Source of the DNA: Candidatus Woesearchaeota archaeon
Lineage (GTDB): Archaea > Nanobdellota > Nanobdellia > Pacearchaeales > GW2011-AR1
Assembly: GCA_964437555.1 (NCBI GenBank)
Contig: CAYTHI010000004.1
Coordinates: 1-60,924 of the forward strand
Direction of reading: 5' to 3'
DNA: 60,924 nucleotides
Every line of letters begins with the position of its first letter. Position 1 is the stretch's first letter. The notes under the pieces are model-generated. The model searched no databases and was not told where the DNA came from. It worked only from the letters and a program-made list of their open reading frames with translations. The translations under genes and the position numbers were made by a program. This document shows, piece after piece, positions 1 to 60,924 of this stretch.

Positions 1-67
1 GAAAGAAATAAAAAGATGAACAACTTAGAATCACGAGGTAACATTAATAGAGGATACTACAAAAAGA

Positions 68-1615
68 TTATTCACCTTGAGGTCTGATCTTTTTTCTAAC
101 AATCTTTCTTGATATGCCCTTGAGAATCATAAGGTCATTTTTGTCTAACCCTCCAAATAAAAGAATAAGGATAAGATAAATCAATATGAAAATTACTGCA
201 ATTATTATGAAAGAATAAAAATTAACCTGTACAAAATTGCTTATTCCAAATAAGATTGCTCCTGAAATTATTCCCGAATAGGTGATATTTAACATGCTGT
301 CTGCCATTGGTATAATCCCTGTTTTTTTCTTTGCTTGGTATATGAATAGCAGGTTCAATATAATAAAGGAAAAACTTGTTGCAGCTGCTGCTCCATTTAA
401 ACCATGGGTTTTAACTAAAATTATATCTAAGAATAAGTTGAGTACACTAACTAAGGCGATATCAAAAAGAAGAATCTTTGAACTACCTCCTATTGCAATT
501 AGCCTATTTGATATTGAAAAAGAAGCCATGAACATGACTCCAAAAGCAAGAATCCTCAAGGAGTTAGCTGCTTCCAGATAAGATGAACCAAATAACAAAG
601 ATAAAATATGTGATGGAAATATCATGATTAGTATCAGAATTGGCAGATTTACCATGTAAATCCATTTCCCAACCTGTTTACTCAGGGATTTTACAATTTC
701 TCTATTTCCTTTTGAATATTCTTTTGTTGCTAAGGGAAAAAATAGTTGGATAAATATCTGAGAAGAAATCTGAAGAACGAAAGCTATGGGCACAGCAGAA
801 TTATATATTCCAACCTGCGTAGCATCCTTCATAATCCCTATCACGAAGGAGTCAGTTTGGCTAAAGATCCTCCAGATCATTCCGGTAAAGACAAGAGGCC
901 AAGAATACTTTATAAATTCTTCAAAAATGTGTTTTTTTATTTTATTACTTAGCCTATTTTTTTTAAAAATATCAGGAGTTTTATTTTTAGAGACAATAAT
1001 GATTGTTAGAAGAGCAAATACTATCCCAAAGAAATAAGAGTAAATTATTGCATTTGAATCAACTCCTACAAGGATGAATAAGATCAATAATAAAACATTA
1101 AGGAAACTTATAAGTATATTATTTATAAAAGAATACCATCCGATTTCCTCATGGGCCCTAAGAGAACTAGAAAAAAGAGCGAGAATGAGATTAAATGGGA
1201 TAAAAATTCCAAAAAATTTAAGGAAGATTATTAGGCGCGGGTTATGAAATATTTCATTTGATAAGAATGGAGCGAGTAAAAATAGCAAAACTCCTCCAAA
1301 AATCCCTGTGAATAAAAGAATAAAGAAGGATTCTCTGAATAAATAGCTTATTTTATCTTTATTCTTTTCAGCGCGATATAGGGGGATGAATCTTGCTATT
1401 CCTTCTGTTATACCAAGTGCTGCAAAAATTATTACCCAATCTGCAGTAATATTTGCTAAAGAAAAAATCCCATACGTTTCTGGACCAAATTCTCTTGCGA
1501 TAACCACCCTATAAACATAAGTGAATAATTTGGAAAGAAAAAGGCCTATAAAAACAATAGAGGAAGATCTTACTAGCTTTTTTAGTGAATTATCGAATTC
1601 AATAGATCTATTCAT
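68..1615 (-). CDS. Polysaccharide/oligosaccharide flippase (MOP/Wzx-like polytopic membrane protein)
   Basis: 515-aa ORF made almost entirely of hydrophobic helices. Length and layout are typical of Wzx/MATE-type flippases, and it sits at the edge of a sugar-nucleotide/glycosyltransferase cluster. Family recalled, not searched. Confidence 0.6.
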   Translation of the reverse strand: MNRSIEFDNSLKKLVRSSSIVFIGLFLSKLFTYVYRVVIAREFGPETYGIFSLANITADWVIIFAALGITEGIARFIPLYRAEKNKDKISYLFRESFFILLFTGIFGGVLLFLLAPFLSNEIFHNPRLIIFLKFFGIFIPFNLILALFSSSLRAHEEIGWYSFINNILISFLNVLLLILFILVGVDSNAIIYSYFFGIVFALLTIIIVSKNKTPDIFKKNRLSNKIKKHIFEEFIKYSWPLVFTGMIWRIFSQTDSFVIGIMKDATQVGIYNSAVPIAFVLQISSQIFIQLFFPLATKEYSKGNREIVKSLSKQVGKWIYMVNLPILILIMIFPSHILSLLFGSSYLEAANSLRILAFGVMFMASFSISNRLIAIGGSSKILLFDIALVSVLNLFLDIILVKTHGLNGAAAATSFSFIILNLLFIYQAKKKTGIIPMADSMLNITYSGIISGAILFGISNFVQVNFYSFIIIAVIFILIYLILILLFGGLDKNDLMILKGISRKIVRKKIRPQGE

Positions 1616-1766
1616 AAATAGAATAGAAAAACGTTCTTTTTATTTATTGTCTTTGTCTTTAATTTAAAACAATATTCCTATTTATGAAAGGATTTAGATT
1701 AATAAAACGCTTAAATTCACTTTTTAAAGGGGAAAGCTATAAATACGTGTTAGACGGCTAGATTTT

Positions 1767-2762
1767 ATGGTTTTTACATTACAAGGTAAAAGGGTACTTG
1801 TTACTGGAGCAGCAGGATTTATCGGTAGCCATTTAACCGAAGAGTTGATTAATTTAGGAGCAGAGGTTACTGCTTTTATAAAGAATAACTCTAGAGGAAG
1901 TATTGGATTCATAGATAATTTTGACTCTAAGTCCAAGAATAGGTTAAAGATTGTATTCGGAGATTTAAACGACTTGGAATCTGTAAATAATGCCCTTAAG
2001 AAAATAGAGATAGTCTTTCATTTGGGTGCAGAAATTTCTATCCCTTATTCCTATAACAACCCTCGAACCTTTGTCAACACTAATGTTCTTGGTACACTGA
2101 ATGTTTTATCTGCATGCAGAGAGAATTCAGTTAAAAGAGCAATCATTGTATCCAGTAGTGAAGTATATGGAACTCCGGATTCTGTTCCAATAAATGAAAA
2201 ACATGCCCTAAAGGGGCAGTCTCCTTATTCTGCCTCAAAGATTGGTGCAGAAAAGCTTGCAGAAAGTTTTAACAAGTCATATGGTTTACCGGTCATAGTA
2301 GTGAGGCCTTTCAATACTTATGGGCCTAGACAATCAAAAAGAGCCATCATACCCAGTATTATAATCCAAGCATTAACCGGTAATGAAATTTCTGTTGGTA
2401 ATTTAAAACCAACAAGAGATTTTAACTACGTTCTGGATACTGTATCTGGTCTGATAAAACTAGCCGAATCTGACAAAGCAGACGGAGAGGTTGTAAACAT
2501 AGGCTCTGGAAAAGAGATTTCTATAGAATCTTTGATAAATAAAATCCTTTTTATACTTAAAAAAGATTGCAGGATAATTAAAGACCCTAAAAAGATTAGG
2601 CCTCTAAAAAGTGAGGTAATGAGGCTGTGTGCAGATAACTCAAAAATAAAGGAGATTACTTCTTGGGATTCTAAATTTTCTATTGATGAAGGATTAGAAA
2701 AAACAATAAATTGGATAAAAAATAACTTAGGAGAGTATAATGCTCCTGCGGGGTACTTATAA
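1767..2762 (+). CDS. NAD-dependent sugar-nucleotide epimerase/dehydratase (extended SDR)
   Basis: N-terminal Rossmann motif VTGAAGFIGSH and catalytic YSASK (YxxxK). 331 aa, typical of NDP-hexose 4,6-dehydratase/decarboxylase-type SDRs. Confidence 0.85.
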   Translation: MVFTLQGKRVLVTGAAGFIGSHLTEELINLGAEVTAFIKNNSRGSIGFIDNFDSKSKNRLKIVFGDLNDLESVNNALKKIEIVFHLGAEISIPYSYNNPRTFVNTNVLGTLNVLSACRENSVKRAIIVSSSEVYGTPDSVPINEKHALKGQSPYSASKIGAEKLAESFNKSYGLPVIVVRPFNTYGPRQSKRAIIPSIIIQALTGNEISVGNLKPTRDFNYVLDTVSGLIKLAESDKADGEVVNIGSGKEISIESLINKILFILKKDCRIIKDPKKIRPLKSEVMRLCADNSKIKEITSWDSKFSIDEGLEKTINWIKNNLGEYNAPAGYL

Positions 2763-2763
2763 A

Positions 2764-3489
2764 ATGAAAGCAGTAATACTCGCAGGAGGATTAGGAACAA
2801 GGTTAAAACCTTTTACTCAAGTATTACCAAAAACTCTTTTACCTATAGGAGAAAGTTCTGTCCTTGAAACCCAAATATTGAGTTTAAAGAAGCATGGAGT
2901 AGATGAAATTTTTGTAGCAACAAATCATATGTCTGAATATATTGATGCTTTTGTTGGAAATGGAGCAAGATATGGGATTCCTATATCAACTAGCAAAGAA
3001 AAGAATCCGTTAGGCACATGCGGGCCGATAAGTCTGCTGAAAGATAAGTTGAAAGAACCGTTTATACTTATGAATGGAGATATTCTTACCACGCTAAATT
3101 TCTCAGAAGTTTATAAGTTTGCTTTGAGTTCTGAGGCAGATCTTATTGTTGTAACAAACGAAATAACTCCTCCATTTGAATTCGGAAAGGTCATTGCGGA
3201 AGGAGAATACATTAAAGATGTACATGAAAAACCCAACCTAAAATTTGAGATCCTCTCAGGAATATATATAATGAAACCAAAAATTTTTGAATTAATCCCT
3301 GAAAATACATATTATGGGATAGATTCTTTAATTAAAGATATGCTTCGCAAAGAGTTGAAAGTTGGAAAGTATCTAATGAAAGAGTATTGGCTGGACATTG
3401 GAAGAGTTAGCGATTATCAAACGGCCCAGGAGATTTATAAGAACCATTTTTACGACTTAAAATCTGGAGAGAATAAAACTGATGGATAA
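2764..3489 (+). CDS. Sugar-1-phosphate nucleotidyltransferase (thymidylyl/cytidylyl/uridylyl type not resolvable)
   Basis: MKAVILAGGLGTRLKP signature at the N-terminus. The ORF track starts 8 codons earlier (ATG 2740, preceded by GGAG); either start is possible. Confidence 0.85.
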   Translation: MKAVILAGGLGTRLKPFTQVLPKTLLPIGESSVLETQILSLKKHGVDEIFVATNHMSEYIDAFVGNGARYGIPISTSKEKNPLGTCGPISLLKDKLKEPFILMNGDILTTLNFSEVYKFALSSEADLIVVTNEITPPFEFGKVIAEGEYIKDVHEKPNLKFEILSGIYIMKPKIFELIPENTYYGIDSLIKDMLRKELKVGKYLMKEYWLDIGRVSDYQTAQEIYKNHFYDLKSGENKTDG

Positions 3490-4432
3490 GATTCTAATTT
3501 TAGGAGGATCTGGATTTATAGGAAGCAATCTTGCTAAAAGATTTGTTGATGAAGGGTATGAAGTCAGTGTTATAGATGGCCTTTTGAATAAAACTGGAGG
3601 TAGGAAGGAGAATTTAGAGCCCATTATCTCTAATATAACTTTTATCAATTCTAGAATAGAAGACGTTGATAAACTGGATAAGATTGTTGAACAAAGCGAT
3701 TTTATTATTGATTGTATGGCCTGGACAGCACATAAATCGGCAATCTCAAACCCAAAATTTGACTTGAGATTGAATGTAGAGTCTCATTTGGCCTTGATTG
3801 ATGCCTTAAAAAGAAATCCTAATAAAAGAATTATACTTTTAGGAACGAGAGCACAATATGGGAATCCTCCGGTTGATGAAATTAATGAGGAGACTCCGAT
3901 GATTCCCGAAGATATTCAAGGGATTCATAAGTTAACCTCTGAATCTTACTTTAGAGTTTATTCAAAAATAATGGGCCTGAATGTGGTTTGCCTTAGACTT
4001 CCAAATTGTTTTGGCGAAAATCAGATTACACAAGGGGATGATATTGGTCTAATTGGGGGTTTTATTAGAGATATTCTAGATGATAAATGTATAGAGGTCT
4101 TTGATGGAAGTAGAAAACGCTACTTGCTTTATGTGGAAGATTTAGCAGAGATAATTTTAAAACTGAGCCAAAAAAGGTTTGAAGGATTTTCTGCATTTAA
4201 CGTGGGCGGAGTAGAGGTTGGAATAGAAGAGTTAGTGAAGACAATCATAAAAATATTAGGCAGGGGAAGTTATGAAAAGAAGAGCATTCCATTTGAAATA
4301 AAATCGATTGATACGGGAAGTGCAAAATTTAATGATTTTAAGCTTAAAAGTTTTATCGGTGAAACTCATCTTAGAGATTTTGAACAAAGTTTAAAAAAGA
4401 CGATCAGGTATTTCCAGGAGAATCTGAAATGA
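3482..4432 (+). CDS. NAD(P)-dependent sugar epimerase/reductase (extended SDR)
   Basis: ILGGSGFIGSN Rossmann motif, 316 aa. Overlaps the upstream gene by 8 nt and the downstream gene by 4 nt, so it looks like an operon. Confidence 0.75.
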   Translation: MDKILILGGSGFIGSNLAKRFVDEGYEVSVIDGLLNKTGGRKENLEPIISNITFINSRIEDVDKLDKIVEQSDFIIDCMAWTAHKSAISNPKFDLRLNVESHLALIDALKRNPNKRIILLGTRAQYGNPPVDEINEETPMIPEDIQGIHKLTSESYFRVYSKIMGLNVVCLRLPNCFGENQITQGDDIGLIGGFIRDILDDKCIEVFDGSRKRYLLYVEDLAEIILKLSQKRFEGFSAFNVGGVEVGIEELVKTIIKILGRGSYEKKSIPFEIKSIDTGSAKFNDFKLKSFIGETHLRDFEQSLKKTIRYFQENLK

Positions 4433-5520
4433 TATGGCGATGTGATCTTGTTCCTCAATATGAAAAATATAAAAAAGAAATAAATGAGTCTATAGAAAGA
4501 GTCCTTAAATCCGGGCGTTACATTCTTTCTTCGGAGGTTGCAGAATTTGAGAAAGAATTTGCGAAGTATCTGGGAGTTAATTACTCTATTGCTGTTGGGA
4601 ATGGGACTGATGGACTAACCTTGTCCTTGATGGCCTTAGGTATAGGAAAAGGAGATGAAGTTATAACTACTCCTTTTACTGCAATTCCCACTGTATCCGC
4701 AATTATAGATAGTGGGGCAAAACCTGTATTTGTAGATATAAATCCAGATACATTTTTGATAGACTTAACTAAAGTTAGGGATGCTATAACCTCCAAAACC
4801 AAGGCAATTATTCCTGTTCATATCTTCGGAAATGTTGTTGACATTCCTAAATTAAGAGAAATTGTTGGAAATATTAGAATTATTGAAGATGCTTCACAGT
4901 CTCATGGGAGTAAAATAAAAGGGATTCAATCTGGAACTATGGGGGACCTGGGGGTATTCAGTTTTTATCCTTCGAAAAATTTAGGAGCTTATGGTGATGG
5001 AGGGATGATTGTTACTAATAATAAAGAATGGGCAGATAAAATAAGGCTTCTACGCATGTATGGGATGGTGGACAAAGATAATATAATTATCAATGGAATT
5101 AATAGTAGGTTAGATGAATTACAGGCTGCTATCCTAAGAGTCAAATTAAAATACCTTGATAAGATGAATATCGTCAGAAACGAAATAGCAGAACGTTACA
5201 AAAAAGAATTAAATGCCGAATTTTTCAAGCATCAAAAAATCCCTGAGGAAGTCTTTTCTAATTATCATGTTTTTGTTTCGAGATTTAAAGGGAAAAGAGA
5301 AGCTCTGATAAAATATTTGGAAGAGAATCAAATACAGACAAACATTTATTATCTAATCCCTTTACATCTTCAAAAAGCAAATAAATTTCTTGGATTGAAA
5401 GAAGGAGATTTCCCTCAAGCGGAAAAATTATGTAAAGAAGTCATTGCATTACCCTTGTATCCTGAATTTGAAAAAAGTCAGCAAGATTATGTAATAAAAT
5501 ATATAAACGAATTTAGGTAA
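4429..5520 (+). CDS. DegT/DnrJ/EryC1/StrS-family PLP-dependent sugar aminotransferase
   Basis: Conserved FSFYPSKNLGAYGDGG block (PLP lysine) and the C-terminal LPLYPEF-type ending typical of the family. Confidence 0.9.
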   Translation: MIWRCDLVPQYEKYKKEINESIERVLKSGRYILSSEVAEFEKEFAKYLGVNYSIAVGNGTDGLTLSLMALGIGKGDEVITTPFTAIPTVSAIIDSGAKPVFVDINPDTFLIDLTKVRDAITSKTKAIIPVHIFGNVVDIPKLREIVGNIRIIEDASQSHGSKIKGIQSGTMGDLGVFSFYPSKNLGAYGDGGMIVTNNKEWADKIRLLRMYGMVDKDNIIINGINSRLDELQAAILRVKLKYLDKMNIVRNEIAERYKKELNAEFFKHQKIPEEVFSNYHVFVSRFKGKREALIKYLEENQIQTNIYYLIPLHLQKANKFLGLKEGDFPQAEKLCKEVIALPLYPEFEKSQQDYVIKYINEFR

Positions 5521-5528
5521 AAAGATAA

Positions 5529-5963
5529 ATGCAAGGTAAGAAAGAAATGCTTGAAAGATTGGTAAGATTAGCAGAAGGAAGTATAAATTTCTATAACGTT
5601 TCTCTTGAAAAAGCAAGAGACATGTCTAAAAGAAAGGGGTTTATCCTTCTATTCTCGCCGAAAGATGAAGGATTCATTACCGGTTATGAGGATTATGAAT
5701 CTCCTGAGAATATGTTTATATGGCTATTTGGAATTCTTCCTGAATTTCAAGGGAAGGGTCTTGGTTCTAAACTTCTTGATGATTTTGAGAAAATAGCAAA
5801 AGATAGAGGATATAGAAGGGTTAGATCTTATACCTATAATAGATTTAAGTCTAAAATTATTCTTTCACTTAACAGAGGATATAGAATAATCGAAACTAAA
5901 TTTGAAAAAGATAGGAATGATTATCGAATTATGCTGGAAAAAGATTTGTTAGGGGGAATATAG
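5529..5963 (+). CDS. GNAT-family N-acetyltransferase
   Basis: Acetyl-CoA binding motif QGKGLGSKLL (Q/RxxGxG/A). 144 aa, directly downstream of the aminotransferase. Confidence 0.75.
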   Translation: MQGKKEMLERLVRLAEGSINFYNVSLEKARDMSKRKGFILLFSPKDEGFITGYEDYESPENMFIWLFGILPEFQGKGLGSKLLDDFEKIAKDRGYRRVRSYTYNRFKSKIILSLNRGYRIIETKFEKDRNDYRIMLEKDLLGGI

Positions 5964-5982
5964 GATCATTAAGGAATTAGAT

Positions 5983-7080
5983 ATGAGAGTTAATAAATTA
6001 AAAATTTTTTATATAGGTGATGCAACCTCTCCCCATATAGTCTTCTGGGCTAAAAAATTTTATGATTTAGGACATGAGGTTCATGTGATTAGCCCATATA
6101 ACTCAATAATCGAAAATGTTTATGTTCATCCAATTAAAACTAGATATAACAAATTTGTAAATTTCATTTTATCTTATTTTAAGATAAGAAGATTGATAAA
6201 GAAAGGCCGCCCTGATTTAATTCATGCTAATTTTTTAGGATCTCTGACATTCTTAGTAGCATTGACCGGGTTTCACCCATTTATAGGCACTGTTTGGGGT
6301 AGCGATCTTGCAATATTTAGGAAAAAAAATCTTCTATCTGGCTTTATGTTTAGGTATATCCTCAAAAAAAGTGATTCTATAGAAGTCTCTGATAGAGCGA
6401 CAAAAGATTTTTTACATAGAAATTATTCCTTGGATAATAAAAAAATCGATTTCCCTTACTGGGGGGTTGATACAAAAGAACTTATTCCTATAAAAAAAAA
6501 GAAGAAATTTGATATAATATATCTGAGAAAATCATCAAAAAAGTATTCAACCACTACTTTTATAGAGGCTATTAACTTAGTTAAGAAAAAATTCCCTTAT
6601 ATAGTCTCTGTGCTTAGAAGAGATAAAGGTTATTCTGAGGCAGAAAATTTAATAAAGGAATATCAATTGGATAAATCTTTTATAGGGCTAGATTGGATGC
6701 CTCATGAAAAAATTGTTGACCTCATGAACTCTTCTATAATTTATGTGGATAGCTTTAAAAGAGATACTCCTGGAGCAGGGATCGGGATTGCTACAATGGA
6801 GGCAATGGCTTGTGGCCTGCCAATTATAATCGCAGATAATCCTGGAGTTGAAGAATATGTTAAACATAATTATAATGGATTAGTTTATAAAGGGGGAGAC
6901 TATGTCGAACTTTCCAAATTCATAGTAGATTTGTTAAGAAATAAAAAATTGAGGGAGAGATTAGGGAATAATGCAAGAAAAACAATTGTGGATAAGCTTA
7001 ACTGGGATAGAATATCAAAAAAAATTGAAGGAAAATATTTAACCTTGGTTGAAGAATATACCTATAAAGGAAAAGATTAA
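5983..7080 (+). CDS. Glycosyltransferase, GT4 (GT-B fold)
   Basis: C-terminal EAMACGLPIIIADNPGVEEYV (E-x7-E region) typical of GT4/GT1-type enzymes. 365 aa. Confidence 0.85.
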   Translation: MRVNKLKIFYIGDATSPHIVFWAKKFYDLGHEVHVISPYNSIIENVYVHPIKTRYNKFVNFILSYFKIRRLIKKGRPDLIHANFLGSLTFLVALTGFHPFIGTVWGSDLAIFRKKNLLSGFMFRYILKKSDSIEVSDRATKDFLHRNYSLDNKKIDFPYWGVDTKELIPIKKKKKFDIIYLRKSSKKYSTTTFIEAINLVKKKFPYIVSVLRRDKGYSEAENLIKEYQLDKSFIGLDWMPHEKIVDLMNSSIIYVDSFKRDTPGAGIGIATMEAMACGLPIIIADNPGVEEYVKHNYNGLVYKGGDYVELSKFIVDLLRNKKLRERLGNNARKTIVDKLNWDRISKKIEGKYLTLVEEYTYKGKD

Positions 7081-7113
7081 TAAATCTGCTTCATTGTTAA
7101 TGAAGATTGAATA

Positions 7114-7776
7114 ATGAAAAGTCAATTTGAAGACAGAGATTATGTAAATCTATTTGTGAATTATCCTGAGGGGTACCAACCCTTTTTAAGTAGAATAACT
7201 CGAAGAATGAAAAAAAGGAAGTGTACTAAAGGAAGTGTACTCCTTATTGGTTGTGGAAGTGGAAGAGAGCCTAAATTATTTTCTCAAATGGGATTTGAAG
7301 TTTATGGCATAGACATATCTAGAAAAATGATAAAAAGCGCGAGTACCTCTGAACCTTCAGCTAAGTATTACTTGGGAAATGCTTTAGATGTTCTTCAAAG
7401 AGAAAAATTTCGAAAATTTGATTATGTTTTGTGCCTTTCAAATTTTCTGGGTTACTTAAAAATTAATGAGGTCAAGAAATTGATTAAGCTGATTGATAAA
7501 AATTTAAAAAACGATGCGATGATGATTTTTAGCGTAAAATTATTATTTAGTAAATATTGGTCCGTCCCACTAACTTTTCTCTCTTATGTTATTGATCTTT
7601 TCTCTGCTAGAAGCTATCGTTGGGGAGATCTATATTTTATAGACAAAAAGGGTAAAAGATTATTAAAAAGACATTGGTGGACACAAAATGAAGTGAAGAG
7701 TTATTTTGGAGAGTATCAGATCGAGTTTGATAATATCTTTGAGGGTATTTTTTTCGTTAAGAAAGTGTGCACTTAG
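7114..7776 (+). CDS. Class I SAM-dependent methyltransferase
   Basis: Motif I LLIGCGSGRE followed by an acidic residue after beta-2 (YGIDIS). 220 aa. Confidence 0.75.
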   Translation: MKSQFEDRDYVNLFVNYPEGYQPFLSRITRRMKKRKCTKGSVLLIGCGSGREPKLFSQMGFEVYGIDISRKMIKSASTSEPSAKYYLGNALDVLQREKFRKFDYVLCLSNFLGYLKINEVKKLIKLIDKNLKNDAMMIFSVKLLFSKYWSVPLTFLSYVIDLFSARSYRWGDLYFIDKKGKRLLKRHWWTQNEVKSYFGEYQIEFDNIFEGIFFVKKVCT

Positions 7777-7858
7777 AGAACATATGTCTCATTGTTATAT
7801 AAGTTTTTCTAAAGAGGTAAATTTTTAAATGTCTTTCTTTTAAGAAAATAGGATAAAA

Positions 7859-8908
7859 ATGGTAAACTTTGGAATAGTTGGATGCGGAAGAGTTTCGGGA
7901 AAGCACATTAGTGCACTAAAGCAAATTGTTGGAGCAAGGATTACTGCAGTCTGCGATATAAGTGAAGAGAGGGCAAAAAAGGCGGCTGTGGAAACAGGCT
8001 CTAAATGTTATCTGAGTTATGATGAGATGCTCAAAGATCCAATGGTAGATGCCATCAATATCTGCACACCTTCTGGGCTTCATCCTGAGATGACTATTAA
8101 AGCAGCAAGGGCGGGGAAACATATTGTTTGCGAAAAGCCTATAGCCCTAAAGATGAAAGATGCCAAAAACATGCTTGAGGAATGTAAAAAAGCAAGGGTT
8201 TCATTGTTTGTTGTAAAGCAGAACAGATACAATCCCCCAATTTTACACCTCAAGAAAGCTATCCGAGATGGAAGATTTGGAAGGATTTTCTTGGCCAATG
8301 TGACTGTAAGATGGAGTCGAGGACAGGATTACTATGATCGAGACGCGTGGAGAGGGAAGATAGTGCATGATGGAGGGGTCCTGTTAAACCAGACTTCACA
8401 TCATATTGACATGTTACAATGGTTAGTTGGAGAGATTGATTCTGTTATTTGTAAAAAAGCTACATTTGCGCACAACATAGAAACTGAAGATACTGCAGTT
8501 GCTGTATTAAAATTCAAGAATGGGGCAATTGGGACCTTTGAAGGGACCACATGCACATTTCCAAAAGATTTAGAGGGATCGATTTCAATCCTTGGAGAAA
8601 AAGGATCTGTCAAGGTTGGAGGATTTGCGATGAATAAGATGGAGACCTGGCAATTTAAAGAACCTATAGCAGAAGATAATGAGATTGTTCATTCTATAAC
8701 AAACCCTCCTAATGTTTATGGCTTCGGCCACTCTCCATTGCTTCAAGAAGTCGTAACTTCTTTGCGGGCTAATCAAGGGCCGAAAATAGATGGGGAAGAG
8801 GGAGCGAAAAGCCTTAAGGCGATAATCGCCATGCTAAAATCAGCAAAGTTAAATAGGGAAGTTTTCCTTGATGAAATAACTGATGATGATGATGAACATT
8901 ATTACTGA
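7859..8908 (+). CDS. Gfo/Idh/MocA-family sugar-nucleotide oxidoreductase (WbpB-like)
   Basis: N-terminal FGIVGCGRVSGKH Rossmann motif and the EKP motif (CEKPIAL). Followed by an acetyltransferase and an aminotransferase, as in WbpB/D/E-type clusters. Confidence 0.8.
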   Translation: MVNFGIVGCGRVSGKHISALKQIVGARITAVCDISEERAKKAAVETGSKCYLSYDEMLKDPMVDAINICTPSGLHPEMTIKAARAGKHIVCEKPIALKMKDAKNMLEECKKARVSLFVVKQNRYNPPILHLKKAIRDGRFGRIFLANVTVRWSRGQDYYDRDAWRGKIVHDGGVLLNQTSHHIDMLQWLVGEIDSVICKKATFAHNIETEDTAVAVLKFKNGAIGTFEGTTCTFPKDLEGSISILGEKGSVKVGGFAMNKMETWQFKEPIAEDNEIVHSITNPPNVYGFGHSPLLQEVVTSLRANQGPKIDGEEGAKSLKAIIAMLKSAKLNREVFLDEITDDDDEHYY

Positions 8909-8970
8909 TTGAGATAAAAATTATTATCTTTAAGAAGGTTTTATAAAGCTATGGAATTAGGAAATTTTAG

Positions 8971-9480
8971 ATGGATTTAGAAAATATGATAGCCCCTACT
9001 GCAATTGTGAAAGATGCGAAAATTGGGGTTGGAACGAGAATATGGCATTATGCTAACGTTTATGGATGTACTATTGGTGATGAAAGCACTGTAGGCTCTT
9101 ATACTGAAGTTCAATCAGGAGCGAAAATTGGAAACAGGGTTACTATATCAAGCCATTCATTTATCTGCGATTTGGTTACTATTGATGATGAAGCATGGCT
9201 CGGACATGGAGTTATGACAATTAATGATTTATTTCCTCCTTCAAAAAGTAGAGAAGGAACAAATGCGCATTGGAAGCCTACTTTCATAGGCAAAGGGGCG
9301 ATAATCGGAAGCAATGCTACTTTATTCCCTGTTAGAATCGGAGAAGGGGCAGTGATTGGCGCAGGCTCTGTTGTGACAAAAAATGTTCCGGCAGGACAAG
9401 TCTGGGCAGGAAATCCTGCCAGATATATAAAAGATGTTAGGGACCTAAGAGATGATTCAGGCAAACCCGCTTACCCCTAA
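8971..9480 (+). CDS. Left-handed beta-helix (hexapeptide-repeat) acetyltransferase (WbpD-like)
   Basis: Repeated [LIV]-G-x4 hexapeptide pattern (IGVGTRI, IGDESTV, IGNRVTI, IGKGAII, IGEGAVIGAGSVV). 169 aa. Confidence 0.8.
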   Translation: MDLENMIAPTAIVKDAKIGVGTRIWHYANVYGCTIGDESTVGSYTEVQSGAKIGNRVTISSHSFICDLVTIDDEAWLGHGVMTINDLFPPSKSREGTNAHWKPTFIGKGAIIGSNATLFPVRIGEGAVIGAGSVVTKNVPAGQVWAGNPARYIKDVRDLRDDSGKPAYP

Positions 9481-9536
9481 TCTTATTTCTATTGCTAAAT
9501 AATAACGTTTATAAGAGCTTAATATATGCAGTAATT

Positions 9537-10637
9537 ATGATACTCCTACATAACCTGAAAGCACAGCACGATTCAATAAGAAAAGAGCTTGACTCGGCAA
9601 TCAATTCAGTGATTGAAAAATCCCAGTTTATAAGCGGAGATTTCACAAAAGAATTTGAGAAGAATTTCGCGGCTTTTTGCAATAAGCCTTATTGTGTTGG
9701 CTCTTCAAATGGAAGCACCGCCTTATTTGCTGCCCTAAAATGCTTGGGAATAAAACAGGGCGATGAAGTTATACTGCCTGCTAATACTTTTATTGCGACG
9801 GCCTTTGCAGTAACATTATGCGGCGCCAAGCCAATATTTGTTGATGTGAATGAAAGTGATTCTTTGATTAATACAGATTTGATAGAAAAAAGCATAACAA
9901 AAAAGACTAAAGCAATAATTCCTGTTCATCTTTATGGAGGAGTTTGTGAGATGGACAGAATAATAGAAATAGCAAAGAAAAATAACTTATTAATTGTAGA
10001 GGATTGCGCGCAAGCTCATGGCTCAAAATATAAAGGAAAAATAGTGCCGATAACAGATATAGGAACTTTCAGTTTTTTTCCTGCCAAAAATCTTGGAGCT
10101 TTGGGTGATGCTGGCGCAATAGTTTCATCAAATGAAGAATTTGTGGAAAAGTGCAGGATGTTTGTAAATCATGGAAGATTAGACAAATATTTTCATTCTA
10201 TAGAAGGATTTAATTTTAGGCTTGTGAACCTTCAGGCAGGGATATTGAATGTTAAATTAAAATATCTGAATTCTTGGCTTAAAAATAAGAGAAAAGTTGC
10301 TGCAGCTTATGATAAAGAATTGATTGATGCTGTTGGCTTAATGAAGACAACAAATGATGTGGAGCATTCATATCATCTTTATGTTATAAAAACAAGCCAA
10401 AGAAATAAACTTCAGGAGTATCTTAAGAATAAGGGAATAGAAACAGGAGTTCATTATCCTGTTCCATTGCATCTTCAACCGGTTTTCAACTATTTAGGTC
10501 ATAAGGAAGGGAATTTTCCAATAGCTGAAAGGCTATCCAAAGAAATTCTTTCAATACCGATTTATTCAGAGCTTACGGATAGTAATCAGCAGGATATAAT
10601 TATTAATATTAAAGAATTTTTTAAAGAAAACTCCTAA
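9537..10637 (+). CDS. DegT-family PLP-dependent sugar aminotransferase (WbpE-like)
   Basis: FSFFPAKNLGALGDAG block. The ORF-track start at 9492 is TTG with a non-conserved leader; ATG 9537 gives the family-typical N-terminus. Confidence 0.88.
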   Translation: MILLHNLKAQHDSIRKELDSAINSVIEKSQFISGDFTKEFEKNFAAFCNKPYCVGSSNGSTALFAALKCLGIKQGDEVILPANTFIATAFAVTLCGAKPIFVDVNESDSLINTDLIEKSITKKTKAIIPVHLYGGVCEMDRIIEIAKKNNLLIVEDCAQAHGSKYKGKIVPITDIGTFSFFPAKNLGALGDAGAIVSSNEEFVEKCRMFVNHGRLDKYFHSIEGFNFRLVNLQAGILNVKLKYLNSWLKNKRKVAAAYDKELIDAVGLMKTTNDVEHSYHLYVIKTSQRNKLQEYLKNKGIETGVHYPVPLHLQPVFNYLGHKEGNFPIAERLSKEILSIPIYSELTDSNQQDIIINIKEFFKENS

Positions 10638-10652
10638 AAATCTTTTAAGATA

Positions 10653-12119
10653 TCAGATGGATTTATTTTTCTCGAACAGGGAGAGCGTTCTATACTCTTC
10701 AACTAATGTGAATCCCTCAATGTCCAAAGTTTTACCTTCGCTAATCGCATAAATTATAGATTTATAATCTGTTTCATCGTTAAATGCTTTTCTTATGTAC
10801 ATAGACGCACAGATGTCTCTTCTTTCCCCTATCAGAACATGTGAGCAAAATTCTTTTTCAGCAATAGTGGTTTCATTATTCAGATAAAGGTTATAGTCTT
10901 GTATGCTAACGAATTCTTTAACATTATTTCCCCAATAAATATCAGCCAAAATTTGATAACTATCCAGTCTATTGCCAACAACAAATGTTTCACCCGGATG
11001 CTTTGAAGAAATTTCATTCAGGTCGGAACTTATTAAATCTTTTTTAAACTCGTTATTTGTGCTCATTTCTGAAAAATATTTTATAAATGAACCAAGTTCG
11101 TGTCCTCCTAAATTTTCTCCCCCGTTAATTTCATATTTTGCCTGGATTATGTAGGGATTTATAACAAGTAAGGTGATAACTGAAAAAATAATGCACTGGA
11201 TTAAAAACTGCTTTTTTGTCATCTCTTTGTAAATAGTCAAAATTATAATCGGCGCCACAATGAGAAGAAATCTTACCTGAGAATTTATTATCAATAATAA
11301 TAATGATAATAAAATAAAGATTGAGGTTTTTTTGTTTTTTGTGAAGACCCTTGGCTTAAATACAAGATAAGTATAAAACGGAATAAATATCAGAAGAAGT
11401 ATCAGCCAGAATATTCCGTATAGCCTTCCCTGATTATAAAATCCTCCGTATATAGTTAAAGTTGAGGATGCAATTACATGCCTGAAAATCCCAAAAAAGG
11501 CAAATCCAAACAAGAGCTTGTCTAATATCAGCCTGGGCAAAACCCCGATTAAAATAAAAAATGAAAAATATATAGAATGTATTAAACTTTTATTATAAAA
11601 GAAGCTTATAAGAAAAAGAGGTATAAAAAACAAGACTCCATCCCAGAATGCCCAACTCAAACCTATCAGTGCGCCGGCATAAAAGAGGCTTATTAATCTG
11701 CCTTTCCCATCATACTCTTTGGTGAAATGATAACCCCATAAAAAAAGCAGGCTTGCAAGCTGGATTGGGCTTATCCAGGGAGACATATACCAAATAATTG
11801 GCGATAGCATGATGAGCCATAAAGCCCTTTTGTCTTTTCCGCTCATCCGATAAACTGAGTAAATTAACAAAAATAAAACAATTAAACTGGTTATTTTAAA
11901 GGAAAAATAATTTTCCATCATTCCAACAAATGGTGAATGAACCAATCCATAGAGATACGAATGTGATGTTCTTATTTTCGCATCATATTGTCCTGTAAAA
12001 AATTTGGCGCTGTCTGAATAATCATAGATGTCTGTATTGCCATAAAAATGCGTGAATAAAGTTATAACTATCATAAGCAATCCTAAACCCGATATGATGT
12101 ATTTCTGTCGTTTTTCCAT
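10653..12119 (-). CDS. Polytopic membrane glycosyltransferase-like protein (GT-C fold candidate) with C-terminal soluble domain
   Basis: About 330 aa of multiple hydrophobic helices, with an acidic first-loop motif (DIYDYSD), then a roughly 150-aa hydrophilic C-terminal domain. No WWDxG motif, so it is not called AglB. Confidence 0.45.
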   Translation of the reverse strand: MEKRQKYIISGLGLLMIVITLFTHFYGNTDIYDYSDSAKFFTGQYDAKIRTSHSYLYGLVHSPFVGMMENYFSFKITSLIVLFLLIYSVYRMSGKDKRALWLIMLSPIIWYMSPWISPIQLASLLFLWGYHFTKEYDGKGRLISLFYAGALIGLSWAFWDGVLFFIPLFLISFFYNKSLIHSIYFSFFILIGVLPRLILDKLLFGFAFFGIFRHVIASSTLTIYGGFYNQGRLYGIFWLILLLIFIPFYTYLVFKPRVFTKNKKTSIFILLSLLLLIINSQVRFLLIVAPIIILTIYKEMTKKQFLIQCIIFSVITLLVINPYIIQAKYEINGGENLGGHELGSFIKYFSEMSTNNEFKKDLISSDLNEISSKHPGETFVVGNRLDSYQILADIYWGNNVKEFVSIQDYNLYLNNETTIAEKEFCSHVLIGERRDICASMYIRKAFNDETDYKSIIYAISEGKTLDIEGFTLVEEYRTLSLFEKNKSI

Positions 12120-12197
12120 TCTGGCTTTTAAATTTACACAAGTTCTATCAAAAGTAATAATAAAAATCTATTTAAACCCTTTTTATTAAAGCTTTCC

Positions 12198-12905
12198 ATG
12201 AAATCTGAACTTAGCGTTGTAATATCTGCATTAAATGAAGAGCGTTCGGTTGAACAGGTTTTGAGAGGGGTTTTGAGTATATTTGATGAATGCAAGATAA
12301 AGGGAGATATTATTTTTTTAAACAATCACAGCACTGACAAGACGGGAAAAATAGCTGATTCTGTTGCGAAGAAAGACAAAAGAATCAGAGTAATTCATAG
12401 GATTAACAGACCAAACAGAGATCTGGGCAGTTCGTTAAAGGAAGGAATTTCACACGCAAGAGGAGATTATATTTTAATAATGGATTGCGATATGTCTCAT
12501 AATCCTGCTGAAGTAAAAGAATTATTTAAAAGACGGAAGGAAGCAGATATTATTGTCGGCAGCAGATATGCCGGGGGATCTGCTGAAATGCCTCCATCAA
12601 GAGTCCTTATAAGCGGGTTGTCTAATATAATTGTAAATGTGTTGCTTGGAGTTGGTGTTAGGGATATTTCTACCGGATTTAAGATATACAAAAGAGAAGC
12701 CTTACAAAGCCTGAAGCTTAATAATGAGGGCTTTGGACTTCATGTGGAAATCTTATTGAAAGCTGCCAATAAAGGCTACACTATAAAGGAAATTCCAATA
12801 CACTATAAGAGAAGCATGAAAAAATCAACTTTGAATTACAGAAGGCAAATTCCTTCTTATGGCAAAGCGGTTTGGGCGGGAATGAAGGATAAGTTCAGCC
12901 GTTAG
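12198..12905 (+). CDS. GT2 polyprenol/dolichol-phosphate glycosyltransferase (Dpm1-like)
   Basis: VVISALNEE N-terminus and a DCDMSH (DxD) motif. 235 aa, the typical size of Dol-P-sugar synthases. Confidence 0.8.
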   Translation: MKSELSVVISALNEERSVEQVLRGVLSIFDECKIKGDIIFLNNHSTDKTGKIADSVAKKDKRIRVIHRINRPNRDLGSSLKEGISHARGDYILIMDCDMSHNPAEVKELFKRRKEADIIVGSRYAGGSAEMPPSRVLISGLSNIIVNVLLGVGVRDISTGFKIYKREALQSLKLNNEGFGLHVEILLKAANKGYTIKEIPIHYKRSMKKSTLNYRRQIPSYGKAVWAGMKDKFSR

Positions 12906-12939
12906 GAACATTTAAAAATAGATTTATTTGAAGATATTT

Positions 12940-13422
12940 ATGAATGATTACAATATAATTGATCCCTCTTGTGTTTGGGCAGCTGTGGAAAATTCAAGAT
13001 CTTCCAAGAGAGGAAGAGCCGTGGCAGTTATTCACCCTCCTGAGAAAAAGGGGTTGCGGGTAATCGTGAACGCAATTCAGCCTCCGAGCTATATACAGCC
13101 CCATAAGCATATGAGTGCAGAGTATTTTGCACCTATCAGAGGACAGTTTGGCATTGCTTTCTTTGATGAATCGGGGCAAATCCTTGAGAAATACACGCTA
13201 AGCCGCGACAATGTGCAGTTTATAGAAATTCCATTAGGAAGGTTTCATACTGCAGTAGCCCTGGATTCAGATTCGGTCTTATTGGATATGTCTGAAGGCC
13301 CTTACAATCCAAAAGAATACAAAGAATTCCCGCAATGGGCTCCAAAAGAACCTGAAGAAGGTTTAGCAGGATATGGAGAAGAAATTAGGGAATTCATGAA
13401 AAGATTAAGAGCAGAGTTCTAG
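12940..13422 (+). CDS. WbuC-like cupin-fold protein
   Basis: Cupin-like His-containing motif (IQPHKH ... FHTAVAL). The size and glycan-cluster context match the WbuC family. The first ATG is at 12940; the ORF track starts at TTG 12928. Confidence 0.55.
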   Translation: MNDYNIIDPSCVWAAVENSRSSKRGRAVAVIHPPEKKGLRVIVNAIQPPSYIQPHKHMSAEYFAPIRGQFGIAFFDESGQILEKYTLSRDNVQFIEIPLGRFHTAVALDSDSVLLDMSEGPYNPKEYKEFPQWAPKEPEEGLAGYGEEIREFMKRLRAEF

Positions 13423-13478
13423 TTGCCTTGGTTTACTTCGACTATAAGTTTAAATACAGATACTTTGAGAAAATATAT

Positions 13479-14063
13479 ATGAGAATCGCAATTAGCGGAG
13501 TAGCAGGAACAGGGAAAACAACACTTTGCAAGCTTATATCAAGCGAAACGGGGTTAGAATTTGTACCTGATATAAATGATGTTGTATTGAATGAAATGGG
13601 ATATGAAGATGACCGGGAGCTTTATGATAAAAGAGGAGATGAAGGCCATATAGACTGGCATATTAGGGCAATCATTGCGAAAATCAATCATGATGTGGCA
13701 AAGGACAATTATGTGGCAGATAAATCTGTTTTTGATTTTGCGGCAAGATCTCTTGTGAGAATATATCCTAATAGAAGAGAATTTGGAATAAATGATGAAC
13801 AGCATGGAATAATAATGGATGCTCTTCAGAAAGGAATACATCTTTATGACCGAATATTTTATATGCCTCTTGGAGACAGACCTGTAGAAGACAATAAGAT
13901 GAGGACAGTAGATAGTAAACAAAGGTTCAGGTTTAATGTTGCTCTTTTAGGATTATATAGTGCATTTGGAGTGGATATAGAACCTTATAGCTTTGATTTT
14001 TCAGACTCTCCTAGTAAGGTATTAAAAGATCTTGGTATTGAAGATGTAAGGAATGGTCAATAA
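13479..14063 (+). CDS. P-loop ATPase/kinase (AAA_28, NadR/nicotinamide-riboside-kinase-like)
   Basis: Walker A ISGVAGTGKTT immediately after ATG 13479. Small-kinase size. The ORF-track TTG start at 13428 adds a non-conserved leader. Confidence 0.6.
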   Translation: MRIAISGVAGTGKTTLCKLISSETGLEFVPDINDVVLNEMGYEDDRELYDKRGDEGHIDWHIRAIIAKINHDVAKDNYVADKSVFDFAARSLVRIYPNRREFGINDEQHGIIMDALQKGIHLYDRIFYMPLGDRPVEDNKMRTVDSKQRFRFNVALLGLYSAFGVDIEPYSFDFSDSPSKVLKDLGIEDVRNGQ

Positions 14064-14666
14064 AATAAAAGCAGTTATTTTTGATTTGGGGGGTGTTGTT
14101 TTTAGTTCTGATGGTGGAACTTATGAAACAAGAGAGAGGCTAGCTAAAGAAATATCTGTGGATGTTAAAAAATTGCATGAGATATGGTTTAAGCACAAAG
14201 AAAATCTAATTAAAGGCCGAGAATCCGAAGATGCATATATCAAGGTCATTAAAGATTCTTTCAGCCTTAATCTATCCTCTGAAGAATTAAAAGATAAAAT
14301 AAGATCATATAACGTAGTAAATCATAAAATTCTAATTTTTGTAAAAGAATTATCTAAAAAGTACAAGGTTGGGCTTTAAATAATGAAGTTAAGGAGTGGA
14401 ATGAATACCGAATTAATAAATTTGGATTAAGAGACTCTTTTCAGGTAATCGTTTCTTCATGTGATGTGGGTTATGCTAAACCAGAAAAAGAGATGTATGA
14501 AATTATTCTTAAAAGATTAGATGTTAAACCTGAAGAAGCTATTTTTATCGATGACCGAAAAGAAAATACCGAAAAGGCTAGGAAAATGGGAATAAAAAAT
14601 GTATTGTTCAGTGATATAAACCAGATGATATATGAATTAAAAAAGCAGGGAGTAATAGTAGAATAA
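14053..14666 (+). pseudogene. HAD-superfamily phosphatase interrupted by a -1 frameshift (or sequencing error)
   Basis: The N-terminal half (motif I AVIFDLGGVVF) ends at TAA 14377-14379. The C-terminal half (SSCDVGYAKPE..., IFIDDRKEN motif) continues in another frame from about 14376. Adding one T to the TTT run at 14375-14377 restores KVGLLNNEVKEW... Confidence 0.7.
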
Positions 14667-15187
14667 TGAATGAATATTTTATAGAAGAAGGAAAGAGAGT
14701 GGATCTTAAAAAACTTGAATCCGTAAAGATATCTCACGAAGAATATTCAAAACTGCACGCAAACGAGATTAGGGCTTGTCATGATGTTTTTATTGAGTAT
14801 CATAAGGGAATACTTCTTATTATTAGAAAAAAATTTCCTGCCAAGGGTGCTCTTTGGCCAATTGGAGGAGGAATTACAAGGGGTATTAAGATTTGGGAGT
14901 CTATCCGAAAAAAAGTGAAAGAAGAATGTGGCTTAAAGATTAATTCAATTAAAGAAATAGGATATGCAAGAACTTTCTTTAAAACTGATCCGTTTGGTCA
15001 TGGCTATGGAACTGACAGCCTAAACTTGGTTTTTTTCGCTAGGGGTTCTGGAGAACTAAGGCTAAACAAAGATCATAAAAATCCCAAAATAGTTCGGCCT
15101 GGAGAATATAATGAAAAATTTAGAAAAACGCTTCATCCCTACGTTAGAGATTTTATGGACATAGCAGTCAAACTAATTCGTATTTAA
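14666..15187 (+). CDS. Nudix-like hydrolase (degenerate Nudix box)
   Basis: GGGITRGIKIWESIRKKVKEECGL resembles Gx5Ex7REUxEExGU with K-for-R/E substitutions. 173 aa. Confidence 0.45.
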   Translation: MNEYFIEEGKRVDLKKLESVKISHEEYSKLHANEIRACHDVFIEYHKGILLIIRKKFPAKGALWPIGGGITRGIKIWESIRKKVKEECGLKINSIKEIGYARTFFKTDPFGHGYGTDSLNLVFFARGSGELRLNKDHKNPKIVRPGEYNEKFRKTLHPYVRDFMDIAVKLIRI

Positions 15188-16129
15188 TTTATTCTTCCAA
15201 TATTCAATGGTTTTTTTCAGTCCTTCTTCGACAGAAAATTGGGCCTTCCAACCAAGAATTTTTTCTGCCTTTGATGCATCCAAAGCCAGATATGGATCAG
15301 CAATAGGCCTTGAAGGATATCCTGGAGGGAATGAATAAATTATGTCTTTATTATAACCTGTCAAATATTTAATCTTCTCCGCAAGTTCCTTCATAGTCAT
15401 ATTTTTTCCCGTTGAGATGTTAAAAACTTCGTCTTTGACTTTTGATTTTAAAGCAGTTATATAAGCATTAACATGGTCGTCCACGTACATCAGATCCCTG
15501 ACTGCGTTTGGAGAGCCAATATAGACTGGCTCATTTTTGAGCATTTGGGTTATTATGTATTCCACAACAAATCCAGTATTATCTTTTCTGCCAAAGGTAT
15601 TACAGCACCTCATAATGATGTATGGCAAACCAAATGCTTTTCCTGCCATTCTAATATACATATCCGAAGCCAATTTAGCAACAGCGTATGGACTAAGGGG
15701 ACTTTGGACAAAACCTTCCTTGAAAGGAATTCCTGGCTTTTGATCCCCATAAGTTTCCATAGTAGAAGCAAAAATGAATTTTTTGAACTCTGGAAGATCC
15801 AAAGCAGAATGAACAAGATTAACAGTTCCGAGATGATTGACTTCTTGATATTCTATTGGATTTTCAAAAGAATATCTAACGGCTGTTGCAGCACCTACAT
15901 GAATTATATAATGGGGGGCAATATCCTTAACTATCTTTTTGATAGTTGAATAATCACTAAGATTCCCGTATTTTATCTCTAACTTGCCGAGTATTTCCTT
16001 TATTGGATTTAATACATTCTGGTTGCTTGTTGTTCTAACTAAGCCAAATACTTCGTAACTATCAATGAGCTTCTTAGCTATTTCACTACCAATAAACCCG
16101 GTAATCCCGGTTATTAAGACCCTATCCAT
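15173..16129 (-). CDS. NAD-dependent sugar-nucleotide epimerase/dehydratase (extended SDR)
   Basis: ITGITGFIGSE Rossmann motif and YAVAK (YxxxK). Overlaps the upstream nucleotidyltransferase by 8 nt. Confidence 0.85.
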   Translation of the reverse strand: MDRVLITGITGFIGSEIAKKLIDSYEVFGLVRTTSNQNVLNPIKEILGKLEIKYGNLSDYSTIKKIVKDIAPHYIIHVGAATAVRYSFENPIEYQEVNHLGTVNLVHSALDLPEFKKFIFASTMETYGDQKPGIPFKEGFVQSPLSPYAVAKLASDMYIRMAGKAFGLPYIIMRCCNTFGRKDNTGFVVEYIITQMLKNEPVYIGSPNAVRDLMYVDDHVNAYITALKSKVKDEVFNISTGKNMTMKELAEKIKYLTGYNKDIIYSFPPGYPSRPIADPYLALDASKAEKILGWKAQFSVEEGLKKTIEYWKNKLNTN

Positions 16130-16832
16130 CTTGCATTTTCAAGTATTTAATTGAGCTTTTAATATCTTCCAAATCTTTTGCAGTATTTAATGTGTTCCAA
16201 AATCCGAAATATTTAAATGATCTTATTTTCCCTTCTTTTGCAAGGTTAACAAATGTTGTTTCTTCCAATCTGCCTCTCTGAGGTAAATGCTCTTTTATTG
16301 CTTTGTTGAATATATAAATTCCTGCATTCACAAATTTATCTCCTAATATTGGTTTTTCTTTGAACTTTGTGATTATGTGATTCTCTCCTATTTCAACTAT
16401 ACCGAATGGACTTTTTAGGGGAGTGGTCATAATTGTTGCAACTGGACCATGTTGTAGATGAAACCTGTAAAGATTTTTTAGAGAAATATCAGTTAACTCA
16501 TCTCCATTCATTGCAAGAAAATTCTCATCATTGACTCCGCAATTCTCGATAGCCATTCTGAAAGCATCTCCTGTATCTAAAGCACTACTATGATCATTAT
16601 ATTTAACTTTTAAACCGAACCTGCTACCATCTCCTATATGATCTATTATGACCTCTTTCTTATAAGCTACACCTAAAACGACATTCTCTATAGAATTCTC
16701 TTTCAACCAATCAAAAATCCACTCTATAAGGGGTTTGCCTTCTACTTCGACCATACATTTGGGAATATCAGATGTGTGAGGTCTCAACCTTAGAGCCTGG
16801 CCCCCAACTAAGAGAACTGCCGTCTTTAACAT
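16122..16832 (-). CDS. Sugar-1-phosphate nucleotidyltransferase
   Basis: N-terminal VLLVGGQALRLRP (a variant of the GGxGTRLxP signature). 236 aa, operonic with the SDR. Confidence 0.75.
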   Translation of the reverse strand: MLKTAVLLVGGQALRLRPHTSDIPKCMVEVEGKPLIEWIFDWLKENSIENVVLGVAYKKEVIIDHIGDGSRFGLKVKYNDHSSALDTGDAFRMAIENCGVNDENFLAMNGDELTDISLKNLYRFHLQHGPVATIMTTPLKSPFGIVEIGENHIITKFKEKPILGDKFVNAGIYIFNKAIKEHLPQRGRLEETTFVNLAKEGKIRSFKYFGFWNTLNTAKDLEDIKSSIKYLKMQDG

Positions 16833-16946
16833 AATTAGTATTCTGATAAAAGGTTTATAAATTTATATGACTTGCCCTGTATAGTTATAAAAAATTTTAG
16901 TAAGAGATTAGAAACACTTATTAACCCCTGACTTCCTGAGAAAATT

Positions 16947-17228
16947 ATGGTATTTGTTAAAATATTAGGAGCATTTGACTTGCTTGCTGCTATTGCTTTT
17001 TTAATGCTAAGTTTCGGAATACATGTGTTTACCCCTTACCTCTTGTTCTGCGCAGGGCTTCTTTTTCTAAAAGGTTTGTTCATAATAACGGGCGAGTTAA
17101 TCCTTAGCTCTATGGATCTAATTTTTTCCATCCTTCTTATTCTTTCAATATTTTTTACGCTTCCATTGATATTTCTTTGGGTTCCAACTTTCCTGCTTTT
17201 GGCTAAGGCAGTAGTAAGTTTTATCTGA
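16947..17228 (+). CDS. Small hydrophobic membrane protein, unknown function
   Basis: 93-aa ORF, essentially all hydrophobic helices. No motif recognised. Confidence 0.4.
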   Translation: MVFVKILGAFDLLAAIAFLMLSFGIHVFTPYLLFCAGLLFLKGLFIITGELILSSMDLIFSILLILSIFFTLPLIFLWVPTFLLLAKAVVSFI

Positions 17229-17661
17229 TTTTTTCCGCTAACCAGTTAAAGAAGAAAAATTCTCTTATGTAAATTCTATCTGTATAAACTAAATCAGCCA
17301 CATCCAGGAGAGAATGAAATACCATCCCTATAAAAATATAAAAAAACAGAGGAAAAAAATAGCCTACAAATCCTATTAGTGCGTGGAATTCCAGAGTATG
17401 AAATAAATGAAAGTCTCCCTTTTTTCTTATCCCCCTTCTTTTTTCCATTTCAAGCCTGTCATCAAGCTTTCTATAATAGGCAAATGATTTTAACAGAGAA
17501 GGATGGTTGTTTTTCACTGAAGCGTTAATATAATGATCTATGTCTATCAAAAAAGATGATAAAAATATTGCGATAATGTAGAGTGGGTTTATATAAGGAG
17601 AAAAAAACCAGATTAGCGCAGAAAAAATCGCCCCGGATAAAATATGCCAGCGCGGCAGCAT
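17221..17661 (-). CDS. Membrane-bound metal-dependent hydrolase-like protein (DUF457/YdjM-like)
   Basis: Hydrophobic helices with His/Asp clusters (IDIDHY, HLFHTLEFH, HSLLD) as in DUF457. 146 aa. Confidence 0.45.
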   Translation of the reverse strand: MLPRWHILSGAIFSALIWFFSPYINPLYIIAIFLSSFLIDIDHYINASVKNNHPSLLKSFAYYRKLDDRLEMEKRRGIRKKGDFHLFHTLEFHALIGFVGYFFPLFFYIFIGMVFHSLLDVADLVYTDRIYIREFFFFNWLAEKIR

Positions 17662-19173
17662 TTATTCACCCATCCTTTTTAACATATCAGCAAATGCCGG
17701 ACGAGAGATAAATACTCCTGCTGTTATTCCTATAAGTGAGGTGATTGCAAAACCTTTGAACAGGCCGGCTCCTGCCCAGTACAAAGGCAGAAGGGAAACT
17801 ACTGCAGTGGCATAAGAAGTCATTATGACAAAAATACCTCTCTTTAGCCTTTCTGCCAAAGAGCTTGATTCGCCTGTTTTAGCCTCGTCTAATAAGACAA
17901 TTTGCGCATCAACACCAGTTCCTATTGTTGCAAGAATTCCTGCGATAGAGGGAAGGTCTAAATTCCATCTTAAGAAAGAAGCAACTCCCAGAATTATAAT
18001 TAATTCTGAAAATGAAGTAAATAGCAGAGCAATAGAAGACTTGAAACTTCTGTACCTTATAAAAATGACCAAAGAAACCAGCAGAATAGAGGAGAATCCC
18101 GCTAATAATATTATATTTACAAACTGCCTGCCAAGCGCGGGAGAAATTGTGTCTAACTTAACAATTTCAAGTTTGTAAGGAAGGCTTCCTGTAATTAAGA
18201 CTGTTTGAAGTTTATTCATATCGCTTTTTGCATTTTCTATTGCCTCCTGCTGTGTGGAACCCTGCCCAGAGCCTTGAATTGAAATTTGAGTTGTGTCTCT
18301 TCCTTTCAAACCAGCGCTTATTCTTAAAGAATCAACAAGAGTATCATCCAAAATTAAATCTAAATTCTGAGAAAGATATGCTCCTGCCGTACTTTCATCC
18401 AGAGGAATAGAATTAGTTATTGATGCATGTCTTTTTGCAGCTTCGGTGCTTAAGTATATGGTAAATGCAAAATTGCAGGCATATCCTCCTTCTGCGGGGA
18501 TGCATGCAGTTATGGAAGCGCAGGAAGCATCATTCTTGCAAACATCTACTATGTCCTGATTTCCGCCGACGAAAACAGTTTGATTTCCTATCTTTGCTTC
18601 AAATTTACCTTGCTTTGAAACAAGGTCTTCAAGATCTGTTGGTGTGGCCCCTGCTACTTCAACAAGCATATATTGATTGCCGCTTAAATCACTTACAGCC
18701 CTGATTTGGACATCTGCAATTCCGAAGACGTTAAATCGGTTTCTGCTGACTGCAATCAAATCCTGAAGTTGTGAGTCTGCTAAATCTGCGTCTGGTTTGA
18801 CTAAAGCTCTTGCTCCTCCCTGAATATCCAAACCGGCCCTGATATTTGTTTTAGGAACATTTGCCACAACAAAATCAGGAGTACTATTTGTATAAATTGT
18901 GTAATCTCCTGCCTTAGTGGTTATTTCTAGTTTTATTTCCTGCTCAGATGGAAAAAGAGAAGAGATTATTTTTGAATAATCTTCTATATTATTCACAGGC
19001 TCTCCATTTACAAACTTAATTATCTCTCCGGCAGCCGGAGATGCCCCTAAAGTGTCTGCTGGCAACTTCTCTGTTGATTTTATTATTACTCCTGATTGGA
19101 AAGAAGGTTTTATTGCTATTATGGATATAATTAAACAGATTATTAAAATCCAGATTCTAAAAGAAAGTTTCAT
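17662..19173 (-). CDS. secD: Protein-export membrane protein SecD
   Basis: N-terminal TM, a large periplasmic-type domain, and a C-terminal 5-6 TM block with IGTGVDAQIVLLDE (compare bacterial IGMAVDANVLI). Overlaps SecF by 4 nt. Confidence 0.85.
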   Translation of the reverse strand: MKLSFRIWILIICLIISIIAIKPSFQSGVIIKSTEKLPADTLGASPAAGEIIKFVNGEPVNNIEDYSKIISSLFPSEQEIKLEITTKAGDYTIYTNSTPDFVVANVPKTNIRAGLDIQGGARALVKPDADLADSQLQDLIAVSRNRFNVFGIADVQIRAVSDLSGNQYMLVEVAGATPTDLEDLVSKQGKFEAKIGNQTVFVGGNQDIVDVCKNDASCASITACIPAEGGYACNFAFTIYLSTEAAKRHASITNSIPLDESTAGAYLSQNLDLILDDTLVDSLRISAGLKGRDTTQISIQGSGQGSTQQEAIENAKSDMNKLQTVLITGSLPYKLEIVKLDTISPALGRQFVNIILLAGFSSILLVSLVIFIRYRSFKSSIALLFTSFSELIIILGVASFLRWNLDLPSIAGILATIGTGVDAQIVLLDEAKTGESSSLAERLKRGIFVIMTSYATAVVSLLPLYWAGAGLFKGFAITSLIGITAGVFISRPAFADMLKRMGE

Positions 19174-20072
19174 TGTATATGCTTAGCCTCCGCATACCAT
19201 TTTAATATTGAAACGTTGGTTACCCATGTGTTAAGTATGTCAAATATAAGACCTATTATAAGAATGGTAAATATTTGCTCTAGAACATCTGAATAAGGAC
19301 GGGTAATAAGAAATGACGCCAAAACTGCAATTAGAGCTGTTAAAGTCATTGTCATTCCTGTCTTAAATGCTCCGTAAATTCTTGTGTTCAATGTGCCTTC
19401 TTTTTTTCTTAGCACTCTTGTTGTAAGGAGAATATCTGTGTCTACAGAATATCCTATAAGCATCAGCAGGGCAACTATTCCCCCTGTAGAAAGACTTATT
19501 CCTAAAAGGTCTATTGTGACGATAGTCATTACTATATCTGCAAATGCTGCCAGAATAACTGCAAGACTTGGAATCGGAGTTCTGAAAATAAGAAATACCA
19601 CTGCTCCCATGAATATAAAGGCAATTAAAAGAGCAAAGCGAAGCTGCTGATAGAAGCCCTGGGAAATTGAAGATCCTGTAAATTCAACTGAGGAATTTTT
19701 CTCATCCAAAGAGTAACCTAAGTATTCTTCAAGCGCTTTCTTTAAAGGCTGCACATCCGATGAAGTTTCGGCAAAAAAAGCCTGCTGCTCCCCTGTCCTT
19801 AAATCTGAAATCGCTCTTATTACAAGGTCAGAAAACTGCTGTGAGAGGGAATTTTTCAAAGCATCCAGATCAACAGAACCATCAAAAACAGTAATGGTTG
19901 CTCCGCCTGTGAGAGAAACATCTTTTTTAAATAAATCGCCGCTTGCTGAAATAAAAAAATAAAGGTATATGACGGAGAAAAGCAACAAAGCCAGCGGAAT
20001 CAGAAGTATTAACTTGTAATATTTATCATACCAGTTTTTATTATGGTCTAATTGCGCAGTTTGTTCGGACAT
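19170..20072 (-). CDS. secF: Protein-export membrane protein SecF
   Basis: 300 aa with a GYSVDTDILLTTRV motif (compare the bacterial SecF GYSINDT motif). Translationally coupled upstream of secD. Confidence 0.85.
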   Translation of the reverse strand: MSEQTAQLDHNKNWYDKYYKLILLIPLALLLFSVIYLYFFISASGDLFKKDVSLTGGATITVFDGSVDLDALKNSLSQQFSDLVIRAISDLRTGEQQAFFAETSSDVQPLKKALEEYLGYSLDEKNSSVEFTGSSISQGFYQQLRFALLIAFIFMGAVVFLIFRTPIPSLAVILAAFADIVMTIVTIDLLGISLSTGGIVALLMLIGYSVDTDILLTTRVLRKKEGTLNTRIYGAFKTGMTMTLTALIAVLASFLITRPYSDVLEQIFTILIIGLIFDILNTWVTNVSILKWYAEAKHIQ

Positions 20073-20109
20073 TTATTTAATGAAGAAGACACACTTTTAA
20101 AGTTATTTA

Positions 20110-20199
20110 TGCGCGATACGGGAATCGAACCCGTGACCTCTGGTCTTTTCAATGTCTTCATTTTGGAAACCAGATGTTATGCCATTTAACTAATCGCGC
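20110..20199 (-). tRNA. tRNA-Gly(UCC) with a 19-nt intron at the canonical 37/38 position
   Basis: Manual fold: acceptor GCGCGAT/ATCGCGC, D stem GTTA/TAAC, anticodon stem TCTGG/CCAGA, T arm ACGGG-TTCGATT-CCCGT. The intron (plus strand 20145-20163) sits in a perfect helix-bulge-helix-bulge-helix: TTTC/GAAA central helix with 3-nt bulges CAA and AGA. Confidence 0.75.
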
Positions 20200-20241
20200 T
20201 CAAGATAGCTATCAATATGGCTTTTTTAAAACTTATGAAAA

Positions 20242-20316
20242 CGCCCTCGCCAGGATTTGAACCTGGGACCTTCACATTAGGAGTGTGTTGCGCTATCCGG
20301 GCTGCGCCACGAGGGC
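20242..20316 (-). tRNA. tRNA-Arg(CCU)
   Basis: Manual fold: acceptor GCCCTCG/CGAGGGC, D arm GCGC-AGCCCGGATA-GCGC, anticodon loop CTCCTAA, T arm CCAGG-TTCAAAT-CCTGG. Confidence 0.85.
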
Positions 20317-20323
20317 ATATAAA

Positions 20324-20407
20324 TGCAGGAGGGAGGATTCGAACCTCCGAATCCACTAAGGAAACAGCTCTTGAGGCTGTCGCGTTTGACCACTTCGCTA
20401 CCCCTGC
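20324..20407 (-). tRNA. tRNA-Leu(CAA), class II (long variable arm)
   Basis: Manual fold: acceptor GCAGGGG/CTCCTGC (one G-U pair), anticodon stem ACAGC/GCTGT, loop CTCAAGA, long variable arm, T arm GGAGG-TTCGAAT-CCTCC. Confidence 0.85.
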
Positions 20408-20433
20408 ACTAAAAAATTAGCTTAAAAGCAGTT

Positions 20434-20973
20434 TTAAAGTTTTGCTAATATAAGTTTTAGCATCTCTTCCGAATTTAACGCGGAAGTGTCTATGATTAAA
20501 TTATAATTGCCCTTTTCCCTGAAATCGTAATTTTTTCCGAAAAGCTTTTTTCCCCAGAATAATTCATCTGCTTCTCTCTGTGCTAATATTTGTTTGATTT
20601 GTTGCATTGATTTTGATTTGTATTTGGATAAAGCGGCAGCTCTCTTAGCTCTTGTGTCTAAATCAGCATTAAGAAATATGAAAAGTGCCGGCAGGCCTTT
20701 GCAGCAAACAGCATACCTAAACTCTCCAATCACTTTACCCTCGCCAATGGCTTTTCTTGCCTTTTCATTTACTTCTGCCTGCTCTTTTTCCCCTAAATTT
20801 TTCCAATACTCTTCAAAAGAAAGCTCATTTTTAGGATAAATTGCACGATGCTTTTCCCTCCATAACTCTCCTATAGAAAAAACTTTCCAGCCTAGCTGTT
20901 TAGACAATTCCTGTGATAATAAATTCTTTCCTGAACCAGGCAGGCCTGAAATAACAATGCTTTTATATTTCAT
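20434..20973 (-). CDS. cmk: Cytidylate kinase, archaeal type (P-loop NMP kinase)
   Basis: P-loop ISGLPGSGKN. 179 aa, with archaeal-cmk-like layout and a neighbourhood of translation genes. An adenylate-kinase-like alternative cannot be excluded. Confidence 0.6.
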   Translation of the reverse strand: MKYKSIVISGLPGSGKNLLSQELSKQLGWKVFSIGELWREKHRAIYPKNELSFEEYWKNLGEKEQAEVNEKARKAIGEGKVIGEFRYAVCCKGLPALFIFLNADLDTRAKRAAALSKYKSKSMQQIKQILAQREADELFWGKKLFGKNYDFREKGNYNLIIDTSALNSEEMLKLILAKL

Positions 20974-21021
20974 TTTGATAAAGAGAGAAAGGTTTTTAAA
21001 TAGGTTTCCAGAGCTATTTCA

Positions 21022-21135
21022 GAAGACGGTCATAGCGGTGAGGAAATACCTGTTCCCTTTCCGAACACAGAAGTCAAGCTTGCCGCGTCCTGTGCGTTAG
21101 TCTCCAACAAGAGGCGAAACACGGATGCTGTCTTC
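21022..21135 (+). rRNA. 5S ribosomal RNA (stand-alone)
   Basis: Contains the conserved CCGAACACAGAAGTCAAGC loop C/helix III region. Terminal helix GAAGACGG/CTGTCTTC. TTTTTAAATA TATA-like box about 25 nt upstream and a T-rich tract immediately downstream. Confidence 0.85.
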
Positions 21136-21167
21136 GTTTATTTTTTATACTCTATTTTCTGTGTTTT

Positions 21168-21428
21168 ATGATGAAAAGAGAATTATCAAAAACTGATTCT
21201 GAGAGATTAATAAACAATTATTTCTCCTTGGATAAGCTGGACAGAGACAAGACAAGAAAAATTAAAAGACTGGCGATGAAGTATAATATCGAGCTTTCAG
21301 GATACAGAAAAAGATTCTGCAAGAAATGCCTTGCTGACTTGAAAAACGGAAAAGTCAGGATAACCAAAACTCATAAAATAATGGGGTGCCAAGAATGCGG
21401 ACATATTAGCAAGATAAGAATTAATTAA
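21168..21428 (+). CDS. rnp4: RNase P protein component 4 (Rpp21/Rpr2 family)
   Basis: Basic N-terminal helices, then a zinc ribbon FCKKC...x...CQECGH, matching archaeal Rpp21 as recalled from Pyrococcus. Confidence 0.75.
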   Translation: MMKRELSKTDSERLINNYFSLDKLDRDKTRKIKRLAMKYNIELSGYRKRFCKKCLADLKNGKVRITKTHKIMGCQECGHISKIRIN

Positions 21429-21434
21429 AAATAA

Positions 21435-21632
21435 TCAGCTCTTCTTGAACTTTGTAATCTCCGGCAACAAGTCTGCCTGGCCTAAGAAAACAGCCCTGCA
21501 GCAATATCTGTTAACGCCGAGATCCTCTAAGACTCTCACTGGTTTTTCTCCAGCTTCTGTTCTTTTAATGTACTCTTCCCATAAGTGAGCTAAAGGCTTT
21601 CCGCATGAAAAACATCTAATCGGAATTATCAT
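21435..21632 (-). CDS. rpoN: DNA-directed RNA polymerase subunit N (Rpo10/RPB10)
   Basis: MIIPIRCFSCGKPLAHLWEEY ... RYCCR, the diagnostic Rpb10 zinc-bundle sequence. 65 aa. Confidence 0.95.
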   Translation of the reverse strand: MIIPIRCFSCGKPLAHLWEEYIKRTEAGEKPVRVLEDLGVNRYCCRAVFLGQADLLPEITKFKKS

Positions 21633-21726
21633 AAGTGTTAGCCGAAACCGCTGTTTTTAAAGATTACTATTTCATCAAAGACTAAATCTTTATAAACGAA
21701 GAATAATTTAAAGAGGTCGAAAAAAA

Positions 21727-21906
21727 ATGGTGAAGAAATGCGGGTTTTGCAAGAGTTCTATCCCGGACGATAAAGCTTTTGAAGTATGTGATAGGTGCGG
21801 CTTTGGGATATGGGGTGAGAAAATGTTTAGCGCAATAAAAGGCAATATGGAAAGTGCAAAAGACAAGGGTGACTTGTATCAGGGGTCAATCAGTTCTAAT
21901 GATTAG
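21727..21906 (+). CDS. Small zinc-ribbon protein (59 aa, below the ORF-track cut-off)
   Basis: ATG 21727 to TAG 21906 translates to MVKKCGFCKSSIPDDKAFEVCDRCGFGIWGEKMF..., with a CxxC-x11-CxxC motif. It fills an otherwise empty 300-nt gap. Confidence 0.5.
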   Translation: MVKKCGFCKSSIPDDKAFEVCDRCGFGIWGEKMFSAIKGNMESAKDKGDLYQGSISSND

Positions 21907-21941
21907 CAAAGCTTTTTAAAGTAATATTTTCAACTAAATTT

Positions 21942-22205
21942 ATGTTAAAGAGAAAAAGAATAAAGGAACGCGGAAAAATCTCCTTTTCCAGATTTTTCCA
22001 GATTTTTAAAGAAGGGGATTACGTAGCTGTGACTAGAGACCTTGGAGTTAGTGCGGGATTCCCAAAAAAGATACAGGGAAGAACTGGCAGAGTGCTATCA
22101 AAAAGAGGAGAGGCTTATGTTGTGGAGATTAAAGACCTGGATTCTCCAAAGAAATATATAATAAGGCCTGTGCATCTTAAAGGAATAGAGGTGGCCCCAA
22201 AATGA
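21942..22205 (+). CDS. rpl21e: 50S ribosomal protein L21e
   Basis: FKEGDYVAV...P...GRTGRV...RG.AY.V SH3-like pattern of eL21. Conserved L21e-RpoF-DUF655 gene order. Confidence 0.9.
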   Translation: MLKRKRIKERGKISFSRFFQIFKEGDYVAVTRDLGVSAGFPKKIQGRTGRVLSKRGEAYVVEIKDLDSPKKYIIRPVHLKGIEVAPK

Positions 22206-22501
22206 GAATTATAAACTTAACCCCAGTAAGCATGGCGAGTGTCAAAGATATTTGCAATCTTGATGAAAAAAAGAATCTTTCAGACTATTTGAAAAGGTTT
22301 CTAAAACTGAAAAAGGCAGACTCTGAAAAGCTGCAACATGAGATAAATGCGTTAAATAATGTGAAAATCAAAGACGAACATATCGTAAAGATTTCTGACT
22401 TCCTCCCAAGAGACAAAGATGAGTTGAACAAAATTTTTAATGATGTTTCGCTTGATGAGAAGGAGATAAATGATATTCTGGAGATTGTTAAGAAATACTG
22501 A
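22202..22501 (+). CDS. rpoF: RNA polymerase subunit F (Rpo4/RPB4)
   Basis: 99-aa helical protein with an ...ISDFLPRDKDELNKIF...ILEIVKKY pattern resembling M. jannaschii RpoF. Conserved position after rpl21e. Confidence 0.65.
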   Translation: MRIINLTPVSMASVKDICNLDEKKNLSDYLKRFLKLKKADSEKLQHEINALNNVKIKDEHIVKISDFLPRDKDELNKIFNDVSLDEKEINDILEIVKKY

Positions 22502-22503
22502 AA

Positions 22504-23046
22504 ATGGGAAGAGAAAAAGACGAATACGCAATAGTCTTAGACTACTTGCCTTACGGGTATCCATTGGATGGGAAGATGAATTCTATAGTTCAGGCTATCG
22601 GAGAGCAGCATTTTTCAATGCTTCAGCTGGTTCCAAACAAAGGAACAACGTTTGTTCTCAATGAAAAAGTTTATATAGGGTCGGGTAAAAGAGATAAGAT
22701 ATACTTTATTCTTGGAAAACTTCCGAAGGATAAGGTTACAGAGACTGCTAAGATCCAATTACAAAAGTTCATAGAAAAAGTAGTTGCGGAGCAGGAGAAG
22801 AAATTCGTAGATTTCTTTAATTCTGCCCAGGCAATCAATACGAGATTGCATCAGCTCGAACTTTTGCCAGGCTTTGGCAAAAAGCATACGCAGGAGATTA
22901 TAGCATTGAGAGAAGAGAAGCTCTTTGAGAGTTTTGAAGATATAAGAAACAGAGTCAAAGGACTTCCTGACCCGCAAAAAGTCATCGAAAAAAGGCTTTG
23001 GGAAGAAATCACGGAAGACCCGAGGCAGATACTGTTTGTAAGATAA
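22504..23046 (+). CDS. DUF655/COG1491 OB-fold plus helix-hairpin-helix nucleic-acid-binding protein
   Basis: The DEYAIVLDYLPYGYP N-terminus and C-terminal HhH-like LELLPGFGKK are typical of COG1491. Conserved position after rpoF. Confidence 0.75.
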   Translation: MGREKDEYAIVLDYLPYGYPLDGKMNSIVQAIGEQHFSMLQLVPNKGTTFVLNEKVYIGSGKRDKIYFILGKLPKDKVTETAKIQLQKFIEKVVAEQEKKFVDFFNSAQAINTRLHQLELLPGFGKKHTQEIIALREEKLFESFEDIRNRVKGLPDPQKVIEKRLWEEITEDPRQILFVR

Positions 23047-23047
23047 A

Positions 23048-23524
23048 ATGACAGAAAATAGAAAGGCGCCGCATCAGGAAGAAAAAAAAGAAACCTTAAT
23101 CAGAATTCTAAATTATGACCTCCCGGGAGAAAAAAATTTATATTCGGCGCTTACCCAAATAAAAGGTGTTTCGTGGGTTATCTCTAACGCTGTTTGCATA
23201 AATATTGGAATTGACAGAAATACAAAGTTGGGGGAGATTAAGCAGGAATATCTAAAAAAGATAGAGGTGCTGCTAAAGAAATTGGAAGTTTATGATTATC
23301 TGAAAAATAGAAGAAGCGACTTAGAAAGCGGGGAAACTAAGCATCTGTTAGGAACAGACTTAGACCTTGCAAAAGAATTTGATATTAAAAGGATGAAAAA
23401 AATAAAAAGTTACAAAGGAGCAAGGCACACTCTCGGGCAACCCGTAAGAGGGCAAAGAACAAGAAGCCATTTCAGAAAAGTAGGAATAGCTGTGGGAGTA
23501 AGCAAGAAAAAAGCCAAAGAATAA
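23048..23524 (+). CDS. rps13: 30S ribosomal protein S13 (uS13)
   Basis: RILNYDLPGEK...L..IKGV and C-terminal GQRTRSH pattern. First gene of the S13-S4-S11-RpoD operon. Confidence 0.92.
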   Translation: MTENRKAPHQEEKKETLIRILNYDLPGEKNLYSALTQIKGVSWVISNAVCINIGIDRNTKLGEIKQEYLKKIEVLLKKLEVYDYLKNRRSDLESGETKHLLGTDLDLAKEFDIKRMKKIKSYKGARHTLGQPVRGQRTRSHFRKVGIAVGVSKKKAKE

Positions 23525-23526
23525 AG

Positions 23527-24027
23527 ATGTTAAGAAAACACAAACGATTTCAGAAACCAAGAAAAGCATATGACCGAACAAGAATGGGTGAAGAAAATGT
23601 GCTTGTCTCAAAATATGGCTTAAAAAACAAAAGGGAAATATGGAAAACAGAAGCAAAGGTAAAATATTTCAGAAGCAGGGCGAAAGCGCTTATAACCTCT
23701 GACGGAGAAACTCAAAAGAAATTTTTTGACAAGCTGAATGAAATCGGCCTGGGGGTTAGCTCTATCTCTGATGTATTAGCTTTGAATAAAGAGAATTTGC
23801 TCAAAAGAAGGCTTTCGAGTATAGTGGTAAAGAAAAAAATCTCTAATACCGCGAAACAGGGACGGCAGATGATTGTGCATAAAAGAATTTTAGTCGGGGG
23901 CAAAAAGATAAATTCTCCAAGCTATCTTGTGAAGATTGATGAGGAAGATGATATTAAGCTGAAAGAAAAAGGGGCAAAACAGGTTTCGGAAAAAATGAAG
24001 GCAGGAACGGAAACAAATGCAGGATAA
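23527..24027 (+). CDS. rps4: 30S ribosomal protein S4 (uS4)
   Basis: KYGLKNKREIWK and the S4 RNA-binding domain (RRLSSIVV...Q.RQMIVHK.I.V.GK). Operon position. Confidence 0.92.
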   Translation: MLRKHKRFQKPRKAYDRTRMGEENVLVSKYGLKNKREIWKTEAKVKYFRSRAKALITSDGETQKKFFDKLNEIGLGVSSISDVLALNKENLLKRRLSSIVVKKKISNTAKQGRQMIVHKRILVGGKKINSPSYLVKIDEEDDIKLKEKGAKQVSEKMKAGTETNAG

Positions 24028-24463
24028 GATGCCGAATAGTGAAGCGGAAGAGACCAAAGTTGAGGATGAAAGCGATAAAAGATTGAAGGACGAAAAAGTA
24101 GGAATTGCTTATGTCTTCAGCTCATATAATAATACTTTGGTGCATATTACTGATTTGGCTGGTAATACTATTTCCAGAATAAGCGGAGGAATGGTAACAA
24201 AGCACAGCCGACTGAAAGCAAACCCTACAACTGCAATGTTCGTTGCGAAAAGAGCCGCAGAAAGAGCAAGGGATTTGGGAATTACAGGATTATATGTCAG
24301 AGTGAAGGCGAAGACAGGCAATCCGGGACCAGGACCAGGCGGACACGAAGCTGTAAAAACTTTGGGAAAGGAAGGATTCAGAATAATAAGCGTGATAGAT
24401 ACTACTAAATATCCTCGTGGGGGGCCTAAGAAGAAAGGAGGCAAGAGAGGAAGAAGAGTTTAA
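24017..24463 (+). CDS. rps11: 30S ribosomal protein S11 (uS11)
   Basis: GIAYVFSSYNNTLVHITD..GN and GPGPGG...A..L blocks are characteristic of uS11. Confidence 0.92.
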   Translation: MQDKMPNSEAEETKVEDESDKRLKDEKVGIAYVFSSYNNTLVHITDLAGNTISRISGGMVTKHSRLKANPTTAMFVAKRAAERARDLGITGLYVRVKAKTGNPGPGPGGHEAVKTLGKEGFRIISVIDTTKYPRGGPKKKGGKRGRRV

Positions 24464-24488
24464 AAGGAAACTTTTCATAAAAATTAAG

Positions 24489-25187
24489 ATGGAAATAATA
24501 TTGAACAAAGATAATAACCTGATGATACGGATGGATGCAAATTATACCCTCGCTAATGCTCTAAGAAGAAGCGCGGATGAAATACCTACTCTTGCAGTTG
24601 ACGAAGTTGAGATCTTCAAGAATGATTCTGCATTATATGATGAAACTCTTGCACACAGAATAGGATTAGTGCCTTTAAAGACTGACAAGAAAATGGGTGA
24701 AAAGACCAGCATCCAGCTCAAGCTCGTCAAAAGTAGCCCAGGATGGGTTTATTCGGGAGATCTTAAAGGAAATAAAGTAGTCTATGATAAGATGCCTCTG
24801 ACTCTTTTAGAAAAAGGGCAGGAAATAGAACTTGTTGCAACTGCCAAGCTCGGAAAAGGCAGTGAGCATTCAAAGCACAGTCCGGGACTTATATATTACA
24901 AAGACCTTTATGAGATTAAATCCTCAAAGCAAGATGTAGAAAAGATAATAGAAAACTCAAAGGGATTAATAAAGCCAGAAAAAAAAGGAACTGGCTGGGT
25001 ATGTGATTTAAATGATTCAGAACTTGAAGAAATACAGGAAAAGGACAAAGAAGCTGTGAAAGAAAGCGGCGAGATTATTCTTGTTGTTGAGTCTTGGGGC
25101 AATTTCAGTGCAGAAGACTTGCTTCTTAACGCAATAGAGGCATTGAGCGAGAATCTTACTGAGTTTGAGAAATCAGTAAAATCTTGA
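24489..25187 (+). CDS. rpoD: DNA-directed RNA polymerase subunit D (Rpo3/RPB3)
   Basis: ANALRR...P..A....E...N.S...DE.LAHRIGL.PL is the Rpb3/alpha-like dimerisation motif. ATG 24489 is preferred over the ORF-track start 24417, which overlaps rps11. Confidence 0.88.
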   Translation: MEIILNKDNNLMIRMDANYTLANALRRSADEIPTLAVDEVEIFKNDSALYDETLAHRIGLVPLKTDKKMGEKTSIQLKLVKSSPGWVYSGDLKGNKVVYDKMPLTLLEKGQEIELVATAKLGKGSEHSKHSPGLIYYKDLYEIKSSKQDVEKIIENSKGLIKPEKKGTGWVCDLNDSELEEIQEKDKEAVKESGEIILVVESWGNFSAEDLLLNAIEALSENLTEFEKSVKS

Positions 25188-25271
25188 GCGGGGATGCCGG
25201 AGTGGTCAAACGGACCACGTTAAGGCCGTGGTGGCTTAGTGCCTGCGAAGGTTCGAATCCTTCTCTCCGCA
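25188..25271 (+). tRNA. tRNA-Leu, class II; the anticodon reads AAG in my manual fold
   Basis: Acceptor GCGGGGA/TCTCCGC, D arm CCG-GAGTGGTCAAA-CGG, anticodon stem CCACG/CGTGG with loop TTAAGGC, long variable arm, T arm GAAGG-TTCGAAT-CCTTC. Sits between rpoD and rpl18e. Confidence 0.8.
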
Positions 25272-25272
25272 T

Positions 25273-25653
25273 ATGAAAGAAAAAATGAAAAGCAAAACAG
25301 AAATCAAGAAAAGAATAGAGAACAAGACAAATCCAGAGCTAGTTGAAACTATAAGATTTGCTAATAAAAATAATTCCTGGAGAAAAGTAGTGCAGAAAAT
25401 TTCTGAAAGCAGAAGAAAAGCAAGAGGAATTAATCTGGAAGAGATAAATAAAAACTCCAAAGAAGGAGATACTATAGTCGTATGCAGCAAAATTTTAGGG
25501 GTGGGAAATCTTGAGAAGAGAATAAAAATATGCGCTTTGCATTTTTCAGAGAATGCAAGAAAAAAAATAAAGGAAAATAAAAGTGAAGCTGTAATTTTAA
25601 TAGATGAAATGAAGAAAAACCCTAAGGCAGAGGGGGTAAAAATTTTAGGATGA
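25273..25653 (+). CDS. rpl18e: 50S ribosomal protein L18e
   Basis: The NLEEINK...EGDTIVV..KILG.G.L...I.I.AL.FS..A..KI pattern is typical of L18e. Operon position before L13. Confidence 0.88.
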   Translation: MKEKMKSKTEIKKRIENKTNPELVETIRFANKNNSWRKVVQKISESRRKARGINLEEINKNSKEGDTIVVCSKILGVGNLEKRIKICALHFSENARKKIKENKSEAVILIDEMKKNPKAEGVKILG

Positions 25654-26051
25654 ATACAATGATAATAGATGCCGAAGGATCTCCGCTCGGAAGGGTTGCA
25701 AGCTATGCTGCAAAAAAAGCTCTCCTTGGAGAAAGCATAGTGATAGTTAATTGCAATGAAATTGTATTGATTGGCGATCCTGCTATGATACTCAAAAAAT
25801 ACAAAGAAGCCAAGGAAAGAGGAGGAGCAAGCCTGAAAGGCCCATTTTTCCCAAGATCTCCTGAGAAAATAATGAAGAGAACGATAAGAGGAATGCTATA
25901 TTATAAAAAAGGCAGAGGAAAGGACGGCTTTAAAAAAATTAAGTGTTATAATGACATTCCTGAAGAATATGAATCCAAGAAAAAGAAATTTTCAGAAAAA
26001 AAAGCCAGCAGGAAATCAATAAAGCTTGGAGAACTCTCAAAATTAATATGA
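25650..26051 (+). CDS. rpl13: 50S ribosomal protein L13 (uL13)
   Basis: IIDAEG..LGRVAS.AAK.AL.GE.I.IVN and RTIRGMLYYK blocks. 4-nt overlaps on both sides. Confidence 0.9.
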   Translation: MNTMIIDAEGSPLGRVASYAAKKALLGESIVIVNCNEIVLIGDPAMILKKYKEAKERGGASLKGPFFPRSPEKIMKRTIRGMLYYKKGRGKDGFKKIKCYNDIPEEYESKKKKFSEKKASRKSIKLGELSKLI

Positions 26052-26452
26052 ATAAAGTAATTATAGTCGGAGGAAAGAGAAAGACCGCTGTAGCCAAGGC
26101 TAAAATAAAAGAAGGAAAAGGAGTAATATCATATAACGGACTTCCATATGAAGGTCTTAAGATGTTTCACCGGCTGATTATTTCAGAGCCGCTTGGGATA
26201 TATAAGAGAACTATCGGGGATTTAAAATATGATATTGAAATTAGAACTTCCGGGGGCGGGATGGAAGGCCAAATTCAGGCAGCAAGGCTTGCCATCGCTA
26301 AGGCATTGGTGAAAGTCAGCGGTTCTGAAGAGCTTAAGAAAGCCATTGTTGCCTATGACAGAAACATGCTTGTCGCTGATATAAGAAGAAAAGAAACAAG
26401 AAAGCCCGGGGATTCCAAAGCGAGGGCGAGAAGACAGACTTCTTACAGATAA
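26048..26452 (+). CDS. rps9: 30S ribosomal protein S9 (uS9)
   Basis: GGKRKTAVA...G.G.I..NG and the C-terminal D.R.KE.RK.G...AR...Q.SYR ending diagnostic of uS9. Confidence 0.92.
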   Translation: MNKVIIVGGKRKTAVAKAKIKEGKGVISYNGLPYEGLKMFHRLIISEPLGIYKRTIGDLKYDIEIRTSGGGMEGQIQAARLAIAKALVKVSGSEELKKAIVAYDRNMLVADIRRKETRKPGDSKARARRQTSYR

Positions 26453-26455
26453 AAA

Positions 26456-27280
26456 TCAATTCATTTTTCTATTTAATAATTCATCTAAAGGATTTATAAT
26501 TTTCTTTATCTGCTCTGATGAAACGTGCGTGTATAGCTGGGTTGTGTTAAGCGATGCGTGACCTAAAAGAGATTGTATTATTCTTATATCCGTACCATTT
26601 TCAAGAAGATGCGTGGCAAAACTATGTCTTAAAGTATGAGGAGTTATCTTTTTCTGAATACCTGATTTAATTCTGGCGGTCTTAACTATTTTCTGTATAT
26701 TTCTCGTTGTAAGAGGATTATCTTTTGAAAAGAGATATAAGTTATCCTTTCTTTTTTTTAAAAAGTTATGCAGGTCTTCGGAAAGTGATTGCGATAAAAT
26801 GAACATCCTATCTTTTGAACCCTTTCCTGCTCTTGCCCAGCCGGTGCATTCCTCAAAGTTTATATCTGAAGGCTTTAGCTTGACTACTTCGGATACTCTC
26901 AATCCTGAAGAATAAAGCATGGACATAATTAATCTTGATTTGTTTGTTTCAGAAGAAGCTAAAAGCTTTTCTACTTCGTCTTTTGTTAAAACTTCCGGAA
27001 GCCTTCTTTCTTTTTTAGGTATTGTAATATCTCCTATTTCTTTTTTCAGTATGTTTTTATAATAGAATCTAATAGATGCCGAGGCAAGCATGATTGTATT
27101 TTTTGACTTGCTGTCAAAAAGTGAGGACAAATAAAGGCGCGCATCATCCTGGCTCAAGTCATCTGCATTTTTTTTGGCAAAGTCAAGAAATTTTGAGACA
27201 AAAAAGCAATAATTTCTAAGAGTCATCTGTGAAAATCCCCTCAAGCGAAGTTCGGTCCTGAGTTTTTCTAAACTTTCCAT
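26456..27280 (-). CDS. xerA: Tyrosine site-specific recombinase, XerA/XerC-like
   Basis: Catalytic signature GLRVSE (R), HTLRHSFATHL (HxxR) and LGHASLNTTQLYTHV (H...Y). 274 aa, the size of archaeal XerA. Confidence 0.8.
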   Translation of the reverse strand: MESLEKLRTELRLRGFSQMTLRNYCFFVSKFLDFAKKNADDLSQDDARLYLSSLFDSKSKNTIMLASASIRFYYKNILKKEIGDITIPKKERRLPEVLTKDEVEKLLASSETNKSRLIMSMLYSSGLRVSEVVKLKPSDINFEECTGWARAGKGSKDRMFILSQSLSEDLHNFLKKRKDNLYLFSKDNPLTTRNIQKIVKTARIKSGIQKKITPHTLRHSFATHLLENGTDIRIIQSLLGHASLNTTQLYTHVSSEQIKKIINPLDELLNRKMN

Positions 27281-27321
27281 GTTGCTCTTTTTTATGCTAA
27301 ACTTAACCTCTATTTAAGTAT

Positions 27322-27789
27322 TTATAGTTCATTATTGCATGCTATCAATTGTTTGCTTTCAGTAATGCATCCGTCAAGTGATATGATTAAATTTTCAGGA
27401 GCAGTGATAGCATTGAATTCTCTAAGATAGTAAGTTGCTGTAGAGCCAGAAGAAAGAATTTTACATGTCCCGCATGTGCTTCCGCATTCCCATTCTTCAT
27501 TAATATTGTCCTGTGTTAAAGAAAATTTGATTGAATTCAAAGAAGAGGAATCCAGACTTCTGTGGATAGAAATCTTAACCTCTCCTGATTGTGAATTGAA
27601 GCATACGCTCTCTATTTTTACTGGTTGAGATATCCTTAGCTCTGTGCAAGATATCTGGGGGGATAAATTTATGGCAGAATTTTTAACGTATCCTGCGAAA
27701 AATAAAGATATTGCTGAAATTACCATTAATATTATTATCATTATTGACACAACCTCAACCATTCCTTTTTTATTCATTAAATGTGACAT
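27322..27789 (-). CDS. Archaeal type IV pilin-like protein (class III signal peptide)
   Basis: N-terminus MNKKGMVEVVSIMIIILMVISAISLFFAGY: a basic stretch, a G at the putative cleavage site and a long hydrophobic helix. Cys-containing beta-rich C-terminus. Confidence 0.5.
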   Translation of the reverse strand: MSHLMNKKGMVEVVSIMIIILMVISAISLFFAGYVKNSAINLSPQISCTELRISQPVKIESVCFNSQSGEVKISIHRSLDSSSLNSIKFSLTQDNINEEWECGSTCGTCKILSSGSTATYYLREFNAITAPENLIISLDGCITESKQLIACNNEL

Positions 27790-28898
27790 GCTAAATTTTC
27801 CTGTACGTTTTGAAGATTTTCCAGAGTTTTTTGTCCTTCATTGCCAATTATCTCTATAGCGGCAAAAGAAGAGTCATAAGGAACCGATATAAAAAAGTGC
27901 TGAGATGAGTCTGTGTAAGTTTCTCCCATTAGTTGATTTTCGTCCTGAATATCTGTGAATATTTCCGGATTGAAAGAGTTAGATAAAACCATTTCTCCTG
28001 AGGATGAATAAACATTATATGAATATCCTCCTTCTGAGATAGCGGTATTCGGACAACCCGATTCAATTGTTTTGCTCTTTACTGAAATTGTGTCAGAATC
28101 AACTGCTTCTATAAGAAAATATTTTTCATTTGAGCATTCTGCTTGCTCGTCAATAGCGCTGCCTGATATTTTACTTTGTCTTAAATTAAAGTCAGAAATC
28201 TTTGATATTAAAAGTGCTTCATTAAATTTGCCGTATGATGTAGTATCAAGAGTTCTCATGATGCTGTTCTCTGAAGACCTAAAAAGAGTTGATTTGGTGC
28301 ATCCTTCATAGCATCCCTCTTCAATCCCTCTGAATTGAGAGCATTCTGACACGCAGTTCTTTGACCCTTTAGGAGGATTTTTGTTTGTAATGTATTCTTC
28401 AGCAAAATTTCCTAAAGCATGACCAAGCTCATGAAGTATCACAGAAGTTGGATGATTTTTATTCAGGCTGAGAACATTCAAATAAGATGTGCTTCTTATG
28501 CTCCCGGGTTTGTCGTCAATCACAATTACGTAATCATTTGGACAAGAGGAAGACTTTTTTATTAATTCTTTGGAATAGCAGAGAGTTGCAATTCCTTGGT
28601 ATAACTCACATTCCGGCTCAAAGGAATCTATGTAGTAGATGTTAAATGATTCTGGATTCTCTGAAAACGGCTCTGAACTTAAAAGTAAGGAGGAATATTT
28701 TTCTGCCTGCTCTTTATCCGCAAAAAAAACAAAATTTATGCTTCTGTCGTTGCCTGACTTTATTGACTTACATTCTTCCAGAAGACTGGCTTGCGGGCTG
28801 GTGTCAATAGATGCCCCCCCGAAATAATAAACTATTGAAGCAATTAATAAGGCCGTGGATAGAGCTGTAAGAATCAAAAGCTCTTTTCTAATCGCCAT
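27777..28898 (-). CDS. Secreted/anchored zinc metalloprotease (M64 IgA-peptidase-like)
   Basis: N-terminal TM/signal anchor, then HELGHALGNFAEEY (HExxH followed by an EEY/DEY-type motif, as I recall for M64). Many Cys residues. Overlaps the pilin-like gene by 13 nt. Confidence 0.55.
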   Translation of the reverse strand: MAIRKELLILTALSTALLIASIVYYFGGASIDTSPQASLLEECKSIKSGNDRSINFVFFADKEQAEKYSSLLLSSEPFSENPESFNIYYIDSFEPECELYQGIATLCYSKELIKKSSSCPNDYVIVIDDKPGSIRSTSYLNVLSLNKNHPTSVILHELGHALGNFAEEYITNKNPPKGSKNCVSECSQFRGIEEGCYEGCTKSTLFRSSENSIMRTLDTTSYGKFNEALLISKISDFNLRQSKISGSAIDEQAECSNEKYFLIEAVDSDTISVKSKTIESGCPNTAISEGGYSYNVYSSSGEMVLSNSFNPEIFTDIQDENQLMGETYTDSSQHFFISVPYDSSFAAIEIIGNEGQKTLENLQNVQENLACHI

Positions 28899-28968
28899 AA
28901 AATATTTGCGTTTTCGGAGTTAATAAGCATTTGTAAAAATTTATATTGGCTGCTTTATTAAGTATGAT

Positions 28969-29367
28969 ATGGAAAAGGCGGTAATTTTTGGCGAGAGGGT
29001 ATTTCTTGTTAAATGGGAGAATAAAGATAATTGGGAGATGTTTGAAAGATTATATGAACAAATGCTTGCCTTTGAAGACAAGTTGAACTCACTTATGGAA
29101 CAATGCGAAATACCCGAAGAGATAATTCTTAATTTCAAGAAAGGAAATGACGGCCTGTATGGGCAGTATTTTGTACAGGATGAAGATGTTTCCAAGAAGA
29201 TTATTGTCATTGACATTTACACCAAAAGATGGCTGAAAGATAAAAATAGAGTGAGCAATATTGAAGTTGGAATATTGGACACTTTTGTACATGAACTGCT
29301 GCACAATAAATATAAGGAAGAAAAGATAACGAGGAAAAAGGCAAGAGAGTTTTTAGCAAAAATCTGA
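28969..29367 (+). CDS. Small HExxH-containing protein, unknown function
   Basis: 132-aa ORF with a single VHELLHNKY motif near the C-terminus. No other motif recognised. Confidence 0.35.
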   Translation: MEKAVIFGERVFLVKWENKDNWEMFERLYEQMLAFEDKLNSLMEQCEIPEEIILNFKKGNDGLYGQYFVQDEDVSKKIIVIDIYTKRWLKDKNRVSNIEVGILDTFVHELLHNKYKEEKITRKKAREFLAKI

Positions 29368-29425
29368 TACAAAGGCTTAAAAACCATTTATTATTTAGGG
29401 GAGAACAATATTATTTGGAATTAAA

Positions 29426-29863
29426 ATGACAGTTAAGAAAGGAAGTAAAGTAAAAGTAGAATATGAGGGAAGATTTGAGGACGGGCAGGTTTTCGATAGT
29501 TCCAAGCATGGAGAGCATTCTCACCCTCTGGAATTTATTGCTGGAGGAGGAAAAGTAATAAAGGGGTTTGACGACGCAATAATAGGCATGAAGCTGAATG
29601 AAGAAAAAGAATTCAGTATTAATTCTGAGAATGCTTACGGCGATTATAAGGAAGAATTAAGGCAGCGATTTCCCAGAAATGCCCTTCCAAAAGAGCAGGA
29701 GCCGAAAAAAGGGATGGTGCTTGTCATAGGAATGCCCGACGGCAGACAATTTCCGGCAAAAATTATAGATGCTGACAATGATTCTGTAACTATTGACTTA
29801 AATCATCCTTTAGCCGGAAAGAAGCTTGTATTTAAAATAAAAGTCTTGGAAATTGAAAATTAA
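29426..29863 (+). CDS. FKBP-type peptidyl-prolyl cis-trans isomerase (SlyD-like)
   Basis: KGSKVKVEYEGRFEDGQVFDSS...FIAGGGKVIKGFDDAIIGM... and the C-terminal NHPLAGK.L.F.I.V are classic FKBP/SlyD blocks. Confidence 0.9.
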   Translation: MTVKKGSKVKVEYEGRFEDGQVFDSSKHGEHSHPLEFIAGGGKVIKGFDDAIIGMKLNEEKEFSINSENAYGDYKEELRQRFPRNALPKEQEPKKGMVLVIGMPDGRQFPAKIIDADNDSVTIDLNHPLAGKKLVFKIKVLEIEN

Positions 29864-31452
29864 TTTCTTGATTTTACAAAGTCTTTGAAAAAGCTAAGAA
29901 CTTCTTTTTGCTTATAGGGCAGGAAAGTTATTGAGCCCGCATTCTTGTGCCCCCCACCCTCTACAAAAGCGTCTGAAAGTTTCTTATTCAATTCTGCAAT
30001 TAAATTGTGAACTGAAAAATTAGCTTCGTCTGTTGCTCTTATAGTTATTGCAGAAGGCATTATCCCTATTGTGACTAAAGAAGAAACTTTTCTTTCATCG
30101 CGCCCATGGTCATGAAGCAAGCCAACAACCTTTCCCGGCTTTGGATAAAAGCCGAACCCTGGAAAAGTATCCTCGATTTCTATTGACTGCAAGTTGGATT
30201 TGCCAATTTTTTCTATTTTTGAATTTGATATTGCAATTTTCAAAGCTTTGTGCTCAAGATTTCTTATATACGGAGCCATCAAATGAACTAAATCTTTCTG
30301 CTTTGCCATTGGCTCGCCAAAAAGAACTTCTATGTATTCCCTAGCTTCCATAAACCTAAGCTTGGCAGAAACAAAATCTATTACTGCTGAGATGTCATTT
30401 AAAAGGGCTTTTGTGTACCCTTTCTTCTCAGCGAGAGCAAGATATGAATTAACGGCGGAAGGATTGTCTATCCTGTCTGCAAGCCCTGCCATTCCTGCGA
30501 TTTGCTCAACGTTCTCAATTTTATCATTAATGAAGCGGGCGAGTTCAGCACAGAGCATTCCTGCTGAATATTTTGCCCCGTCTTCCCCGACTAAAAATGG
30601 ATTAATATGAACTAAAACTTCCTGAGTTATAACATCTTTCTCAAAAAAATGATGGTCTACTACAATAAAGTCCATTCCGTGAACCTTGCCCTGTTTTATT
30701 CCGAATAAATCCTCTTGCGATGAGCCATTATCAGCTATGATGACTAAAGGCATTTTATTGGAAAACTTGGCAACATTTCTCAATGAATTTGAAGTATCTC
30801 TAATTGAGTCATCAATTTCATAAAAAGGAGCAGAGCATGGAGCTCTTGTGAAAAATTCCCATGCGGATTTGCCCCCGCCGTGCTGTTTTTCTATCAAAGG
30901 CAGGATTGCTTTTTCCAAAGAATATCCTGCAGAGTAGCCATCTGCATCGTTATGATGGCGAACAATAATCGGACGATTTTGAATTACTGCAAGCCTTATT
31001 TCTTCAGCAGCCTTTATAAAAGATTCTTTTAGCTTGTCTAATATCTGGCTTACTACTAAGAACTTGGGAGAATGCACCCGCGCTCTTTCTCTCTCTATTT
31101 TTGCTACGTTGTCTAAAATAACCTGCCTCTCCGAATGCGAAAGTTTGGCCAGATCAATAATTTCCCCTTCAATTTCGTTGTTAAATTCTTCAACTGTACA
31201 TGAAACTCTTACCGCGTCAGATTCCTGTATCTCTTCAAACGCTCTTGCTCCTGCTCCTGCAAATGCCTTGAGAGCCATTGTTCCTGTTCCATCTGATAAA
31301 TAAAAGATTGTCGGACCCGGAGTCTGAACAATGCGATCAATAAAGCCGTTAAGAGAAATGCTTCTGCCTTTCATATCCATATTTACATCTTTAACCATGC
31401 ACTGGATTCTCTGTCCCCTGTCTGGTCTCTTATTGTTAAAACCTTTTTTCAT
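29860..31452 (-). CDS. RecJ/Cdc45-like DHH-family phosphoesterase with N-terminal OB-fold-like domain
   Basis: DHH motifs VRHHNDADGYS, ADNGSS, VVDHHF and DHHA1 motif GGGHKNAG. About 110 aa N-terminal extra domain. 530 aa. Confidence 0.7.
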   Translation of the reverse strand: MKKGFNNKRPDRGQRIQCMVKDVNMDMKGRSISLNGFIDRIVQTPGPTIFYLSDGTGTMALKAFAGAGARAFEEIQESDAVRVSCTVEEFNNEIEGEIIDLAKLSHSERQVILDNVAKIERERARVHSPKFLVVSQILDKLKESFIKAAEEIRLAVIQNRPIIVRHHNDADGYSAGYSLEKAILPLIEKQHGGGKSAWEFFTRAPCSAPFYEIDDSIRDTSNSLRNVAKFSNKMPLVIIADNGSSQEDLFGIKQGKVHGMDFIVVDHHFFEKDVITQEVLVHINPFLVGEDGAKYSAGMLCAELARFINDKIENVEQIAGMAGLADRIDNPSAVNSYLALAEKKGYTKALLNDISAVIDFVSAKLRFMEAREYIEVLFGEPMAKQKDLVHLMAPYIRNLEHKALKIAISNSKIEKIGKSNLQSIEIEDTFPGFGFYPKPGKVVGLLHDHGRDERKVSSLVTIGIMPSAITIRATDEANFSVHNLIAELNKKLSDAFVEGGGHKNAGSITFLPYKQKEVLSFFKDFVKSRN

Positions 31453-31546
31453 TGCTTGTTTTAAAGGAAATTTTTATTAGTTTAAAAGGTTATGCATAGA
31501 GCTGAATTAGAAAAAGGTTTATAAACGAAAAATGTCTTGTTAGGAA

Positions 31547-32032
31547 ATGCCAAAGAGAAGGTTAAGAAGAAAAAGCAGAGTGAGGCGTTCTTCCAGAGCA
31601 AGCTATTCACGGGCTGAAAGAAAGGTGCCTTTGGGTATCAAAGTTATTTCTATACTGGGACTTATTGGAGCCATTATAACTTTCATTTTCGGATTAGTAA
31701 TTCTTGTAGCAGGAATTGTTGGCGGAACTTTTGCCAGCCAGATTTTAGAAAGTCTTGGTAATTCTTCTGGAAATGCGGTTGTTGCATCTGTGTTAGTTAG
31801 CTCTCTAATGTTAGGAGGAATCCTGATAGTGTTGTGGGCGGTTGTGGAATTTCTTATAGCAAGAGGATTATGGAGAGGAAGGAACTGGGCAAGAATAATC
31901 ACCGGAATATTTGCTATAGTTTGGTTTGTTTCTTCATTACTCAACCTTAATTTCCTCGGAGTTGTAATCGCGGGATTAATAGGATATTATCTTTGGTTTA
32001 GCAAAGAAGCAAAGGCATATTATTCTAGATAA
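31547..32032 (+). CDS. Membrane protein with Arg-rich N-terminal tail, unknown function
   Basis: 161-aa ORF: a basic leader (KRRLRRKSRVRRSSR), then four hydrophobic helices. Confidence 0.45.
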   Translation: MPKRRLRRKSRVRRSSRASYSRAERKVPLGIKVISILGLIGAIITFIFGLVILVAGIVGGTFASQILESLGNSSGNAVVASVLVSSLMLGGILIVLWAVVEFLIARGLWRGRNWARIITGIFAIVWFVSSLLNLNFLGVVIAGLIGYYLWFSKEAKAYYSR

Positions 32033-32617
32033 GTTTAAATACAAAGCATTGCCTGAAGTTTTTTAATGAGTTTAATTGCTGACAGAGAGAAAAGATTTTG
32101 AGTGCCCGAGGATTGCTATAAGGGGGATCCCCCTTTATAAAGAAACTCCTTATTTTAGGATTGAAACTCCTCGTTTTCTTGCGCTTTTTAATAGTGAAAA
32201 GGTTAGATTTCTTTGCGATGAGCAAGCATACGAAGCTTTGAGAAGCCATGCTGGTCTTGCTATTTATCACAATTTATTTAACAGAGATGATTTTCTCAAC
32301 CAGATAGAGCAGATTAGGCAATTTGCTTAAGATTATTTAAGAACTAAAATACCTTGAAGTTAGAATTATAATTAACAAAGCAATAAGAGTTATTGCTGTG
32401 GAAGTAAGGACTGACAACCCCACAGAGCTTTGGACATGAGTCAAAAAACGAACTAAAGATTCTGTTGTATCAAACATTGTCTGCCTCCATGTGAAAGCAA
32501 TTGTGAATCCCAAGGTGAACAGAATTAAAAATTTTAGCTGGTAGAAAAATTCTTTTCTGAACCTCTATCCGCCAATAAAAAAATGATGAGTTTTTTCCTT
32601 AAGAAAGCGCATTTTAT

Positions 32618-32782
32618 CTACCTAAAGGGTGAAAGAAACACATAGCCCCCCAATAGCTGCAGGATTCCAAAAAGAATCAGATAAAGCCCAACAGCCCAGC
32701 GAAGTATTTTAGGGAAAACAAGAACAATTATTCCTAAAATAATTGCAAGAACCGCTGAAATTGTTAATGAAATTGCTACCAT
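32618..32782 (-). CDS. DUF3096-like small membrane protein (54 aa, below the ORF-track cut-off)
   Basis: Manual translation MVAISLTISAVLAIILGIIVLVFPKILRWAVGLYLILFGILQLLGGYVFLSPFR. Two-helix pattern with FP(K/R) and GIL..LG, as I recall for DUF3096. Confidence 0.5.
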   Translation of the reverse strand: MVAISLTISAVLAIILGIIVLVFPKILRWAVGLYLILFGILQLLGGYVFLSPFR

Positions 32783-32994
32783 ATTTTATGATATGAAGAC
32801 AGGTTTAAATAAGTTATGATGAATCTAGCTCAACGCCTCTTCGAGAGTGTAAGATATATCTAAAGCTTTCTAACATATTTTTATACGTATAAATTATAGT
32901 TAGATAGTTGATTTCCAGCTCCTGAATATAAATGATTCTCACTTTCCTTATGCGAAGTGTGCAAGTTTGAAAAGATTAAATCCTATATTAATAC

Positions 32995-33420
32995 ATGGCA
33001 AAAGAGGTTAAATTTGGCAGGTATTTTCTCTGGCTTCTTCTCATTGATATAATCTTTACTTTAGGAGATTGGATTGTGCATTATTCTGTTGAATCATTAG
33101 AAGTTTATGCGTATCCGATTCCGGACGCATTTTTGTTTATTTCTACAAGCCCATTATTTTGGTATGCTGTCGGAAAATTCGTTGCAACTTTAATAATGGG
33201 AGCAGTTTTGTTCTTCTTTGTGAGAAAAGGCAAGAAAGATTGGAGCAGAGCCCTAATCCTGGCAATCCCGGTAATAATTTTAATGGAAGTCAGATATATT
33301 ATTTCAGGAAGTTATACGAATGAATGGCATGTTTACAATACAATTAATCATTTTGTAATCTTATATGCCGCTTCGTGGATTGTTTTCCATTTCAGCAAGC
33401 TATATAGTTCTAAGAGATAG
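32995..33420 (+). CDS. Membrane protein, unknown function
   Basis: 141-aa ORF with four hydrophobic helices. No motif recognised. Confidence 0.4.
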   Translation: MAKEVKFGRYFLWLLLIDIIFTLGDWIVHYSVESLEVYAYPIPDAFLFISTSPLFWYAVGKFVATLIMGAVLFFFVRKGKKDWSRALILAIPVIILMEVRYIISGSYTNEWHVYNTINHFVILYAASWIVFHFSKLYSSKR

Positions 33421-33435
33421 GGAAGGATTGAATAT

Positions 33436-33456
33436 TGTTATAACAATGTTATAACA
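33436..33456. promoter_or_regulatory. Twin 10-bp palindromes TGTTATAACA (operator-like)
   Basis: Perfect palindrome at 33436-33445 and again at 33447-33456 (11-bp register). The second copy abuts the ATG at 33456-33458 of the AbrB-like ORF. Confidence 0.5.
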
Positions 33457-33620
33457 TGGAATTAACAAAGCAAATTGTTCGGGTTGGGAATTCTGCGGGG
33501 GTAATTTTGCCTATGGTGGTGGGAGTTACTTATTGCACAATACAAATCAGAAAGAAGCTAGATGAAAGGATGGATCGTCATCAAAATACTCAAAATCAAG
33601 GCCTAGAAGCAACCCTATAA
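33456..33620 (+). CDS. AbrB/MazE/SpoVT-like DNA-binding domain protein, short or degraded (54 aa)
   Basis: Manual translation MELTKQIVRVGNSAGVILP... matches the swapped-hairpin VGNSxxVxLP signature. The remainder is not family-like, so it may be truncated. Confidence 0.4.
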   Translation: MELTKQIVRVGNSAGVILPMVVGVTYCTIQIRKKLDERMDRHQNTQNQGLEATL

Positions 33621-33702
33621 GATTTATTCGTCAAAAGTTCGGACAAGTGTCATTAACCGCCGTTTTGAAAGTGTAGGATTTTTTAGGAAACGCTAGGAAG
33701 AT

Positions 33703-33939
33703 TTAGCTTTGCAAACTTAACTGATTCTTTATATGAAAATGAAATAACTCCTCTTGTTTTCTCATTACAAAAGAAGGCGTAATTTTGAGGTCATGTTTTT
33801 TCATATATGCTAAAATATCATCCATCTCTCCAGTTGTCATATCAATGGATAGTTTTATGATATCTAAATATTTCTCTTGGGCTTTTTTCTTTGGAGAAAG
33901 AGTCTTTAAAAGTTCTATTAAACCTGTGAATAAGTCCAT
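33703..33939 (-). CDS. Hypothetical protein (78 aa)
   Basis: ORF with plausible helical composition. No motif recognised. Confidence 0.3.
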   Translation of the reverse strand: MDLFTGLIELLKTLSPKKKAQEKYLDIIKLSIDMTTGEMDDILAYMKKHDLKITPSFVMRKQEELFHFHIKNQLSLQS

Positions 33940-34031
33940 TAGTATCTGAGTGGTTTACTCTTTATAAATTTAACCCGAACTTATCAGGCATGTTGGAAGT
34001 TGTTGGAAACGCTTGAAAGTTACTGCTAAGG

Positions 34032-34280
34032 TTACTGCTCGTCTTTGTGATAAATCTTAAGGAAAATCAATCGATTTTCAGCAGGCAGGAAGGCATAAGC
34101 CAGCCTGTAAGATCCTGCATAAACCTCTCTTGACCCCTTTCTCTCAAACTTCATTGGCTTACCTATCTCTGGGTTTTCAATTATCTTTTTCACCAACTTT
34201 ATAATTTGCTCCTTAAAGGAGGCATCTTTAATCTTATTGAGAAATCTTTCGAATTTATCATCGTAAAATACCTCTACCAT
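34032..34280 (-). CDS. RelE/ParE-superfamily type II toxin
   Basis: 82 aa. The C-terminal YRLAYAFLPAENRLIFLKIYHKDEQ resembles the RelE/ParE YR..Y.......I.I..I.HR motif. Overlaps the upstream small gene by 7 nt. Confidence 0.7.
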   Translation of the reverse strand: MVEVFYDDKFERFLNKIKDASFKEQIIKLVKKIIENPEIGKPMKFERKGSREVYAGSYRLAYAFLPAENRLIFLKIYHKDEQ

Positions 34281-34468
34281 TTATCCAGTTCTTTGAGAAA
34301 TTTTTCCTTTGGGAGAGATTTAAACTCGCCTTTATCGTATCTTTCCCAAGACTCTGCTACTTGGCGAGCGAACTCGAGATCTTCTATATACTTATCCATA
34401 TTTTGCATTTTTGCCTTTAATTCCAGCAAGACTTTGTAAATTTCTTCGTTTGATATTTGGTTTTGCAT
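34274..34468 (-). CDS. Putative antitoxin partner of the RelE-like toxin
   Basis: 64-aa acidic helical ORF immediately upstream of and overlapping the toxin gene. Assignment is by position only. Confidence 0.55.
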   Translation of the reverse strand: MQNQISNEEIYKVLLELKAKMQNMDKYIEDLEFARQVAESWERYDKGEFKSLPKEKFLKELDKW

Positions 34469-34737
34469 TGAGTATCGTCGTTATTCTGATTAATAAACCT
34501 TTCTTTTGATGCCAAGCGCGTTCGGCGCTTCGCGCCTCACTTATTAATTAAAGATATATTTTTCTGCTTAATCCTGGTTTAAACAGGTGTTTGCCTTTCC
34601 CGTTTTTTGCTTTTCTCTGCTGAATTTTTCCCGTTAATTTGCCGACGATAAAGGGCGTTTGTTGAGTGTTTTCTTCATAATTAAATCGTGTGCTGGACTT
34701 GCATTAGTTTTTAGCGATTTTTTCGCACTTTGGATGG

Positions 34738-34922
34738 CTGTTTAAGCCTGTTTGTCTCTGTTTATCGCTGTTCAAACAGCTGTTTGTTTTTGGTTGGGGG
34801 GTGTTTAAGGGCTGTTTGTACCTGTTTAAGATTTCAAACAGGGGTGTTTTTTCTTACTTTGCTGAATTGCCTTTATAGGCCTTTAAAGCATAAAGTTTAT
34901 ATATTATGGCTGTTTTAAACAG
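34738..34922. repeat. Iteron-like array of CTGTTT / GTGTTT / AAACAG half-sites, phased at 10-12 bp
   Basis: Half-sites start at 34738, 34748, 34758, 34768, 34774(rev), 34780, 34801, 34812, 34822, 34836(rev), 34844, 34910 and 34917(rev). Includes the palindrome AAACAGCTGTTT at 34774-34785. Further copies lie at 34581-34592 and inside the downstream CDS (35054-35253). Confidence 0.8.
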
Positions 34923-34924
34923 GC

Positions 34925-35569
34925 ATGTTTTTTGGCTTATTTAGGAACAAGAGGGTGAAAAAGCTTGAAGATGAAACTAAGAAAGGTTTTCAAGCTGTCA
35001 AAGGCGATTTTGATAAGGTAGGCAAGTGGATTAAACACCTTGATGAGAAAGACAAACAGCTGTTTGATACTCTTGAACAACTAAAAATTGATTTATCGTC
35101 AATGAAAGATGAAATTTCCGGGCTTCGGGAAGCTGTTGACTTGATTTCTGAAACACCAAAAATTAAACAGGCATCTAAAAAAACAGCTGTTTATAACAAA
35201 CAGGGGGGTGTTTATGGTGTTGAAAAAGCTGTTCAAACAGCTGTTCAAACAGGTAATTTCTATGAAATTCTGCAGGGATTATCAAGCAATGAAAGGCTCC
35301 TGATTTATACCCTTGCAAATAGCGAGCTAAAGCTAAGTTATGAGGATTTGGCTAGGCTTTTAGGGAAAGAGAGATCTACAGTTAGGGGACAGATTAATAC
35401 TATAAAACAGAAAAGTGATGGGTTATTGATGGAATTAACTGAACCTTCTGGTAAAAAAAGGGTGTTTGTGAGTGATGAAATCAAGGAAAAACTGCTAAAA
35501 TACGCAAAAGTGAGGGTTAAATCATCAAAAAAATCGCTGAAAAAGGTGAAAAAGATAGAAGCAGAGTGA
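34925..35569 (+). CDS. Coiled-coil plus low-complexity linker plus C-terminal winged-helix (MarR-like) DNA-binding protein
   Basis: 214 aa. N-terminal heptad-like helix (KGFQAVKGDFDKVGKWIKHLDEKDKQLFDTLEQLK), linker KTAVYNKQGGVYGVEKAVQTAVQTG, and wHTH-like LIYTLANSELKLSYEDLARLLGKERSTVRGQINTIKQK. Confidence 0.55.
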   Translation: MFFGLFRNKRVKKLEDETKKGFQAVKGDFDKVGKWIKHLDEKDKQLFDTLEQLKIDLSSMKDEISGLREAVDLISETPKIKQASKKTAVYNKQGGVYGVEKAVQTAVQTGNFYEILQGLSSNERLLIYTLANSELKLSYEDLARLLGKERSTVRGQINTIKQKSDGLLMELTEPSGKKRVFVSDEIKEKLLKYAKVRVKSSKKSLKKVKKIEAE

Positions 35570-35808
35570 TGAAAAGACAAAAAATGAGAAAAAGAGAGCT
35601 CGAATGAACTTGAAAAATTTTTAGTTGAAGTAAAAGTGAGGAAAAATTGGAAAAGCGAGAACAATTTTTCTGATGGGCCAGAAAGAAGTTAATTAAAACG
35701 AACTTTAAATGTTAGAAATATTCGTTTAATAAGATTTCTTTGAAATCTTGAAAGGTTTTTGAGATTTAATTAGTTGTGAGTATTTATTCGGTTAGCGAGA
35801 TAACTCTA

Positions 35809-36513
35809 TTAAAGCTCTCTTAACTGGAGAATCGTGTTTAGTGAGGCGATTTTCTTGAGATCTTCTGGTATTGACAAGATAACTTTCTTGTTGTCTTCTT
35901 TGAGCTTATCGACGGGAATGCCTTTATTTGTTATTTTTCTTACGTAATCCCGAATAGAGATTTCTGATAGGCCAAGCTTTTCAGATAATAATGCATAATC
36001 AACGACAAACCCTTGTTCTTGAAGCTGATAAATTGTTGAAAATATCAGCATTTCCTTATTGGAAAGCTTCTTGAATTTAATGCGAATTTCTTTCTTAAGC
36101 TCGTCAAGGGAATTAAGGATTTCTGATGCCCTTCGGATACGGGAGATTCTATCTTCTTTCTCTTCTGTTTGATGTGCGTTATAAGTATTTAATGCGAACT
36201 TTACACTGGAAGTGGTGGGGTGTTGGTTGGTTTGTTGGTTTGTTGGTTGGTTTGTTGGAACCCCTTCATTTCCTGTGGAAATAATTAAGTTTGGGCTTTT
36301 TAAGGCGTATAAATGCCTTTTATCTGTTGAGGTTTGTGTTGGGGTGTTGGAATTATTTGTTGGTTGGTTTGTTGGATATACCTGATGTGTTGGGGTTTTA
36401 AGGGAATCTTTTAGCTCATTTAGTTCTTTTCTTACTTCTAATACCTCGCTGATTAGATTATCTATATCTTCTTTTACTTTTGAGAAGGCCTCTTTGATTT
36501 TATCGTCCTGCAT
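35809..36513 (-). CDS. Coiled-coil plus PTNQ-repeat linker plus C-terminal winged-helix DNA-binding protein
   Basis: 234 aa. N-terminal KEAFSKVKEDIDNLISEVLEVRKELNELK, a low-complexity PTNQPTN... linker, and wHTH-like MLIFSTIYQLQEQGFVVDYALLSEKLGLSEISIRDYVRKITNKGI. Same architecture as 34925-35569. Confidence 0.55.
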   Translation of the reverse strand: MQDDKIKEAFSKVKEDIDNLISEVLEVRKELNELKDSLKTPTHQVYPTNQPTNNSNTPTQTSTDKRHLYALKSPNLIISTGNEGVPTNQPTNQQTNQHPTTSSVKFALNTYNAHQTEEKEDRISRIRRASEILNSLDELKKEIRIKFKKLSNKEMLIFSTIYQLQEQGFVVDYALLSEKLGLSEISIRDYVRKITNKGIPVDKLKEDNKKVILSIPEDLKKIASLNTILQLREL

Positions 36514-36576
36514 CTTGTTTCTAGACGCCTTAAGATTATAAAGATTTATATAGATATATTCTAATTTTAAAAGTAT

Positions 36577-36837
36577 ATGGTCTCTTTAAAAGATTATCTT
36601 GGAGAGGAAGGTCTTGCAAATCCTGATAGAGTTCTCGCCTTTTGCAGTTTATGGTATGAAAAATTAGATGAAACTATGGGGTCTGCGGATAGACAGGATT
36701 TCTTATTTAGACAGCGAGATTTATGGCTTTTTGCGAATAAAGGAAAAGCAGAAAAGCTTTTGCAGAAGGTAACTTTATATTGGGCAGCATATTCTGAACA
36801 TAGCCCGATAATTAGAGGTATGCGGGGAGAAATATAG
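36577..36837 (+). CDS. Hypothetical protein (86 aa)
   Basis: ORF divergent from 35809-36513. No motif recognised. Confidence 0.3.
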   Translation: MVSLKDYLGEEGLANPDRVLAFCSLWYEKLDETMGSADRQDFLFRQRDLWLFANKGKAEKLLQKVTLYWAAYSEHSPIIRGMRGEI

Positions 36838-36845
36838 GCTCTTAA

Positions 36846-37124
36846 TTATTTGGACTGGCTTCTTTTGAACACTTCAAAAGCCTCGGAGGAAAGGCGCCAG
36901 CGCTGCCTTCTTGTATAATCTTCGCCTTGGGGGTTTTTGTTAATTTCGGCTATTAAAGACTTTGATTTTAAGTCTATAAGTAATGATTTAATGAACTCCT
37001 CGTCTCTTGCTATTGATTCTGCTATTTTATTCGTAAACGCTGATTGCGGGGATATTTCAAACAAATAATGCAGGATTTGCTCCTGGATTTTGTCTTTCTT
37101 CTTTTGCGAGATGCTTGGCATCAT
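36846..37124 (-). CDS. Small winged-helix-like DNA-binding protein
   Basis: 92 aa. IQEQILHYLFEISPQSAFTNKIAESIARDEEFIKSLLIDLKSKSLI looks like a wHTH (H1-H2-H3-wing) of the kind common in archaeal plasmids and viruses. Assignment by pattern only. Confidence 0.4.
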   Translation of the reverse strand: MMPSISQKKKDKIQEQILHYLFEISPQSAFTNKIAESIARDEEFIKSLLIDLKSKSLIAEINKNPQGEDYTRRQRWRLSSEAFEVFKRSQSK

Positions 37125-37207
37125 TAGAGATAAAATAATAAGTATAAAAGTTATTCGGTGTGGATGTTATGTAATTTATTAGCTAAAAATATTTATATGG
37201 GCTTAAT

Positions 37208-37840
37208 ATGAAAAAGGATATGTTTGGATTGAGAAAAAGATACAGAAGATGGGAGAAAGAGTATGCCCAGTTTGATTCCAATCACTATCCGGGTAAAGCT
37301 CTGACTCCGTTTAAATCAAGAATAGTCAGAAGTGTTGAATCTATAAAGCCATTTGTTGTGCCTGGTTTGGCTTTGTGGGCTATATTGGCTCCGCCAGCGA
37401 CCTATAACATAGGGTCTTTTAGTAATTATCCAAGAGAAATTCATGTCGGAATAACTGACGAATTTTACCTAAACTTTGATGGAATACCTGACGCAATCGT
37501 TGGATTGAATAGTGGGAAGATGATTCCATTTTATGGAGCAAGGGCGACCGGCGGAGTAAATCCGAAACTTAAGCAAATTTATTTGAATAACAATCCTCAT
37601 TCTCCTGAAAGCCGCTTTGCATATGAAGATTTAGTTATCAGAATGCTGAATGGAGATCGCAAGGCAAGCGATGAGCTTCTTAACATTGTTTCATTAGAAA
37701 CGCGTATTGAAATTTTTGAAACTATGTCTGCAAGGTGCGCGGAAATCGGGGAGATAAAAATAGCCGAATATGCTTCTAGAATGACTGATATCTACAAAAG
37801 TATTTTACAGAAACAACAGGGGAAAGAGCAAGACAAATAA
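37208..37840 (+). CDS. Hypothetical protein with one predicted TM helix (210 aa)
   Basis: Long ORF with one hydrophobic segment (PFVVPGLALWAILAPPA). No catalytic motif recognised. Confidence 0.4.
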   Translation: MKKDMFGLRKRYRRWEKEYAQFDSNHYPGKALTPFKSRIVRSVESIKPFVVPGLALWAILAPPATYNIGSFSNYPREIHVGITDEFYLNFDGIPDAIVGLNSGKMIPFYGARATGGVNPKLKQIYLNNNPHSPESRFAYEDLVIRMLNGDRKASDELLNIVSLETRIEIFETMSARCAEIGEIKIAEYASRMTDIYKSILQKQQGKEQDK

Positions 37841-37912
37841 GTTTATCTGAACGGATTTTTATTATAGAGACTAACGGAAAATTTAAATAATACAAAATAC
37901 ATCACTTGTATT

Positions 37913-38218
37913 ATGAAGGACAAATTAACAACTATCAGGATTTCGTCTGAAGTTGATGGCGAAATAGAAAAGCTGGCAAGGATAGAAGATACTGAAAAGT
38001 CCAAGCTTATAAGGGAGCTGATAATTCTTGGGATGAAAGAAAAGAAGCTTGAAGAGGCGCTGAAACTTTATGAAGAAAGAAAAATATCTTTATGGAAAGC
38101 TGCGCGCTTCGCGGGCATTTCTTTATGGAGAATGATGGAAATTGCAGGAAAGAGAAAAGTAGTTCTCCAATATGGGCTGAAAGAATTGAAAGAAGATTTG
38201 AAGGCGCTGGAGGAATAA
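37913..38218 (+). CDS. UPF0175-family HTH antitoxin-like protein
   Basis: KLYEERKISLWKAARFAGISLWRMMEIAGKRKV is the typical UPF0175 core. Sits directly upstream of a DUF3368/PIN gene, a pairing I recall as recurrent. Confidence 0.7.
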   Translation: MKDKLTTIRISSEVDGEIEKLARIEDTEKSKLIRELIILGMKEKKLEEALKLYEERKISLWKAARFAGISLWRMMEIAGKRKVVLQYGLKELKEDLKALEE

Positions 38219-38219
38219 T

Positions 38220-38726
38220 TTGATAGTCTCAAATGCGAGCCCTTTGATATACTTAGCTAAAATCAATAAATTAGAGCTATTAAAAAAGTTGTTTGGAAAG
38301 ATTTTTATCCCGCCTGAAGTTTATCAAGAGGCTGTTGTAAGGGGAAGAGAAGAAAAGTTTTTGGATGCAATTAGGATAGAAAAAGCAATTAAAGATGGCT
38401 GGATAGAAGTAAACAAGACAGAAAAGCTGGCAGAAGAAATAAAAGTATTTGCTGATGAAATTGACGCAGGCGAGCTGGAAACAATTGGCTTAGCAAGAAA
38501 GCTAAAAGCTTCTTTAGTTTTGAGCGACGATGCTCCTGCAAGAGCGATTGCCGAGAGCTTTGGGCTTAATTCCAAGGGAACGATTTATGTTTTACTAAGG
38601 GCTTATAAGGAAAAAATGCTCCCTAAAAAAAATGTTAAAGAGCTGGTAAATGAGCTTTCGTCTTTGGGCTTTAGAATCTCGCAGGAGGTTTATATTGAAT
38701 TTTTAGAGAAATTGGAGAAGGGTTAG
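38220..38726 (+). CDS. PIN-like nuclease domain protein (DUF3368 family), putative toxin
   Basis: The N-terminus SNASPLIYLAKINKLELLKKLFGKIFIPPEVYQE is characteristic of DUF3368. TTG start 2 nt after the upstream stop. 168 aa. Confidence 0.7.
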   Translation: MIVSNASPLIYLAKINKLELLKKLFGKIFIPPEVYQEAVVRGREEKFLDAIRIEKAIKDGWIEVNKTEKLAEEIKVFADEIDAGELETIGLARKLKASLVLSDDAPARAIAESFGLNSKGTIYVLLRAYKEKMLPKKNVKELVNELSSLGFRISQEVYIEFLEKLEKG

Positions 38727-38867
38727 CTTATTGAAACTTGCAAGGCGGTCTTTGTGCGGGTGATTTCAGATTCTGGCATGCCCTTGAGATGGTTTAGCGT
38801 AATTGCTAAGTAACTATTAAGTGGTAAAAACCGAAAGGTTTAAATACTTGCTATTTTTAAGAAAAAC

Positions 38868-39389
38868 ATGGAAACAAGAAACCAGCCAGAAGAAACCCGG
38901 TCAGATAATAAATACAGATATGATTTAGCAAGTGCTGTTGTTGGTGCTGTTGTTGGTGCTGTTGTTGGTGCTGTTGTTGGTGCTGGTGTTGCTGGTGCTG
39001 GTGGTGCTGGTGCTGCTGTTGTTGGTGCTGTTGTTGGTGGTGTTATTGTTGATGCTGTTGGTGCTGTTGTTGGTGCTGGTGCCGAGGAATTAAAACCGCG
39101 CCATGTTAAAATTGGTGGATTAACTGGTTTAGCAACTTCTGCTGCAATTATTGGCGGAGTATATACTGGGCTTCATTATGGAGGAGAAGCCGGATTAATA
39201 CCATTTAAGACTGAAACAGAGACGGGAATCGTAGTTAGTAGAAATAATGGGGAGCAAAAAATTTATATTGAAAAAGATGGCGCTTATATTCCTCTTGATG
39301 AAATTGGGGAGAATGTTTTGAGTTCTACATCAACAGAACATTCGGGTCTTGAATATCGAATTCTTAAATCAATAAAAAAGAAAGAATAA
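38868..39389 (+). CDS. Glycine-zipper (AVVG-repeat) membrane protein with a C-terminal soluble domain
   Basis: 173 aa. Residues about 20-75 are (A/G)VVG repeats (GxxxG periodicity), then a second hydrophobic stretch and a hydrophilic tail. Confidence 0.5.
   Translation: METRNQPEETRSDNKYRYDLASAVVGAVVGAVVGAVVGAGVAGAGGAGAAVVGAVVGGVIVDAVGAVVGAGAEELKPRHVKIGGLTGLATSAAIIGGVYTGLHYGGEAGLIPFKTETETGIVVSRNNGEQKIYIEKDGAYIPLDEIGENVLSSTSTEHSGLEYRILKSIKKKE
38924..39060 (+). repeat. Tandem 12-bp repeat GCTGTTGTTGGT and variants
   Basis: Four perfect head-to-tail copies at 38924-38971, followed by degenerate GCTGGTG/GCTGTTG units. Encodes the AVVG repeats. Confidence 0.85.
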
Positions 39390-39634
39390 ATAATTTGTTT
39401 ATCGGCTTATTGGCAATTTCGCTTAAGCAAGCGATTGTGCTCTTTCATTTGTTTATACTCGGCGCTTAAGCGGAGCGAGAAATCTTTGAGGGCTTAGCTA
39501 TTCTTCTGTTTTTATAATATTTCAATAAAGGGCACGACAAGATTACATTTATTGATTTTCTAGTTAATGCATAGATTTATAATTATTATTCAAAGGATAT
39601 GACTATATTACAAATATAAATATTAGGATGGTTT

Positions 39635-39943
39635 ATGCTAATAATGAATAAGCTTGAGAGAATTTTAGACATTTGGCAAAGGGTCTCCGATAAAAGAATA
39701 AAAGTTGCTGTTGATTTGATGATGCTCAAATATTATTTGGATGCGGAAGATAATAATGTGAAAGCCCTAATAAAAGATTTGAAGAAACAAGTTGGCGTAT
39801 TAATAAGAAGAGAAGATAAATTGGGCTGGATGGCTATTAAGGAAAGAATCTCTGTCGCATACAAGGGGATTTATAGATGCGCTGATGAATCTTTTAGAAG
39901 GCTGGACCCTTACATAAGCGTAATCAGAACATATTTTAATTAG
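39635..39943 (+). CDS. Hypothetical protein (about 100 aa)
   Basis: Helical, charged ORF. No motif recognised. Confidence 0.3.
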   Translation: MLIMNKLERILDIWQRVSDKRIKVAVDLMMLKYYLDAEDNNVKALIKDLKKQVGVLIRREDKLGWMAIKERISVAYKGIYRCADESFRRLDPYISVIRTYFN

Positions 39944-40027
39944 CCAATAAATTTTTAAAGTGGTTTTCTTGGATAGAGATGCGCCAAAATTACTTTTTCT
40001 ATTGATTAGAAGTTTAGCGCATTTCAA

Positions 40028-42631
40028 ATGGCAAAGAAAATAGGCAACCTTGAGTATATTGAAGCGAATACAGAGAAAGAAGTAATTGAAACCCTTCATC
40101 CGCTTGTCGCAGAATGGTTTTTTAATAAGTTTGAAAAATTGAGCCTGACGCAGCTTTATGGAGTTAAGAGGATTTCAGACAGGAAAAATATACTTATTTC
40201 AGCTCCTACCGGAGGAACTAAGACGCTTACTGCTTTCCTTGGCATTCTTAATTATCTTGTCGGGCTTAGCTTAAAAGACGAACTGGAAGAGAAGATTTAT
40301 TGTGTTTATTCTTCTCCCTTGAAGGCGCTTTCTAATGACATTTTTGTGAATCTTGTTAATCCTTTGAAAGAAATAAATGAATTAGCGGACAAGAAAGGCA
40401 TGAAGATGCAGGAAATAAGAGTTGGATTGCGAACAGGAGATACAACTGTCAGCGAGAGGGTTAAGATGGCTCGCAATATTCCGCATATTCTTGTCACAAC
40501 GCCTGAAAGCTTGAGTATTGTTCTTACTTCGCCTAAATTTGTTGAAAACCTGCGGGCTGTTGAGTTTGTTATTGTTGATGAGATACATGCAATGGCAAAT
40601 AAAAGAGGCGTTTATCTGTCTTTGTCTTTGGAAAGATTAAAAGAAGAGAGCTTGATTGAGCCTGTTCGCATTGGCTTGAGCGCTACTGTTGCGCCTCTTG
40701 AAGAGGTCGCAAGGTTTCTTGTTGGTTATGAAGATGGAAAGGAAAGAGAATGTTTGATTGCACAAGTGCCTTTAGTTAAAGAAGTTGAAATAAAGCTTAT
40801 TACGCCTGCGGAAGATATTTTAGAAGCTGAAAATCCTGAAAATCAGAAGAAATTGTATAAGATTTTAGATGAATTGATTGACGAGCATAAAACAACTTTG
40901 ATTTTTACTAATACAAGAGCGGCTACAGAAAGAGTTGTGCATCATCTTGATTTACATTTTCCTGAAAAATATACTGATTTGATTGGAGCGCATCATTCTT
41001 CCATGAGCAAGGAAAAGAGATTTGAGATTGAAGACAAATTGCGTAAGGGTGAATTGAAAGTGGTTGTTTCTTCTACTTCTCTGGAATTGGGAATTGATAT
41101 TGGAAGTGTTGATTTAGTTGTTCTGCTTCGCTCTCCTAAAAGTGTTGCTCGAGCTTTGCAGAGGATTGGAAGGGCAGGGCATATGCTGCATGCAAACCCT
41201 AAAGGAAGATTTGTTGTTTTAGACAGAGATGATTTAGTTGAATGCGGGGTTTTGATGAAAAATATGATTGAGAAGAAGATTGATGAAGTTAGCATTCCAA
41301 GCAATGCTTTAGATGTATTGGCACAGCAGATTTATGGAATGGCAATTTCAAAGATTTGGAAAGCTGAAAACATGTTAAAAGCTATAAGGAGAAGTTATTG
41401 TTATCACAATTTAAAGAAAGAGGATTTTTATGATGTTATTAGTTATTTGGCGGGAGATTATGCTTTAGAGCACAGGAATGTATATGCAAAAATATGGTAT
41501 GATGCTTCTTCAGGAGAAATAGGAAAGAAAGGCAAGCTTGCCCGCGTGATATACATGACAAATATAGGAACAATTCCTGAAGAGGGTTTTATTAATGTTG
41601 AAATTAATTCTCCAAAGGAAAGAAAGGGGCAAAATGTCGGCAAGATTGATGAGGGATTTTTAGAGAGGCTGAAGAGAGGAGATATTTTCGTATTGGGCGG
41701 CCAGAAATACCAGTTTTTATTTACAAGAGGAATGAAAGCGTATGTTATGGCGGGAATTTCCAGGTCGCCTACCGTGCCTTCCTGGTTTTCGGAAATGCTG
41801 CCTTTGAGTTTTGATGTTGCATTGGATATCGCGCGTTTTCGCGGCTTGGTTAAAGAAAGAATGAAGAATAAGGCAGAGTGTGTTGCCTTCATTAAAAGCT
41901 ATTTGTATGTTGATTCTTTGGCTGCGGAAAATATTTATAAGTATTTCGGGGAGCAGGAAAAGTTTTCAGAGATTCCTGATAATTTTAATTTAATTATAGA
42001 AAAATTTAAGCATGATAAAGAGTATTTGTTGTTTCATAGTTTATATGGCCGAAGAGTGAATGATGCGCTTGCCAGAGCTTATGCATATGCGGCTGCTAAT
42101 TTGAGAATGAGAGATATTGAAATGGGAATTAATGATAATGGATTTTTTATTGCCGGCGAAAGCCTGGATGAAAATAAAATATTAAAAGCAATTACTTCCA
42201 GCAATTTGGAAAGCTTATTGAAAGAAGCGATTGAAAAGACAGATGTTTTGAAGAGGCGCTTTAGGCATTGCGCTTCCCGCGGGCTTATGATTCTTAGAAG
42301 CTACAAAGGCAGGACAAAGAGTGTTGGAAAGCAGCAATTGCATTCTCATTTTCTTTTTGCCGCTGTTAAGAAATTATCTGATGAGTTTCCTATTCTTCGC
42401 GAGGCGCGCCGCGAGGTTTTAGAAGATGTTATGGATATTGAGCATGCTAAAGAGATTTTGAAGTGGATTGAATCCGGACGAATTAAAATTAAAGTATTGA
42501 GAACGCCGATGATTTCGCCCTTCGGGCTTAATTTGTATGTGCAGGGACATGCTGATTTCATAAAGATTGAAGATAAACTTAAGTTTCTGAAGAGGATGCA
42601 TGAGTTGCATCTAAAAATCATCGGAGAATGA
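40028..42631 (+). CDS. lhr: Lhr-type (Lhr-core) superfamily-2 DExH helicase
   Basis: Walker A SAPTGGTKT, DExH VDEIH, motif III SAT, motif VI QRIGRAGH. About 400 aa C-terminal extension of the type found in Lhr-core (DEAD-associated domain). 867 aa. Confidence 0.85.
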   Translation: MAKKIGNLEYIEANTEKEVIETLHPLVAEWFFNKFEKLSLTQLYGVKRISDRKNILISAPTGGTKTLTAFLGILNYLVGLSLKDELEEKIYCVYSSPLKALSNDIFVNLVNPLKEINELADKKGMKMQEIRVGLRTGDTTVSERVKMARNIPHILVTTPESLSIVLTSPKFVENLRAVEFVIVDEIHAMANKRGVYLSLSLERLKEESLIEPVRIGLSATVAPLEEVARFLVGYEDGKERECLIAQVPLVKEVEIKLITPAEDILEAENPENQKKLYKILDELIDEHKTTLIFTNTRAATERVVHHLDLHFPEKYTDLIGAHHSSMSKEKRFEIEDKLRKGELKVVVSSTSLELGIDIGSVDLVVLLRSPKSVARALQRIGRAGHMLHANPKGRFVVLDRDDLVECGVLMKNMIEKKIDEVSIPSNALDVLAQQIYGMAISKIWKAENMLKAIRRSYCYHNLKKEDFYDVISYLAGDYALEHRNVYAKIWYDASSGEIGKKGKLARVIYMTNIGTIPEEGFINVEINSPKERKGQNVGKIDEGFLERLKRGDIFVLGGQKYQFLFTRGMKAYVMAGISRSPTVPSWFSEMLPLSFDVALDIARFRGLVKERMKNKAECVAFIKSYLYVDSLAAENIYKYFGEQEKFSEIPDNFNLIIEKFKHDKEYLLFHSLYGRRVNDALARAYAYAAANLRMRDIEMGINDNGFFIAGESLDENKILKAITSSNLESLLKEAIEKTDVLKRRFRHCASRGLMILRSYKGRTKSVGKQQLHSHFLFAAVKKLSDEFPILREARREVLEDVMDIEHAKEILKWIESGRIKIKVLRTPMISPFGLNLYVQGHADFIKIEDKLKFLKRMHELHLKIIGE

Positions 42632-42684
42632 TTTTCAGTCCATTCAAATTCTATAAAAGAAATTGAAGTTATAAAGGTTATTGG
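42587..42684 (+). repeat. 98-bp direct repeat, copy 1 (last 45 nt of lhr plus 53 nt downstream)
   Basis: Base-for-base identical to 44068-44165 by manual alignment. Confidence 0.9.
42614..42635 (+). terminator. Hairpin plus T-run at the lhr 3' end
   Basis: AAAATCAT-CGGAGA-ATGATTTT (8-bp stem) spans the lhr stop codon (42629-42631) and ends in TTTT. Duplicated inside the second 98-bp repeat. Confidence 0.35.
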
Positions 42685-42737
42685 AGAAGAATGATTAAAA
42701 TAATTTAATTTGTTAAACATGTTTCTTCCGAGAAGTT

Positions 42738-43982
42738 TTAATTTTTATTAGATAGTAAAAATTTGTAAAATGGAATTATATTTATTTTGCCGCTATTTTT
42801 TTCTTGATCATATGAAATAACAAACGCTTTTTTTGGCTTAAATTTCTTTATAAAAACATTTAAAGGCTTTAGGTCTTTTTCTTTAATTCCTCCTGATTTA
42901 ATTTCTATTGCGCTTAAAGGAAAAGTTTTTATTATATCAATTTCGTTTTTATAAGCATCCCGCCAGAAAAAATCTGCATTTAGCTGATTTACCAATGCCT
43001 GTTCAAATACTTTGGGAAATTCAGATTCTAATAACAATTGGTTTGTTATAGTGGAATAATATTTTTTAAGCCTCCTTTCTGTCTTTCTTGCATTTCTTGA
43101 ATAATTATAAAGCTTTTTTATTAAAAAAGACTGTTCAAGATATTCCAAGTGTTCTGATAGTGCCTGTCTTGTTATTCCTATATCTTTGGAGAGCCCCTGA
43201 ATTTCAATAATCTGCCCAGGGTTGTGATAGATGATATTAAAAGTTGATTTTATAATCTGCGGGTTTTTTATTCCAAAAACTTCGGCCATGTCCCTGTAAA
43301 TTACTTTATCAATTATTCCCTCCTGAATATACTTTCTCGCAATCTCTTTTTCTTCATTTATTATTTCTGGAAAGCCGTTGGTTATCAGATATCTGGTAAA
43401 TTCCGACTTTATCTGTTTTTCCTGCAAGATATTATTCTCAATTCTAACATTGCGAAACGCTAAAAATTCCCTGAATGAGAGCGGCGTCAGAAGGAATTGG
43501 AATATTCTTCCAGCCAAACTCTCCCTTGATTTCTTGCGGATAAACAAAGACTCAGAGCCAGAGATAATGAATTTTATGTTTGGATATAAATCGTAGATTG
43601 ACTTAAGCTGCTCCGCCCAGTTTTTTACTTTCTGAATTTCATCAAGGGCAATGAGATATTTTCCAGAACTTATGTTGATATTGAATAATTTTTCGTAGAT
43701 TTCTATCACCCTTCTTATGCGAACTTCGGCAAATTCGTCAAAAGAAAAGTACAATATCCTGTCTTTCTGAAACGTGGCATCAAGATAGTCCTTGATGATC
43801 TTGAATATGGCAGTAGTTTTTCCAACTCTCCTTAGGCCAGTTAATGCTATTATCTGCTTGGTTTTCATGAATTTTTTAAGCTGTTTATCGATTTCTCTTT
43901 CTTTGTATCCCAAAAGGTCGAAGCTTCCAAGCCACCACTTATTCAGCTCTTGCATGTATTGCACAATTGTTTTTTCGTCCAT
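42738..43982 (-). CDS. AAA+ ATPase of the COG1373 type (AAA_14 plus DUF4143)
   Basis: Walker A LTGLRRVGKTT, Walker B LIALDEIQ. 414 aa. The C-terminal half has the wHTH/DUF4143-like layout typical of COG1373. Confidence 0.75.
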   Translation of the reverse strand: MDEKTIVQYMQELNKWWLGSFDLLGYKEREIDKQLKKFMKTKQIIALTGLRRVGKTTAIFKIIKDYLDATFQKDRILYFSFDEFAEVRIRRVIEIYEKLFNINISSGKYLIALDEIQKVKNWAEQLKSIYDLYPNIKFIISGSESLFIRKKSRESLAGRIFQFLLTPLSFREFLAFRNVRIENNILQEKQIKSEFTRYLITNGFPEIINEEKEIARKYIQEGIIDKVIYRDMAEVFGIKNPQIIKSTFNIIYHNPGQIIEIQGLSKDIGITRQALSEHLEYLEQSFLIKKLYNYSRNARKTERRLKKYYSTITNQLLLESEFPKVFEQALVNQLNADFFWRDAYKNEIDIIKTFPLSAIEIKSGGIKEKDLKPLNVFIKKFKPKKAFVISYDQEKNSGKINIIPFYKFLLSNKN

Positions 43983-44067
43983 TTTGTATGACTTGTTTTT
44001 ATAACATACTTTCTATTATGTGTTATTAATAAATAACACACTTTATAAATGCTTCTTTTCTGTGCTC

Positions 44068-44165
44068 CTGAAGAGGATGCATGAGTTGCATCTAAAAATC
44101 ATCGGAGAATGATTTTCAGTCCATTCAAATTCTATAAAAGAAATTGAAGTTATAAAGGTTATTGG
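44068..44165 (+). repeat. 98-bp direct repeat, copy 2
   Basis: Identical to 42587-42684. Here it is not attached to any helicase ORF. Confidence 0.9.
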
Positions 44166-44215
44166 GGAGTAGGTGATAAAGAAAGATTTAAAAATTAGAG
44201 GGTTGTTAGGTGGGT

Positions 44216-44512
44216 ATGAATAAGATTTGGGGAGGTGTTTTGATTATTGCGTTGGTGTTGTTTGCATTGAAAGGAGCAAATAGCTTATCGCCCAAATTAG
44301 ACGTAAATAGGAATGACATTGCTTGGAATCACATATATCAGTGTGGGTCTTGTGGCACGGCACAGTGTCAACTTGCGGAGGAGGGTACGCCATGCGGGTC
44401 TGGAGATCCTCCGACTGGAGTATGTGCAATAAACTACGGGGAAACGTGCGATATTATTCAGCTTAATGCAACAACTCTTTTACATTTTATGAGATGTGAT
44501 TGTGCTATTTAA
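44216..44512 (+). CDS. Small secreted/anchored cysteine-rich protein
   Basis: 98 aa from ATG 44216. N-terminal hydrophobic signal/anchor (IWGGVLIIALVLFAL), then 8 Cys in about 60 residues, including CGSCGTAQC. Confidence 0.45.
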   Translation: MNKIWGGVLIIALVLFALKGANSLSPKLDVNRNDIAWNHIYQCGSCGTAQCQLAEEGTPCGSGDPPTGVCAINYGETCDIIQLNATTLLHFMRCDCAI

Positions 44513-44536
44513 TTACTCTTATTTTTCTTCTTCTTG

Positions 44537-45427
44537 ATGATAAAAATAAATTACCTTGGAAAATGCCTGCTGATTGAGCTTGATGGGAAAAATATTCTTG
44601 TAATCGGGGATTTGCATCTTGGATATAGCGAATCGCTTCGCGAATCAGGTGTATTTATACCAGGAGATTTGTATAAGGAGGTTATTGAAGAGCTGAATTT
44701 GATATTTGAACATATAAGTAAAATACAACATAATAGATTAAATAATTATCAAGATAATGAGGGGGGAAGCAATAGCAAGGGAAATATTAGAGGGATGGCT
44801 ATAGAGAGTAAGATGGCTGAGAAAAGCAGAGATGATAATGAATTAAATAGGACTAAGAATAATTATGGGAACGATGCTGGGATTGTTGATGAAATTATTC
44901 TTCTTGGAGATTTAAAGCATGAATTTGGAAAAATCATGAAAAGCGAGTGGGAAGAGGTTTTGGAGCTTATTGATTATTTATCTGAAAAGGTTGGGAAGAA
45001 TGGGAAAATTGTAATTGTGAAAGGAAATCACGACGTTTTTACTGAAAGCATTACTAAGAAGAAAGGAGTTGAGATTAAAGATTATTATGTTGCTAATGGA
45101 ATCGCTTTTGTGCATGGGGATAGAAAGTTAGAAGGGAGCTGGATTTATGACAAAAAAATAGAATATTGGATAATGGGACACGGGCATCCTGCTGTTCGCA
45201 TTAGCGATGGCGCGAAGGAAGAGAAATACAAATGTTTCCTTACTGGAAGATTTGCGGGAAAAGAAATTATTATTGTTCCGAGCTTTTTTTCTGTTAATGA
45301 AGGCACGGATGCTCGGGATTTTGAACTTGGATTGGCGTGGGATTTTGACTTGATGAATTTTAATGTGAAAGCTATTGGAGACGATCTGGAAGTTCTAAAT
45401 TTTGGAAAATTAAAAAGTGTAAAATAA
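44537..45427 (+). CDS. Calcineurin-like metallophosphoesterase (SbcD/Mre11-related, PdeM/MPE-like) with a low-complexity insert
   Basis: Motifs VIGDLHLG, GDLKHE, GNHD and GHGH in canonical order. An Asn/Gly/Lys-rich insert of about 60 aa lies between motifs I and II. Confidence 0.75.
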   Translation: MIKINYLGKCLLIELDGKNILVIGDLHLGYSESLRESGVFIPGDLYKEVIEELNLIFEHISKIQHNRLNNYQDNEGGSNSKGNIRGMAIESKMAEKSRDDNELNRTKNNYGNDAGIVDEIILLGDLKHEFGKIMKSEWEEVLELIDYLSEKVGKNGKIVIVKGNHDVFTESITKKKGVEIKDYYVANGIAFVHGDRKLEGSWIYDKKIEYWIMGHGHPAVRISDGAKEEKYKCFLTGRFAGKEIIIVPSFFSVNEGTDARDFELGLAWDFDLMNFNVKAIGDDLEVLNFGKLKSVK

Positions 45428-45432
45428 GTAAA

Positions 45433-45849
45433 CTACTCTTTCTTAGAAATTCTTGGCAAGCCGAAATGCGGCTGCAAATTGAGCTCTTCTTCGAGCTGAA
45501 GAGCCTTTATAGTAGATTTCTGAAGCACTAAATTTAAAAGAGAAAGATTCATTTCTGGAGGTATTTTTTTATCTTTCCAGCTTTTGAGAAGCTCGGCCAT
45601 TTGCTTTTTGTCTAATTTCAATACGAGAAAGCCGGTGAAAGAGATACTGGCCAGCTTAGGCTCGTATGATATTGTAGAACTAAAATGCACCCGAACAACA
45701 TCTTCGCTAAGAAGGTCAAATTTTTCCTTCTGAACATCTGAAAACTCAATATTTGTAGTTACTTTCTTTTCCTGAACAGACGGGCCTCTTTTAGGCATTT
45801 CAAACCTCTCTGCAGAAATTTTTGTAAAATTAAATCCTATGATTTGCAT
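45433..45849 (-). CDS. Hypothetical protein (138 aa)
   Basis: Clean ORF, beta-rich composition, no motif recognised. Confidence 0.35.
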   Translation of the reverse strand: MQIIGFNFTKISAERFEMPKRGPSVQEKKVTTNIEFSDVQKEKFDLLSEDVVRVHFSSTISYEPKLASISFTGFLVLKLDKKQMAELLKSWKDKKIPPEMNLSLLNLVLQKSTIKALQLEEELNLQPHFGLPRISKKE

Positions 45850-45891
45850 GCTTGTTTTTATTTACGCTGGTTTTTAAAGATTGCTATGAAA

Positions 45892-46152
45892 TCACAAGAG
45901 ATCTTCTTCAGAAACTACAACAAAGTCGCCTATTGCTATAATTGCATTGTAAGGCAATACAAATTCTTTTTCAGAATTAACTTCTAAGTTCAGGCTTTTT
46001 GCATGAATTGTTGGGTCTTTTAAGAGTAATTGAAGCAATTCTCCTGTTCTCGTTTCAAATGTGACGTCCTTAACGCTTCCTATTCGTTTGCCTTCTTTTG
46101 TTACAACAAGCCTGCCTACAATATCTCTAAGAGGCTTTTTGTCTAATCCCAT
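45892..46152 (-). CDS. PRC-barrel domain protein
   Basis: 86 aa. VGRLVVTKEGKRIGSVKDVTFETRTGELLQLLL is the typical PRC-barrel core. Confidence 0.7.
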   Translation of the reverse strand: MGLDKKPLRDIVGRLVVTKEGKRIGSVKDVTFETRTGELLQLLLKDPTIHAKSLNLEVNSEKEFVLPYNAIIAIGDFVVVSEEDLL

Positions 46153-46199
46153 ATATCAGACAGAAAGAATCTATATATAAAGATTTTGTTAGTGAAAAA

Positions 46200-46560
46200 T
46201 GAGAGATTGAAACAAGTCAATTCAAAAGGAAGAGAACCCCTCCCCCCTTCATTTCCTGTGGAAAAAAGAGAAGGGTTTATAAATAAATTGTATTTTTTAT
46301 TTTTTTCATTTTTCTTTTTAAATTTATATATTTTATAATATATATAATGTAATAAATAGATTTTAAATAGAAAACTTATATATCATGAATGAAAAACGAA
46401 AGAGAAGTGCTTGTTTTTAGAGTTTCATCGGAAATGAAGGTGTGAGTCTTGTTTTTACTTTAAAATTACTCTTTAAAGTACGCCGACGATAATTTCTTTT
46501 TTTGTTATTCTTTCCATAAGAAATACAGGTTGAAGTAGCGATAACTTTATAATCAATAGG
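46200..46560. other. Candidate chromosomal replication origin (oriC): inverted ORB elements flanking an AT-rich DUE
   Basis: ORB1 46235-46264 reads TTTCCACAGGAAATGAAGGGGGGAGGGG on the minus strand: a dyad TTTCC-N3-GGAAA plus a G-string. ORB2 46424-46447 (TTTCATCGGAAATGAAGGTGTG) is in inverted orientation. Between them is a stretch of over 100 bp that is almost pure A/T (about 46277-46380). Directly upstream of orc1/cdc6. Confidence 0.7.
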
Positions 46561-46596
46561 GTTCTTTTCTGGCAGAGGTAAAAATGGAGGTAAAAA

Positions 46597-47805
46597 ATGT
46601 CTCAGAAAATTGACAAAATTTTTGATTCTTTTATCAGAAATAATTTATTTAAGAGCAAAGCAGTCCTGCAGATAAATTACACTCCTGAAATTATTGCACA
46701 CAGGGACGAGCAGACAAGCGCTGTTGCTTCTGTACTCGCCCCCGCGCTGAGAAACGAAAGGATAAGCAACCTTTTTGTTTACGGAAAAACAGGCACAGGC
46801 AAAACCCTGAGTGTTCAATATGTGGGAAATGAAATATTAAAGAGGGCAAAAGATAGGGGCGAGGATTTTGTTAATGTCATTTATGTCAATTGCAAGCTAA
46901 AGAAAGTAGCAGATACAGAATATAGAATTCTTGCTGAAATCATTAATCGCCTTGGCGGAAATGTCCCTTCAACAGGCCTGCCCACAGACGTAGTTTATAA
47001 TAAATTTGTTTCTTTAATTGATAATAAAAGACAAATAGTTATTTTGATATTGGATGAAATTGACCAGGCAGTAAAAAAGATTTCTGATAATTTTCTTTAT
47101 ACTCTTACAAGACTGAATTCTGATTTGAAAAATGCGCAAATAGGGATTATAGGCATAAGCAACAGCTTAACATTTATGGATAATTTAGATCCAAGAGTGA
47201 GAAGCTCTCTCGGCGAAGAGGAATTGGTTTTTTCTCCCTACAATGCTTTGCAATTGCAGGATATTCTGAAACAGAGGGCAGACCAGGCTTTTGTTGAGGG
47301 AGTTTTAGAAGAAGGAGTTATTGCCAAGTGTGCGGCTTACGCCGCAAGGGAGCACGGAGATGCCAGAAGAGCTTTAGATTTATTAAGAGTGGCGGGCGAG
47401 CTCGCGGAAAGGGAAGGCAGTAAAAGAGTGAGTCTTACTCATATAGATGCCGCAAACAACAAAATTGAGAGGGATAAAATGCTGGACATCATTCAGAATG
47501 AGCCGAGGCAATTTCAGCTTGTTTTAAATGCTATTATAGACCTTACAGAGGATAAAAAGTTTGACAGAATTTTTACAGGAAATATTTATAATAAATACCA
47601 GGAAGTATGCACAAAAACAAAAAACGAAATTCTTACACAGAGGAGAGTTTCTGATATAATCGCAGAGTTTGACATGCTTGGCATAATCAATGCAGATGTT
47701 ATCAGCAAGGGAAGGCAGGGGAGAACAAGAGTAATAAAGCTGATGCTGACGGAAGGCCTGAGGGAAAAAGCAAGAGAGATACTTAATGAAAGCCTGAATT
47801 TATAA
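46597..47805 (+). CDS. cdc6: Orc1/Cdc6 replication initiator
   Basis: Walker A YGKTGTGKT, Walker B ILDEID, sensor and C-terminal winged-helix regions. 402 aa. Confidence 0.92.
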   Translation: MSQKIDKIFDSFIRNNLFKSKAVLQINYTPEIIAHRDEQTSAVASVLAPALRNERISNLFVYGKTGTGKTLSVQYVGNEILKRAKDRGEDFVNVIYVNCKLKKVADTEYRILAEIINRLGGNVPSTGLPTDVVYNKFVSLIDNKRQIVILILDEIDQAVKKISDNFLYTLTRLNSDLKNAQIGIIGISNSLTFMDNLDPRVRSSLGEEELVFSPYNALQLQDILKQRADQAFVEGVLEEGVIAKCAAYAAREHGDARRALDLLRVAGELAEREGSKRVSLTHIDAANNKIERDKMLDIIQNEPRQFQLVLNAIIDLTEDKKFDRIFTGNIYNKYQEVCTKTKNEILTQRRVSDIIAEFDMLGIINADVISKGRQGRTRVIKLMLTEGLREKAREILNESLNL

Positions 47806-47807
47806 AA

Positions 47808-49361
47808 ATGAAAGAAGACATAATCAGTCTTGTAAGGGAAAAAAAGCTTTTGCTTGAAAAGCAGCTATTTGATGTATTGAATAATTTCGAGGATGTTGAG
47901 CTCGCCAAGACTTTTTTAGACAGCTTAGAGAAAGCCAGCGGGCAGAAAGTTATTACCCTTTCCAATTTGAGCAAGAATTTTTCATATGTTCAAAAAGTTG
48001 TTGATGGCTTAAATGGAGAGGCAAAAGAAAATGTTGAAAGGCTTTTTATTAAGTTTGGGTTGACTGTAGAGATAGAAAGAGAGGTTAGAAAATCTGAAAA
48101 TGAAGGCATAGCGAAAAAAAAAGAAGAAAAATACAAAATTTTTTATGCAGACAACGGAAAAGGAAAGAAGATAGAAGTGAAGGATTTTGTAGGGCATTTT
48201 AGAGCCAGATATCAGGCGATTCAAAGAATTTTGATGCAGAGGCCTGAAATGCAGAATCTGGTTTCCATTAACAAACTTGGCTCTAACAGGGAGAGCGTTA
48301 TGATTATAGGCATTGTCAGCGACAAGCAAATTACTAAAAATAATAACATTATTCTTACTCTTGAGGACCTGACAGGAAGCGTCAAAGCTTTAGTAAAGCA
48401 AGGCAGCGAATGTTACAAGGAAGCCAAGGAGCTTCAGCCCGATGACGTAGCCGCATTCAAGGCTTCCGGAAACAAGGAAATAATTTTTGTTTATAATGTT
48501 ATTTATCCAGACTCTTTTGTTGAAAAAACTAAATTTGACGAGGATATGTGTGTTGCGTTTCTTTCAGACATACATGCCGGGAGCATGAAACATCTTGGAG
48601 CGGAGCTGCAGAGGTTTTTTGACTGGCTGAAAGAAGGAGGAAAGATTGCAAGCAAGATAAAATATCTTTTTTTTGTTGGAGACAATATTGACGGCGTAGG
48701 AGTTTTTCCAGGCCAGGAGAAATTTCTGAGCCTGAAGAGTGCAAAAGAACAATATTCTCTTCTTGCGAGCTATCTTGAGCAGGTTCCCAAAGAGATTACA
48801 ATGTTTATGTGCCCTGGGCAGCACGATGCAGTCAGAGTACCTGAGCCGCAGCCAATAATTGGAAAAGATTATGCGGAAGCTTTGTATAGTATTCCTAATT
48901 TGGTTCTTGTTTCCAATCCTTCTGTGATAAAACTTGTTGAAGGAGATAAAGAGCTTAAAGTGTTAATGTATCATGGAGCAAGCATACACGCGTTTATCAA
49001 TGAAATAGAAGAATTGAGGCTGATGAAAGCCCACAAATGCCCTGCCAAGGCAGTTAAGCACATGCTCAAAAGAAGACATCTTGCCTCAAGCCACGGAGTC
49101 AGCGCAAGCATAGTTTATGTTCCAAATGGAGAATATGACCCTTTAGTCATAACCGAATCTCCGGATATTCTTTGTACAGGGGAAGTTCACAGGCTGGACG
49201 TTGAAACTTATAATGGGACATTAATTATAACCGGCAGCTGCTGGCAGTCGCAAACCGACTTTGAGGAAAAGATAGGAAACATACCTGACCCATGCAAAGT
49301 GCCTATCTTGAATTTAAAAACAAGGGAGCTGAAAATTTTGGACTTTTCAGGAGGAAAATGA
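47808..49361 (+). CDS. DNA polymerase II (PolD) small subunit DP1
   Basis: Calcineurin-like exonuclease motifs FLSDIHAGS, VGDNIDG, PGQHD and YHGAS. 517 aa, followed by DP2 with an ATGA overlap. Confidence 0.9.
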   Translation: MKEDIISLVREKKLLLEKQLFDVLNNFEDVELAKTFLDSLEKASGQKVITLSNLSKNFSYVQKVVDGLNGEAKENVERLFIKFGLTVEIEREVRKSENEGIAKKKEEKYKIFYADNGKGKKIEVKDFVGHFRARYQAIQRILMQRPEMQNLVSINKLGSNRESVMIIGIVSDKQITKNNNIILTLEDLTGSVKALVKQGSECYKEAKELQPDDVAAFKASGNKEIIFVYNVIYPDSFVEKTKFDEDMCVAFLSDIHAGSMKHLGAELQRFFDWLKEGGKIASKIKYLFFVGDNIDGVGVFPGQEKFLSLKSAKEQYSLLASYLEQVPKEITMFMCPGQHDAVRVPEPQPIIGKDYAEALYSIPNLVLVSNPSVIKLVEGDKELKVLMYHGASIHAFINEIEELRLMKAHKCPAKAVKHMLKRRHLASSHGVSASIVYVPNGEYDPLVITESPDILCTGEVHRLDVETYNGTLIITGSCWQSQTDFEEKIGNIPDPCKVPILNLKTRELKILDFSGGK

Positions 49362-52300
49362 ATATCCAGCAATATTTTGAGAAGTTGTCAGAAGAAGTCA
49401 ATTTGAATTACGGGGCCGCGGAGGAAGCAAGAAGCAAAGGGCTTGATCCTGTCTCAAAAGTTGAGGTTCCCATTGCAACCTCTTTAGCAGAGAGAGTAAT
49501 AGGACTTGTCTCTGTTCTGTATCCGCAAGTAGAGAATTCCGGAATCACGGGAAGAATAGCGGAATTGGAAAAAGAATACGGGCCTTTAGATCCCGCAATC
49601 GGATTAAAGATAGCAGAGGAAATCGCCAAGGAAAAATTCTGCAAGTTCTCCAGCCATTTAGAAGCAATGGAGGCAGGAATCAGAGTGGCAATGGGGTATC
49701 TTACTTTAGGTTATGTTTCTTCTCCCATTGAGGGATTTATTCAGCTAAAAATTAAAAAAACTCTGAAGGGAGAAGATTATTTTGCTCCGTATTATTCCGG
49801 GCCGATAAGGTCTGCAGGAGGAACAGAAGCAGCGTTTTCTCTCGTTGTAGTTGATTATCTAAGAGAAATATTCGGATATGCAGTATATGATCCGACAGAG
49901 GAAGAAATCAAGAGAGGAATCCATGAGTGCTATGAATATCACGAAAGAATTAACAATCTTCAGTATCTGCCATCTGAAATTGAACTTGATTTTTTAATGA
50001 GAAATCTTCCGATTCAGGTTTCCGGAGACCCGAGCGAGGACAGAGAGGTTTATAATTATAAGGATGTGCCGAGAGTAGAAACTAATTTTATCCGAAGCGG
50101 ATTTGCTTTAGTCATGGGAGAAGGATTTGCACAAAAAGCCCCCAAAATATTAAAGAGAGTTAATGCACTAAAGGGAAAAGGATTCAAACTTACAGGATGG
50201 ATGTGGCTTGAAGAATTTGTAAAGCTCCAGAAAAAAATAAAGGATAGCAAATCCACAGGAAGCACAGGGGGGGCAACTTATATTCAGGATATTGTTGCAG
50301 GGAGGCCTGTTTTTGGGCATCCTTCAAAATCCGGAGGATTTAGGCTGAGATATGGAAGATGCAGGAATACGGGCTATTCAACACTTGCCATACATCCTGC
50401 GAGCATGGCGATTACTGGAAATTTTATAGCTGTTGGAACCCAGCTAAAGACAGAAAAGCCAACAAAGGGATGCACTATCGCTTCATGTGACAGCATAGAC
50501 GGACCGATTGTTTTAATGAAAGACGGGAGTGTTAAAAAAGTGAATTCTTTTGAGGAAGGGAAAGAATGCTATGCCAATGTGAAAAAGATTATTTATTTAG
50601 GGGACCTTCTTGTTCCCTATGGAGATTTTATCAACAGAAACCATTCGCTTGAAAAACCGGGATATGTGGAGCAATTCTGGCTGCAGCAGGCAAGAAAAGC
50701 ATATCCAGAGGCTTCTTTATACCCTTCTTTTGAGGAAGCCATAGAACTTTCTTCAGTTCATAATATTTCTTTGCATCCCTCTTTTATTTATTTTTGGAGA
50801 GAAATTGAAATTGAATATTTTTATTCTTTAATTGACTGGATTTCACACGGAGAAATAAAGAATAAATGCTTGGTTTTACCTTATTTGAGAACAGACAAAG
50901 AAAGGTTTGCAAAAGGAAAGGAAGCATTGGAAACAATAGGGTGCGAGCATAAGGTTGTAATTGAAAACGTTGTTCTTTCAGAGAAAGACACGAAATCTTT
51001 GCTTTATAATCTTGGAGCAGATATAACTACGGAGAAGCTGGAGGAAGGAATAGAAAAAATTAATAGAATTATTTCTAAAAGTAAAGATATTGATAATGCT
51101 CTTGAGCTTGTTAATAAGATGTGCAAAGCCAAAGTAGAAGATAAATCAGGAACTTTTATCGGCGCCAGAATGGGCAGGCCTGAAAAAGCCAAGCTTAGAA
51201 AACTGACAGGGAGCCCGCACGTTTTGTTTCCAGTTGGCGACGAAGGGGGAAGATTAAGAAGCGTTCAGGCGGCTGTTGAAAAAGGAGTTGTTAAGGCAGG
51301 TTTTTCTTTATTTTATTGTGATGCCTGCTTAAAGGAAGGAATTTATCCAAAATGTGAGGTCTGTGGAAATCAAAATAGGAAAGTCAGCCATAAGATGCAA
51401 TCTGATTACAATAAAGATTTTTCCAGAGAGGCAGAATATAAGGAAATGAATCTGGATATAAAGCACTATTTTGACAATGCAAAGAAAAAGACAGGGCTAA
51501 GAACAGAAGACCTTCCTGTTGTTGTGAAAGGAGTCAGAGGAACATCCAATAAAGACCATAGCTGTGAATTTTTAGGAAAAGGATTTCTAAGAGCAAGATA
51601 TAATCTGCATGTTAATAAGGATGGGACTATAAGATATGACATGACTGAAATGCCAATCACCCACTTCAGACCTGCAGAGATAGGGACAAGCGTTGGCAAG
51701 CTGAAGGAAATGGGATATGAGAAAGATGCCTATGGAAAAGAGCTGGAAAAAGAAGACCAATTATTAGAAATTTTTCCGCATGATATAATATTGCCTGCGT
51801 GCCCTGAAACACCGGATGAGAAGGCAGATGATGTTTTTGTAAATGTGTCAAAGTTTATAGATGATGAGTTTGAAAAGCTGTATGAAATCGAAAAGTTTTT
51901 TAATATTCAGAAAAAAGATGAGTTAATAGGAGCTCTGTTCGGATGCATGTCTCCTCATACTTCTGTCGCGGCTGTGGGAAGACTAATTGGGTTCTCAAAA
52001 GTGCAGGCGCTTCTTTCTTCTCCTTATTTGCATGCAGCGATGAGAAGAGATTGTGACGGCGATGAAGCAGCAGTTATGCTTTTGATGGACCTGCTTGTTA
52101 ATTTTTCCAGAAAATTTATTCCTTCTCACAGGGGGGGAACGCAGGATGCTCCTTTAGTACTTAATATCAGAATAAGAGCAAATGAAGTAGATGACATGAT
52201 ATTTGATCTTGATGTTTCAAAGGAAATTCCGCTGGAACTGTATGAAGCAGCCAAGGAGAAAAAGCATCCTTCAGAGGTTAAGATAGAAAGAGTAAAGAAC

Positions 52301-52807
52301 AGATTGGGAGGAAACAGAGAGTTTACAGACCTGTGGTTTTCTTATGATACTTCAAATATTAATTCAGGAGCATTGTGTTCAAGTTATAAAACGCTTCCCA
52401 CAATGAGCGAGAAAGTGGATGCCATGATGAACTTGTGCAGTAAAATAAGAGCAGTAGATGTCAGAGATGCTGCCCGCCTCATCATTGAGAGGCATTTTAT
52501 CAGGGATATAAGAGGTAATTTCAGAAAATTCTCAATGCAGGTATTCAGATGTGTGAGCTGCAATTCTAAATTCAGGAGGCCGCCATTGATAGGAAAATGC
52601 AGCAATTGCGGAGGAAGAATCATATTTACAATTTCCGAAGGAAGCATTATAAAGTATCTGGAAAAGGCACTGTTTCTCGCAAGGAATTATGAAGTGAGCA
52701 ATTATCTTATTGAATGCCTTGAATTAGTTGAGAAAGACATTCAGGGCATGTTCGGCAAGGAAAGCGAGAAGCAGGAAGCTCTCGGAAAGTGGTTTAATAG
52801 GAAATGA
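49358..52807 (+). CDS. DNA polymerase II (PolD) large subunit DP2
   Basis: About 1150 aa with Zn-finger clusters (CDACLKEGIYPKCEVCG; CVSCNSKF...CSNCGG) and the catalytic-region RRDCDGDE motif. ATG 49358 (ATGA overlap with DP1) is preferred over the ORF-track start 49292. No intein-sized insertion. Confidence 0.92.
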   Translation: MNIQQYFEKLSEEVNLNYGAAEEARSKGLDPVSKVEVPIATSLAERVIGLVSVLYPQVENSGITGRIAELEKEYGPLDPAIGLKIAEEIAKEKFCKFSSHLEAMEAGIRVAMGYLTLGYVSSPIEGFIQLKIKKTLKGEDYFAPYYSGPIRSAGGTEAAFSLVVVDYLREIFGYAVYDPTEEEIKRGIHECYEYHERINNLQYLPSEIELDFLMRNLPIQVSGDPSEDREVYNYKDVPRVETNFIRSGFALVMGEGFAQKAPKILKRVNALKGKGFKLTGWMWLEEFVKLQKKIKDSKSTGSTGGATYIQDIVAGRPVFGHPSKSGGFRLRYGRCRNTGYSTLAIHPASMAITGNFIAVGTQLKTEKPTKGCTIASCDSIDGPIVLMKDGSVKKVNSFEEGKECYANVKKIIYLGDLLVPYGDFINRNHSLEKPGYVEQFWLQQARKAYPEASLYPSFEEAIELSSVHNISLHPSFIYFWREIEIEYFYSLIDWISHGEIKNKCLVLPYLRTDKERFAKGKEALETIGCEHKVVIENVVLSEKDTKSLLYNLGADITTEKLEEGIEKINRIISKSKDIDNALELVNKMCKAKVEDKSGTFIGARMGRPEKAKLRKLTGSPHVLFPVGDEGGRLRSVQAAVEKGVVKAGFSLFYCDACLKEGIYPKCEVCGNQNRKVSHKMQSDYNKDFSREAEYKEMNLDIKHYFDNAKKKTGLRTEDLPVVVKGVRGTSNKDHSCEFLGKGFLRARYNLHVNKDGTIRYDMTEMPITHFRPAEIGTSVGKLKEMGYEKDAYGKELEKEDQLLEIFPHDIILPACPETPDEKADDVFVNVSKFIDDEFEKLYEIEKFFNIQKKDELIGALFGCMSPHTSVAAVGRLIGFSKVQALLSSPYLHAAMRRDCDGDEAAVMLLMDLLVNFSRKFIPSHRGGTQDAPLVLNIRIRANEVDDMIFDLDVSKEIPLELYEAAKEKKHPSEVKIERVKNRLGGNREFTDLWFSYDTSNINSGALCSSYKTLPTMSEKVDAMMNLCSKIRAVDVRDAARLIIERHFIRDIRGNFRKFSMQVFRCVSCNSKFRRPPLIGKCSNCGGRIIFTISEGSIIKYLEKALFLARNYEVSNYLIECLELVEKDIQGMFGKESEKQEALGKWFNRK

Positions 52808-53009
52808 TTTCATTAAGAGAATATTTGCAAAATTCTATTTTTGAATGTTATAAATAATAAGATAATTAGGGAAATGGGTTTTATGATAAATATTTATAAG
52901 GCTTATTCTATTTATATTTGAAATATTAATAATCCTGATAGCCTCTTTTATAATTTTGATTCTTTTTTTATATTTTCTTATAGGCAGTTTCACATCTTTT
53001 AGTCTTTAA

Positions 53010-54206
53010 TTAATAAGTGAGATAAAAAATTATTGTAGGCAGAATTAGGGAGCCCATAAGATTTATTCTCTTTGTTTTAGAGCTTATAGCAAAAATTCCT
53101 AAAGCTGTTGATGTCAGAAGAATTAGCAATCCACTTATTCCTGAAAAAGTCAGGGTAAGAGAAGAGATTATTATAAGGATTATTATATTTAATATTTTAT
53201 AATTTACTTTTCCCAGCAATTTAGCGAAATTTTTTGAGATTATTATTGTTATTATAAAAGAAACTAGTCCTGAAATAAAGATGATAAGAAGGATAATCAT
53301 AAGGTTTTCCGTTTTTATTTCTCCCAATATTTGCTTTATTGCCAAAGCTGAGCCGCTTCTTGTCCTGTTTATTGCATATAGAGCAACAAAGCTCACAGAC
53401 ATAACTATGGTGTTAATTGCGCTAACAAGAATTATGAATCCTTTTCTTGTCTGCTTTACTATTTCCGAACTTATGAATGAAGAATGGCCTGACCCAATCC
53501 CAGGCAGAAAAGAGAGGAACGGAGAAATTAAAACAGCAGGGATAAGAGCCATTTTTACATCTTCTTTTTCTATTTTAATACTTTTTAGAGGCAGGAGCTC
53601 TTGCTTGGGTATTTCTACCTTATTTTTTAAAGAAATTATTAACGATGATGCTCCGAAGAGCCCGCTAAGAAGAGGCAATATTGGCTGATTGTTAGGTATT
53701 GAAAATGAAAAGATGCCTAAAAATCCAGAACATAGGAAGATGAAGGCAGGAAGCACGGGATTTTCTTCTCTTGCAATAACATATAGGGAGACAAACAGCA
53801 GGATAAACGGAATCAGATGATTCAGAGCCTGATAAATTGCTGGAATCAGAAAAATCATTAAAGGAACCGAAAGCAACGCTAAAATTACTCCGAGGAAAGA
53901 GCCAACGGCGCTTAAAATAACTGCCTCATGGCCCTTTCCTTCTCTCAGCATTTGATGTCCCGGCAGGACCGCGAGGAAAGTATCTTCATCAGGGGCGCCA
54001 AGAAAAATAGAAGGAATAAAATCAAGAAAAGTATGAGTAATGGACATCGCAACAATGAAGATTACCAATATTACAGGGCTAAAGCCGGTTTTTTCCGCAT
54101 AAGAAAGCAAGGATGCTGAAATAAGATTTATATGCAATCCCGGAATTAAGCCTGTGATTGTTCCTGCAAGGATGTCCAAGACAAGAGAGATAAGGAATTC
54201 CAGCAT
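53010..54206 (-). CDS. Polytopic membrane protein, TctA/DUF112-like transporter candidate
   Basis: 398 aa, almost entirely hydrophobic helices. Repeated G..PG(L/I)(H/G) motifs (GLIPGLH, FLPGIGSG), as I recall for the TctA family. Confidence 0.4.
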   Translation of the reverse strand: MLEFLISLVLDILAGTITGLIPGLHINLISASLLSYAEKTGFSPVILVIFIVAMSITHTFLDFIPSIFLGAPDEDTFLAVLPGHQMLREGKGHEAVILSAVGSFLGVILALLSVPLMIFLIPAIYQALNHLIPFILLFVSLYVIAREENPVLPAFIFLCSGFLGIFSFSIPNNQPILPLLSGLFGASSLIISLKNKVEIPKQELLPLKSIKIEKEDVKMALIPAVLISPFLSFLPGIGSGHSSFISSEIVKQTRKGFIILVSAINTIVMSVSFVALYAINRTRSGSALAIKQILGEIKTENLMIILLIIFISGLVSFIITIIISKNFAKLLGKVNYKILNIIILIIISSLTLTFSGISGLLILLTSTALGIFAISSKTKRINLMGSLILPTIIFYLTY

Positions 54207-54218
54207 TATATTGAACAG

Positions 54219-54743
54219 CTAAATGGATTTATAATTTTTTAATATTTTATATGCGGGCTTTTGTTTTGTTAGGACAGATTCTTTCAATGCAAAAGAATTA
54301 GCCTTAAAGCCCAGCTTATTATATTTTATATCAGCTATTGCTTTTTGAAATTCTTCTTTGCTTTTTATTTGCTTTATCCTTGCTATCGTCAGATGAGACA
54401 TAAATCTTTTTTCAGGCAGGAATAACTCTTCTAAGGCCTTATCTATTTCTCCTTGCAACTTATCTGCGCCGCTTATTTTAAGCCAGACAATTTTTGGTGT
54501 TCCTTTATAATCAAATGTTCCTATTTCTCCGAATGATAAATTCATAGCTGGAAACTTTATTCCGGACAGGAGAGAGTTTATCTTTTCGAGCATTTTTTCA
54601 TCTATTTTCCCAAGGAATTTCAAAGTAAGATGCAGGTTTTCTTTTTCTATCAGCCTGCCATTGAAAGCTGGAAGTTTTGATTGGATTGCCTGAATTTCTT
54701 TTACTGCATTTTCCGGGAAATCCAAAGATATAAAGGCGCGCAT
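54219..54743 (-). CDS. thpR: RNA 2',3'-cyclic phosphodiesterase (ThpR/LigT, 2H family)
   Basis: Two HxTx motifs: HLTLKFLG and HLTIAR. 174 aa. Confidence 0.85.
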   Translation of the reverse strand: MRAFISLDFPENAVKEIQAIQSKLPAFNGRLIEKENLHLTLKFLGKIDEKMLEKINSLLSGIKFPAMNLSFGEIGTFDYKGTPKIVWLKISGADKLQGEIDKALEELFLPEKRFMSHLTIARIKQIKSKEEFQKAIADIKYNKLGFKANSFALKESVLTKQKPAYKILKNYKSI

Positions 54744-54744
54744 T

Positions 54745-55941
54745 TTATTTAGGAACTATTGCTGTGGTGCTGTATTCTTTAATGATTTTTTTTGCTAATT
54801 CTTTGACTTCTTCTATCTTGATTGACTTCACTTCTTTTTCATATGCGTAATAATCTTCTGCTTTTGTTGATAATTCTGAAAATAACAGTTCGTTCATGAC
54901 ATTCAGGCTTTCTTCGGCAGACACTTTTTTCAGGCCAATTAATCTTTCCTTTGCCTCTTTCAAATCTTTTTCATCCATTTTTTCTATGTCTTTAAATCCC
55001 TGCAGAATGAGTTTTTTTACTTCCGGAATTGCTTCTTTTGTTGTTCCCACATAAATTGTATAATGAGAATAATTTTTTTCTGTTTCTAAGGAGCTTTTTA
55101 CGCTATAAGCCAATCCTCTTTTTTCCCTTATCTCTAAAAACAATCTGGAGGACATTCCATTGGCAAGATAAGCATCCAGAACATCAAGAATAGTATGCTC
55201 TTTTTCATTTGCCATCGGAGCATGCATTCCCAAGATAAAATGCGCCTGGTCCAATCCGTTCCTTTCTTCAACAGAGTCTGCATTTTTCTTTATTATTTTT
55301 ATCTCGGGAAGATTCTTTTTTTCCTGCTGGAAGTTCTTTTCAAGGTATTCACAGACTTTTTCTATTTCTGCTTTTCCAACAATAGAAACAATGAAGTTTT
55401 CAGAGGAATAGTTTTTTTTGAAATAATCTGCAACAAAATCCCCGTTCATATTGCCTATTGTTTCTTTTGTTCCTATAACTCCGATTCCGAATGGTTTTTC
55501 ATAAAGGTTTTCTAGTATTTTGTCATAGATATGCCTTTGAGGCATATCGTGATACATCTTTATTTCCTCTATTATAACTTTTTTCTCTTTCTCAAATTTT
55601 TCCTTGTCAAATTTTGAATTTTTCAGCATGTCTGTTAATATTTCCATGCCGGCCATTAAGTGCTCTGACGGAAGCTTAAACCAGTAGCTTGTTACGTCCT
55701 GGGAAGTGAAGGCATTAAGGATTCCGCCTTTCTTTTCAATCTCACGGGAAATGTCTTCATGAGTTCTTTTTTTAGTTCCTGTAAACAACAAATGCTCTAT
55801 GAAATGCGCAATTCCCTTTATTTCTTTTTCCTCATAGGCTGCTCCAAACCTGTTTGCTATGCTGAAAGAGACCACGGGCAAGTCTCTTTTTTCATACAAA
55901 ACAGTTATTCCGTTTTTTAATTTGTATTTTTTGAAATTCAT
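54745..55941 (-). CDS. M16-family (pitrilysin/insulinase-like) zinc peptidase
   Basis: Inverted zinc motif HFIEH (HxxEH) followed by the downstream Glu region. 398 aa. Confidence 0.85.
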   Translation of the reverse strand: MNFKKYKLKNGITVLYEKRDLPVVSFSIANRFGAAYEEKEIKGIAHFIEHLLFTGTKKRTHEDISREIEKKGGILNAFTSQDVTSYWFKLPSEHLMAGMEILTDMLKNSKFDKEKFEKEKKVIIEEIKMYHDMPQRHIYDKILENLYEKPFGIGVIGTKETIGNMNGDFVADYFKKNYSSENFIVSIVGKAEIEKVCEYLEKNFQQEKKNLPEIKIIKKNADSVEERNGLDQAHFILGMHAPMANEKEHTILDVLDAYLANGMSSRLFLEIREKRGLAYSVKSSLETEKNYSHYTIYVGTTKEAIPEVKKLILQGFKDIEKMDEKDLKEAKERLIGLKKVSAEESLNVMNELLFSELSTKAEDYYAYEKEVKSIKIEEVKELAKKIIKEYSTTAIVPK

Positions 55942-55991
55942 TAGACGAATAATCTGATTCGGTATATAAGTGTTTTTACGTATTTGTATAT

Positions 55992-56465
55992 TTATCTTCT
56001 TTGCCTTAAAGCTGCTCTTCTTCCCGTAGATACTATGCTTATTATGGCAAGAGGTATTGCGTCTTCAGTTCTATGTAAAAATTTGTATTGTCCTGGCTCG
56101 TCCATGCCTTTTAAGTCAGATAGATTGTAAACGGCAATAACTTTCCGTGCTTTTTCGGAAAAAACATTTTGAACAGGTCCTCTATCCCAATAAGTGCCGG
56201 CGCCATCACACAAGCTTGTTAAACCAATTCCTTCCAGTATTTCTCTACCCCTTATCACATAATGGAGCTCAATTTGTGAAGGATTTTTGAGCTTATGCCT
56301 TAATGGAACTCCCCAGAATTCATCTGCTCGGATTATTTCCAGCCCGTAATCAGACTTTAATCCTTCGTGTTCCATATGTCGTACAAGAGCGTCGTATTCA
56401 GCTTTTATATCGCTTTCAACATCTTTAAAGTCAAAGATTAATATTCTTTGTTCCAGCAAAGCCAT
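55992..56465 (-). CDS. Hypothetical protein (157 aa)
   Basis: Clean ORF, no motif recognised. Confidence 0.35.
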   Translation of the reverse strand: MALLEQRILIFDFKDVESDIKAEYDALVRHMEHEGLKSDYGLEIIRADEFWGVPLRHKLKNPSQIELHYVIRGREILEGIGLTSLCDGAGTYWDRGPVQNVFSEKARKVIAVYNLSDLKGMDEPGQYKFLHRTEDAIPLAIISIVSTGRRAALRQRR

Positions 56466-56535
56466 GTTATTATCTTAAAAATTCATTATTTAAACATTTA
56501 GTTAGTTTTTTAATGTCTGCTTCCCGATTGGTATT

Positions 56536-57444
56536 ATGCCGGTAAATGCAGGATATGAGTATTTTGAAGTTGAAAAACATTATTTAGAAGCTAAGACATT
56601 GGATGATAAAATATATTGGCTGGAGCAGATGATTAGGAAAGCGCCCAAGCACAAATCCAGCGAGAATATGCTTGCAGGGCTGAGGTTGAGGCTGAAGAAA
56701 TTTAAAGGACAGCTTGAAAAAGCCAAGAAAAGCGGGGGAGGAAGCAAGGGAATAAGAAAGGAAGGCTTTCAAGTTGTATTAGTAGGAAAAACAGGAGGAG
56801 GGAAATCCTGTTTGCTTTCTAAAATAACAAATGCTTCTCCTCGGATATCTGAATCTCCTTTCACTACAACTTATCCTGAAGTGGGAACTATGAATTATGA
56901 AGGAGTTAGGACGCAGATAGTTGATATCCCTTCTATTGGAAGTACTGGATTTGATATAGGTTTAGTTAATAATGCTGACTGTCTTTTGCTTGTTGTGCAG
57001 GATATTGATGAGCTGAAAGAAATTGAATCTTTTATTCCAAGAGCTTTTGGAAGCAGAATAATTGTCATTAATAAAATTGATTTATTGGATTATGACGAGA
57101 AAAGAAGGCTCGATGCAAGATGCAGAGCTTCAAGATTGAAGGATTTTGTTATTGCCAGCTGTTTTTCCGGAGAAGGGCTTGATGAATTGAAGAAAATGAT
57201 TTTTGAGAAGATGAAAGTCATAAGAGTTTATACTAAAGAGCCGGGAAAGAAGGAATCTAGAATTCCTGTTGTTTTAAAAGAAGGAAGCAAAGTCAGGGAT
57301 GTGGCTGAAAGCATTCTTAAAGGATTTTCCGAGAAAGTCAAGGAGATAAGATTAACAGGGCCGTCTGCTAAATTTACAAACCAAAGAGTCGGTTTAAGCC
57401 ATGTTCTTAAGGATAAGGATATTGTAGAATTTCATACTTATTAA
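56536..57444 (+). CDS. OBG/DRG-family GTPase with C-terminal TGS domain
   Basis: G1 GKTGGGKS, G2 region FTT, G3 DIPS, G4 NKID. The C-terminal RVGLSHVLKDKDIVEF is typical of TGS. Confidence 0.75.
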   Translation: MPVNAGYEYFEVEKHYLEAKTLDDKIYWLEQMIRKAPKHKSSENMLAGLRLRLKKFKGQLEKAKKSGGGSKGIRKEGFQVVLVGKTGGGKSCLLSKITNASPRISESPFTTTYPEVGTMNYEGVRTQIVDIPSIGSTGFDIGLVNNADCLLLVVQDIDELKEIESFIPRAFGSRIIVINKIDLLDYDEKRRLDARCRASRLKDFVIASCFSGEGLDELKKMIFEKMKVIRVYTKEPGKKESRIPVVLKEGSKVRDVAESILKGFSEKVKEIRLTGPSAKFTNQRVGLSHVLKDKDIVEFHTY

Positions 57445-57631
57445 CTATAATTTCTGGATTATTATCTCATTGTTCGCCAACCTATCAGTGTTATTCATAG
57501 TTAGAAGGAGGATTATCACTTACTGAAATTATTATCTCTAATACGCTTGATATCTTTGATAATTAGCTTTTAATTTACTTACTTTATGTCCCTAGGGCTA
57601 ATAGTAGAGAGGAAGCCAAAATCAAAGATAA

Positions 57632-59221
57632 TTATTGGTTCTTCTTTTTCATGAAGAACCAGGCAATCAATGCTATAACTATGACTATTCCTATTATCCA
57701 TACTATAATTGATGAGCCCCGTGATTTTTCTTCTGCAGCAGGAGCAAGAGGCATTTCTTCATGTATTGATTTGGCTGTAACTGTGGCCATGCTTCCTTCT
57801 ATTGATTCTAAGGTTACTCTCAAGTCATAGAAGTTATCATCTGTAACTTCAAAGTCCTTTGTTTCTCCGACATTCATTGTAACTTCCTGTGGAGTTGATG
57901 AAACCATTATTGTTGCGCTATCTGCACTTATTTCAGTTACGCTTACAAGATGTGTTTCTCCCTCAATTGTCACTTGCAATTGATTAGTTGTATCTAGGGC
58001 GGTTGTGTATCCTGCTTGCAAATCAGAACTTTCTACAACAATTGTTTCTTTTTCTGTTTCTTCTGTTGCTTCAGAGCCGGATGTTGATGAACTGCTTGAA
58101 CTGGATGAGCTGGAACTGCTACCGCCGCCCGAGCTCCCCTCTACGCTATAAGTAAATGTATCGCTGGCTTCGTTTTCCGCCAAGTCTCTTGAAGTGCATG
58201 TGGTCTCGAAGCTTGGGCCGGATTGAGTTGTTGAAGGATTTTCCGTAAATGAAACTCCGCTTGCTCCGTATGAAGTGTTTACTCCAGAAGTTGTATCACT
58301 AGCAGAGCAGGTGCATGTAATAGTTTCTCCCTGTTGTACAGGATTAGGAGTGCATGAAAGAGTTACTGCGGGAGCTGTGTTGTCTATCTTTATTTTTCTA
58401 AGTACGCTAACTGAGGCAACGTTTGAATTGTTTGCAGTAGTATTGAAGTTCCCTGCTGTGTCATTGACGAATACAGAAATATTATATGTTCCATCTAAAT
58501 AATGCGATAGGTTTATGCTGGTGCTCCAGAAAGTGGTCGTTCCTTCTTTCGTCGCAGTTACAACAGTTATATTTCCGCTAGTGCCGGATTCGTTTATTAC
58601 GTTGAATTGTACTGTGCTTACATTCGCAAGGGCATCATCTGCAGAAGCATTTAGCACCAAGTTCCCTCCTTGGCTTGCTGTTGAATAATTGCTTCCGCTT
58701 GTCAGTGTTTGTATTGCTGCTGTTCTCGGCTCTGTGTTGTCTATTATAATTGTTGTCATATTGCTTATATTTACGGAAGGCGTGCTGGCTGTTCCGCTGT
58801 GATTGCTTACTGTGGCATTTATTGTGTAAATTCCGTCCGGAACTTTAGAGCCATTTTGCAGTACCGAAATATTAAGATTCCCAGCACAGAAAGAACCCCC
58901 TCCAAGACCAGTTCCATTGACGCAGTTCGAGGAGTTACCAAGAATTGCCCAACCGGCAGTAAAATTAACGTAGAATGTTGCGTTGATTGGACCCCAGATG
59001 TCTGTTCCGTTTAAGAAAGTCACATTGAAAACTACTCGAGTGGAGTTGGCTATGGCATTCCCGACATTTCCTGAGAAATTTTGCCCGTTTGCAGGAGTTA
59101 TTATTTTCATGCCTACATTGCTACTAACCGCAGCCATTGCAAGCCAAGTCAACAAAACAGCAGCCAAGATTGCGAAGAACAGTATTGGCACCAGATTTTT
59201 TTTCACCACTTTTTTTGACAT
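57632..59221 (-). CDS. Surface (S-layer-like) glycoprotein candidate with C-terminal membrane anchor
   Basis: N-terminal signal/anchor. About 25 N-x-S/T sequons by my manual count. Ser-rich linker GGGSSSSSSSSSSSTSGS. C-terminal hydrophobic helix followed by KKKNQ. Confidence 0.6.
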   Translation of the reverse strand: MSKKVVKKNLVPILFFAILAAVLLTWLAMAAVSSNVGMKIITPANGQNFSGNVGNAIANSTRVVFNVTFLNGTDIWGPINATFYVNFTAGWAILGNSSNCVNGTGLGGGSFCAGNLNISVLQNGSKVPDGIYTINATVSNHSGTASTPSVNISNMTTIIIDNTEPRTAAIQTLTSGSNYSTASQGGNLVLNASADDALANVSTVQFNVINESGTSGNITVVTATKEGTTTFWSTSINLSHYLDGTYNISVFVNDTAGNFNTTANNSNVASVSVLRKIKIDNTAPAVTLSCTPNPVQQGETITCTCSASDTTSGVNTSYGASGVSFTENPSTTQSGPSFETTCTSRDLAENEASDTFTYSVEGSSGGGSSSSSSSSSSSSTSGSEATEETEKETIVVESSDLQAGYTTALDTTNQLQVTIEGETHLVSVTEISADSATIMVSSTPQEVTMNVGETKDFEVTDDNFYDLRVTLESIEGSMATVTAKSIHEEMPLAPAAEEKSRGSSIIVWIIGIVIVIALIAWFFMKKKNQ

Positions 59222-59278
59222 TTTAATACGATTTATTTATAATCTGAATGAGTTTATAAATCTTACTCTGATTTAATG

Positions 59279-60355
59279 TTAGGAAGAAATAAGAGAACTT
59301 CTGACTTTTTCCTGCAGGAGTTTTGCTTTTTTATTTTTTCTGAAATGTTCTCTCGTTGGTTCTAAAAGCCGATTTATGTATCCGGCCATTGACATTTTTA
59401 AATCAAGAGGATGAATTTTTCCTTCGATGTATTTTTCTTTTAATTCATCGTAATTTTTAATTTTGAGATTTCCGCCGAATTTTTCAGGCCTTTTTATTGT
59501 AATTGACTTGTATTTTTCAAATACTATATATTTTGCATATTCAAGGATAGGATTATCTTTTTCTTCCTTTTCAGGACAAAAAGCTTTTTTGAATTTTTCA
59601 ATTACTTCTTGTTTTGAATCTGTCATGAATATTGCTGATTCCGGCTTTGATTTTGACATTTTCAACTCAATTTTTTTGTCTATTCCTTCAGCTTCTGTCC
59701 TTTTGTGCTGAAGGCCGAGAAGCATATGATGATGTATCGCTATCGGCGGCTTCAATCCAAGTTTTGGAAATAATTCTCTGGCGAGAGCATTAACTTTTCT
59801 TTGGTCTAACCCTAATTGAGCTATATCTGCTTTCAGATGATGTATGTCTGCCGCCTGCATTAACGGATATAATATCTGTGCGGAAGGATTACTAATGCTA
59901 TCTTCTCTTCCCATAACCTGTCCGCATCTTAAAACCCTCCGGACTGAAGCATTTTTGGAAAGCTTCAAGACGGTCTCCCAGTATCCGGGAGTTTTATTGA
60001 TGAATTCAGAAGCCCAGACAAATTCAACATTTTTCAAATCCATTCCGCACGATTTCCAAACTTCTATAAAATATTCTCCGACTGTTTTTATCTTATCTAA
60101 GTCTCCATTCATCTTATTGTTGAGCATTGCAAACCAGTCGGCAACGAGGAATTTGAAATGAATTCCTAAAGAGGTCATTTTGTTCACAGTAATTGCTCTC
60201 ATCAGTCCCTGCGCTATGTGCATCTGCCCAGATGGCTCAAAGCCGTCGTATGCAATTATTTTCTTTTTATTTTTTAATAAATTTAGTAATTCATCTTCTG
60301 TAATTATTTCTTCTGCGAAAGTTTTTATTACCTTTAATTTTTGCCTTACATTCAT
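59279..60355 (-). CDS. tyrS: Tyrosine--tRNA ligase
   Basis: Class I motifs GFEPSGQMHIAQG (HIGH-like) and KMSKS. The C-terminal IKRPEKFGGNL...IHPLDLK aligns by eye with M. jannaschii TyrRS (IKRPEKFGGDL...LHPMDLK). Confidence 0.85.
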   Translation of the reverse strand: MNVRQKLKVIKTFAEEIITEDELLNLLKNKKKIIAYDGFEPSGQMHIAQGLMRAITVNKMTSLGIHFKFLVADWFAMLNNKMNGDLDKIKTVGEYFIEVWKSCGMDLKNVEFVWASEFINKTPGYWETVLKLSKNASVRRVLRCGQVMGREDSISNPSAQILYPLMQAADIHHLKADIAQLGLDQRKVNALARELFPKLGLKPPIAIHHHMLLGLQHKRTEAEGIDKKIELKMSKSKPESAIFMTDSKQEVIEKFKKAFCPEKEEKDNPILEYAKYIVFEKYKSITIKRPEKFGGNLKIKNYDELKEKYIEGKIHPLDLKMSMAGYINRLLEPTREHFRKNKKAKLLQEKVRSSLISS

Positions 60356-60402
60356 TAGTTTATAATAGAAAATTAGTTTAAATCTTTATTGCTTTTCTTA
60401 TT

Positions 60403-60723
60403 ATGAGAAAGATTTCATTTTGCATAACTTTTATAGGATTAGCTCTGCTCTTTGCAATAATTTTGCTTGCTCCTGCCAAGAATGTTGTAAATCTTCAGGA
60501 TATGAAGGATTTGAAGTTAAATGAGAAGGTTTTTCTTTCAGGAAATGTCAGCGAACAGAGAGATAATGAGGGATTTTTGATTTTGAAAATAAATGACATC
60601 AATGTTATCTGCAGAAAATGCAAGGGCAATTATTTTGGAAAGACAGCGCATATTAAAGGGTTTGTAAGCGAGTATGAAGGGGAAAGGGAAATAATTGCCT
60701 TGAATTTGGAGGCCGGAGGATAG
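60403..60723 (+). CDS. Membrane-anchored OB-fold-like small protein
   Basis: 106 aa. N-terminal hydrophobic helix, then a beta-rich region resembling tRNA_anti-type OB folds. Weak call. Confidence 0.35.
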   Translation: MRKISFCITFIGLALLFAIILLAPAKNVVNLQDMKDLKLNEKVFLSGNVSEQRDNEGFLILKINDINVICRKCKGNYFGKTAHIKGFVSEYEGEREIIALNLEAGG

Positions 60724-60924
60724 TTTTTATAGGAATATTGTTAAGTTGTAGAACAATCGCTTATTATCTGTTTATTCATCCTCTCTATTATATTTGATGG
60801 GATGAGCTTATGCCAAGAAGTCTCCTCAACTTCTTGAACATCCAAAAAACTAAACTTAAAGTTTTTTTGATTAATCCTTCCGCAAGAAATCCTTGGCTTT
60901 CAAGCCAATGAATGAATTGCGGTA

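Follow-up and report, generated by a model that had tools for sequence, protein, structure and literature searches.

The short motif CTGTTT and its close variants recur at regular intervals in front of and inside the gene of a 214-aa winged-helix protein, within a stretch of archaeal DNA of 60,924 nucleotides (hereafter the window), and the question is what reads these repeats and what follows from the reading. The preliminary description of this DNA had located the copies and counted about 26 half-sites by hand. On recounting the letters, the coordinates of all motif copies were found to be correct, and 29 half-sites were obtained between 34581 and 35252 when [CG]TGTT[TC] and its complement were used. 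The array and the gene are made up as follows, with positions given in the window:

34581 to 34592, no strand: distal palindrome AAACAGGTGTTT, a copy of the motif set apart from the others, at -344 relative to the ATG
34738 to 34849, plus strand: upstream array with one half-site per helical turn, 10 in all (8 direct G[C/G]TGTT[T/C], 2 inverted)
34738, 34748, 34758, 34780, 34812 and 34822: copies of CTGTTT
34768: copy of CTGTTC
34801 and 34844: copies of GTGTTT
34774, 35054 and 35181: palindrome AAACAGCTGTTT, the sole three copies within the 61-kb window
34896 to 34905, plus strand: TATA box TTTATATATT of the 214-aa gene
34910 to 34922, no strand: everted pair CTGTTT-T-AAACAG, preceded by the TATA box and separated by 2 nt from the ATG at 34925
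34925 to 35569, plus strand: 214-aa gene, with an N-terminal helical hairpin or coiled coil (residues 7-74), a disordered linker (75-104) and a C-terminal winged helix (about 112-199)
35033 to 35065, no strand: intragenic cluster 1, with AAACAC at codons 37-38 and AAACAGCTGTTT at codons 44-47 (DKQLF)
35151 to 35252, no strand: intragenic cluster 2, with 12 half-sites in linker-coding DNA (codons 76-110)
35228 to 35253: 26-nt stretch GCTGTTCAAACAGCTGTTCAAACAGG, encoding AVQTAVQTG

The upstream array includes the palindrome AAACAGCTGTTT at 34774, and the 3′ end of cluster 2 is a 12-nt tandem of GCTGTTCAAACA, present twice and encoding VQTAVQT. The 62-aa ORF at 34730-34918 lies on top of the array and is generated by the CTGTTT repeats, and was therefore rejected as a gene.

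The density of the motif is a property of this region and not of the window at large. Nineteen of the 73 CTGTTT/AAACAG hexamers of the window fall inside the 680-bp region, compared with about 0.6 per 680 bp in the remainder, and clusters of at least three half-sites are found three times, all of them at the array, when 0.08 would be expected (100 Markov shuffles). Thus, as had been supposed, the array stands out from a shuffled background as the sole such cluster in 61 kb, and no phased pairs of half-sites were found outside it within that length. The proposal that the copies lie on one face of the helix also held, since the gaps between direct copies in the window are 10, 10, 10, 12, 21, 11, 10 and 22 bp and the copies span 106 bp, that is, 10 helical turns. 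When the window and 80 homologous loci from Pacearchaeota-type genomes were analysed together (81 loci), same-orientation distances peaked at 10-12, 21, 32-33, 43, 53 and 64 bp, with an upstream spacing period of about 10.6 bp.

The preliminary description had itself singled out the absence of repeats from homologous loci as an observation that would refute its reading. The repeats are kept at 81 of 81 loci, where, as had been described for the window, the array is tied to the winged-helix gene and runs on into its linker-coding DNA. The median locus has 8 half-sites of the form G[C/G]TGTTT upstream (counted between -320 and -40) and 9 inside the gene. Per 100 bp, the density of the motif is about 0.1 in the background, 2.0 from -200 to -100 and 2.9 from +200 to +300, and the most enriched upstream 6-mers are GGTGTT, GTGTTT and CTGTTT. 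The position of the everted pair holds at least one site in 30 of the 81 loci and at least two in 14; the pair at 34910 to 34922 lies over the presumed transcription start and is a candidate repressing operator. Additionally, about 20 of the 80 homologous loci have a second cluster with AAACAG[GC]TGTTT palindromes, 450-1500 bp upstream, past a small divergent membrane-protein gene. In metagenomes, phased TGTTT triplets were mostly unrelated tandem repeats, and the gene was present at 3 of 120 loci among the matches listed, which gives no information on whether such arrays are exclusive to this gene. The array is real, helically phased and conserved.

Inside the gene, the choice of codons was compared with background usage. 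Leu46 is written CTG in 91% of cases (5% in the background), the position being otherwise occupied by Val as GTG, while K44 is AAA in 100%, Q45 is CAG in 100% (32% in the background) and H38 is CAC in 94% (37% in the background). Q82 is CAG in 99% and Q104 and Q108 are CAA in 99-100%, a difference that arises because AAACAG occupies a different frame at the latter two positions. Similarly, T105 and T109 are ACA in 91-100%, and codon 106 is always NCT or NGT. In the core of the winged helix (codons 123-160), usage is mostly near the background. As judged from these codons, the array is shown to be under selection at the nucleotide level, which within the gene is confined to motif positions. The array contains short tandem units with periods of 10 and 12 nt, which might be taken for a functionless low-complexity repeat produced by composition or slippage. 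The chance of such an artefact is practically nil, as the background in the window is 30 times lower, the shuffles yield almost no clusters, and the positions, orientation and rare codons are kept over 81 species-level loci in which many other synonymous sites are near background; the conservation data refute it.

Alternatively, the intragenic copies might act in the mRNA, through its structure, through sites for RNA-binding proteins or through translational autoregulation. For instance, GCUGUUCAAACAGC is able to form a 5-bp hairpin, and the gene has RNA-level signals further 3′, in the form of copies of AAAGUGAG and of a covarying hairpin:

35506 to 35520, plus strand: motif AAAGTGAG in the 3′ coding end (GCA AAA GTG AGG GTT, AKVRV)
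35636 to 35673, plus strand: conserved RNA hairpin 3′ of the 214-aa gene, with the flanks AA-R-UGA-GG and C-UGA

The motif AAAGTGAG belongs to a family of strand-specific repeats, which runs into the 3′ intergenic DNA (the next copy is at about 35633-35640). The codon of V196 is GTG in 100% against 11% in the background, and between +400 and +900 there are 317 forward copies of AAGTGAG and no reverse copy in the 81 loci; the copies of AAAGUGAG at the 3′ side of the gene are likewise strand-specific. By contrast, phased arrays of the same TGTTT motif lie upstream of the TATA box. In 76 of 81 loci, a TTTAWAWA element begins at -26 to -30 relative to the ATG, and the 214-aa mRNA is probably leaderless; the upstream copies precede this TATA box and would therefore be outside the leaderless mRNA. 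Moreover, the motif occurs in either orientation and also forms palindromes, and does so upstream of the conserved TATA box as well; its sequence is conserved while its pairing is not, and an Rfam scan of 34300-35700 returned nothing relevant. These features point to recognition of double-stranded DNA rather than RNA, and an action of the intragenic copies in the mRNA appears very improbable.

The 214-aa family is found in at least 227 species-representative genomes (Pacearchaeota and relatives), with 2242 homologues at E <= 0.001. In the AlphaFold2 model, pLDDT is 76-90 for residues 110-190 and about 50, a low confidence, in the N-terminal domain. Foldseek returned winged helices of Lrs14/AbfR2 (6cmv), MarR (MepR, MexR) and ArsR/SmtB at E of about 1e-4, the Lrs14/AbfR/MarR matches being at the level of the fold only, with about 20% identity. 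The modelled fold of the C-terminal domain places it among the DNA-binding winged helices of Lrs14/MarR/ArsR type. Sequence searches with Pfam, PHROGs and NCBIfam gave weak generic HTH matches only, below curated cut-offs, and the protein does not reach the gathering score of the Pfam MarR/HTH families. No known family or defence system was found with PADLOC and curated family searches, and a sequence/profile search of the PDB returned coiled-coil noise and a weak Lrs14-like match (E = 0.04). Literature searches found no description of the 214-aa family or of the array, although such an absence is no proof.

The recognition helices of the 214-aa type (STVRGQINTIKQK) and of a distant subgroup (VTIRRHINDxxR) were then set beside the repeats found at their loci. 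Homologues with the helix ST.RGQIN.IK.K keep VQT/KQT repeats (GTTCAAACA) in variable copy number, and the number of VQT units also varies in distant homologues. In the subgroup with the helix VTIRRHIND..R, there are no TGTTT sites; instead, arrays of GTTCAATCG are found with a period of 8-10 nt, and their translation in three frames gives RSI, VQS and FNR. At one locus of this subgroup (L084), there are three upstream copies of GTTCAATCG, at -80, -70 and -60, while 8 of the 9 distant loci have an intragenic array without an upstream one, and the universal feature is therefore the intragenic array. In the sequences compared, the type of repeat is shown to covary with the protein subfamily. Within the 214-aa family, the recognition helix is nearly invariant, and its sole variable position, S/A151, does not track the C or G flavour of the half-sites.

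A different protein might nevertheless read the array, be it the 234-aa protein, the 92-aa protein or an unlinked regulator, in which case the 214-aa gene would be the target and not the reader. Two more winged-helix genes invariably adjoin it:

35809 to 36513, minus strand: 234-aa paralogue, convergent, with coiled coil, repeat-bearing linker and winged helix as in the 214-aa protein
36220 to 36258, minus strand: 12-nt tandem repeats (CCAACAAACCAA) in the linker DNA of the 234-aa gene, with a second copy at 36356-36375
36261 to 36280, minus strand: ORB TTCCACAGGAAATGAAGGGG in the 234-aa coding sequence, encoding STGNEGV
36846 to 37124, minus strand: 92-aa small winged-helix gene, third member of the conserved triad, in 75 of 81 loci, with weak winged-helix matches in Pfam

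The 234-aa gene is present in 80 of the 81 loci, and its winged-helix domain is homologous to that of the 214-aa protein (hhalign probability 90.5%, E = 1.4e-6). Cross-regulation within the convergent pair is plausible, and the sequence does not directly identify the binder. However, the type of repeat switches along with the 214-type recognition helix, TGTTT is not enriched in or upstream of the 234-aa and 92-aa genes, and the 234-type genes bear different repeats that track their own helix. The 234-aa repeat is CCAACAAAC or ACAGAC according to whether Ile or Ser starts the recognition helix (20 of 20 and 45 of 48, respectively), across about 6-10 apparent transitions in neighbour-joining trees, and the Asn/Asp codons at the first position of this repeat are almost always xAC (AAC 29, GAC 43, GAT 1). 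Noisy trees or linkage inside a single gene could have exaggerated this second covariation, which could in principle also be one between protein parts, the linker peptide and the winged helix. Taken together, a reader other than the 214-aa protein is rather improbable.

The explanation that we favour, with a probability of roughly 55%, is that the repeats would be double-stranded DNA binding sites, with the 7-bp half-site G[C/G]TGTTT, for the winged helix of the 214-aa protein (candidate target sequence GCTGTTTAA), which would form a complex over its own promoter and gene and thereby be autoregulated. We infer the identity of the binder, its oligomerisation, and the direction and mechanism of the regulation. 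Indirect support for binding at its own promoter comes from where the sites lie relative to the TATA box and the start, and from the covariation of motif and helix. In this model, the 214-aa protein would oligomerise via its N-terminal helical hairpin or coiled coil, and the flexible linker of about 30 residues would allow each winged helix to reach direct, inverted or everted half-sites. Cooperative binding at 8-10 sites on one face would cover about 110 bp, ending 20-45 bp upstream of the BRE/TATA, with an additional pair of sites over the transcription start in some lineages. The intragenic clusters at +105 to +140 and +226 to +328 would join the complex, giving a wrapped or looped nucleoprotein structure that reaches from the promoter through the first half of the gene. 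Such a complex would set the level of its own protein through promoter occlusion, looping and/or an elongation roadblock, and would probably control the small divergent membrane-protein gene that is present at many loci. The linker peptide (DKQLF, KQ, VQTxVQT) would then largely be a read-out of the DNA sites and not a selected protein motif, because these sites occupy linker-coding DNA.

Some observations count against autoregulation. The universality of the intragenic array is not required by a simple promoter-operator model, and it would be odd for a protein so widely conserved to regulate only itself; no regulon, in the form of further half-site clusters, was found within the 61 kb. Furthermore, an additional role is suggested by the position of the locus close to an origin and by the ORB in its partner gene. 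The locus lies between a GAN/RecJ-like gene and Lhr-cdc6-polD in 4 of 4 long contigs, at 6-11 kb from the canonical cdc6 origin (11 kb in the window), and the window shares its neighbourhood with contigs of 362-674 kb. At an archaeal oriC, inverted ORBs flank an AT-rich DUE beside the initiator gene (PMC4010727), and this canonical architecture is present at 46237-46535, upstream of cdc6, with an almost pure A/T DUE at about 46288-46370; its ORBs became clear through comparison with three other genomes, a generic repeat finder having missed them. The ORB at 36261 to 36280 is an exact 20/20 copy of the oriC ORB at 46244-46263, and just these two matches are found in the window when 0.02 would be expected. 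Of 75 loci, 73-75 keep its TCCA, GAA and GGGGTT unchanged, and ORB-like matches within the loci are confined to the 234-aa gene.

This setting could also be that of a centromere-like or chromosome-organising site, probably still bound by the 214-aa protein, from which an origin-proximal nucleoprotein hub would nucleate that serves segregation, the positioning of the origin or the control of replication. Its partners would be the 234-aa and 92-aa proteins and Orc1/Cdc6 (via the intragenic ORB), and autoregulation would be a side effect. The nearest counterparts of such a site would be ParR/parC, TubR/tubC and ParB/parS. A single cluster in 61 kb with no sign of a regulon, at a fixed position 6-11 kb from the cdc6-polD origin in all four long contigs, speaks for such a site. 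Additionally, the triad is conserved together with three repeat families (TGTTT, AAAGTGAG, and CCAACAAAC or ACAGAC), a canonical ORB is conserved in the 234-aa partner gene at all loci, protein and repeat diversify jointly between lineages as in partition/incompatibility systems, and extra arrays bracket variable small genes. On the other hand, the triad is without an NTPase of the ParA, SegA, ParM or TubZ type, no KGGxGK[ST] deviant Walker A is found in the window, and the proximity to the origin may just reflect a gene order kept in one order-level clade. Pyrococcus dp1 (PMC1904270) is an example of intragenic ORBs close to oriC that have no link to segregation. We regard a centromere-like site as possible, though doubtful.

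A similarly tentative reading, taken as a whole, would make the locus an origin-proximal chromosome hub of the Pacearchaeales, in which three winged-helix proteins would each act on a private repeat family hard-wired in its own gene, together forming a centromere-like or replication-control element. The 214-aa protein would act on TGTTT, and the 234-aa protein on lineage-specific 10-12-nt linker repeats beside the Orc1/Cdc6 box, with the strand-specific AAAGTGAG repeats and a K-turn-like RNA as a third element. If so, it would be a design principle common to the whole family that DNA sites dictate the sequence of the linkers. We know of no segregation system in Pacearchaeales.

The preliminary description had likened the array to plasmid or viral iterons, besides centromere-like sites and autoregulatory operators, and considered an island capable of autonomous replication; we abandon the view of iterons on such an island given the occurrence in at least 227 genomes, the fixed chromosomal position, the lack of viral or plasmid relatives and the lack of a DUE. 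A related version, in which the repeats are iterons, either of a secondary replication origin or of a replicon integrated from a plasmid or virus, and the winged-helix protein is their initiator, could draw on the direct and inverted repeats at a winged-helix promoter, as in iteron plasmids, on the ORB 1.3 kb away and on the integrase genes that adjoin two loci of the distant subgroup. Archaeal origins, moreover, pair a replicator with an initiator and are believed to go back to captured elements (PMC4010727). Yet the locus has no AT-rich unwinding element (minimum GC 0.25 per 100 bp across 33.8-37.4 kb) and no ORB in or beside the TGTTT array (essentially no ORB-like matches from -400 to +700 around it, 2 in 81 loci). 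Pfam, PHROGs and NCBIfam found no ATPase, helicase, primase, Rep or ParB domain in the 214-aa protein, no relatives were found in viral and plasmid collections (IMG/VR, PLSDB), and the chromosomal synteny is stable. The GC skew of the window rises monotonically and follows the gene strand, and thus gives no information on replication. The locus is chromosomal, neither a plasmid or virus nor itself a typical origin, and a role of the repeats as iterons is hardly credible.

Several known systems resemble parts of the array. In ParR/parC of plasmid R1 and TubR/tubC of pBtoxis, about ten short direct repeats, one per turn, lie directly upstream of the reader's gene and around its promoter; TubR is a winged-helix protein, and the parC and tubC arrays are both centromere and autoregulatory operator. 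In the present locus, too, direct repeats in phase with the helix are found at the promoter of the presumed reader. However, there is no linked ParM, TubZ or ParA motor, the conserved neighbours being two winged-helix genes instead, the locus is chromosomal and widely conserved, the array runs into the coding sequence of its presumed reader, and no sequence relationship to ParR or TubR was detected by family and PDB searches. The Rep proteins of iteron plasmids (pPS10 RepA, F RepE, P1 RepA) have winged-helix domains; their monomers read direct repeats, while dimers autorepress through an inverted repeat at the promoter. Compared with these, the half-sites described here are of 7 bp at about 10.6 bp, in place of iterons of 17-22 bp, and there is no DUE and no Rep-family domain, at a non-plasmid locus with the canonical origin elsewhere. 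Small archaeal proteins of the Lrs14/AbfR, MarR and Ss-LrpB types, among which are the best structural matches of the C-terminal domain, bind several sites at their own promoters and are autoregulated, whereas the 214-aa family has a coiled coil at its N-terminus and a long linker in addition. For about 17-29 sites per locus, phased and also intragenic, no described counterpart was found in the literature.

Sites within a reader's own gene have precedents as well. A parS site, a 16-bp palindrome, can sit inside the spo0J/parB gene, whose product combines an N-terminal CTPase domain with an HTH. In front of segA lie palindromic, centromere-like sites that SegB recognises (PMC11381335). As in these systems, the sites of the present locus lie in or beside the gene of their presumed reader, near an origin, but there is no homology to ParB or SegB and no ParA/SegA partner, and many short half-sites take the place of one or two 16-bp palindromes. 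In Pyrococcus dp1, Cdc6/Orc1 boxes with a TTCC...GAA core lie in a coding sequence near oriC and are conserved within the order (PMC1904270). The ORB of the 234-aa gene matches this situation, an initiator box inside a coding sequence near oriC, while the TGTTT array differs from dp1, where Orc1 boxes lie in a polymerase gene, in being unrelated to ORBs and apparently read by the product of its own gene.

If the sites are read as we propose, the locus would be a very clean natural case of dual coding, with a linker (DKQLF and VQTxVQT, or RSI/VQS/FNR in the sister clade) apparently fixed by DNA sites, with repeat periods of 8, 10 and 12 nt and with one repeat used in three frames. This bears on how “invariant” peptide motifs and synonymous constraint are read. 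It would also provide a testable pair in uncultivated archaea, a 7-bp half-site and its predicted reader, with a natural switch of specificity as control. To our knowledge, almost no element of regulation or chromosome biology has been described in DPANN archaea like these, and through its link to the origin the locus may give access to the organisation of the chromosome near the origin, to segregation or to the control of initiation in Pacearchaeota.

A by-product of the comparison, and a new one, is the covarying structured RNA next to the gene. The hairpin at 35636 to 35673 has flanks that resemble a K-turn signature. K-turns, which L7Ae binds, have a canonical helix, a 3-nt bulge and tandem sheared G.A pairs; the covarying helix and the invariant UGA...CUGA flanks would fit, an outer canonical stem is not evident in the copy of the window, and Rfam has no match. 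In the alignment of 41 loci, 94.4% of the cells are paired, 8 of the 10 pairs show compensatory double changes, and 50 cells are doubly changed, compared with 9.1 in shuffles.

On re-reading the sequence, the half-sites reported in the preliminary description for 34574-35253 were found as stated. This stretch holds 19 of the 73 CTGTTT and AAACAG matches of the 60,924-bp window and all three (3/3) of its AAACAGCTGTTT palindromes, and 29 half-sites lie at 34581-35252 when degenerate forms ([CG]TGTT[TC] and the complement) are counted. The claim that this density exceeds chance was borne out, as three clusters with at least three half-sites were observed, in the array only, compared with 0.08 expected from Markov shuffles. 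The proposed helical spacing also holds: the upstream direct copies are 10, 10, 10, 12, 21, 11, 10 and 22 bp apart, and no same-orientation pairs at 10-12 or 20-22 bp occur elsewhere in the window. A GC-rich imperfect hairpin, GCCAAGCGCGTTCGGCGCTTCGCGCCTCAC, is present at 34511-34540, in the AT-rich spacer between an antitoxin-like gene and the array.

Whether homologues of the 214-aa protein carry such repeats, both upstream and in their linkers, had been proposed as a check, and the array is in fact kept in 81/81 loci (the window and 80 homologous loci from Pacearchaeota-type genomes). With a conserved residue as the anchor, no locus has fewer than three upstream sites (median 8) or five intragenic ones (median 9). 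Per 100 bp, the motif density is about 0.1 in the flanks; it rises to 0.46, 2.0 and 0.96 across three bins between -300 and 0 (counted from the ATG) and to 1.7, 2.9, 1.7 and 0.74 across four bins between +100 and +500. A compositional artefact, one of the cases named earlier as refuting, is thus excluded, since the clustering is unique in the window and kept in all loci. Over the loci, the half-site consensus is G[G/C]TGTTT[A/G], and same-orientation distances peak at 10-12, 21, 32-33, 43, 53 and 64 bp, which corresponds to a period near 10.6 bp; TGTTT predominates upstream and AAACA inside the gene. Additionally, in about 20 loci a further, palindrome-containing cluster lies 450-1500 bp upstream, and a small divergent gene for a membrane protein (DUF5654, MscL-like or others) separates it from the array; the counterpart of this cluster in the window is AAACAGGTGTTT at 34581.

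The genes and repeats around the array are the following:
34032-34468, minus strand: toxin-antitoxin module 1, a ParE toxin with a small upstream ORF
34925-35569, plus strand: ORF of the 214-aa protein
35809-36513, minus strand: 234-aa gene
36220-36258 and 36356-36375, minus strand: 12-nt tandem repeats in the linker DNA of the 234-aa gene, of type CCAACAAACCAA in the window
36577-36837, plus strand: 86-aa ORF between the 234-aa and 92-aa genes, with no family match
37913-38726, plus strand: toxin-antitoxin module 2, a UPF0175/RHH antitoxin with a PIN/DUF3368 toxin

In the AlphaFold2 model of the 214-aa protein, residues 7-74 form two long N-terminal helices, a linker modelled with low confidence spans 75-104, and a winged helix is predicted confidently over residues 110-190 (pLDDT 76-90). 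The latter superposes on Lrs14/AbfR2, MarR and ArsR/SmtB regulators (E about 1e-4), while all HTH matches in curated libraries were sub-threshold. There are 2242 homologues (E <= 0.001), and the best 120 of them share 60-78% identity; the named sources among these 120 are all Pacearchaeota, "Woesearchaeota" or Nanoarchaeota metagenome-assembled genomes. Some homologue-bearing contigs are as long as 885 kb, and the protein is encoded in at least 227 species-representative genomes. The family is nonetheless narrow, with 285 clusters at 50% identity in 1.84 billion representatives.

In 76/81 loci the ATG is preceded by a TTTAWAWA box beginning at -26 to -30, so that the mRNA of the 214-aa gene is probably leaderless and does not include the upstream array; a half-site lies between the TATA box and the ATG in 30/81 loci. 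Consequently, an element acting only as RNA is poorly supported.

Inside the gene, the invariant residues of the family are those encoded by the intragenic copies (D43-K44-Q45 and V103-Q-T-x-V-Q-T-x-N111), and codon choice indicates that the constraint is not at the protein level alone and that these copies are selected as DNA. For instance, CAG, with a background share of 32%, encodes Q45 in 75/75 loci with Gln and Q82 in 76/77, and CTG encodes L46 in 60/66 loci with Leu, versus 5% in the background; when residue 46 is not Leu, it is Val, encoded by GTG. At Q104 and Q108, AAACAG occupies another frame (CAA ACA G), and there CAA is used in 79/80 and 81/81 loci, T105 and T109 are encoded by ACA, and codon 106 is NCT or NGT without exception. 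Synonymous constraint is patchy, with KL divergence up to 3.6 bits in discrete patches and most of the winged-helix core near background. A minor second motif, TTATCGTCG/TCGTCGA, is found in the window at 34473, 34643 and 35093; some of the loci have it at -200 to +200 and +1000 to +1200. It overlaps the strongly fixed rare codons TCG TCG of Ser58-Ser59 (7% background) in the 214 family, and is enriched in the 234-type gene too.

The repeat also changes together with the recognition helix. Among homologues of 20-50% identity, those with a conserved ST.RGQIN.IK.K helix also retain VQT/KQT units, whose number and position vary. By contrast, TGTTT sites are essentially absent from a distant subgroup with the helix VTIRRHIND..R (17 proteins, of which nine loci were taken). 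These carry GTTCAATCG/CGATTGAAC in 4-8 copies at +230 to +340, one 20-bp palindrome among them, with a period of 8-10 nt, so that one DNA unit is translated as RSI, VQS and FNR in three frames, using the rare codons CGT/CGC and TCG. Upstream copies were found in L084 (three, at -80, -70 and -60) and in none of the other eight loci. Periods that are not multiples of three, together with the switch of repeat and helix, argue that the DNA itself is the selected object and the encoded protein its putative reader. Tyrosine recombinase (phage-integrase family) genes lie near two of the nine loci, L081 (550-1377) and L089 (1-572), so the wider family may include members that are carried by integrated elements.

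A convergent 234-aa gene lies next to the 214-aa gene in 80/81 loci, followed by a 92-aa winged-helix gene in 75/81. The 234-aa protein has the architecture of the 214-aa protein, and their winged helices are homologous (hhalign probability 90.5%). Its linker DNA is nearly invariant at synonymous sites (GGG GTT CCA ACA RAC etc.) and contains 12-nt repeats, CCAACAAACCAA (PTNQ) or, in other genomes, CAGACAGACAGA (TDRQ), the type following which residue, Ile or Ser, the protein has at the start of its own recognition helix: the CCAACAAAC type is carried by 20/20 Ile-type proteins and the ACAGAC type by 45/48 non-Ile ones. This association spans 6-10 apparent transitions in neighbour-joining trees of either gene, which are noisy, and helix and repeat are linked within one gene. 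Partner genes of the distant subgroup have other repeats and different helices (CCTTACAAC, ATCAATCATC, TTCATTCA, ATCAACAAT, TGTTGTTATG). In most other loci, e.g., L001, the 234-aa and 92-aa genes are directly adjacent. In the window, both toxin-antitoxin modules bracket these three genes (the triad); the immediate flanks differ among genomes, but on a larger scale the gene order is conserved.

This order runs from rpL13-rpS9 through an Xer-like integrase, a GAN/RecJ-like DHH protein, variable small genes and the triad to the Lhr helicase, a metallophosphoesterase, a PRC protein, cdc6 and polD DP1 and DP2, and is identical in the window and three contigs of 362-674 kb. Phased repeat arrays read by an adjacent small DNA-binding protein are of a known kind (ParR/parC, TubR/tubC, iteron Rep proteins and multi-box autoregulators), and the array resembles them in having phased repeats beside a small putative reader gene. 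However, the plasmid or viral iterons suggested in the preliminary description are poorly supported, given the shared chromosomal gene order. The spacer upstream of cdc6 (oriC) has canonical archaeal origin architecture in 4/4 genomes (the window, L210, L212 and L213), with TCCA-N2-GGAAA origin recognition boxes (ORBs) and G-strings inverted around an almost pure A/T stretch, the unwinding element (DUE); in the window, this agrees with the general description of archaeal origins (PMC4010727). Origin-related features are the following:
36261-36280, minus strand: ORB TTCCACAGGAAATGAAGGGG in the 234-aa gene, an exact 20-nt copy of the oriC box 46244-46263
41611, plus strand: ORB-like box TCCAAAGGAAAGAAAGGGG with G-string, within the Lhr helicase gene
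46237-46264, 46424-46446 and 46511-46535: ORBs of oriC, from the four-genome comparison
about 46288-46370: DUE of oriC, almost pure A/T
46597-47805: cdc6, downstream of oriC, with PolD DP1 and DP2 next
50252, plus strand: ORB-like box TCCACAGGAAGCACAGGGGGGG with G-string, within the PolD DP2 gene

As the TGTTT array has neither ORB nor DUE and the canonical architecture lies upstream of cdc6, it was rejected as a canonical origin, and a secondary origin is poorly supported as well. The 20-nt ORB has two matches in the window, versus 0.02 expected. Its intragenic copy encodes the conserved S-T-G-N-x-G-V motif of the 234 family, and the positions TCCA, GAA and GGGGTT are invariant in 73-75 of 75 loci. 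ORB-like matches number five in 563 kb of flanking DNA; in three 20-kb loci, they are confined to the 234-type gene, where each has two on opposite strands, to oriC, and to a single site in Lhr. In Pyrococcus, intragenic ORB clusters bound by Cdc6/Orc1 have been described in dp1 (PMC1904270). A second, inverted copy lies 60-85 bp off in the 234-type gene of some genomes, distant partner genes (L083-L088) retain the intragenic ORB, and boxes similar to those in the Lhr and PolD DP2 genes occur in L004, L059 and L213 at positions that fit Lhr.

The best-supported reading is that the 214-aa protein would bind its own half-sites and form a higher-order complex over the promoter and the 5′ half of its gene, leading to autoregulation. 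At low occupancy, sites just upstream of BRE/TATA could bring about activation; at high occupancy, those over the start and inside the gene could cause repression via occlusion, looping or roadblock. Such dual logic, drawn from general knowledge of archaeal regulators, could apply here. Confidence in autoregulation is not higher because the array is universal across subfamilies only inside the gene and not upstream, no regulon is seen in the 61 kb examined, and the locus keeps a constant place close to the origin, is paired with a paralogue that has repeats of its own, and includes an Orc1 box. These points would be explained about equally well by a centromere-like or replication-control hub, even though the locus has no linked motor ATPase. 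Three aspects appear to be new: the array is embedded in the linker-coding DNA of its own putative reader, which would make the linker peptide a by-product of these sites; the recognition helix and the repeat have changed in concert throughout the 214 family and its paralogue; and there is linkage between the locus and a conserved intragenic ORB beside oriC in an uncultivated archaeal order. No published description of this array or family was found in the searchable literature.

The 3′ part of the locus has a strand-specific repeat, AAAGTGAG, with about four copies per locus at +400 to +900 (317 forward and 0 reverse in the 81 loci), two of them within the 3′ coding part of the 214-aa gene. 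These fix rare codons, AGT (S164) and GTG (V196), the latter in 100% of loci versus 11% in the background. The final copy forms the 5′ flank of a strongly covarying hairpin:
35506-35520 and about 35633-35640, plus (sense) strand: AAAGTGAG copies in the window
35626-35683, hairpin core 35636-35673, plus strand: conserved structured RNA just 3′ of the 214-aa gene

In an alignment of 41 loci, whose candidates were chosen by motif and best folding energy, its 10-bp helix has 94% of cells paired and compensatory changes in 8/10 pairs, and 0/500 shuffles attained its score. It is bordered by invariant AA-R-UGA-GG and C-UGA, which resemble a K-turn or box-C/D signature, and no Rfam match was found for the hairpin. 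A further motif, TATTCGG (CCGAATA on the other strand), lies at 35785 and 37152 in the window and at +800 to +1000 in the loci, recurring near the 3′ end of the 234-type gene (32 copies in 81 loci) and also upstream of the 92-aa gene.

Follow-up and report, generated by a model that had tools for sequence, protein, structure and literature searches.

A candidate non-origin Orc1/Cdc6 site within the coding sequence of a conserved origin-proximal gene in DPANN archaea

A conserved winged-HTH (wHTH) gene lying close to the replication origin of Woese- and Pacearchaeota (DPANN) carries, within its reading frame, a canonical ORB that appears to be under purifying selection as double-stranded DNA, and on balance we favour a reading of the locus as a non-origin site for Orc1/Cdc6. 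The parts of this reading carry different weights. That the ORB is a conserved element at the level of DNA is highly probable, Orc1/Cdc6 is likely to be its binder, and a role for the locus in non-origin control or titration is a tentative proposal that we would put somewhat below an even chance. The element probably represents a previously unnoticed initiator docking site outside the origin, shared by hundreds of DPANN species.

Results

An origin sequence within a conserved gene

An earlier note on the window, which is the whole 60,924-nt stretch of DNA analysed, had drawn attention to a 21-nt sequence common to a coding region and the candidate origin. The identity holds. The window contains CCCCTTCATTTCCTGTGGAAA at two places, 36261-36281 and 46244-46264, both on one strand and with 21 of 21 positions identical, whereas 100 shuffles returned no match even when up to three mismatches were allowed. 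The first copy lies inside the 234-aa open reading frame (35809-36513, minus strand) and is in frame as described, its reverse complement ATT TCC ACA GGA AAT GAA GGG GTT reading I S T G N E G V. GAACCCC precedes both copies, with seven additional bases there at the origin copy, and the second copy lies 333 nt upstream of a genuine orc1/cdc6 gene. The coding features of the locus are as follows.

35809-36513, minus strand: 234-aa gene, an open reading frame for an N-terminal helix, a disordered linker of ~75 aa in which the DNA elements lie, a second, long helix and a winged HTH that resembles MarR
36259-36281, minus strand: in-gene ORB, gene strand TT TCCACAGGA AAT GAA GGGGTT, an exact oriC match
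36846-37124, minus strand: 92-aa small wHTH gene, a conserved upstream neighbour found on the same strand just upstream in 77 of 80 loci
34925-35569, plus strand: 214-aa convergent neighbour (coiled coil, linker, HTH), present in 75 of 80 loci

The AlphaFold2 model of the 234-aa protein places helices at residues 2-38 and 116-148 and the wHTH at 152-233, with pLDDT of ~50 over about residues 41-120, the zone that bears the ORB and runs into the start of the second helix. The model of the C-terminal domain (pLDDT >90) has MarR-family regulators as its top Foldseek matches (E 8.5e-4, TM ~0.44 normalised by target). At the sequence level the protein gives only sub-threshold HTH matches in Pfam and NCBIfam and no PDB match; the 234-, 214- and 92-aa proteins all return nothing significant from Pfam, NCBIfam or a PDB sequence search, and homology between the 234- and 214-aa proteins is undetectable by BLASTP.

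The gene belongs to a large family (>400 clusters at 50% identity) with full-length members in the genomes of 489 GTDB species of Woese- and Pacearchaeota, and its neighbourhood follows a conserved order: PolD, orc1, oriC, PRC-barrel, phosphoesterase, Lhr, the 92-aa wHTH gene, the 234-aa gene and the convergent 214-aa gene. In the 41 loci where orc1 lies less than 10 kb from the 234-aa gene the distance is 2-9 kb and the two genes are always divergent. Genes for toxin-antitoxin systems, together with other ORFs that are not conserved, lie scattered close by (37208-39943 and 34032-34468). The earlier note had placed the gene in an island and had raised the possibility of an integrated replicon, ideas that do not survive the breadth of the family in these genomes, its conserved synteny and a search of IMG/VR viral contigs, in which no relatives were found.

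The in-gene element has the full layout of an ORB, with a dyad mini-ORB, a 3-nt spacer and a G-string, together translated as (I)STGNEGV. Its dyad core, of the form (T)TCCAnnGGAAA, is TTTCCACAGGAAA at 36269-36281 (minus strand); this core is invariant in 78 of 79 orthologues and has the same form as the oriC sites of the clade and published ORBs. GGGG follows the spacer, and alignment columns 25-28 are 100% G in 68 aligned copies; GG stands at the same offset in 23 of 35 oriC sites. When Orc1 engages an ORB, its winged helix contacts the dyad and the ISM of its AAA+ domain contacts the G-string. The in-gene copy departs from origin ORBs in setting, lying inside an ORF 10 kb from orc1, whereas the copy at 46244-46266 takes part in an inverted arrangement beside orc1 around an AT-rich element.

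The earlier note had also described the ORB as bracketed by direct repeats. TTTGTTGGTTGGTTTGTTGGA is indeed present exactly at 36239-36259 and 36356-36376, 117 bp or 39 codons from start to start. Two more copies at 86% identity start at 36219 and 36227, which makes the 21-bp repeats parts of a low-complexity (TTGG/TTTG)n tract rather than a discrete bracket. Nor is there a 117-bp unit bounded by repeats in the nearest relative (80% amino acid identity), which lacks the perfect upstream repeat and keeps both the ORB and the downstream tract.

These observations bear on whether the match arose by a recent local event, be it a scar left by recombination, conversion of the gene by oriC or an integrated replicon that draws host Orc1 to itself. 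Exact 21/21 identity between the in-gene and oriC copies is atypical and peculiar to this genome among the relatives compared; the in-gene and distal oriC ORBs here agree at 12 of 14 variable positions, against 4-9 in 23 other genomes, and the toxin-antitoxin genes and non-conserved ORFs nearby would also suit such an origin. Against this, the in-gene sequence is the family consensus, present in 78 of 79 orthologues and ancestral to hundreds of species, so that the scar suggested earlier finds no footing; the gene is core-like and syntenic with no relatives on viral contigs, the perfect flanking repeat is absent even in the 80%-identical relative, and the identity is explicable if both sites lie near an optimal ORB. 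A local event is thus a very improbable source of the element, and as a general account it is already refuted, although conversion between the oriC and in-gene copies, in either direction, may have taken place in this one genome.

Constraint on the ORB at the level of DNA

The canonical ORB TCCAnnGGAAATnnnGGGGTT lies in the region encoding the disordered linker in 78 of 79 orthologues, and its codons are nearly fixed. Ser79 is TCC in 78 of 79 genes, Gly81 is GGA in 74 of 74, Gly84 is GGG in 76 of 78 and Val85 is GTT in all 79; the invariant wHTH residues Ser186, Arg188 and Leu182 use four to six codons each. Normalised codon entropy over conserved amino acid columns is 0.215 in aa 51-100 versus 0.809 elsewhere (Mann-Whitney p=1.5e-8), and the 92-aa gene, used as a control, has normal codon entropy (Hnorm 0.85). 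Compared with the nearest relative, synonymous changes number 0 of 29 in aa 70-100 and 42 of 112 in the C-terminal part.

The element is also independent of the frame in which it is read. Full ORBs occur in a second sense frame (xPQEIGGL) and antisense in three frames (HPxISTG, QPPYFHWK and others), and since the peptides encoded by these alternative readings are unrelated, the ORB behaves as a double-stranded DNA element. A single full ORB is present in 63 of 79 orthologues, and a second ORB, in direct, tandem or inverted orientation, is found in many; each gene holds one or two full ORBs plus half-sites, a pattern otherwise confined to oriC. Among 137 full-length representatives picked by their C-terminal domain alone, S.GN.GV is found in 127 and close variants in nine.

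The segment might still be an ordinary conserved protein motif (STGNEGVPTNQ...) under strong codon bias, with its likeness to an ORB due to chance, and it is indeed the best conserved part of the linker at the protein level. As far as sequence analysis goes, this reading is refuted by codon usage, predicted disorder and the copies that are antisense or read in another frame. In the rest of these genes the full set of codons is used for these amino acids, neither GGG nor TCC is favoured beyond the zone, and the variable residues 80 and 83 coincide exactly with the ORB dyad centre and spacer. We regard its probability as negligible, and the apparent motif STGNEGV is almost certainly a translated DNA signal, preserved as DNA rather than as peptide. 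An overlapping gene was likewise rejected: over a 171-nt core frame 0 is open in all genes and the alternative frames hold ~3 stops; among 78 genes, those with an open frame number 4, 29 and 22 for the antisense frames and two and one for the alternative sense frames.

Frozen synonymous sites are also expected from selection on RNA, and the dyad can form a short hairpin, which brings conservation at the mRNA level (a structured element, an sRNA or ribosome target, a recoding signal) into consideration. RNAalifold applied to both strands of 45 orthologous 135-nt segments, however, recovers only the 3-5-bp dyad (-1.1 and -3.1 kcal/mol) with zero compensatory pairs, and no Rfam match is found at the locus, either over the whole window at gathering threshold or over 35700-36700 with permissive settings. 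The ORB and the GTTCG module described below occur in both orientations and several frames, and the reading frame is intact in each of the 79 genes, none of which is a frameshift variant. Selection on the transcript is accordingly a highly improbable cause of the constraint.

Similarity to origin ORBs

The origin in the window is canonical and comprises the following features.

46597-47805, plus strand: orc1/cdc6 initiator gene (Pfam Cdc6_lid 4.8e-27, Cdc6_C 2.5e-24), followed by the PolD small and large subunits
46244-46266, minus strand: distal oriC ORB with doubled G-string, TTTCCACAGGAAATGAAGGGGGGAGGGG, the partner of the 21-nt match
46265-46419, no strand assigned: AT-rich candidate unwinding element of ~150 nt between the inverted oriC ORBs, read from sequence
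46420-46444 (core match 46422-46438), plus strand: oriC ORB of the -150 class, GTTTCATCGGAAATGAAGGTGTGAG, with one mismatch to the degenerate pattern; relatives are alike in position and form
46511-46531, plus strand: ORB-like site of the -70 class, TTTCCATAAGAAATACAGGTT, with one dyad mismatch; compare the -70 sites of relatives such as TTTCCATAGGAAATAGAGGTT

A distal inverted ORB of this class is also found in relatives, for example TCCAGTGGAAATGATAGGGTGAGGGT, and their orc1-upstream regions together contain 35 TCCNNNGGA dyad sites (70 counted over both strands versus 2.7 expected). The consensus of these upstream sites is TTTCCAnnGGAAATnAnGGTGT and that of the in-gene sites ATTTCCACAGGAAATnAnGGGGTT; their variable positions coincide, and the information-content profiles correlate at non-anchored positions (Spearman 0.65, p=6e-4). 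The in-gene element also matches published ORBs, including GTTCCAGTGGAAATGA-AGGGGT and the archaeal consensus CTTCCAGTGGAAACGAAAGGGGT (PMC4153887 Table 2), as well as the euryarchaeal consensus (PMC1868953), and Orc1 monomers bind ORBs with defined polarity (PMC12141716).

Two observations temper the assignment to Orc1. The G-string is GGGGTT in the gene and mostly GGTGTG at oriC, which counts against Orc1 as the reader. In addition, in-gene ORBs show no genome-specific co-variation with the oriC ORBs of their own genomes (permutation p=0.9), so that what links the element to Orc1 is similarity at the consensus level. Gene conversion or co-evolution with a genome's own oriC ORBs was discarded as a general account by the same test, which found no excess similarity. 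The earlier note had reasoned that its proposal would fall if orthologues all carried the segment as ordinary conserved coding sequence unlike their own ORBs. Relatives do all carry it, yet it is not ordinary coding sequence and its likeness to their ORBs holds at the consensus level. As the ORB is under selection as DNA across the family, titration, which that note had raised, or another non-origin use of Orc1 stays live.

Outside the gene the ORB pattern is largely an origin feature. Related loci totalling 1.21 Mb contain 83 full-pattern sites inside this gene and 28 elsewhere, 21 of the latter within 900 nt upstream of orc1. Metagenomes yielded 127 exact 20-mer occurrences; 62 belong to members of the family, and an orc1 homologue lies less than 2.5 kb from 11. 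Within the literature library searched, no paper was found on an ORB in coding sequence, on DPANN origin elements or on these peptide strings; a preprint on 208 complete Nanobdellota genomes (bioRxiv 10.64898/2026.05.13.725050) rotates its genomes to ORC1 and leaves ORBs unmentioned.

Further modules in the linker

Further features lie on both sides of the ORB.

36212-36258, minus strand: T-free A/C tract made up of (ACNN)n repeats (CCAA/CAAA units) that adjoins the G-string and is translated PTNQPTNQQTNQHPTT, 47 nt T-free on the gene strand
36200-36222, plus strand: degenerate second ORB, inverted, TTTACACTGGAAGTGGTGGGGTG, with the right half-dyad and G-string kept and the left half-dyad decayed
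36187-36204, minus strand: GTTCG module, gene strand GTAAAGTTCGCATTAAAT
36282-36327, minus strand: conserved module upstream of the ORB, gene strand ACAGATAAAAGGCATTTATACGCCTTAAAAAGCCCAAACTTAATTA
36328-36378, minus strand: upstream CCAACA-type repeats, which include the second of the direct repeats noted earlier (36356-36376)

The T-free tract, which includes the other direct repeat (36239-36259), is a family feature: the T-free run has a median length of 41 nt (IQR 38.5-46) and a T content of 1.1%, and 8-10 period-4 'AC' units are present in 64 of 78 genes irrespective of unit type (CCAA/CAAA, or ACAG, translated as TDRQ). A phase-variable tetranucleotide locus was considered and rejected, since unit number is conserved, all 79 genes are in frame and the repeats are often imperfect (CCAA/CAAA). 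The GTTCG module is free of frame and strand: the 79 genes hold 47 copies of AAGTTCGnnnAA, of which 34 are sense and 13 antisense, in all three frames and at ~16x the density outside the gene. The upstream module has the consensus t.caaca.at.a....c.t..a.A.g...tAAaa..c..aaat in an anchored nucleotide alignment, and its codons are near-fixed (CCA 0.96, ACA 1.0, CCT 0.90, GCC 0.89, AAA 0.98, AAT 0.98). A motif akin to the CCAACA-type repeats, TCCAACA[CG]AT, occurs 63 times in the 79 genes, always in sense, and 23 times in the remaining 1.16 Mb. The Sulfolobus ucm/UBP system (PMC12141716) was considered as an analogue of these additional modules, and no basis for equating them was found.

At the position of the degenerate second ORB, several relatives (L004, L006, L027 and L036 among them) have an intact inverted ORB, CACCCCnnnATTTCCACTGGAAA, and others a direct half-ORB, ACTGGAAATGAAGGGGT. 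Such pairs raise the prospect of a second or auxiliary start site, either a dormant origin or the distal part of a bipartite oriC, with MCM loaded between paired ORBs. The two full inverted ORBs of these relatives are ~38-47 nt apart, and inverted ORB pairs beside orc1 in Ca. M. alvus are similarly spaced at 39 and 47 nt (PMC4153887 Table 2). The locus is always origin-proximal, and A. pernix Orc1 prefers T-rich ssDNA (PMC8287685), with the complementary strand of the tract consisting of T and G only. The spacer, however, contains no AT-rich unwinding element and is ~45-50% G+C in a 35% G+C genome, the in-gene G-strings face inward where those of oriC face outward, and 63 of 79 orthologues have only one full ORB. 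Moreover, the gene that contains the site is translated and transcribed co-directionally, a complete canonical oriC is only 2-10 kb away, and GC skew, uninformative on origin position across the 61-kb window, gives no signal for it. We consider a start site improbable.

A palindrome array in the convergent neighbour

34560-35250, no strand assigned: AACAGCTGTT palindromes and CTGTTT/AAACAG half-sites, covering the upstream region of the 214-aa gene and the first half of its CDS

The linker of the 214-aa gene is also frozen at the nucleotide level (mean Hnorm 0.52), with fixed GTT/CAA/ACA codons at aa 81-115 and xVQT repeats that correspond to [GC]CTGTTCAAACA. AACAnnTGTT occurs eight times in the window versus 1.18 expected, five of them at 34582-35245, and across loci ~335 of 401 occurrences lie at +500 to +1500 from the stop of the 234-aa gene. 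Half-site density in the array zone is 1-2.5 per 100 nt against a background of ~0.1.

The locus could also be pictured as a site for chromosome organisation, akin to a centromere, with the local wHTH proteins as its main ligands, much as a parS site can lie within its own gene; the ORB would then be a look-alike read by one of them, or by them together with Orc1. Three conserved DNA-binding genes stand together here, each locus has, in the neighbour gene and upstream of it, ~12 CTGTTT/AAACAG half-sites (including 4-5 perfect AACAGCTGTT) with frozen codons that are nearly absent elsewhere, other modules occur in both orientations and the position is origin-proximal. What this picture leaves unaccounted for is the reproduction of a full bipartite ORB, including a G-string at fixed spacing, when in solved Orc1-DNA complexes that part is contacted by the AAA+ domain and not by a wHTH (see PMC3089459). 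No ParA/SegA-type ATPase is present in the conserved neighbourhood. On this evidence we hold a centromere-like site to be unlikely.

Discussion

Our preferred reading is that Orc1/Cdc6 docks on the in-gene ORB. The ORB, the T-free (ACNN)n tract of ~40 nt and the palindrome array of the neighbouring gene would then together form a non-origin nucleoprotein locus 2-10 kb from oriC, acting as an auxiliary initiator-binding site rather than as a start site. More speculatively, its role might resemble that of bacterial datA or plasmid P1 incA, with Orc1 buffered or handcuffed in the vicinity of the origin. Expression of the two wHTH genes might also depend on Orc1 occupancy, the bound initiator serving for instance as roadblock or repressor, which is likewise speculative. 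The placement of the elements within a linker may be understood from the near absence of intergenic space and the tolerance of a disordered linker to an imposed peptide.

Size is one argument against this reading. The frozen zone of ~150 nt is far larger than one ORB and holds the GTTCG module, the upstream module and the repeat tract, which are not among known Orc1 targets. A different palindrome array stands in the neighbouring gene, so that the main binders could be the wHTH proteins encoded at the locus. A more elaborate version, in which a dedicated Orc1 docking locus combines a high-affinity ORB, a fixed-length (ACNN)n track, usually of 8-10 units, that guides Orc1 oligomerisation or ssDNA contact like a four-nucleotide version of the bacterial DnaA-trios, and a wHTH palindrome array so as to control initiation, seems to us doubtful.

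To our knowledge, control of archaeal replication initiation beyond the origin itself is almost unknown, and we know of no DPANN archaeon that grows in pure culture. A sequence-defined initiator-type site outside the origin would provide a concrete object for in vitro tests and for genome surveys, complete Nanobdellota genomes now numbering in the hundreds. If the interpretation is correct, the locus also illustrates plainly how what looks like a 'conserved protein motif' can be a DNA signal instead, and it suggests that extremely compact genomes can hold cis-regulatory DNA within disordered protein linkers. Caution in annotation follows, because an S-x-G-N-x-G-V-P-T motif and PTNQ/TDRQ repeats that are imposed by DNA elements would mislead alignment-based function prediction and phylogenetic markers that use the region.

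Comparison with known systems places the element closest in form to the canonical archaeal ORBs of Sulfolobus oriC1, Pyrococcus, Haloferax and Methanomassiliicoccales, which share the same bipartite arrangement of mini-ORB TTCCAnnGGAAA, short spacer and G-string. It differs from these in lying in a translated ORF 2-10 kb from orc1 rather than flanking an AT-rich DUE, in being more invariant than origin ORBs and in being followed by a T-free (ACNN)n tract. Full ORBs outside the orc1-adjacent origin have a precedent in the orphan ORB3 and ORB4 of Ca. Methanomassiliicoccus intestinalis, located downstream of ftsZ and nifH/E (PMC4153887 Table 2). Those are single-genome observations, whereas the element described here is conserved within a gene family, in frame, across hundreds of species.

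Among bacterial systems, the DnaA-trios offer a resemblance only, in their succession of an initiator dsDNA box, a G/C-rich element and a fixed-length short-period array on one strand; the period is three there and four here, the initiator families differ and no unwinding region is evident at our locus. In B. subtilis a parS site lies within spo0J (parB), likewise origin-proximal, likewise in the ORF of a gene for a DNA-binding protein and likewise constraining synonymous sites. That site is bound by the product of its own gene, whereas the present locus has an Orc1-site sequence and no ParA/ParB homologues. E. coli datA/DARS, the DnaA-box clusters of B. subtilis and the P1 incA iterons are initiator sites outside the origin, often origin-proximal, and sites of the datA/DARS/incA type control initiator availability or handcuff the origin and do not themselves fire. 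The in-gene ORB resembles these as a putative initiator site outside the origin. They are mostly intergenic clusters of many boxes for DnaA or RepA, in contrast to the one to three Orc1-type ORBs found here in coding DNA. Were the docking and control reading to prove true, this locus would be the first archaeal counterpart of initiator control sites of the datA/DARS/incA type.

The two copies and the origin

Just two exact copies of the 21-mer CCCCTTCATTTCCTGTGGAAA, the pair reported in the earlier note, are present in the 60.9-kb window: 36261-36281 and 46244-46264, both in the same orientation. No further similar site was found in the window with three mismatches permitted, and 100 shuffles of the sequence gave no match. 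The first copy lies inside the 234-aa winged-helix (wHTH) ORF, whose reading frame confirms in-frame embedding: its reverse complement, ATT TCC ACA GGA AAT GAA GGG GTT, encodes ISTGNEGV. The second lies next to orc1/cdc6, as had been proposed, 333 nt upstream of a gene with Pfam Cdc6_lid and Cdc6_C domains that is followed by both PolD subunits. Given this gene, an adjoining AT-rich stretch of ~150 nt and ORB-like partners on its far side, the second copy is a component of a typical archaeal oriC.

Features of the window
34560-35250, dense AACAGCTGTT array with half-sites CTGTTT/AAACAG, upstream region and linker-coding part of the 214-aa gene
34925-35569, plus strand, 214-aa gene
35809-36513, minus strand, 234-aa wHTH gene
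36187-36204, module AAGTTCGnnnAA
36200-36222, degenerate inverted ORB copy
36261-36281, in-gene 21-mer
36846-37124, minus strand, 92-aa wHTH gene
46244-46264, oriC 21-mer
46422-46438, inverted ORB-like site beyond the AT-rich stretch
46511-46531, third ORB-like site beyond the AT-rich stretch, read from sequence
46597-47805, plus strand, orc1/cdc6 gene

A doubled G-string is present in the distal, inverted ORB of oriC both in the window (46244-46266, GGGGGGAGGGG) and in relatives (-300 to -600 upstream of orc1, AGGGTGAGGGT), whereas orc1-proximal ORBs have GGTGTG followed by GT-rich sequence, which looks like a clade-specific origin architecture.

Identity of the element

The in-gene element reads TCCAnnGGAAATnnnGGGGTT. 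Among published ORBs are GTTCCAGTGGAAATGA-AGGGGT and the archaeal consensus CTTCCAGTGGAAACGAAAGGGGT (PMC4153887, Table 2), and the euryarchaeal consensus comprises a mini-ORB and a G-string (PMC1868953). Across related genomes, 35 sites with the dyad core TCCNNNGGA lie within 900 nt upstream of orc1 (a both-strand count of 70, for which 2.7 would be expected). Their positions are conserved, at about -150 and -70 facing orc1 with an inverted one at -300 to -600. The consensus of these sites, TTTCCAnnGGAAATnAnGGTGT, shares its pattern of fixed and variable positions with the in-gene element. Both ORB classes are unconstrained at the dyad centre and at spacer positions 1 and 3, information-content profiles at non-anchored positions correlate (Spearman 0.65, p=6e-4), and residues 80 and 83, the variable pair within the peptide motif, coincide exactly with dyad centre and spacer. 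By its sequence pattern the element is identified as an ORB. Within 1.21 Mb of related loci there are 83 full-pattern occurrences in the 234-aa gene and 28 elsewhere, 21 of the latter in orc1-upstream regions; the motif is specific to oriC and the 234-aa gene.

Within the gene the pattern occupies the main reading frame 73 times, another sense frame three times (peptide xPQEIGGL) and the antisense strand seven times in three frames (HPxISTG, QPPYFHWK, DNPTLPQE). A second module, AAGTTCGnnnAA, likewise appears in both orientations and all frames. These patterns show the in-gene ORB to be a double-stranded DNA element and not an RNA or peptide signal. An RNA signal was rejected after RNAalifold gave no structure having compensatory changes on either strand; Rfam returned no match for the element, and no overlapping ORF is maintained at the frozen zone. 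The module AAGTTCGnnnAA is present in 47 copies in 79 of the 234-aa genes and also in the 3' part of the neighbouring gene (0-500 nt past the 234-aa gene stop), at a density in these two regions ~16 times that elsewhere.

The exact 21/21 identity is not the general rule. Among 24 genomes having both site kinds, the in-gene ORB resembles the oriC ORBs of its own genome no more than it resembles those of the others (permutation p=0.9). With 12 of 14 variable positions matching, compared with 4-9 elsewhere, the window is an outlier; its in-gene copy equals the family consensus. The match therefore reflects either a reader-selected coincidence of two sites near the optimal ORB or local gene conversion.

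In metagenomes the exact 20-mer occurs at least 127 times: at least 62 in the 234-aa gene family, at least 11 within 2.5 kb of an orc1 homologue, at least 10 in one thiC-like coding context, at least 8 with no orc1 within 2.5 kb and at least 36 on contigs too short to judge. In the metagenome locus L118 (2053-2072) the 20-mer TTCCACAGGAAATGAAGGGG is in frame, encoding FPQEMKGV near the start of a 420-aa ThiC-like protein. The same context recurs in about nine others (L091, L114, L117, L141, L142, L146, L175, L176, L185, L195), and these contigs are GC-richer; chance combined with homology could account for this, as could a further ORB embedded in coding sequence. One metagenome contig, L100, holds two identical ORB copies 7.2 kb apart (4723-4742 and 11955-11974) with identical AT-rich flanks (TATTATTATTATTTCCACAGGAAATGAAGGGGTATATATACC); no orc1 homologue was detected in this locus.

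A conserved origin-proximal gene

Protein searches return more than 2000 relatives of the 234-aa protein; the best matches listed are full-length proteins with identities of roughly 45-60%, and they come from assemblies of Nanoarchaeota, Woesearchaeota and Pacearchaeota, in some cases on contigs 0.4-0.77 Mb long. When one genome was scanned for each GTDB species, relatives turned up at 489 loci; 80 of these were kept with 10-kb flanks. Across these the conserved order begins with the PolD large and small subunits, orc1 and oriC, and continues with a PRC-barrel protein, a 138-aa protein, a metallophosphoesterase and an Lhr-type helicase (Pfam). The 92-aa wHTH gene lies directly upstream on the same strand in 77 of the 80 loci and the convergent 214-aa gene alongside in 75. 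The ORB gene holds a fixed proximity and polarity relative to oriC, 2-9 kb from orc1 (median 5.6 kb, 41 loci) and divergent from it in all 41.

The earlier designation as an island gene is contradicted by the 489 species loci, the conserved neighbourhood and the lack of relatives on viral contigs (IMG/VR). That impression probably arose from extra non-conserved ORFs, toxin-antitoxin pairs included, inserted between the conserved core genes of the window. The pairs lie at 37913-38726 (UPF0175/RHH and PIN-like) and 34032-34468 (ParE-like toxin and a small upstream ORF), and the closest relative (L081) lacks a counterpart of 37208-39943. The non-conserved insert also contains a 173-aa ORF (38868-39389) in which a long (V/A)VGA repeat (VVGAVVGAVVGAVVGAG...) forms a low-complexity segment resembling a glycine zipper.

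Constraint on codons

Within the mid-protein, alignments show the strongest conservation at S-x-G-N-x-G-V-P-T and the TNQ/TDRQ repeats after it. The motif is found in 127 of 137 family members chosen by the C-terminal domain alone, with close variants in 9 more, and the ORB is near-universal in the family. Codon-level conservation goes well past that of the residues themselves. Among 79 orthologues TCC encodes Ser79 in 78/79, GGA Gly81 in 74/74, GGG Gly84 in 76/78, GTT Val85 in 79/79, CCA Pro86 in 66/67 and ACA Thr87 in 71/72, while the invariant C-terminal-domain residues Ser186, Arg188, Leu136 and Leu182 use four to six codons apiece. Normalised codon entropy at conserved columns is 0.215 at residues 51-100 versus 0.809 elsewhere (69 sequences below 80% identity; Mann-Whitney p=1.5e-8), and 0.85 in the 92-aa upstream gene as external control. 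Against the nearest relative (80% amino-acid identity), synonymous differences number 0 in 29 identical codons over residues 70-100 and 42 in 112 in the C-terminal part.

In the AlphaFold2 model an N-terminal helix is followed by a linker (pLDDT ~50, roughly residues 41-120), a long helix starting at residue 116 and a confidently predicted wHTH similar to MarR-family regulators; the frozen zone is therefore predicted to encode a disordered linker. The main frame is open in every gene and other sense frames carry ~3 stops in the same 171 nt, which indicates that the region is translated. Purifying selection acting on the DNA thus maintains a canonical ORB within a linker that is translated.

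Anatomy of the frozen zone

The frozen zone spans about 150 nt, with CCAACA-type repeats and a ~45-nt conserved module upstream of the ORB. Directly after GGGGTT comes a T-free tract (median 41 nt, T content 1.1%); in 64 of 78 genes it holds 8-10 period-4 'AC' units, written as CCAA/CAAA (read PTNQ) or ACAG (read TDRQ). Its conserved length argues against a drifting microsatellite and its constant frame against phase variation. Past the tract many genes carry a second ORB, inverted with facing G-strings, or a direct half-site; a few have tandem or upstream additional ORBs. L002 (10172-10213) shows a tandem 21-nt (7-codon) duplication, and in L057, L061, L063, L073 and L078 an extra ORB lies ~43 nt upstream of the main one in a different frame, followed by palindrome-like GGGGTTAAAAACCCC.

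The 21-bp direct repeats described as flanking the element (36239-36259 and 36356-36376) are indeed exact and 117 bp apart, but even the closest relative lacks the perfect pair. The two repeats form part of the A/C tracts on the upstream and downstream sides and belong to a wider (TTGG/TTTG)n copy family.

A palindrome array in the convergent gene

The 214-aa gene has the same architecture as the 234-aa gene, and BLASTP detected no homology between them beyond weak N-terminal similarity. Its linker has frozen GTT/CAA/ACA codons, and its xVQT repeats correspond to [GC]CTGTTCAAACA, generating the palindrome AACAGCTGTT. Of 401 AACAnnTGTT occurrences in 1.2 Mb of related loci, ~335 fall at +500 to +1500 from the 234-aa gene stop; the window has 8 against 1.18 expected. 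More than 70 loci show half-site densities 10-25 times background in the +500 to +1500 zone, and the enrichment reaches into the upstream intergenic region of the 214-aa gene. With frozen linkers and a palindrome array next door, the ORB gene therefore belongs to an origin-proximal locus of ~2 kb (34.56-36.4 kb in the window), its cis elements written into and beside two convergent DNA-binding-protein genes.

Discussion

Because ORBs bind Orc1 monomers with defined polarity (PMC12141716), we infer that Orc1/Cdc6 would bind the in-gene ORB. There is no AT-rich unwinding element at the in-gene ORB, the tract between paired ORBs is ~45-50% G+C, and the in-gene G-strings face inward, unlike those of oriC. 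These features lead us to favour, speculatively, a non-origin role in which the locus would buffer or handcuff Orc1 near the origin and/or couple Orc1 occupancy to expression of the wHTH pair. Less probably, the locus is a second replication start site, or a centromere-like one run by the local wHTH proteins. Given that A. pernix Orc1 prefers T-rich single strands (PMC8287685) and that GT stretches follow some Haloferax ORBs (PMC1868953), the T-free tract offers a lead, by analogy, as a candidate Orc1 track.

These observations bear on archaeal replication and DPANN genomics, and provide a cautionary case for motif-based protein annotation, where a 'protein motif' is a translated DNA element. 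A non-exhaustive literature search turned up no description of DPANN origin elements, no mention of these peptide strings and no gene family said to keep an ORB in frame. ORBs themselves, even isolated ones away from orc1, are already known (PMC4153887).

What the first reader, a model, noticed from the sequence alone, without database searches (positions are those of the whole stretch)
42587..44165. Single-gene AAA+ (COG1373-like) cassette bounded by perfect 98-bp direct repeats that duplicate the 3' end of lhr
42587-42684 and 44068-44165 are identical over 98 bp. Copy 1 supplies the last 15 codons, the stop and a hairpin/T-run of the Lhr helicase gene. Copy 2 is an orphan duplicate 1.38 kb downstream. 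Between them lies one opposite-strand gene (a 414-aa Walker A/B ATPase with a DUF4143-like C-terminus) with its own promoter-region inverted repeat GTGTTATT-AATA-AATAACAC (44020-44039). Repeats this long are not transposase target-site duplications. They resemble attL/attR of an integration that regenerates the target gene end, yet no integrase is present. COG1373 ATPases are multi-copy in many archaea and, as far as I recall, enriched in defence islands. This would be direct evidence that such a gene moves as a minimal cassette, or that it can be looped out by recombination between the repeats.
Basis: seen in the sequence. Interest (0 to 1): 0.7.

Follow-up and report, generated by a model that had tools for sequence, protein, structure and literature searches.

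The report
Single-gene mobile ATPase-nuclease cassette
A 1.4-kb insert carrying one ATPase-nuclease gene has split the lhr-phosphoesterase gene pair of a DPANN archaeon and duplicated 98 bp of the target, and the same gene family (a very common "candidate phage-defence" gene) proves to be a discrete one-gene mobile cassette in many archaea and some bacteria.

Summary
42587-42684 and 44068-44165 are identical over 98 bp and are the only long dispersed repeat in the window. They bracket one gene, an AAA_14 + DUF4143 (PD-(D/E)xK) ATPase on the minus strand, with its own promoter and operator.

Three relatives (Lhr 94, 83 and 82% identical) keep the window's synteny (lhr, small ORF, phosphoesterase, cdc6, polD) without this gene, so it is an insertion.

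The pattern generalises. Among 73-80 homologous loci from other genomes, 26-30% have direct repeats of host sequence (19 to over 230 bp) at the cassette edges, against 0.4% or less in nulls. Different genomes share only a sharp ~1.32-kb unit, running from the operator to the last conserved codon, at 84-94% nucleotide identity in unrelated contexts.

Repeat copies often differ mainly at third codon positions (20 of 25 in L057). One copy therefore came from another lineage's functional gene.

No integrase, transposase, terminal inverted repeats or attC site is present. The family is PADLOC's unvalidated candidate PDC-S01.

Best reading: a mobile single-gene cassette that inserts with a long, variable target duplication, can loop out between the repeats, and spreads by homologous recombination. 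That its own ATPase-nuclease drives this is inferred. I found no description of it in the searchable literature.

The parts
40028..42631 (+). The target gene, an Lhr-type helicase of 867 aa. Its last 14 codons and stop lie inside repeat copy 1.
   Evidence: Pfam domains DEAD, Helicase_C, WH_Lhr and DEAD_assoc. Homologues are 94-70% identical.
42587..42684 (.). Direct repeat copy 1, the functional copy. It holds the lhr 3' end, the stop codon and 53 nt of flank.
   Evidence: Identical over 98 of 98 bp to 44068-44165, or 101 nt with one mismatch.
42627..42686 (.). Sequence S, copy 1. It is an imperfect hairpin that starts at the lhr stop codon.
   Evidence: Copy 2 of S is 49/56 identical to a segment beside the orphan lhr end in L004, and copy 1 is the same sequence apart from one base. 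S is absent downstream of lhr in 39 cassette-free loci. Predicted fold.
42685..42737 (-). A 53-nt spacer between repeat copy 1 and the ATPase stop codon. It is the tail side of the insert.
   Evidence: Read from the sequence. In other loci this spacer is between -27 and about 100 nt.
42738..43982 (-). The cassette gene, a 414-aa protein with an AAA+ (AAA_14) domain, helical and winged-helix modules, and a PD-(D/E)xK (DUF4143) domain. The Walker A motif is GLRRVGKTT and Walker B is DEIQ. The nuclease residues D349 and E360-x-K362 are intact.
   Evidence: Pfam. Invariant columns in the 28-sequence alignment. PADLOC PDC-S01, E 2e-57. AlphaFold2 model with pLDDT 89.5. Foldseek top hits are Orc1/Cdc6, RFC, SSO1545 and PAB2304.
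43983..44067 (-). The cassette's own promoter and operator. The TATA box is at 44042-44049, palindrome 1 at 44020-44039, and a second half-site block at 44001-44019.
   Evidence: The same module (AAAGrTTTATAAA, then tATGTTAat..atTAACATAAAATnGATTATAGGTTAa) lies upstream of nearly all of about 80 homologues, including bacterial ones.
44068..44165 (.). Direct repeat copy 2, the orphan copy of the lhr 3' end plus S. It is contiguous with the downstream host DNA.
   Evidence: An equivalent orphan is present in L004.
44210..45427 (+). Host genes displaced from lhr by the insert: a small Cys-rich ORF (44210-44512) and a metallophosphoesterase (44534-45427).
   Evidence: Pfam Metallophos. The small ORF is homologous to the ORF between lhr and the phosphoesterase in L086. 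Relatives show lhr directly followed by the phosphoesterase region.

Best explanation
The segment 42685-44067 is a foreign single-gene cassette made of a promoter/operator and an AAA+-PD-(D/E)xK ATPase gene. It was inserted at the 3' end of lhr and split the lhr-phosphoesterase gene pair. The insertion duplicated 98 bp of the target, so lhr kept an intact end and an orphan copy was left on the other side.

The cassette belongs to a widespread family of ~1.3-kb one-gene units (COG1373 / PADLOC PDC-S01). These units sit at many different sites, usually at gene ends, and are bracketed by target duplications of variable length (19 to over 230 bp).

Shown here:
- The cassette is absent from relatives.
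- The unit has sharp, recurrent boundaries in unrelated contexts.
- Flanking duplications are strongly enriched around this family.
- One repeat copy is often xenologous, meaning it came from another lineage's gene.

Inferred:
- Recombination between the two repeats can loop the cassette out as a ~1.48-kb circle and restore an empty site.
- Circles or insertion alleles re-enter related genomes by homologous recombination through the duplicated segment. This would explain the xenologous copies and the occupancy of the same site in diverged lineages.
- First-time insertion at a new site needs a step that creates a duplication. The most likely agent is the cassette's own DNA-binding ATPase-nuclease, since it is the only component common to all copies. 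The conserved operator palindromes at the left end would serve as its binding site.
For: Insertion in the window:
- The window has a perfect 98-bp repeat.
- Empty sites with the same synteny occur in L082, L083-85 and L086.
- Adjacency of lhr and the phosphoesterase is the norm in more distant relatives.

Enrichment of flanking repeats:
- An exact flanking repeat of at least 19 bp occurs in about 16 of 80 homologous loci, against 2 of 299 shifted intervals.
- The same test gives 14 of 70 for ATPase-family ORFs against 3 of 103 for other ORFs, Fisher p = 3.6e-4.
- Boundary-anchored alignment is significant in 19-22 of 73 loci, against 0.4% or less in a cross-locus null.
- The repeat sequences differ from site to site and are ends of host genes. 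Targets are rtcB, a DUF2779 gene, ubiD, an epimerase gene, the EF-1beta gene, an 811-aa ORF without a Pfam match, and possibly a tRNA gene (judged by eye only). In L033 the repeat lies just past the stop of a PEP-utilising enzyme gene.

A discrete unit:
- Homology between genomes is confined to a ~1.31-1.33-kb unit with the same left end (first operator half-site) and right end (last conserved codon). Identity is 92-94% among L039, L043, L045 and L076, and 84-89% among L003, L005 and L006.
- C-terminal tails after the conserved ..IP(A/F)(F/Y)K(F/Y)LL motif are read from the flank and vary.
- Two Logan contigs of 1348 and 1354 bp end within 30 nt of the cassette boundaries.
- The sister cassettes L020 and L030 sit in different targets, each with its own repeat.

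Xenologous signature:
- Mismatches fall at third codon positions in 20 of 25 cases in L057 (4 aa changes in 76) and 15 of 21 in L049.
- Both copies keep the ORF end and stop codon in L020, L024 and L030.

The window itself:
- Its lhr tip is atypical for its clade.
- Sequence S is shared only with the other cassette-bearing lhr locus, L004.
Against: - No read-level evidence is available. A perfect 98-bp repeat could also arise if the assembler threaded an episomal circle into the chromosome.
- About 70% of homologous loci show no detectable flanking repeat.
- There is no biochemical evidence that the protein cuts or joins DNA. No PD-(D/E)xK/AAA+ protein is known to act alone as a transposase.
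- Duplication lengths from 19 to over 230 bp fit no fixed-stagger mechanism.
- No near-identical copy of the window's own ATPase exists elsewhere (best hit 62-64% aa), so recent movement of this particular copy cannot be shown.
- L004 has a homologue at the same junction, so an old insertion followed by repeated loss is not excluded.
- All comparison genomes are metagenome-assembled genomes, and binning or assembly errors are possible.
Confidence: 0.6

Rival explanations
1. The cassette is non-autonomous and is moved by a site-specific recombinase encoded elsewhere in the genome (for example XerA or another tyrosine recombinase). On this reading the repeats are true attL and attR sites.
For: The repeats regenerate target gene ends. 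One target looks like a tRNA 3' end (L060). One repeat copy is often xenologous, as it is when attP carries a gene end. The same site is used in diverged lineages: rtcB in L020 and L024, and lhr in the window and L004.
Against: No integrase lies in or near any cassette examined. Repeat sequences share no common core and range from 19 to over 230 bp. The sister cassettes L020 and L030 use unrelated targets. The only component shared across archaeal phyla and bacteria is the ATPase gene with its operator.
Confidence: 0.12
2. The gene is passive cargo. It is a frequently transferred (defence) gene that the host's own recombination and repair inserts, for instance by Campbell-type integration of circularised DNA fragments or by transfer of alleles through flanking homology. 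Its protein plays no part in mobility.
For: Xenologous repeat copies and the co-transferred S/lhr tip are what homologous recombination would give. Most loci lack repeats. The lhr-phosphoesterase spacer also holds unrelated inserts in other lineages. The family is predicted to be a defence gene.
Against: Random fragments would not repeatedly have the same left and right ends in four or more unrelated contexts. New targets carry new duplications (L030 compared with L020). Other ORFs in the same loci rarely show flanking repeats.
Confidence: 0.2
3. The duplication is an assembly artefact. For example, a graph loop or a strain variant was mis-threaded through a shared 98-mer (k-1 for k = 99).
For: The repeat is perfect and exactly 98 bp. 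The window appears to come from a metagenome assembly. Reads could not be checked, and exact look-ups found no second assembly.
Against: The same architecture recurs in many independent assemblies with imperfect repeats, which graph artefacts cannot create: 110 bp at 95%, 136 bp at 93%, 232 bp at 89%. L004 shows an orphan lhr end plus S at the equivalent position. Even the artefact scenario requires real repeat-cassette and cassette-repeat junctions, that is, a circle sharing 98 bp with the chromosome.
Confidence: 0.05
4. The ATPase is an old, vertically inherited resident of the lhr-phosphoesterase junction that has been lost in several relatives. The repeat is an unrelated local duplication.
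For: L004 (Lhr 74-76% identical) has a homologue, 62% identical, at the same junction and in the same orientation. That identity lies between those of Lhr (75%) and the phosphoesterase (46%).
Against: The junctions differ: lhr stop +53 nt in the window against +3 nt in L004. The two ATPases are not sisters in the tree. The window's 98-bp repeat is perfect, whereas the genome is only 74-85% identical to its closest relative, so the duplication is recent or is being homogenised. Three closer relatives lack the gene.
Confidence: 0.05

Closest known systems
PADLOC candidate PDC-S01 / COG1373 (AAA_14 + DUF4143 single-gene 'phage defence candidate')
   Same: Same protein family: the PDC-S01 HMM scores E 2e-57 and the Pfam architecture is AAA_14 + DUF4143. 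It is reported as the fourth most common defence candidate, enriched in archaea, with cross-domain transfers (PMC12988326). DUF4143 is classed as a PD-(D/E)xK domain (PMC3424549).
   Different: The literature treats it as an unvalidated defence gene, found because it lies 'embedded' in other operons (bioRxiv 10.1101/2024.01.29.577857). The papers I could search do not describe a discrete mobile unit, a conserved operator or flanking target duplications.
Free-standing homing endonuclease genes
   Same: Both are a single nuclease-encoding gene with its own promoter, placed between or at the ends of conserved genes. Both are sporadic among close relatives and occupy the same site in diverged lineages. 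Both have flanks that look co-converted from a donor.
   Different: Homing leaves no target duplication (own knowledge). Here 19 to over 230 bp are duplicated and many unrelated sites are used. The protein also carries an Orc1/Cdc6-like AAA+ module that no known homing endonuclease family has.
Integrase-mediated integrative elements with attL/attR that rebuild a tRNA or protein gene 3' end
   Same: Direct repeats bracket the insert, the target gene end is regenerated, and one copy is of foreign origin.
   Different: There is no tyrosine or serine recombinase, no conserved att core, a 1.3-1.5-kb insert with one gene, and many different targets.
Integron gene cassettes (including archaeal integrons; own knowledge)
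   Same: Both are one-gene mobile units that can exist as small circles and are found in DPANN and other archaea.
   Different: These cassettes have their own promoter and are not in arrays. No attC-type site or IntI was seen. The bracketing repeats are host gene ends.
IS elements, casposons and CRISPR repeat duplication (target-site duplication by staggered joining)
   Same: Target sequence is duplicated on both sides of an insert with defined ends.
   Different: There are no terminal inverted repeats; the longest inverted matches are at chance level. No DDE, HUH or Cas1 enzyme is present. The duplication is far longer and variable instead of fixed in length.
Archaeal Orc1/Cdc6 initiator with adjacent ORB-flanked origin
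   Same: The best structural matches of the model are Orc1/Cdc6, RFC and the archaeal AAA+/winged-helix ATPases 2fna and 2qen. The gene is immediately preceded by conserved inverted repeats around an AT-rich spacer, which resembles an origin-initiator pair.
   Different: TM-scores are at most 0.44, so there is no full-length equivalent. The protein has a C-terminal PD-(D/E)xK nuclease. Nothing shows that the cassette replicates.

Membership tests
PDC-S01 / COG1373 ATPase | N-terminal AAA_14 P-loop domain with Walker A and B motifs | tested here: met
   PF13173, E 2.9e-35, covering residues 42-174. G49, K55, T56, D114 and E115 are invariant in the family alignment.
PDC-S01 / COG1373 ATPase | C-terminal DUF4143 (PD-(D/E)xK) domain with its catalytic residues | tested here: met
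   PF13635, E 2.4e-16. D349, E360 and K362 are invariant or nearly so. Fold class taken from PMC3424549.
PDC-S01 / COG1373 ATPase | Match to the PADLOC PDC-S01 models | tested here: met
   PDLC04787, E 2.3e-57, full length.
PDC-S01 / COG1373 ATPase | Anti-phage activity | not testable with these tools
   Reported as unvalidated in the literature.
Integrase-type integrative element | Tyrosine or serine recombinase encoded in the element | tested here: not met
   The ATPase is the only gene between the repeats. None of the neighbouring ORFs submitted to Pfam is a recombinase; several gave no Pfam match at all.
Integrase-type integrative element | A common att core shared by related elements | tested here: not met
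   Repeat sequences are unrelated between loci and range from 19 to over 230 bp.
Integrase-type integrative element | The target gene end is regenerated by the duplicated segment | tested here: met
   Seen for lhr in the window, rtcB in L020 and L024, the DUF2779 gene in L030 and the EF-1beta gene in L169.
IS element / DNA transposon | Terminal inverted repeats | tested here: not met
   The longest inverted match between flanks is 21 nt or less, and about 10-14 nt in most loci, the same as background.
IS element / DNA transposon | A short target-site duplication of fixed length | tested here: not met
   Duplications are variable, from 19 to over 230 bp.
IS element / DNA transposon | A known transposase fold (DDE, HUH, or Tyr/Ser) | tested here: not met
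   Pfam, NCBIfam and the PDB fold search return only AAA+ and PD-(D/E)xK-type hits.
Integron cassette | An attC recombination site and a promoterless ORF in an array beside intI | tested here: not met
   The cassette has its own TATA box and operator, occurs singly, and has no IntI nearby. S and the bacterial 69-nt hairpins were not tested against attC models, so that point is inconclusive.
Free-standing homing endonuclease gene | A single nuclease gene, sporadic among relatives, with empty cognate sites | tested here: met
Free-standing homing endonuclease gene | Insertion without target duplication at one cognate site | tested here: not met
   Long duplications and many different target genes.
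Free-standing homing endonuclease gene | Site-specific cleavage of the empty allele | not testable with these tools
   This needs biochemistry.

The most novel reading that the evidence does not exclude
The AAA+-winged-helix-PD-(D/E)xK protein is itself the mobilisation enzyme of a previously unrecognised class of one-gene transposable element. It would bind the conserved palindromes at the cassette's left end and make distant staggered breaks in a target, so that repair duplicates tens to hundreds of base pairs and insertions near gene ends do no harm. It could also promote excision to a ~1.4-kb circle. If so, PDC-S01, listed as the fourth most common 'defence system' in prokaryotes, would be at least in part a selfish element, and its 'embedding' in operons would reflect its own mobility.
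Probability: 0.3. Interest if true: 0.9.

Novelty: new variant of a known kind. Interest (0 to 1): 0.75.

Why it matters
COG1373/PDC-S01 genes number in the tens of thousands across prokaryotes. They are counted as candidate immune systems mainly because they lie embedded in other operons.

If they are discrete mobile cassettes with their own promoter/operator, sharp ends and target duplications, three things follow:
- The embedding has a simple alternative explanation, namely mobility.
- There is a route of gene movement in archaea, including tiny DPANN genomes, that needs no integrase or transposase.
- Concrete experiments become possible on a possibly new recombination activity of an AAA+/PD-(D/E)xK protein.

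Long target duplications that rebuild gene ends would also explain how such inserts can land inside operons such as lhr-phosphoesterase without cost.

Tried and rejected
- Exact-sequence look-ups of the window's ATPase and Lhr found no other assembly, so reproducibility of the junctions could not be checked.
- Reconstructing the empty site base by base failed. The closest relative is only 74-85% identical in DNA and its intergenic DNA does not align.
None had the ATPase at the lhr-phosphoesterase junction.
- L067 and L011 first looked like very long repeats. They are tandem full-length paralogous genes flanking the ATPase and were excluded.
- A search for terminal inverted repeats was negative.
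- Rfam gave no hit in 42300-44600, and no canonical terminator was found.
- The plasmid and phage collections hold only distant homologues (35% identity or less), so no vehicle was identified.
- NCBIfam has no model for the family. By sequence the PDB has only a marginal hit, 2qen.
- GC content of the insert (0.29-0.36) is barely below that of the flanks and is not diagnostic.
- Literature searches for DUF4143, COG1373, PF13635/PF13173 and PDC-S01 found nothing on mobility. The search for 'AAA_14' returned only noise.
- A simple Campbell model in which S is carried by the element does not fit L004, where S lies on the orphan side.

Full report
**Observation.** The window is AT-rich archaeal DNA carrying cdc6, PolD and Lhr. 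Its best protein matches are to Pacearchaeota and Nanoarchaeota metagenome-assembled genomes. Positions 42587-42684 and 44068-44165 are identical over 98 bp, or 101 nt with one mismatch. No other dispersed repeat of comparable length exists in the 60.9 kb. Copy 1 contains the last 14 codons and the stop of a bona fide Lhr helicase, plus 53 nt. Between the copies lies one gene, 42738-43982 on the minus strand, with AAA_14 and DUF4143 domains. It has intact Walker motifs and intact PD-(D/E)xK residues.

**It is an insertion.** Three sets of relatives, whose Lhr is 94% (L082), 83% (L083-85) and 82% (L086) identical, keep the window's gene order without the ATPase. That order is lhr, small ORF(s), metallophosphoesterase, a 138-aa ORF, a PRC-barrel gene, cdc6, then polD small and large subunits. 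The small Cys-rich ORF after repeat copy 2 is homologous to the ORF that directly follows lhr in L086. More distant Lhr loci also have the phosphoesterase gene directly after lhr. Intergenic DNA is too diverged for a base-level empty site.

**The pattern is a property of the gene family.** I fetched 80 loci encoding homologues (44-62% identical) from species-representative genomes.
- The longest exact direct repeat between the two 700-bp flanks is at least 19 bp in about 16 loci, against 2 of 299 shifted control intervals.
- With real ORFs as controls the figures are 14 of 70 against 3 of 103, p = 3.6e-4.
- With alignments anchored at the cassette edges and a cross-locus null, 19-22 of 73 loci are significant, against 0.4% or less.
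- Inverted repeats are at background level.
- The repeats differ in sequence from locus to locus and are pieces of host genes. Targets are rtcB, a DUF2779 gene, ubiD, an epimerase 5' end, the EF-1beta gene, an 811-aa ORF without a Pfam match, and probably a tRNA 3' end (judged by eye only). In L033 the repeat lies just past the stop of a PEP-utilising enzyme gene.
- Their lengths run from 19 to at least 232 bp, at 78-100% identity.
- Two apparent long repeats, in L067 and L011, are tandem paralogous genes and were set aside.

**A discrete unit.** Pairs of genomes that share nearly identical ATPases share nothing else. Homology is 92-94% among L039, L043, L045 and L076, which are binned to different methanogen and ANME orders. 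It is 84-89% among L003, L005 and L006. In each case it starts at the first operator half-site about 90 nt upstream of the ATG and stops at the last conserved codon, in unrelated contexts. After the conserved C-terminal motif the reading frame runs into flank-specific tails of 0-12 residues. The upstream module is conserved in nearly all loci, including bacterial ones, where a -35/-10 promoter replaces the TATA box. It consists of BRE/TATA followed by palindromes built on GTTAA/TTAAC. Two Logan contigs of 1348 and 1354 bp end within 30 nt of these boundaries, as expected if the unit is a repeat node in the assembly graph.

**One repeat copy is often foreign.**
- In L057 the 232-bp repeat lies in ubiD. 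Twenty of its 25 mismatches are at third codon positions, and only 4 of 76 residues differ.
- L049 gives 15 of 21.
- By eye, L079 and L077 show the same periodicity in the alignments.
- In L020, L024 and L030 both copies keep the end of the ORF and a stop codon.

A decaying orphan would not look like this. The divergence arose in two functional genes, so the cassette arrived together with a copy of the target segment from another lineage, or the insertion allele was imported by homologous recombination.

RtcB is 66% identical between L020 and L024, but their ATPases are 78% identical and sit at the same spot. The sister cassette in L030 sits in a different gene with its own 110-bp repeat. So both same-site spread and movement to new sites with new duplications occur.

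**The window in this light.** L004 has an intein-containing Lhr that is 74-76% identical. It also carries a family member, 62% identical, between lhr and the phosphoesterase gene in the same orientation. Its junctions differ, however. The lhr stop is 3 nt from the ATPase stop, and the repeat is only about 21 nt and degenerate. Upstream of its promoter lies an orphan lhr end followed by a 56-nt sequence, S, that is 49/56 identical to the window's 44108-44167.

S starts at the stop codon and folds as an imperfect hairpin. It has no Rfam match. It is absent from the 250 nt downstream of lhr in all 39 cassette-free lhr loci in hand. The window and its nearest relative are only 74-85% identical in DNA, so an intergenic stretch conserved with a much more distant genome is anomalous.

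The last 24 nt of the window's lhr also carry 9 differences from L082, which places them in the top 1.9% of windows. L082, L083 and L086 all share the alternative sequence. At the protein level the window has HELHL, the family-wide majority form, while its closest clade has Q at that position. The ATPases of the window and L004 are not sisters. I read this as an lhr-tip/S allele that travels with insertions at this junction. The evidence is suggestive and not conclusive.

**The protein.** PADLOC places it in PDC-S01. That candidate is unvalidated and very abundant. It was defined by being embedded in BREX, DISARM and type I restriction-modification operons. The AlphaFold2 model is confident, with pLDDT 89.5. 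Its best structural neighbours are Orc1/Cdc6 bound to origin DNA, RFC subunits, the archaeal AAA+/winged-helix ATPases 2fna and 2qen, and STAND NTPases, all with TM-scores of 0.44 or less. The protein is therefore a DNA-binding AAA+ switch fused to a nuclease, sitting next to conserved palindromes.

**Mechanism.** Four things are shown: insertion, target duplication, sharp ends and xenologous repeat copies. Three are inferred.
- The repeats allow loop-out to a circle of cassette plus one repeat (1481 bp here) and restoration of the empty site.
- Such circles, or whole insertion alleles, re-enter related genomes through the homologous segment.
- De novo insertion needs a step that makes a duplication.

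No integrase, transposase, terminal inverted repeat or attC site is present, and the only universal component is the ATPase-nuclease with its operator. I therefore consider self-mobilisation the leading, though unproven, hypothesis at about 0.3-0.4. The alternatives are a trans-acting recombinase, purely host-driven recombination of a popular cargo gene, an assembly artefact, and old vertical residence. The evidence for and against each is set out in the rival explanations above.

**Novelty.** The gene family is known and the window's copy is an ordinary member of it. I found no description of the family as a discrete one-gene mobile cassette with a conserved operator and long, variable target duplications that rebuild gene ends. 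It fails the defining tests for IS elements, integrase-type elements, integron cassettes and classic homing endonuclease genes, though it resembles the last in lifestyle.

Noticed in passing
window 36261-36284 and 46244-46267; AT-rich dip at 45800-46700: A 24-nt repeat (23/24 identical), CCCCTTCATTTCCTGTGGAAA(T/A)AA, contains an ORB-like TTCCTGTGGAAA core. One copy lies in the AT-rich gap just upstream of cdc6. This is probably the replication origin, only about 2 kb from the cassette. The second copy is 10 kb away.
   Followed up: partly
window 37913-38726: A toxin-antitoxin-like pair (UPF0175 and a DUF3368/PIN protein) lies in a 2.4-kb stretch upstream of lhr that is missing from the closest relative, L082. 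In L109 a similar pair sits between lhr and the phosphoesterase gene, so both sides of lhr are variable.
   Followed up: partly
L072 408-476 and 1856-1882; L073 3807-3875 and 5249-5317: In two bacterial bins (Aminicenantes and Eubacteriales; ATPases 97% identical) the cassette is bracketed by a ~69-nt hairpin-forming element, GGGGTCAAAGCTACT...AGTAGGTTTGACCC, and not by an obvious gene end. It could be a REP-like or attC-like site. It was not tested against attC models.
   Followed up: no
L004 and L109 (Lhr loci): The Lhr helicase of some Pacearchaeota- and Woesearchaeota-like genomes carries an intein with a LAGLIDADG-type homing endonuclease, giving proteins of 1330-1335 aa.
   Followed up: no
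L169-L174 (same ATPase protein in 11 contigs): Population variants differ by a ~1.9-kb block of four genes (209-aa, 100-aa, 58-aa and Yip1 proteins) immediately upstream of the cassette promoter. The cassette edge is therefore a hotspot for further rearrangement.
   Followed up: partly
L016 3918-3940 and 5241-5263: Here the 23-bp flanking repeat is itself a BRE/TATA promoter (CCGAAAAGCTTAAATAGT). The duplication appears to supply a promoter both to the ATPase and to the displaced downstream gene.
   Followed up: no
window 38868-39389: An ORF contains a 12-nt tandem coding repeat (GCTGTTGTTGGT, 12 overlapping copies) that encodes a Gly/Ala/Val-rich, probably membrane-associated, segment.
   Followed up: no
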